Below are positions 1 to 3,947 of a stretch of DNA of 3,947 nucleotides, in pieces (within the stretch, counting starts at the first letter, position 1; each line of letters starts with the position of its first letter). The notes below the pieces were generated by a model. That model had not been told where the DNA came from and ran no database searches. It was given only the letters and a program-made list of their open reading frames with translations. The position numbers and the translations under genes are program-made. The DNA lies in contig CH709157.1 in NCBI GenBank assembly GCA_000004695.1, forward strand, positions 1 through 3,947, given 5' to 3'. Source of the DNA: Dictyostelium discoideum (lineage: Eukaryota).

Positions 1-36
1 TATGATATTATGTATGATATTATGTATGATATTACC
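1..36. repeat. 12-bp tandem repeat tatgatattatg x3, in frame within the pol ORF (encodes NIIH NIIH NII)
   Basis: Direct reading of positions 1-34 gives tatgatattatg / tatgatattatg / tatgatatta. Confidence 0.8.
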
Positions 37-837
37 TCTTATAGAATTGTTAATCTGATCTGGAATATCAGGAAGTTTATCTACTATAACATCTTCGAAA
101 GAATCATTAATGAAATCATGTACTGCTTGTATCTCTTCTTCTTCTGGATTAGTTTTAGCCAGTATATCACAAAGCTGTGAAGGAATGCTTTCAACAAACT
201 TTGTAACTTGTTCTTTGATATCTTTGTCATCATCTAATAGATTGTGTGATTGTGACTGATTATCATTGGATACGGTAACGTGTTTTCTTGGAGCTTTTAC
301 ATTACAATATAATTGATTCGACTGTTGATAATTAATTTTGTATGTACTATTATTCAACTTGATAATTTTATCTTTTTGGTTAATGATAGAGTCCTTAAGG
401 ATATCATTACCGAAAAGTACATCAATGATATCCAACTCTATAATAAAGAAGGTATAAATTTCATTATTAACTTGTATATTGATTTGTTCAACAAACTCTT
501 CTTTGACCTCTAGTAAAGGGAATTTAATCTTGGCTTTAGTTTTGTGAACGTGATTCTTCATCTCATTTGAAATCAACCTCTTATTTATTAAACTAACATT
601 ACTTCCAGTATCGAGAATTAATTTGAATTGTTTTTCTTTGGAATGAGAGTTAATTATAATATTGGGTATATCCATGTTTTCTCTGTTTGGAACGATTAAA
701 CTATTGAGAGTCGGAATGAGAGCAGTATCACTTGTACCAGTACTATGTAATAATGAGATGATTGGTTTATTTGTTTCTTTATCGAATTTAATTGTATAAA
801 GCAATTCATCTTCTTCATCATTAATTAATTTAATTCT
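1..837 (-). CDS. Partial pol ORF of a Ty3/gypsy-type LTR retrotransposon: retropepsin domain plus the beginning of RT; 3' end lies beyond window position 1
   Basis: Hand translation of the minus strand gives 279 codons with no stop, against roughly one stop per 11 codons expected at this AT content. It contains the retropepsin active site NSHSKEKQFKLILDTGSNVSLINKRL and a downstream IDVLFGNDILKD flap-like motif. It then runs …EEEEIQAVHDFINDSFEDVIVDKLPDIPDQINNSIRGNIIHNIIHNII, which resembles the linker and RT entry of gypsy-type elements. There is an internal Met at 673-675 (…RENMDIPN…). The frame opens immediately after a TAA at 838-840. Confidence 0.75.
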
Positions 838-1554
838 TTACCAGAATTTAATCTCTTTGGACGATTGTATATGTTTACAGTATTGTTTTTTATCTTGAAT
901 ATTTGTTAACTCTGTTGGAGTATTGAATTCAATCTTCTGTGGTTTATACTTCATCTATGATTCAACAGCTTTTGGAATTGGAACGGTTGTATCAGGAACT
1001 AGTTTTATGCCATATGAGTCTTTGACGTATTCTTTAAGTTTGTTGATGTTTTTATGAACATCTTATTGCTGGTTTTGTTGATGTAACTGTTTAACAATGT
1101 TTTGATTATAACTGACTACGAAGAATCGGGAGGTCTTATTCTAAAGAACTTGTACTCATACTCTAATTGAACATCAGCAGTACCATGGATGAGATACACC
1201 GGATTAATTACATTGTGGTAACTCATAATGGCTTCGATGTTTTTTATAACATCTTGGGATGAGAAGCAATTACCATGGTTTGGCAGCTTCTTAGTCAGTT
1301 ATGAATAGAACCAAAGTCTTGGATCTAAAGTTACGGTGGATTAGCTTCTTCAATGTTTCACATTCAATTTTATAGTTGTCCTTAACCGATTCATTGTGGG
1401 TTGAAGCAATTGAAATAATTCATTTGATGCAGCACCATTGTCCATATTGGTCTTAAAGGTTGGTTCAACACCATTCTAGGAGCAGTGGATGGTAAATAGA
1501 TTCATGAAGATGACAGCAGTGGCATCGTTTTTTAAAGCATCAATGGTTTTAGCT
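838..1554 (-). pseudogene. Disrupted gag-like region: open stretches of 35-57 codons spread over three frames, separated by in-frame stops
   Basis: In the protease frame, reading upstream from 837: …NKTSRFFVVSYNQNIVKQLHQQNQQ*(1063-1065) DVHKNINKLKEYVKDSYGIKLVPDTTVPIPKAVES*(955-957) MKYKPQKIEFNTPTELTNIQDKKQYCKHIQSSKEIKFW*(838-840). Other frames give AKTIDALKNDATAVIFMNLFTIHCS*NGVEPTFKTNMDNGAASNELFQLLQPTMNRLRTTIKLNVKH* and KLPNHGNCFSSQDVIKNIEAIMSYHNVINPVYLIHGTADVQLEYEYKFFRIRPPDSS*. Individually these runs are only marginally longer than chance in AT-rich DNA. Confidence 0.3.
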
Positions 1555-1557
1555 TCA

Positions 1558-1794
1558 ATGGAATTGGTCTTTGATTTCTTTGAAACTTTCTCTGACTTCG
1601 ACGTCGGATACATCAGTGCTTTCAGTTGAATAAATATCATCATCGCCCTTAGTGGGACAAAAAGTCTTTTTTGATTTTACTTGAACATTAGTACCATCAT
1701 TGGAGGCGGTTGTCACTTCAGCGGCACGTTTGGCGGTGGAAGACACTTTGGCTTTACGGATGGCTTTCTTGGAAGGAGTAGTAGTTGATGACAT
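1558..1794 (-). CDS. 79-aa ORF with a basic Ser/Thr/Ala-rich N-terminus; possible gag N-terminus of the retroelement or a small independent protein
   Basis: ATG at 1792-1794 in the context aaagtcATGtca. Product: MSSTTTPSKKAIRKAKVSSTAKRAAEVTTASNDGTNVQVKSKKTFCPTKGDDDIYSTESTDVSDVEVRESFKEIKDQFH, stop TGA at 1555-1557. It is in the same frame as the protease ORF. An extreme A/T tract lies immediately upstream (1810-1890). Confidence 0.35.
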
Positions 1795-1809
1795 GACTTT
1801 CACCAACAA

Positions 1810-1890
1810 TTAAAAATAAAATTTATTTAATATAATTTAATTTTATAATTTAATTTATATAATTTAATTATATAATTTAATTTAATTTAG
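1810..1890. repeat. Pure A/T low-complexity tract built from ataatttaatt / tataatttaatt-like units
   Basis: No G or C between about 1813 and 1887. The taatttaatt motif recurs at least six times. Confidence 0.7.
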
Positions 1891-1907
1891 TAAGTATTAA
1901 TATATGT

Positions 1908-2093
1908 AACTGCTATTCCACTAATATATTTTTATTGTGGTGTCTTTATATTTTTTAATTGATAATAAATATTATCTTAAATTATTTCAATTATAACAAT
2001 GCATCAAAATAACTGTTATTCCACTAATAATTTATATTGTGGTGTCTTTATTTAACTGTTATTACACTAATAATTTATATTGTGGTGTTTTTG
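1908..2093. repeat. Three copies of a ~43-bp direct repeat (aactgYtattMcactaataWtttatattgtggtgtYttt). Copies 2 and 3 are tandem with a 43-bp period. Each copy holds a short internal hairpin (ccactaata / tattgtgg)
   Basis: Copy 1 at 1908-1949, copy 2 at 2011-2053, copy 3 at 2054-2093. A partial fourth copy, actgttattcctctaat, lies at 2266-2282. Confidence 0.7.
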
Positions 2094-2417
2094 TATTTGA
2101 GCATTATTATTAAATTAATTGATACAATCTTGTTTTATATTACTTTATAAAAGATGCATGTTTTCAATGTGAGTAGGAAGTGTCGTTGTACCGCCTAAGC
2201 AGTACAGCGTTAATTTTGCAAACAGAAAGGCCATTGTAATGCATTTTTATTTTGTTTTAAATACTACTGTTATTCCTCTAATCTGAAGAGTCGACTTCTT
2301 CATCATTAGGTGTCGTTGTATACGAAATATAAGGATTGTATCTAATTATTTGTTTTAATTTATTTGTTTAATGTTAAAATTAAAAAAAAAAGTGTAAATG
2401 TCACTCACACTAATCTT

Positions 2418-2494
2418 CAATCCATTGTCACTATTGTTCAATCTTTAATCGAACTAGTCCAATCTTTAATCGAACTAGTCCAATCTTTAATCAA
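2418..2494. repeat. 21-bp tandem repeat caatctttaatcgaactagtc: two exact copies, one truncated, one degenerate leading copy
   Basis: Degenerate copy caatccattgtcactattgtt at 2418-2438, exact copies at 2439-2459 and 2460-2480, truncated copy caatctttaatcaa at 2481-2494. Confidence 0.75.
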
Positions 2495-2808
2495 ATGTCA
2501 TTATTTAATTAATTCTACATGAAGGATAGAAAGAGTGAAAGGCTAATATCATAAAAGTAAACATACATAAAACAGATAATTAAAAGGTCGCTATGAAACT
2601 AAACCCAAAATCAGAATTTTTATTAATTTTAATATTTTTAAAATTTTAATTTAATTTAATTAAATTTAATAATTTATTTTTCGACTGAAAAAATAAAAAA
2701 ATAAAAAATTAAAAAATAAAAATTAAATGAAATATTTTTACATGGATGCGTGAATTTGTTATGTACTTGAGCTCATACTAACATTAAATTAATTTAGTTT
2801 TGAGTCTC

Positions 2809-3114
2809 TTACATCAGGTGTTTGTACTGACCAATTAAGGTATCGGATAATTGATAATCGGTTGGAACATCGAAATTGTTACTTGATTCATCTTCACTTT
2901 GTTCATTCTCGGTGTCAGAGATATCATGAGAAGGTTGGCTACGTGAATTGGTATTAGATGAGAACATAGGTTCTTTCATGAATCTTGTAAAGACTAGGGA
3001 AAGGTTGTTGATTTGATCCTCCATTGACTTCATTCTTAAATCAAAGGATTCAGCGCTATTATAGGCAGAGGTACTACTACTAGAGGCATCATTATTATTA
3101 ACAGTGGTAGACAT
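2809..3114 (-). CDS. Hypothetical 101-aa Ser/Asn-rich acidic protein
   Basis: ATG at 3112-3114 in the context taaaatATGtct, with an in-frame TAA two codons upstream, so the start is bounded. Product: MSTTVNNNDASSSSTSAYNSAESFDLRMKSMEDQINNLSLVFTRFMKEPMFSSNTNSRSQPSHDISDTENEQSEDESSNNFDVPTDYQLSDTLIGQYKHLM, stop TAA at 2809-2811. Base composition is distinctly less AT-rich than both flanks. No homologue was recognised. Confidence 0.45.
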   Translation of the reverse strand: MSTTVNNNDASSSSTSAYNSAESFDLRMKSMEDQINNLSLVFTRFMKEPMFSSNTNSRSQPSHDISDTENEQSEDESSNNFDVPTDYQLSDTLIGQYKHLM

Positions 3115-3235
3115 ATTTTATTGTTGATATCTAAAATTATAATATGAGAAAAATAATAATATTAAAAATTAATAAAGAGAAATAATTATTTGTATAAAAT
3201 TTGTGTGTGTGTGTATCTTAAATATATATAGGAGG
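3115..3235 (-). promoter_or_regulatory. Putative promoter region of the 2809-3114 ORF: A/T-rich leader, TATA-like atatatata (3222-3230), (TG)6 (3202-3214)
   Basis: The TATA-like run lies about 110 bp upstream of the ATG on the coding strand. The composition is typical of amoeba 5' flanks. No transcript evidence. Confidence 0.3.
3202..3214. repeat. (TG)6 dinucleotide repeat
   Basis: tgtgtgtgtgtgt read directly. Confidence 0.85.
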
Positions 3236-3333
3236 AATTCCCAAATAAAATAAATCAAATTGTTTTAGTTTTTAGTGCCACTATTTATACGTTTTTATTT
3301 TCTTAAAAATTTCGCAAAATCAAAAAAATAAGA

Positions 3334-3437
3334 GTTTTCGACCCTTCACAACTTTGTGCATAGTGTCGGTTCGGAATTTTTCAGTTTTTCGACCTTGCGC
3401 AATGATCGCGTCATTGTGCCGGTTCGAAATTTTTTAC
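3334..3437. repeat. Two degenerate ~50-bp tandem units, each ending in a B-box-like ggttcgRaatttt motif; a third, more degenerate ttcgaaaatttttt unit follows
   Basis: Unit A at 3334-3383: gttttcgacccttcacaactttgtgcatagtgtcggttcggaatttttca. Unit B at 3384-3437: gtttttcgaccttgcgcaatgatcgcgtcattgtgccggttcgaaattttttac. Identity is roughly 70-75%. Unit B contains a small hairpin caatga-tcgcg-tcattg (3399-3416). Confidence 0.55.
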
Positions 3438-3464
3438 TTTTCTTTCGAAAATTTTTTATTCTTC

Positions 3465-3482
3465 GAATGTTCTAGAACATTC
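3465..3482. promoter_or_regulatory. Canonical heat-shock element: four contiguous perfect alternating nGAAn/nTTCn pentamers inside a perfect 18-bp palindrome
   Basis: cGAAt gTTCt aGAAc aTTCt, i.e. gaatgttctagaacattc, which is self-complementary about the central ctag. The overlapping ttcgaatgttctag matches the classical CTnGAAnnTTCnAG consensus at 12 of 14 positions. A weaker fifth pentamer follows (taaaaa). Confidence 0.7.
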
Positions 3483-3536
3483 TAAAAAATTATCTTAAAT
3501 ATTTGGGAAATTCAAATAAATAAATGTTATTCATAA

Positions 3537-3551
3537 TATATATATATATAT
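3537..3551. repeat. (TA)7.5 microsatellite marking the 3' truncation point of the RT fragment
   Basis: tatatatatatatat read directly. On the minus strand it translates as …YHIYIYI…, i.e. non-RT sequence straight after the RPVLDL motif. Confidence 0.85.
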
Positions 3552-3558
3552 GATAATA

Positions 3559-3933
3559 TAAATCGAGAACTGGACGATGTAGATTCGTTCCAGGTTTTGG
3601 AACCGTAAACACGTTGGAGTAAAAAACGCGCTTTGAATAACGGTTTGGAAGTACTTGTTCGATGGCATCGTCTAATAACAAGTCTTGTACTTCCTTTGTG
3701 ATGCAATCTGATTTCGGACCCTCTGGAATTGAAATCGGAATTGGGTTTAGCATCGGCTTGAAGTTTGGAAGCAGATGGACTTTTAATCCATTTACGACCT
3801 CTTGACAAAAGTTTGGAAGACCCAATTCTTTCCAAACTTGTTTGTGGTGGAACAGACGTCCACCTACTGGTAAGTTTACTTCTTGTTCTTCTGAAAACGG
3901 TTGTTGGTACCGTTGGCAGACTTGGTATTGTTG
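3559..3933 (-). pseudogene. Truncated reverse-transcriptase N-terminal fragment of a second retroelement (DIRS-like or retrovirus-like RT; DIRS-1 if the host is Dictyostelium)
   Basis: Minus-strand frame, TAG at 3934-3936 then open: QQYQVCQRYQQPFSEEQEVNLPVGGRLFHHKQVWKELGLPNFCQEVVNGLKVHLLPNFKPMLNPIPISIPEGPKSDCITKEVQDLLLDDAIEQVLPNRYSKRVFYSNVFTVPKPGTNLHRPVLDL. The GGRLxxFxxxW…G…P segment followed by F-VPK-(K/P)-G…RPV-DL is the conserved entry to RT domain 1. Compare retroviral VKKPGTNDYRPVQDLR and DIRS-type F.VPK..G..RPV.nL, both recalled from memory. Homology stops at the (TA)n run. The track ORFs 3490..3825 and 3527..3835 are this frame and an overlapping spurious frame. Confidence 0.6.
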
Positions 3934-3947
3934 CTACCCCTGATGCA

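Follow-up and report, generated by a model that had tools for sequence, protein, structure and literature searches.

Programmed readthrough of a stop codon located between gag and pol is a known expression strategy of MuLV-type retroelements. Among the retrotransposons of Dictyostelium, Skipper was reportedly described by Leng et al. in 1998 as an element with an in-frame stop codon overcome by readthrough, with a pseudoknot and with a three-ORF organization. Dd-Skipper-1 of D. discoideum is a chromovirus-type Ty3/gypsy element. Its length is 6998 bp with an LTR of 390 bp (Spaller et al. 2016, Table 1; PMC5006619), and the polypyrimidine tract found in place of a tRNA primer-binding site is a feature of Skipper (Spaller et al. 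2016, PMC5006619). The LTRs of Skipper-2/DGLT-P and of DGLT-A measure 208 bp and 265 bp, respectively, and both of these elements are associated with tRNA genes (PMC5006619). Nested clusters of DIRS-1 and Skipper have been described at the centromeres of D. discoideum (PMC5633606). In a recent preprint, Skipper is cited as having an in-frame stop that is expressed by readthrough, and the same preprint presents the Tj1 and Tosmo elements of fission yeasts as readthrough elements with a conserved TGA-CT context (bioRxiv 10.1101/2022.12.06.519325).

The window, that is the whole stretch of DNA which was analysed, is an entire unplaced contig of D. discoideum AX4 (3947 bp), on the minus strand of which a degenerate Skipper-1 LTR retrotransposon is represented by its 5' part, comprising the LTR, the polypyrimidine tract, the leader, a gag remnant and the protease. 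The full-length elements used for comparison (L003, L005 and L006) were reached via three 382-aa AX4 proteins bearing the UniRef name 'Gag'; the intact AX4 Gag of 382 aa is 99% identical to the gag of a further copy, L002, the 389-bp LTRs of which form a 100% identical pair. The reference copy L005 (6870-13866) is 6997 bp long, with LTRs of 390 bp that are 100% identical to each other, and since these values (6997/390 bp) match those of Dd-Skipper-1 (6998/390 bp, PMC5006619), L005 was identified as Skipper-1. The Pfam domains RVT_1, RT_RNaseH, Integrase_H2C2, rve and a Tf2-type SH3 were detected in ORF2 of L005, together with a C-terminal Chromo match that was sub-threshold (E=0.0011, 19.2 bits vs a gathering score of 25.1). 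The nucleotide identity between the window and L003-L006 was 95.5% in the protease region, 95.4% in the pro N-terminus and 90% in gag, and the LTR of the window was ~82% identical, gaps included, to the LTRs of L005 and L002, with 11% substitutions. The element in the window is a copy of Dd-Skipper-1, and a decayed one. The homologues of its open frame are fragmentary proteins in new assemblies of D. discoideum and D. cf. discoideum, and in the homology search no protein match of this frame was named Skipper. An identity with Skipper-2/DGLT-P or DGLT-A was also considered, and was ruled out by the LTR length, by the lack of a tRNA gene (none was found within the window) and by the match to the 6997-bp copies.

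Table 1. Features of the decayed Skipper-1 copy and of its surroundings in the 3947-bp window
Feature	Position	Strand	Basis
12-nt tandem repeat TATGATATTATG x2.8, contig end	1..34	.	in-frame duplication vs master GNIIHNIIIKK
Open frame, 279 codons: Skipper protease + linker	1..837	-	95.5% identical to master copies
DDB_G0294228, partial (annotated part of the open frame)	675..1	-	100% identical to AX4 hypothetical protein
TAA opening the 279-codon frame	838..840	-	8 other copies compared: no stop, neither insertion
pro N-terminus (pre-protease), post-stop codons ~42-133; not gag	838..1111	-	alignment to L005, L002
Short residual piece between two deletions	1112..1159	-	alignment to L005
gag remnant, ATG 1797-1795, codons 1-221 of 382	1160..1797	-	alignment to L005, L002
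Untranslated leader, 43-bp repeats at 2010-2092	1798..2381	-	3.0% substitution divergence from L005
Polypyrimidine tract, C then T10, directly after LTR	2382..2392	-	sequence; as in L005
5' LTR, Skipper-1, TG...CA, 421 nt	2393..2813	-	end-to-end alignment with the identical LTRs of L002, L005
DIRS-1-like element, host of insertion, same orientation as Skipper	2814..3562	-	matches in L008, L001, L010

The copy was annotated by alignment to L005 and L002, and every lesion was read directly from these comparisons (Table 1). The canonical LTR has 390 nt; that of the window is longer, with insertions of 22 nt and 12 nt, including a 21-bp tandem repeat (x2.6, at 2439-2492), and it ends in ...ACA, followed by C(T)10. 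The leader is 86 nt (two units) shorter than in L005 and shows 41-nt and 13-nt deletions in AT-rich repeats. In the gag remnant, deletions of 2, 4 and 23 nt were found at about 1594, 1402 and 1281, as well as two nonsense changes, CAG>TAG at 1478-1476 and TAC>TAA at 1293-1291. A 147-nt deletion (junction 1160/1159, L005 8665-8811) and a 415-nt deletion (junction 1116/1115, L005 8856-9270) come next, and the latter took out the CCHC zinc knuckle, the gag TGA with the downstream stem region and the first ~40 pro codons. The CX2CX4HX4C knuckle, which in the reference copies reads CLNCGKSNHSTSTC, is absent from the window because its site falls within the 415-nt deletion; this is a loss through decay and no argument against Skipper-1 ancestry. 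Since the 44-nt piece left between the two junctions (1159-1116) aligns weakly to L005, the two events may instead represent a single deletion of ~606 nt with filler. In the pro N-terminus two codons have become stops (CAT>TAA at 1065-1063 and GAG>TAG at 957-955), an A-run has gained 1 nt at 891, and the 5 nt AATTA are duplicated at 835-831. From 830 to 13 the window has neither an indel nor a stop relative to L005.

The insertion site could be delimited on the other side of the LTR. A DIRS-1-like ORF starting from 3114 is interrupted by the Skipper LTR at 2813/2814 and runs into a TAA inside it. The stretch 2819-3562 is contiguous in L008, and its terminal-repeat-like part, 3250-3562, was found in both orientations beside Phage_integrase and RVT genes in L001 and L010, a recurrence that would be the behaviour expected of a DIRS-1 terminal repeat. 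The Pfam search on the flanking ORFs gave no match. The remaining end of the contig, 3563-3947, matches other repeat fragments, one of them within a gene of L001 that has a weak RT_RNaseH_2 match.

In the initial annotation 1-1120 was described as an intact PRO-pol (protease-RT) frame, opened by a single in-frame TAA and preceded by a badly degraded gag-like sequence. The minus-strand frame is indeed open from 837 to 1, that is for 837 nt or 279 codons, and the in-frame stops reported upstream of it (TAA 840-838, TAG 957-955 and TAA 1065-1063) are all present. It contains the LILDTGSN motif, with DTG at 612-604, and its Pfam matches, RVP (E=0.011) and Peptidase_A3B (E=0.0085), are both weak and below the gathering score. 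In the intact polyprotein the frame corresponds to residues ~134-406 counted after the stop, and the Pfam RT domain begins there at residue 459. The frame thus holds the protease with a linker, and the name PRO-pol (protease-RT) goes too far, since the contig end truncates the frame about 50 residues before the RT domain; the 279 codons are a lower bound, as the frame is cut at base 1 inside the 12-nt tandem duplication. The name gag for the upstream sequence is appropriate for 1160-1797 and has to be given up for 838-1111, which is the N-terminus of pro. For the same reason the alternative offered at that time, according to which the upstream sequence is not gag at all, is half right: it applies to the pro part and fails for 1160-1797. 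The coding-like runs which were seen to jump between frames upstream reflect real indels relative to the intact copies, and the alignment to these copies confirmed that the upstream lesions are real decay.

The true gag-pro junction could be examined in the intact elements. In L003, L005 and L006 there is one in-frame stop, the TGA at codon 383, which comes after 382 gag codons and is followed by 1427 open codons, the context of the junction being ...KKQQ*LDEGDESK...; the same gag-TGA-pro arrangement was found in L002. The single in-frame stop between gag and pro, which had been given for Skipper in the initial annotation, is indeed present in the intact copies. The TGA and its CAA-TGA-CTC context were identical in all copies spanning the site, including L001 and L007 (~90% identical overall). 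The junction of the family, CAA TGA CTC GAT, is accompanied downstream by a stem, GGUGAUGA...UCAUCACC, in which the old copies show three changes, all of them keeping the pairing via G-U. According to the literature, readthrough of the UGA is presumably the mechanism by which Skipper-1 is expressed. The single-frame gag-UGA-pro-pol layout of intact Skipper-1 is confirmed by this comparison on new long-read assemblies, with UGA-CUC kept even in old copies. In L005 the gag TGA is located at 9147-9149, 134 codons upstream of the equivalent of 838-840. A single in-frame stop of this kind between gag and pro-pol is missing from the window, the site being deleted.

The TAA at 838-840 had been proposed to be this programmed stop. 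Since the predicted proteins of other assemblies that read through the TAA position have intron-containing gene models, the comparison was redone on DNA. In this alignment all 8 other copies have a continuous frame at the equivalent of 838-840, reading ...NSSKELINDEEDELLY; a stop conserved between two coding regions was found at this place in 0 of the 8, and a continuous frame without a stop is just what had been named beforehand as speaking against the proposal. Both the 1-nt insertion at 891 and the 5-nt duplication at 835-831 occur in the window copy only (0/8 other copies). The master reads AAT TCT AGT AAA GAA TTA ATT AAT GAT (N S S K E L I N D) in this region, and the window, in the ancestral frame carried through the +1 at 891, reads ...TCT GGT AAA GAA TTA AAT TAA..., while the downstream frame read backwards gives TGG TAA AGA. 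The TAA thus straddles two ancestral codons, its T coming from the end of GGT (Gly; Ser in the master) and its two As from the beginning of AAA (Lys), and as a triplet it was ancestrally out of frame. The +1 and +5 insertions sum to +6 and restore the frame, with a 56-nt interval between them through which no frame passes, and the TAA stands in frame because the AATTA duplication compensates for the insertion at 891. Since these insertions are absent from the 8 other copies, the TAA is a copy-specific by-product of decay and not a recoding signal.

It is therefore almost inconceivable that a Skipper-like element has its programmed stop for gag-pro readthrough at 838-840. Skipper does have a single in-frame gag-pro stop, but this real stop is the deleted TGA, the sequence upstream of 838 is pro and not gag, and the TAA, which no other copy has, overlaps ancestral Gly-Lys codons and needs two private insertions to come into frame. 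For the 100 nt downstream of the TAA the predicted fold is slightly better than for shuffled sequences (z=-2.09, 6 of 200 shuffles being as good), but the stop is unique to this copy, and given the missing conservation the downstream fold would carry no weight. The case calls for caution in general, since the stop bounding the longest open frame of a decayed element can come from compensating frameshifts instead of programmed recoding.

The distribution of the damage along the copy is uneven. All of the 11-12 disabling lesions are situated 5' of 831, and there are seven coding indels 5' of this position and none 3' of it, the indels showing a stronger contrast than the stops. The substitution divergence from the master was 7.1% in gag, 5.5% in pro-N and 5.6% in the open region; the private substitutions, defined as changes in the window absent from every other copy, amounted to 27/635 (4.3%), 9/274 (3.3%) and 23/819 (2.8%), respectively. 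If random substitutions in the open region follow the observed mutation spectrum, 7.1% of them would make stops, which means about 1.6 expected stops from the 23 private changes of this region; none was observed, with a probability of about 0.2. When uniform decay was simulated with 5-7 indels and 52-120 substitutions, the pre-specified open region stayed clean in 0.3-1.9% of the runs (P about 0.01-0.02), while a clean stretch of at least 819 nt anywhere in gag-pro appeared in 4-16% of them, and in 9-16% near the observed lesion numbers. The latter figure is the fairer one, because the longest open frame was picked after seeing the sequence. The contrast between the decay of gag and that of the protease is suggestive and not significant, and it is compatible with uniform decay.

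The other copies were also compared in this respect. The old copies L007, L008 and L011 are likewise intact across the protease region, and in five old copies the disabling lesions numbered about 12 per 1000 codons in gag plus pro-N vs about 3 in the protease region, an about fourfold difference which has to be read with caution, the other copies having been ascertained via a protease-frame search that favours intact protease ORFs. Since these copies were found through their protease ORFs, the protease intactness of L007, L008 and L011 is not unbiased support. It seems very unlikely to us that in Skipper-1 copies in general gag and the pre-protease segment disappear sooner than the protease segment does. 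If it were true, gag-defective Skipper RNAs might be propagated in trans with a cis need for pro-pol, or the host might use the protease region; a faster loss of gag would suggest trans propagation or host use provided that it is not an ascertainment artefact.

In the initial annotation it was also suggested that pol is under continuing selection, for instance as a domesticated sequence, and a comparison of pro and gag in other copies was recommended. Relative to the master, the window had a pN/pS of 0.6 for gag and of 0.86 for pro-N, and one of 0.16-0.21 for the open region. Among the private changes of the open region 12 were synonymous and 11 non-synonymous, while gag plus pro-N had 7 synonymous ones and 29 that were non-synonymous or created a stop (Fisher P=0.012), a difference which by itself would resemble selection on the protease region. 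The open-region pN/pS was, however, 0.12-0.21 in L001, L007, L008, L010 and L011 as well, and copies which are dead in the same region have equally low values: 0.18 in L001 (1 stop) and 0.21 in L010 (3 stops), compared with 0.16 in the window. Because stop-carrying copies share it, the low pN/pS is a property of active Skipper lineages and not of the locus. Purifying selection specific to the locus was thus not found, the window value of 0.16 being the same as that of dead copies, and the comparison run on the other copies did not reveal any selection specific to the window copy either. By these ratios, the protease is more constrained than gag or the pre-protease segment while Skipper lineages are active.

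Continuing selection on the protease frame, whether as a domesticated gene or in a gag-defective lineage mobilised in trans, is in our opinion very unlikely. What could be brought up for it is the composition of the private changes, half of them synonymous in the open region and mostly non-synonymous upstream, the position of all 11-12 lesions upstream of the protease frame and the annotation of the locus as a gene, DDB_G0294228; the first of these is weighed against the equally low pN/pS of copies with stops in the protease region, and the second is within chance after allowing for the post hoc choice of the clean stretch. No mention of DDB_G0294228 was found in the literature, nor any paper naming it, and the contig is a nested DIRS-1/Skipper repeat cluster. 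With gag, its stop and the beginning of pro missing, the frame has no normal translation route. The best protein match in other D. discoideum assemblies is 92%, and no protein of more than 92% identity is called in them, which is unlike a conserved host gene. The exact-product look-up of P0003 and of the 80-aa gag N-terminal ORF gave no other locus on record, and P0117, with which P0003 forms a cluster, is another degenerate copy. The suggestion of continuing selection or domestication is therefore not supported.

The abrupt shift in the lesion density and in the ratio of non-synonymous to synonymous changes near 831-891 could also arise if the contig were chimeric, a join of two Skipper segments of which the one from 1 to ~830 had decayed less than the other. 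Such a joint could come from gene conversion or recombination between copies, or from a mis-assembly of shotgun reads of different copies, and the window is a short unplaced repeat contig which ends in a tandem duplication. The phylogenetic position is, on the other hand, the same in all three regions: at the diagnostic sites which distinguish old from young copies, 'young-like' states were found at 12/14 in gag, 13/15 in pro-N and 10/13 in the open region (80-87% by region), and these sites gave no signal of a mosaic or chimera. The densities of private substitutions (4.3%, 3.3% and 2.8%) do not differ significantly, and among the copies compared no closer donor copy was found. We regard a chimeric origin as very unlikely.

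Taken together, the locus is very probably a dead Skipper-1 copy situated in a DIRS-1-like element, the TAA of which arose by decay and the protease of which is open by chance and by selection preceding the insertion. The active Skipper-1 has 382 gag codons, an in-frame UGA and a 1427-codon pro-RT-RNaseH-IN-chromodomain frame, presumably translated via readthrough. A copy of it would have been inserted into the DIRS-1-like element and would then have decayed as a dead copy. The 415-nt deletion took away the UGA together with the gag sequence before it and the pro sequence after it. What broke gag were three small deletions that shift the frame, along with two nonsense changes; the beginning of pro was broken by two nonsense changes and by the pair of insertions (+1 and +5) which jointly restore the frame. 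The TAA at 838-840 is simply the stop that one encounters first on following the downstream frame back into the 56-nt frame-shifted stretch. The protease part has so far escaped a disabling hit, partly by luck, and much of its 5.6% divergence probably predates the insertion, having accumulated on an active lineage under purifying selection; the changes in the protease would be mostly synonymous because of this earlier history.

A two-parameter model fitted by hand, which is our own arithmetic on the private-change counts and no formal likelihood analysis, gave a pre-insertion divergence of about 3.2% and a post-insertion divergence of about 2.2%; with region-specific constraint taken from the other copies, it fits the six counts acceptably (chi-square about 7.6, 4 df). 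We infer that chance and pre-insertion selection together caused the uneven decay, and no special cause has to be invoked for the intact protease frame. The value of this ordinary finding is mainly one of annotation: DDB_G0294228 is what remains of the protease in a dead Skipper-1 copy that lies within DIRS-1-like sequence.

The true junction of Skipper-1 has the same UGA-CU context as the readthrough elements Tj1 and Tosmo. Unlike these elements, the window has no such junction, since it was deleted, and the TAA at 838-840 stands in a UAA-A context and is itself conserved in no copy. Dd-Skipper-2 (formerly DGLT-P) and DGLT-A are, like Skipper-1, Ty3/gypsy elements of the same genome, and every copy of them is degenerate; the window differs from both in having the Skipper-1 LTR, no tRNA gene and 90-95% nucleotide identity to Skipper-1. 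Compared with intact Dd-Skipper-1, the copy in the window is dead: it has lost the CCHC knuckle, the gag UGA stop and the beginning of pro by deletion, the RT, RNase H, IN and chromodomain fall past the contig end, and five frameshifting indels and five nonsense codons (including the weakly aligned 1118-1116) are present. With Dd-Skipper-1 it shares the LTR sequence with its TG...CA ends, the polypyrimidine tract replacing the primer-binding site, the leader with 43-bp repeats, the gag N-terminus and the DTG protease, and the nesting of Skipper in DIRS-1-like sequence seen here is typical of the centromeric Skipper-1 clusters.

The true recoding site of Skipper-1 is the CAA UGA CUC at 9147-9225 of L005, the intact copy that served as alignment reference. 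This site lies outside the window, and its equivalent is missing from the window copy, where the region was deleted at the junction 1116/1115. A local hairpin (GACUC...GAGUC) is situated directly 3' of the CAA UGA CUC, and a longer stem downstream of the UGA is formed in the same L005 interval by GGUGAUGA and UCAUCACC, which are approx. 45 nt apart. This longer stem differs in the old copies L001 and L007 by three changes, namely one A>G and two C>U, each of which retains the pairing via G-U. The MFE z-score was just -1.2.

Four copies (L001, L007, L010, L011) were compared with the master copies. Their synonymous divergence amounted to a pS of 0.16-0.19 in the protease region and was higher in gag, with a pS of 0.22-0.28, and the disabling lesions were about fourfold denser in gag and the pre-protease N-terminal part of the pro frame than in the protease region. 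The difference in lesion density may be explained by ascertainment through protease ORFs; the same ascertainment does not obviously explain the pS difference.

A further Skipper-1 copy, L002 (5692-14097), has an intact gag and 389-bp LTRs that are 100% identical; its RT region is broken up and partly duplicated (9476-10169 versus 11141-11916, 88% identical). This copy is flanked by 2.9-kb inverted repeats, 98% identical to each other.

Repeats and DIRS-1-like segments of the window
Feature	Window position	Remark
Perfect 12-nt tandem repeat, x2.8	1-34	contig end
21-bp unit x2.6, inside LTR	2439-2492	one copy in L002 and L005
Leader 43-bp repeat array	2010-2092	two units (86 nt) fewer than in L005
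DIRS-1-like terminal repeat	3250-3562	
Start of first ORF of DIRS-1-like element	2814-3114	interrupted by Skipper LTR at 2813/2814

The 12-nt repeat is an in-frame duplication of a motif of which the master (GNIIHNIIIKK) already has an imperfect repeat, and it could be either a true duplication or an assembly-edge artefact. The 21-bp and 43-bp repeats are minisatellites of variable copy number in the non-coding parts of Skipper. The DIRS-1-like terminal repeat contains palindromic TTCnnGAA-type motifs, e.g. cttcgaatgttctagaacattc at 3459-3480, which resemble heat-shock elements.

In the full-length intact copies (L003, L005, L006; 9150-13430) pro and pol constitute a single unbroken frame of 1427 codons 3' of the gag UGA; the original Skipper description of 1998 reportedly presented pro as an ORF of its own.

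Follow-up and report, generated by a model that had tools for sequence, protein, structure and literature searches.

The 3947-bp window analysed here is the whole of an unplaced contig of Dictyostelium discoideum AX4, and it contains an 18-nt palindrome with the form of a heat-shock element (HSE). The question that this locus raises is to which genetic unit the palindrome belongs, and which transcripts it would place under heat-shock control. An earlier note had read the motif as a perfect four-unit HSE, possibly within a DIRS-type terminal repeat, next to a DIRS-like RT fragment, and had considered that it could also drive a small ORF of 101 aa.

The retrotransposon DIRS-1 (also Tdd-1; Zuker et al., 1984; Cappello et al., 1984, 1985; GenBank M11339) was described in the same organism as the window, and the heat-shock promoter of its repeats is already known, being textbook knowledge for Dictyostelium transposons since 1983-84. 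The titles of Zuker et al. (1984) and Cappello et al. (1984) state this promoter explicitly, and the passage of PMC2685390 that cites both papers describes the repeats as harbouring an active heat-shock promoter; by these titles and citations, its publication dates from 1983-84. The left LTR is the promoter of a 4.5-kb sense mRNA that itself contains little left LTR, a 900-nt antisense RNA called E1 appears upon heat shock or other stress and is not seen in standard axenic growth, the right repeat additionally drives a long antisense RNA, and DIRS-1 RNA accumulates during development too (PMC3950715). In GFP reporters, both ITRs are strong promoters (PMC4482531). DIRS-1 is silenced by RNAi and located in centromeric heterochromatin, and its RNA is under post-transcriptional control by RrpC and AgnA (PMC3950715, PMC7192593). 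Literature searches for HSF or HSE work in Dictyostelium returned nothing relevant, and one for papers naming both DIRS-1 and a heat shock element came back empty. In this work, the window was compared with seven related loci amounting to 126 kb in total, which are named below (as L002, L003, etc.) where coordinates are given.

A four-unit heat-shock element at 3465-3482

The canonical eukaryotic HSE consists of inverted nGAAn pentamers bound by HSF trimers, and the Pelham box, CTnGAAnnTTCnAG, is an older formulation of it. The motif at 3465-3482, GAATGTTCTAGAACATTC, is an exact 18-nt palindrome, identical to its own reverse complement and with no further extension beyond 18 nt. Written as GAAtgTTCtaGAAcaTTC, it comprises four in-register GAA/TTC units with two-base spacing, an HSE being defined by a run of three or more inverted nGAAn units in the same register. 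The four-unit pattern, GAAnnTTCnnGAAnnTTC, has its single match in the whole window at this position, with 0.01 matches expected by chance, and it was matched in 1 of 200 dinucleotide-preserving shuffles of the window; the three-unit pattern is matched on both strands, against an expectation of 0.05. The Pelham consensus is matched with a single mismatch at two overlapping sites, 3462-3475 and 3472-3485; the rest of the window has no match at one mismatch or fewer. These figures bear out the earlier description of the motif as a perfect palindromic four-unit HSE. With four contiguous in-register units and two overlapping near-matches to the Pelham box, the motif resembles the canonical element; unlike it, the motif does not directly adjoin a conserved TATA box, but lies ~175 bp upstream of one.

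The distances previously given to the neighbouring features were also correct: 81 bp separate the HSE from the near edge of the RT fragment (3563), and 351 bp, where ~350 bp had been claimed, from the ATG of the 101-aa ORF (3114, minus strand). Scans of the window for RNA families (Rfam, E<=1) and for tRNAs returned none, and a scan of 3100-3600 for bacterial-type promoters and terminators, which is irrelevant for a eukaryote, gave background-level matches only.

The DIRS-1 left terminal repeat around the element

The HSE is placed within an intact DIRS-1 left inverted terminal repeat (left LTR/ITR) of 328 bp at 3235-3562, delimited by published primers and by recurrence, which reads on the minus strand from 3562 to 3235; the 18-mer occupies its positions 81-98 counted from the outer end, and is the sole HSE-like site within the repeat. 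The left and right terminal repeats of DIRS-1 were cloned by Friedrich et al. (2015), whose primers are given in their S1 Table (PMC4482531). All 31 nt of element sequence in the left-LTR forward primer DM_132, TTTATATTATCATATATATATATATATTATG, agree with 3532-3562 of the minus strand. The left-LTR reverse primer DM_133 starts, after a BglII tail, with GAATTCCCAAATAAAA, and its first 16 element-specific nucleotides match 3235-3250, while a short indel sets its 3' part apart from the inner end of the window repeat; the window copy is thus not identical to the cloned reference. A third primer, the inner one for the right LTR, matches with its core at 3250-3268, and the left-repeat block recurs in D. 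discoideum loci at 90-97% identity.

[quoted passage not shown] The outermost 33 nt of the window repeat (3530-3562, minus strand) are complementary to the left part of this region. Towards the inner end, a TATA box, TATAAATA (context GTATAAATAG), is found on the minus strand at 3282-3289, i.e., repeat positions 274-281, ~175 bp downstream of the HSE and ~47 bp short of the inner end. It is invariant across all full repeat copies, within the inner conserved block, and probably acts as a functional TATA box; its position fits the observation that little left LTR is contained in the sense mRNA (PMC3950715).

The presence of the exact left-LTR primer site, together with the inverted repeats and the ICR in related loci, upheld the proposal of a DIRS-1-type terminal repeat around the HSE. 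The proposed bounds (3160-3520) had to be moved to 3235-3562: 3160-3234 was rejected as repeat sequence, being absent from right-repeat copies, and belongs to a leader at 3115-3234.

As a side observation, the repeat contains about six TTCGA(A/C) motifs at 3335-3470 (near 3337, 3369, 3388, 3421, 3443 and 3461). Some of these derive from an internal duplication of ~51 bp, one copy of which is missing in the repeats of D. cf. discoideum.

Leader and truncated ORF1

Downstream of the repeat on the minus strand, the unique leader (3115-3234) extends to the start codon of ORF1, and repeat, leader and ORF1 are contiguous in L002 (two copies), L005 and L006. Right-repeat copies lack the leader, their similarity ending at position 313 of the repeat. 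ORF1, encoding GAG, follows on the minus strand at 2819-3114 and is truncated after codons 1 to ~98, homology to other copies ending at 2819. The annotated 101-aa ORF (2809-3114, minus strand), whose stop lies just past this junction, is identical to DDB_G0294232 of D. discoideum AX4. Its 34 homologues all come from D. discoideum or D. cf. discoideum, which indicates that the ORF is part of a repeat. Longer ORF1 copies go on MVNNQGLLVEE..., and other copies continue ...QYKHMVNNQGLLVEE...; in L006, a full ORF1 of 336 aa has the same start as the 101-aa ORF of the window.

The 101-aa ORF was accordingly rejected as an independent small heat-inducible gene, since it is the start of the 336-aa ORF1. 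As to the suggestion that the HSE could drive this ORF: because the ORF is the truncated start of DIRS-1 ORF1, the left repeat would be its natural promoter.

Separately, internally deleted DIRS-1 copies were observed in P0031 and at L002 10292-12690, in which ORF1 passes, after its ~50 N-terminal residues, straight into the beginning of the RT-ORF.

Nested arrangement of the window

On the outer side of the left repeat, 3563-3947 (minus strand) is a fragment of a second DIRS-1 copy, comprising the end of ORF1/GAG and the overlapping start of the RT-ORF, and breaking off at RT motif 1 (...VPKPGTNLHRPVLDL). The GAG end, read from 3947 to 3876, is ...NNRFQKNKK*, its frame ending ...GSNNTKSANGTNNRFQKNKK*, and this C-terminus matches that of the intact 336-aa ORF1 of L006; the overlapping RT-ORF frame reads ...VNLPVGGRLFHHKQVWKELGLPNF...VFTVPKPGTNLHRPVLDL. 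Uninterrupted copies in L003 and L002 run past the break into the RT motifs KLDIKKAY, MPFGLSTAP and YLDDLL. A Pfam search of the DIRS-1 fragments of the window alone gave no matches: their sequence falls outside the RT core that Pfam models, and no Pfam family covers GAG.

The junction between the left end of the inserted DIRS-1 copy and the target copy was located at 3559-3562 by alignment with uninterrupted RT sequence, the BLAST blocks overlapping over four nucleotides, TAAA, that are common to both partners. With TAAA only, and with one insertion end visible, the junction fits an insertion into another DIRS-1 copy without a long target-site duplication; preferential insertion of DIRS-1 into DIRS-1 is stated in the title of Cappello et al. 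(1984). The RT fragment, previously noted as a neighbour of the HSE, belongs by this alignment to a different, interrupted DIRS-1 copy.

At the opposite end, positions 1-2813 correspond, on the minus strand, to the 5' part of a gypsy-type LTR retrotransposon, annotated as DDB_G0294228 (partial), which cuts DIRS-1 ORF1 at 2813-2819. It consists of a 5' LTR (~2813 to 2520), a long AT-rich leader, a degenerate gag from an ATG at 1797 with several stops and frameshifts, and a DTG aspartic protease (ILDTGS). The LTR recurs in L005 on both sides of a gene of 1713 aa with RVT_1, RNase H and integrase matches, in a relative of ~6.7 kb. To judge from the size of Skipper, the gypsy-type element of the window is probably Skipper. 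Within the gypsy-type leader, a ~40-nt direct repeat (TAACTGTTATTCCACTAATAATTTATATTGTGGTGTCTTT) was also seen in three to four copies, which lie at 1907-2092 and 2266-2282, and a 21-nt triple repeat occurs at 2436-2495.

The contig is thus a three-layer nest, in which a gypsy-type element lies in a DIRS-1 copy that itself lies in another DIRS-1 copy. The same locus is present in a second strain assembly (L002 7650..3706) with 99.8% identity.

Architecture of the family in related loci

Among the related loci, left-type copies (repeat positions 1-328 followed by ORF1) and right-type copies (1-313) are found in opposite orientations relative to the element bodies. The window itself has one repeat; that the repeats are inverted and not direct is seen in L006, with arms at 322-415/3109-3202 and 527-589/2925-2987, where the terminal inverted repeats flank ORF1 and a recombinase fragment. 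In the same locus, ICR pairing joins 299-355 with 622-678 at 98%, and the called genes have Phage_integrase and RVT_1 matches. In L003, 18788-18820 is an exact (100%) inverse match to the outer 33 nt of the window repeat; it lies between the end of the recombinase ORF and the right repeat, and is followed by right-extension sequence. Two overlapping ORFs upstream of this right repeat have, respectively, RNase H plus Dam-type methyltransferase matches and phage-integrase SAM-like matches. [quoted passage not shown]

Two further observations were made in these loci. At L002 2299-2650, a repeat joined to ORF1 is left-type at its inner end and right-type at its outer end, with a 27-nt right extension, a chimera that fits the model of a left repeat rebuilt from a right one. 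In the transposon-rich contig of L003, a gene called at 3291-4139 has Pfam matches to Ribosomal_L2_N and Ribosomal_L16 and may be an organelle-derived insert.

Compared with DIRS-1, the window therefore shares an exact match to the outer primer of the left LTR, a repeat of 328 bp followed by ORF1/GAG, and outer 33 nt complementary to the ICR, and its related copies have the tyrosine-recombinase and RT/RNase H/methyltransferase ORFs as well as an inverted right repeat with its extension. Unlike a full DIRS-1, the copy in the window is limited to the left repeat, the leader and ~98 ORF1 codons. Judged by its sequence, the window repeat is a DIRS-1 member and not merely similar to one, every defining feature that could be tested having been found.

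Recurrence and conservation of the element

In the 126 kb of related loci, 12 of 12 matches to the four-unit HSE lie inside DIRS-1 terminal-repeat copies, left and right; for instance, the right repeat of L003 has the same 18-mer at 19127-19144. The site is covered by 22 copies other than that of the window, 12 of which have the perfect four-unit form (one of these being the locus of the window in the second strain). The remaining 10 of the 22 do not: in three the fourth unit is changed (CATGA), one has a C->T change, one has the site deleted, and a 1-nt insertion, GAATGTTCtTAGAACATTC, is present in five, which all come from D. cf. discoideum. The perfect HSE is thus not strictly required for the persistence of a copy.

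Between D. discoideum and D. cf. discoideum, the consensus repeats are identical over positions 21-140, which include the HSE, and nearly identical over 251-328, which include the TATA box, whereas the middle is divergent or deleted. As far as these alignments indicate, the HSE is part of a conserved block, but this conservation is not specific to the 18-mer.

The copies with the insertion were located at L006 2910-3197, 5553-5822, 6387-6663 and 9586-9880, and at L007 18335-18625. In these, which represent about half of the D. cf. discoideum repeats, the four-unit register is split into two two-unit halves, while the others are perfect. This variant could mark a subfamily with altered heat responsiveness.

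Discussion

The reading that we favour, with high confidence, is that the motif at 3465-3482 is the DIRS-1 heat-shock element, located 81-98 nt from the outer end of the ~330-bp inverted terminal repeat. As the 18-mer is the sole HSE-like site in the repeat, it would correspond to the published heat-shock promoter element.

That the palindrome arose by chance and has no function could be considered in a genome that is very AT-rich and has many short inverted repeats; this reading is effectively refuted, with 0.01 matches expected, 1 of 200 shuffles matched, and the motif recurring at the same repeat position in two lineages and nowhere else in 126 kb. It is also very unlikely, though less remote than chance, that the palindrome has been conserved for a reason other than HSF binding, such as a site for the tyrosine recombinase, a developmental transcription factor or a structure of the cDNA intermediate, with the fit to an HSE being secondary. 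Such a role would agree with the conservation of the entire outer block (positions 21-140), in which the 18-mer is not singled out, with the accumulation of DIRS-1 RNA in development (PMC3950715), and with the insertion in about half of the D. cf. discoideum copies, which breaks the register and keeps both halves. The repeat, however, is without any other HSE-like site, and chance would supply 0.01 four-unit in-register matches per window.

A much more serious possibility, which we rate at somewhat below even, concerns the copy and not the element: the function would be real for DIRS-1, while the copy in the window would be an inert relic from which, through RNAi or centromeric silencing or through unstable transcripts, no heat-induced RNA arises. 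The truncation after ~98 ORF1 codons and the nesting between other transposon fragments point in this direction, as do the centromeric position of DIRS-1 clusters with the post-transcriptional control of the RNA by RrpC and AgnA (PMC3950715, PMC7192593), and the lack of E1 in standard axenic growth (PMC3950715). Against it, the repeat is intact, with an exact primer site at its outer end and with HSE and TATA box unchanged, and isolated ITRs are strong promoters in reporters (PMC4482531); the 99.8% identity of the locus in the second strain assembly is uninformative about expression.

For the favoured reading, the history of the locus and the mode of action of the motif can be outlined as follows. 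The DIRS-1 copy with the HSE integrated into the RT-coding sequence of a DIRS-1 copy that was already there, and its own ORF1 was later cut by the gypsy-type LTR retrotransposon. HSF trimers, which are known from the literature to bind inverted GAA units, would bind the four units of the window copy as well, and binding would increase the transcription that originates in the inner part of the repeat, where the TATA box lies. From the left repeat, transcription would proceed inward into ORF1 and yield the sense mRNA; from the right repeat, which has the same sequence inverted, it would proceed inward in antisense and yield the heat- or stress-induced 900-nt E1. Since the repeats are inverted, the same HSE-plus-TATA unit would read inward from both ends. 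In the window copy, the HSE would enhance minus-strand transcription starting near 3255, and the transcript would run through the GAG stub into the neighbouring element.

Stress-responsive promoters are also carried by the LTRs of other retrotransposons. Plant examples are among those cited in PMC2685390. Like them, DIRS-1 has a stress-responsive cis element in its terminal repeat; unlike them, its repeats are inverted, so that the same element would drive a sense RNA from the left end and an antisense RNA from the right end.

The earlier expectation of heat-inducible transcription holds, according to the literature, at the level of the DIRS-1 family. The copy in the window may be silent, in view of the RNAi silencing of DIRS-1 and its centromeric heterochromatin. 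We consider it improbable, albeit less so than a non-HSF role of the palindrome, that the intact left repeat acts as a free-standing heat- or development-inducible promoter, whose transcript would traverse the GAG stub of 98 codons and then enter, in sense orientation, the gypsy-type element with its 5' LTR and gag. If this were true, stress-induced activity of a DIRS-1 promoter would be coupled to the transcription of a second retroelement (probably Skipper) or, alternatively, to non-coding RNA arising in a cluster that is probably centromeric.

Beyond annotation, the finding has little significance. What it yields is a more accurate account of the contig, in which DDB_G0294232 turns from a gene of unknown function into the truncated start of a DIRS-1 GAG, and the three-layer nesting around it is typical of DIRS-1-rich centromeric clusters.

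Follow-up and report, generated by a model that had tools for sequence, protein, structure and literature searches.

A three-deep nest of Skipper-1 and two DIRS-1 copies in a Dictyostelium discoideum contig, with a junction that looks like canonical DIRS integration at ATT

The window analysed here, which is the whole stretch of 3,947 nucleotides of Dictyostelium discoideum contig CH709157.1, very probably contains a nest of retrotransposons three deep: Skipper-1 lies within one copy of DIRS-1 (copy B), which in turn lies within another (copy A). The identity of the three pieces was established here, that of Skipper-1 by architecture and genomic context, and observed directly were the exact terminus of copy B, the ATT trinucleotide (ATTTA in full) that this terminus has in common with its target, and the identical orientation of copies A and B. 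The junction between A and B looks like canonical DIRS integration. The features of the window are collected in Table 1.

Table 1. Coordinates of the features identified in the window
Feature	Start	End	Strand	Basis and remarks
Skipper-1 leader, degenerate gag, protease ORF	1	2381	-	gag ATG at 1797; protease from ~830 down to 1, DTGS motif; runs off contig end in 12-bp tandem repeat
Polypyrimidine tract	2382	2392	-	CTTTTTTTTTT (minus strand); directly after LTR, at the Skipper position of polypyrimidine instead of PBS
Skipper-1 5' LTR	2393	2813	-	TGT...ACA, 421 bp including 2.6-copy 21-bp tandem repeat at 2439-2492; cuts copy B
DIRS-1 copy B, 5' leader and first ~100 ORF1 codons	2816	3234	-	ATG at 3114, MSTTVNNNDASSSS...; truncated at ~element nt 748
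DIRS-1 copy B, left ITR	3235	3563	-	~329 bp; primer match and identity to other ITRs; (TA)n run 3537-3551 in outer tip
Palindromic heat-shock-element-like motif	3465	3482	.	GAATGTTCTAGAACATTC; within ITR; perfect, four alternating GAA/TTC units
Junction overlap ATTTA	3559	3563	-	common to RT target and left-ITR start; ATT at 3561-3563
DIRS-1 copy A, internal fragment	3564	3947	-	~nt 1380-1761 of 4807-bp reference copy; runs off contig end
DIRS-1 copy A, ORF1 (GAG) tail	3876	3947	-	frame 3, last 23 codons, ending ...GSNNTKSANGTNNRFQKNKK, stop codon 3876-3878; by comparison with L001 ORF1 C-terminus

Translated from 3945, the minus strand reads ...PVGGRLFHHKQVWKELGLPNF...FTVPKPGTNLHRPVLDL and then YYHIYIYIMNN... 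(in full QQYQVCQRYQQPFSEEQEVNLPVGGRLFHHKQVWKELGLPNFCQEVVNGLKVHLLPNFKPMLNPIPISIPEGPKSDCITKEVQDLLLDDAIEQVLPNRYSKRVFYSNVFTVPKPGTNLHRPVLDL, onward as YYHIYIYIMNNIYLFEFPKYLR to a stop). Both of the reverse transcriptase (RT) motif blocks claimed in a first-pass annotation of this DNA, GGRL and F-VPK-PGT, are present in it, and the (TA)n run is correctly placed there at 3537-3551. The same annotation had coding stop at this run and the fragment begin at 3553, and neither point stands: the frame happens to stay open until a stop at 3490, and homology to RT ends at 3559-3563, which is neither 3553 nor the TA run. At its other side the fragment is limited by position 3947, the end of the contig and no biological boundary. 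In a protein search the 125-aa RT fragment matched 48 Dictyostelium proteins (best E = 3e-70), several of which extend into Pfam RVT_1, so that the RT origin holds when the best protein matches are checked. The window is rich in A+T, and both of its longest coding stretches, the RT-like one and the protease, match Dictyostelium proteins only. In an intact relative, P0018, RVT_1 starts exactly at FTVPKPG (E = 4.7e-23), and the protein continues past the end of the fragment as ...PVLDLKRLNTYINNQSFKMEG...YLDDLLIVG. The RVT_1 content of the window is confined to the first 17 residues, the remaining ~110 residues being an N-terminal extension of the RT ORF; since no more of the domain than this lies inside the window, the 147-aa RT fragment alone gave no Pfam match. 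A LINE or retroviral RT was considered as the source of the fragment and rejected; Skipper was also rejected as its source, as the Skipper RT box (RVVHEYRQLN) differs. The earlier reading of the fragment as the N-terminus of a DIRS-type RT is borne out by its identity with DIRS-1 and by the RVT_1 domain in its relatives.

Judged by its sequence, copy A is DIRS-1, a tyrosine-recombinase retrotransposon. It is 96-98.5% identical (blastn) to the RT regions of four other loci, L001, L002, L004 and L005; window 3559-3947 is 96% identical to the L001 element, and the shared ATT extends the correspondence to element nt 1764. RT relatives that are 96-98% identical in DNA extend into RVT_1 (E = 3e-27) and carry the YLDD motif, and the F-VPK...RPV-DL opening box lies inside the window. 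The intact DIRS-1 in L001 (from D. cf. discoideum) occupies 14221-19027 and is 4807 bp long, the published length being 4814 bp with an 88-bp ICR of 33 + 55 nt (PMC7192593). It has three overlapping ORFs: ORF1 (335 aa) begins MSTTVNNN...; ORF2 (642 aa) matches RVT_1, RNase H and a Dam-like methyltransferase (E = 2e-11); and the C-terminus of ORF3 (1025 aa) matches Phage_integrase (E = 5e-10), this catalytic domain lying outside the window. By comparison with this element, the copy A fragment has coding sequence in each of the three minus-strand frames. Frame 1 is the N-terminus of ORF2 (RT), ending ...FTVPKPGTNLHRPVLDL; frame 2, which has no stop over the whole of 3564-3946, carries the N-part of the recombinase ORF (ORF3); and frame 3 is the tail of ORF1. 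Of these the first-pass annotation had seen the RT frame and neither of the other two. The catalytic RT, RNase H, methyltransferase, ICR and right ITR regions of DIRS-1 fall outside the window. The ICR of L001 is found near 18577-18660, upstream of the right repeat, where first the left tip and then the right tip are present as their complements. Its left half agrees with window 3530-3563 at 34/34 positions, and left-ITR sequence bounds the L001 element on either side, in inverted orientation. The L004 sequence P0002 was considered as an empty-site allele or orthologue of copy A and rejected; it is 98.6% identical and yet is a separate copy with its own internal deletion.

On the other side of the break lies the left terminus of copy B. 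The published primer 'DIRS-1 lLTR fw', TTTATATTATCATATATATATATATATTATG (S1 table of PMC4482531), matches 3562-3532 on the minus strand with 0 mismatches, and the repeat as a whole is 90-94% identical to the ITRs in all loci, so that when the sequence next to the RT fragment is examined for terminal repeats it is the left ITR of a second DIRS-1, at 3563-3235, that is found. The inner end of this ITR is an EcoRI site, GAATTC (3235-3240). The inner-end left-LTR primer DM_133 had no match in the window at 3 mismatches or fewer; its first 16 nt (GAATTCCCAAATAAAA) match 3235-3250 by eye, and beyond that copy B has the right-LTR-like TAAATCAAATTGTTTTAG. The heat-shock-element-like palindrome occurs once, where 0.01 matches would be expected by chance; DIRS-1 ITRs are said to carry a heat-shock promoter, reportedly described by Zuker et al. 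in 1984. From its tip copy B can be followed in one contiguous 750-nt alignment of window 2819-3563 to L001 14957-14221, which covers DIRS-1 nt 1-737 (left ITR, leader and start of ORF1), and the intact L001 ORF1 begins with the same MSTTVNNNDASSSS as that of copy B. The ORF1 start (101 aa) gave no Pfam match, because the DIRS-1 GAG has no Pfam family.

At the junction (blastn), the match to RT extends to 3559 and that to the terminal repeat sets in at 3563. The intact RT target around this position reads CCAGTTCTAG ATT TAAAAAGG, with CTAG before the ATT, and the left ITR starts ATT TATATTATCATATATA... (ATT TATATTATC...); across the junction the minus strand of the window reads CCAGTTCTCG ATT TATATTATCATATATA... 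(CTCG ATT TATATTATC). An ATT stands at the junction position in the uninterrupted target, and copies A and B have the same orientation. ATT is the trinucleotide that starts and ends DIRS-1 and that forms the circle junction. The TA run is a part of the left-ITR tip and of the ICR, and it was proposed that the RT fragment is cut exactly at this run; it is rather an intrinsic part of the inserted tip, and neither the cause nor the site of the break. The proposal of a nested-insertion junction fares better, as the left terminus of a second DIRS-1 abuts the break. In the model for DIRS elements a circular element and an identical trinucleotide in the target recombine without duplication (PMC3266345; PMC7192593), and ATT was the commonest trinucleotide in a survey of the DIRS order (PMC3266345). 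The left junction of copy B agrees with this terminus rule on the one side that can be seen, the right junction being outside the window: the expected right-hand sequence (...AAATTTTTA ATT TAAAAAGGTTAAAC, also ...AAATTAAATTTTTA ATT TAAAAAGGTTAAACAC) is absent from the window and from the 12 loci. An exact-match scan of a metagenome collection for the junction sequence found none. The same junction is also present in L010, a 2.5-Mb contig of another assembly. A separate junction in L001 (14180-14224) has a more complex structure than would follow from the simple ATT rule; here a 19-nt inverted fragment of the right-ITR tip (TTAAAAATTTAATTTATTA) lies between the left end of the intact DIRS-1 and an interrupted DIRS-1 ORF1.

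The likely course of events would be as follows. The resident copy A would have been broken by copy B within the opening codons of its RT domain, at ~element nt 1762. A circular double-stranded DIRS-1 cDNA would have closed at an ATT circle junction, with the ICR as template, and the tyrosine recombinase of the element would then have joined this circle to the identical ATT in the target with no target-site duplication. Skipper-1 would later have interrupted copy B in ORF1. Here we infer both the agents, that is the recombinase and the circular intermediate, and the order of events. Copy B (2989-3563) differs by ~5% from its nearest sampled relatives, and copy A (3564-3947) by ~2-3% (2.6%) from its own, so that B looks older than A; this opposes the naive expectation that B is the younger, if weakly, as a non-coding ITR is here compared with coding sequence.

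Junctions of this kind were surveyed in 12 DIRS-rich loci (238 kb, including the window) by mapping the flanks of genuine ITR tips to the DIRS-1 reference. Only tips with the full ITR behind them were counted; looser patterns mostly added false tips, an example being the internal TATGTTATCAT at DIRS-1 nt 969. In the first sample, 4 of the 8 DIRS-in-DIRS junctions with a mapped target sit on ATT, compared to 0.033 expected per position (binomial P = 7e-5), while targets at reference nt 794, 3315 and 4283 break the ATT rule. A G precedes the ATT in 7/12 left-tip flanks (P = 0.002). The target used in the window and that of a right-tip junction in L001 have in common the 12-mer TTCTAG-ATT-TAA (TTCTAGATTTAA), of which the 4.8-kb reference has exactly two copies, at nt 1756 (+) and nt 2165 (-). 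The first of these sites (window 3559-3570) bears the left-tip junctions of the window and of L010, at 16064-16068 (-). The second bears a left-tip junction in L005, at 16653 (+), and the right-tip junction in L001, at 10589 (-); in L005 this site reads TTGCAG ATT, and among copies it is polymorphic, often TTCCAG. Breakpoints of DIRS/DIRS rearrangements also fall on the ATTs of these sites, in L012 at 19134 (-) and in L008 at 7750 (+).

It is possible, as a tentative reading of these sequences that has somewhat less than an even chance of being right, that DIRS-1 carries its own preferred integration site, the 12-mer within the RT gene acting as an extended target of the recombinase. The sample is small, and several of the junctions lie elsewhere or go against the ATT rule. 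By the account of PMC2665215, DIRS-1 has no defined target sequence (the early papers of 1984/85 are outside the literature covered), and the specificity of the DIRS-1 recombinase is described as uninvestigated (PMC7192593). The weight of the first site depends on whether its two left-tip junctions are separate events. The junction sequence is identical in the window and L010, and centromeric regions do duplicate (PMC2665215), so that the two could represent one ancient insertion spread by segmental duplication, which would leave the identity of the window unaffected and yet weaken the hot-spot lead. This is rather unlikely, since the window and L010 composites have 1 and 0 non-consensus substitutions in common, compared to 10/24 and 29/4 that are private, a 14-nt deletion is private to L010, and the break in copy B lies at ~nt 748 in the window and at ~nt 575 in L010; because of these three differences the two look independent. 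If a hot spot of this kind exists, it would give a sequence-level explanation for the preference of DIRS-1 for insertion into DIRS-1, known for 40 years, and hence for the building of centromeric clusters. The recurrent 12-mer target might be the only new part of this analysis.

Primary integration is not the only way in which the A/B junction could have arisen. A chromosomal rearrangement could have come about by site-specific or illegitimate recombination between two resident DIRS-1 copies, in which the left-end ATT of B was joined to its counterpart at RT nt 1762 of A, and joins between DIRS-1 copies without an ITR tip are indeed seen at such sites: the L012 rearrangement (-19134) connects RT nt 1764 to inverted nt ~2801 at an ATT, and that in L008 (+7750) connects the second site to nt ~1870. 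Recombination between residents would also remove the age paradox of a copy B that appears older than copy A. A single junction is unable to separate the two readings, and yet the one in the window has the exact form of a primary integration, with a full left tip and the same orientation, and primary integration into DIRS-1 is a documented behaviour (PMC5633606; PMC5006619); recombination between residents is therefore considered unlikely here. A mis-join, in which unrelated DIRS-1 reads were put together by the assembler or in a chimeric clone, is possible in principle for a small, unplaced and wholly repetitive contig from a repeat-rich region, where the junction is ~385 nt from the end. It is very improbable, however, because the two sides share 5 nt only, which leaves no repeat overlap for an assembler, because the break is exactly on the first base of the DIRS-1 terminus and on the target ATT, and because the independent long contig L010 has the same type of junction. 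An internal deletion within one DIRS-1 copy, which the first-pass annotation offered as the alternative to nesting and for which other copies provide precedents (that in L004 lacks ~140 nt of RT right after ...NLHRP and that in L005 lacks most of the left ITR), is for practical purposes excluded because RT nt ~1764 is followed, in the same orientation, by element nt 1 to ~748, which is upstream of RT in the element.

The preferred nest of Skipper-1 in copy B in copy A also rests on what interrupts copy B. The repeat that begins at 2813 starts TGTAAGAGACTCAAAAC... and ends ...TTTACA at 2393, and in L003 the same LTR sequence is found directly after the polypurine tract that follows an integrase-chromodomain ORF, which matches Integrase_H2C2, rve, SH3_Tf2-1 and, weakly and below threshold, Chromo. 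The LTR of Skipper-1 is 390 bp long and is followed by a polypyrimidine tract in place of the PBS (PMC5006619); the LTR of the window is longer because of its 21-bp tandem duplication. The window gag has several stops and frameshifts and is too degenerate to display the CX2CX4HX4C knuckle that is present in P0050 among the Skipper relatives. In the protease ORF the DTGS is present and Pfam matches are below threshold; its relatives extend into an RT of the gypsy type (RVVHEYRQLN…YFDDLLV) and an integrase (rve), and P0051 (DDB_G0294228) is this ORF itself, at 100% identity. The left part of the window fits Skipper-1 by architecture and genomic context. DGLT-A, which has a single ORF and lies near tRNA genes, and Skipper-2, of which there are 8 degenerate copies near tRNA genes (PMC5006619), fit worse on both counts; scans of the window for tRNA genes and Rfam families found none. 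It is clear, as had been proposed, that the protease ORF and the RT fragment come from different families, the former being assigned to Skipper-1, a Ty3/gypsy chromovirus, and the latter to DIRS-1.

All three pieces can be set beside known systems. DIRS-1 (Tdd-1) of D. discoideum is the founding tyrosine-recombinase retrotransposon, reportedly described by Cappello et al. in 1985. The overlap of ORF1, ORF2 and ORF3, the exact left-ITR tip and the ATT terminus of this element (reviewed in PMC5633606 and PMC7192593) match the copies in the window, as do its insertion into another DIRS-1 and its association with Skipper; there is no difference in kind, both window copies being truncated and non-functional. 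The left 2.8 kb matches Skipper-1 in LTR size, TG..CA ends, a polypyrimidine tract for the PBS, and a gag with a separate protease ORF, and differs in its degenerate gag and in an LTR of 421 bp rather than 390 bp. Skipper-1 is itself a Ty3/gypsy chromovirus of D. discoideum (PMC5006619), reportedly described by Leng et al. in 1998. Set beside the DIRS order in general (DIRS1-like, Ngaro, PAT, VIPER), DIRS-1 starts and ends with ATT, the trinucleotide most often found in the survey of that order (Piednoel et al. 2011, PMC3266345), has ATT in its target and needs no duplication. The 3-bp circle-junction integration model for the order is reportedly due to Goodwin & Poulter; whereas the published rule involves 3 bp, 5 nt (ATTTA) are shared in the window and the site lies in a recurrent breakpoint 12-mer. 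As an analogy only, in the bacteriophage lambda attP x attB reaction a circle likewise joins its target via a short identical core that sets the orientation. Unlike lambda, DIRS-1 has many targets and a mechanism that is not reconstituted, and to our knowledge it has no arm sites or accessory factors.

The centromeres of D. discoideum consist of nested fragments of DIRS, DDT and Skipper (49% DIRS, 10% Skipper), and most centromeric copies are fragmented by later insertions (PMC2665215). The DIRS/Skipper composition of the window fits this description, in agreement with the earlier suggestion of a retroelement-nested region as found around Dictyostelium centromeres, and the nest is an already known kind of structure, ordinary for these centromeres. 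No coding piece in the window is functional. The gene model DDB_G0294234 (P0005; 3480-3947, minus strand) has the RT N-terminus (...EQVLPN) spliced to QCSRTFEE, which is read from the heat-shock-like palindrome inside the copy B ITR; it is chimeric, part RT fragment and part ITR. The practical value is one of annotation: both AX4 gene models on the contig, DDB_G0294234 and DDB_G0294228, are artefacts that derive from transposon debris. Furthermore, the ATT integration rule of tyrosine-recombinase retrotransposons is cleanly exemplified by the junction, whose empty site is known, and together with the recurrent 12-mer the junction suggests a testable sequence basis for self-targeting by DIRS-1.

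Several repeats and rearrangements were also seen in the Skipper sequences. The contig starts (1-34) with 2.8 copies of a 12-bp unit, TATGATATTATG, translated as (NIIH)n within the Skipper ORF; about two such units are present in other Skipper copies (P0056: GNIIHNIIIKK), and this array may be the reason that the assembly stopped there. The leader contains three copies of a ~43-bp unit (AACTGTTATTCCACTAATAATTTATATTGTGGTGTCTTTAT) at 1908-2096, and the 21-bp tandem repeat of the LTR (2439-2492) is perfect. When L001 5563-6577 is compared with window 1816-2793, the leader segment (window 1816-2362) is inverted in L001 relative to the LTR and gag. An inversion in the window itself was considered and rejected, since two L003 Skipper copies are collinear with the window and the inversion is therefore peculiar to L001; it could be related to the Skipper-derived hairpin of PMC5633606. 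In L003 (15966-20777) an integrase-chromodomain ORF, a polypurine tract and one LTR are followed directly by leader, gag and protease, in what look like tandem Skipper copies with one common LTR.
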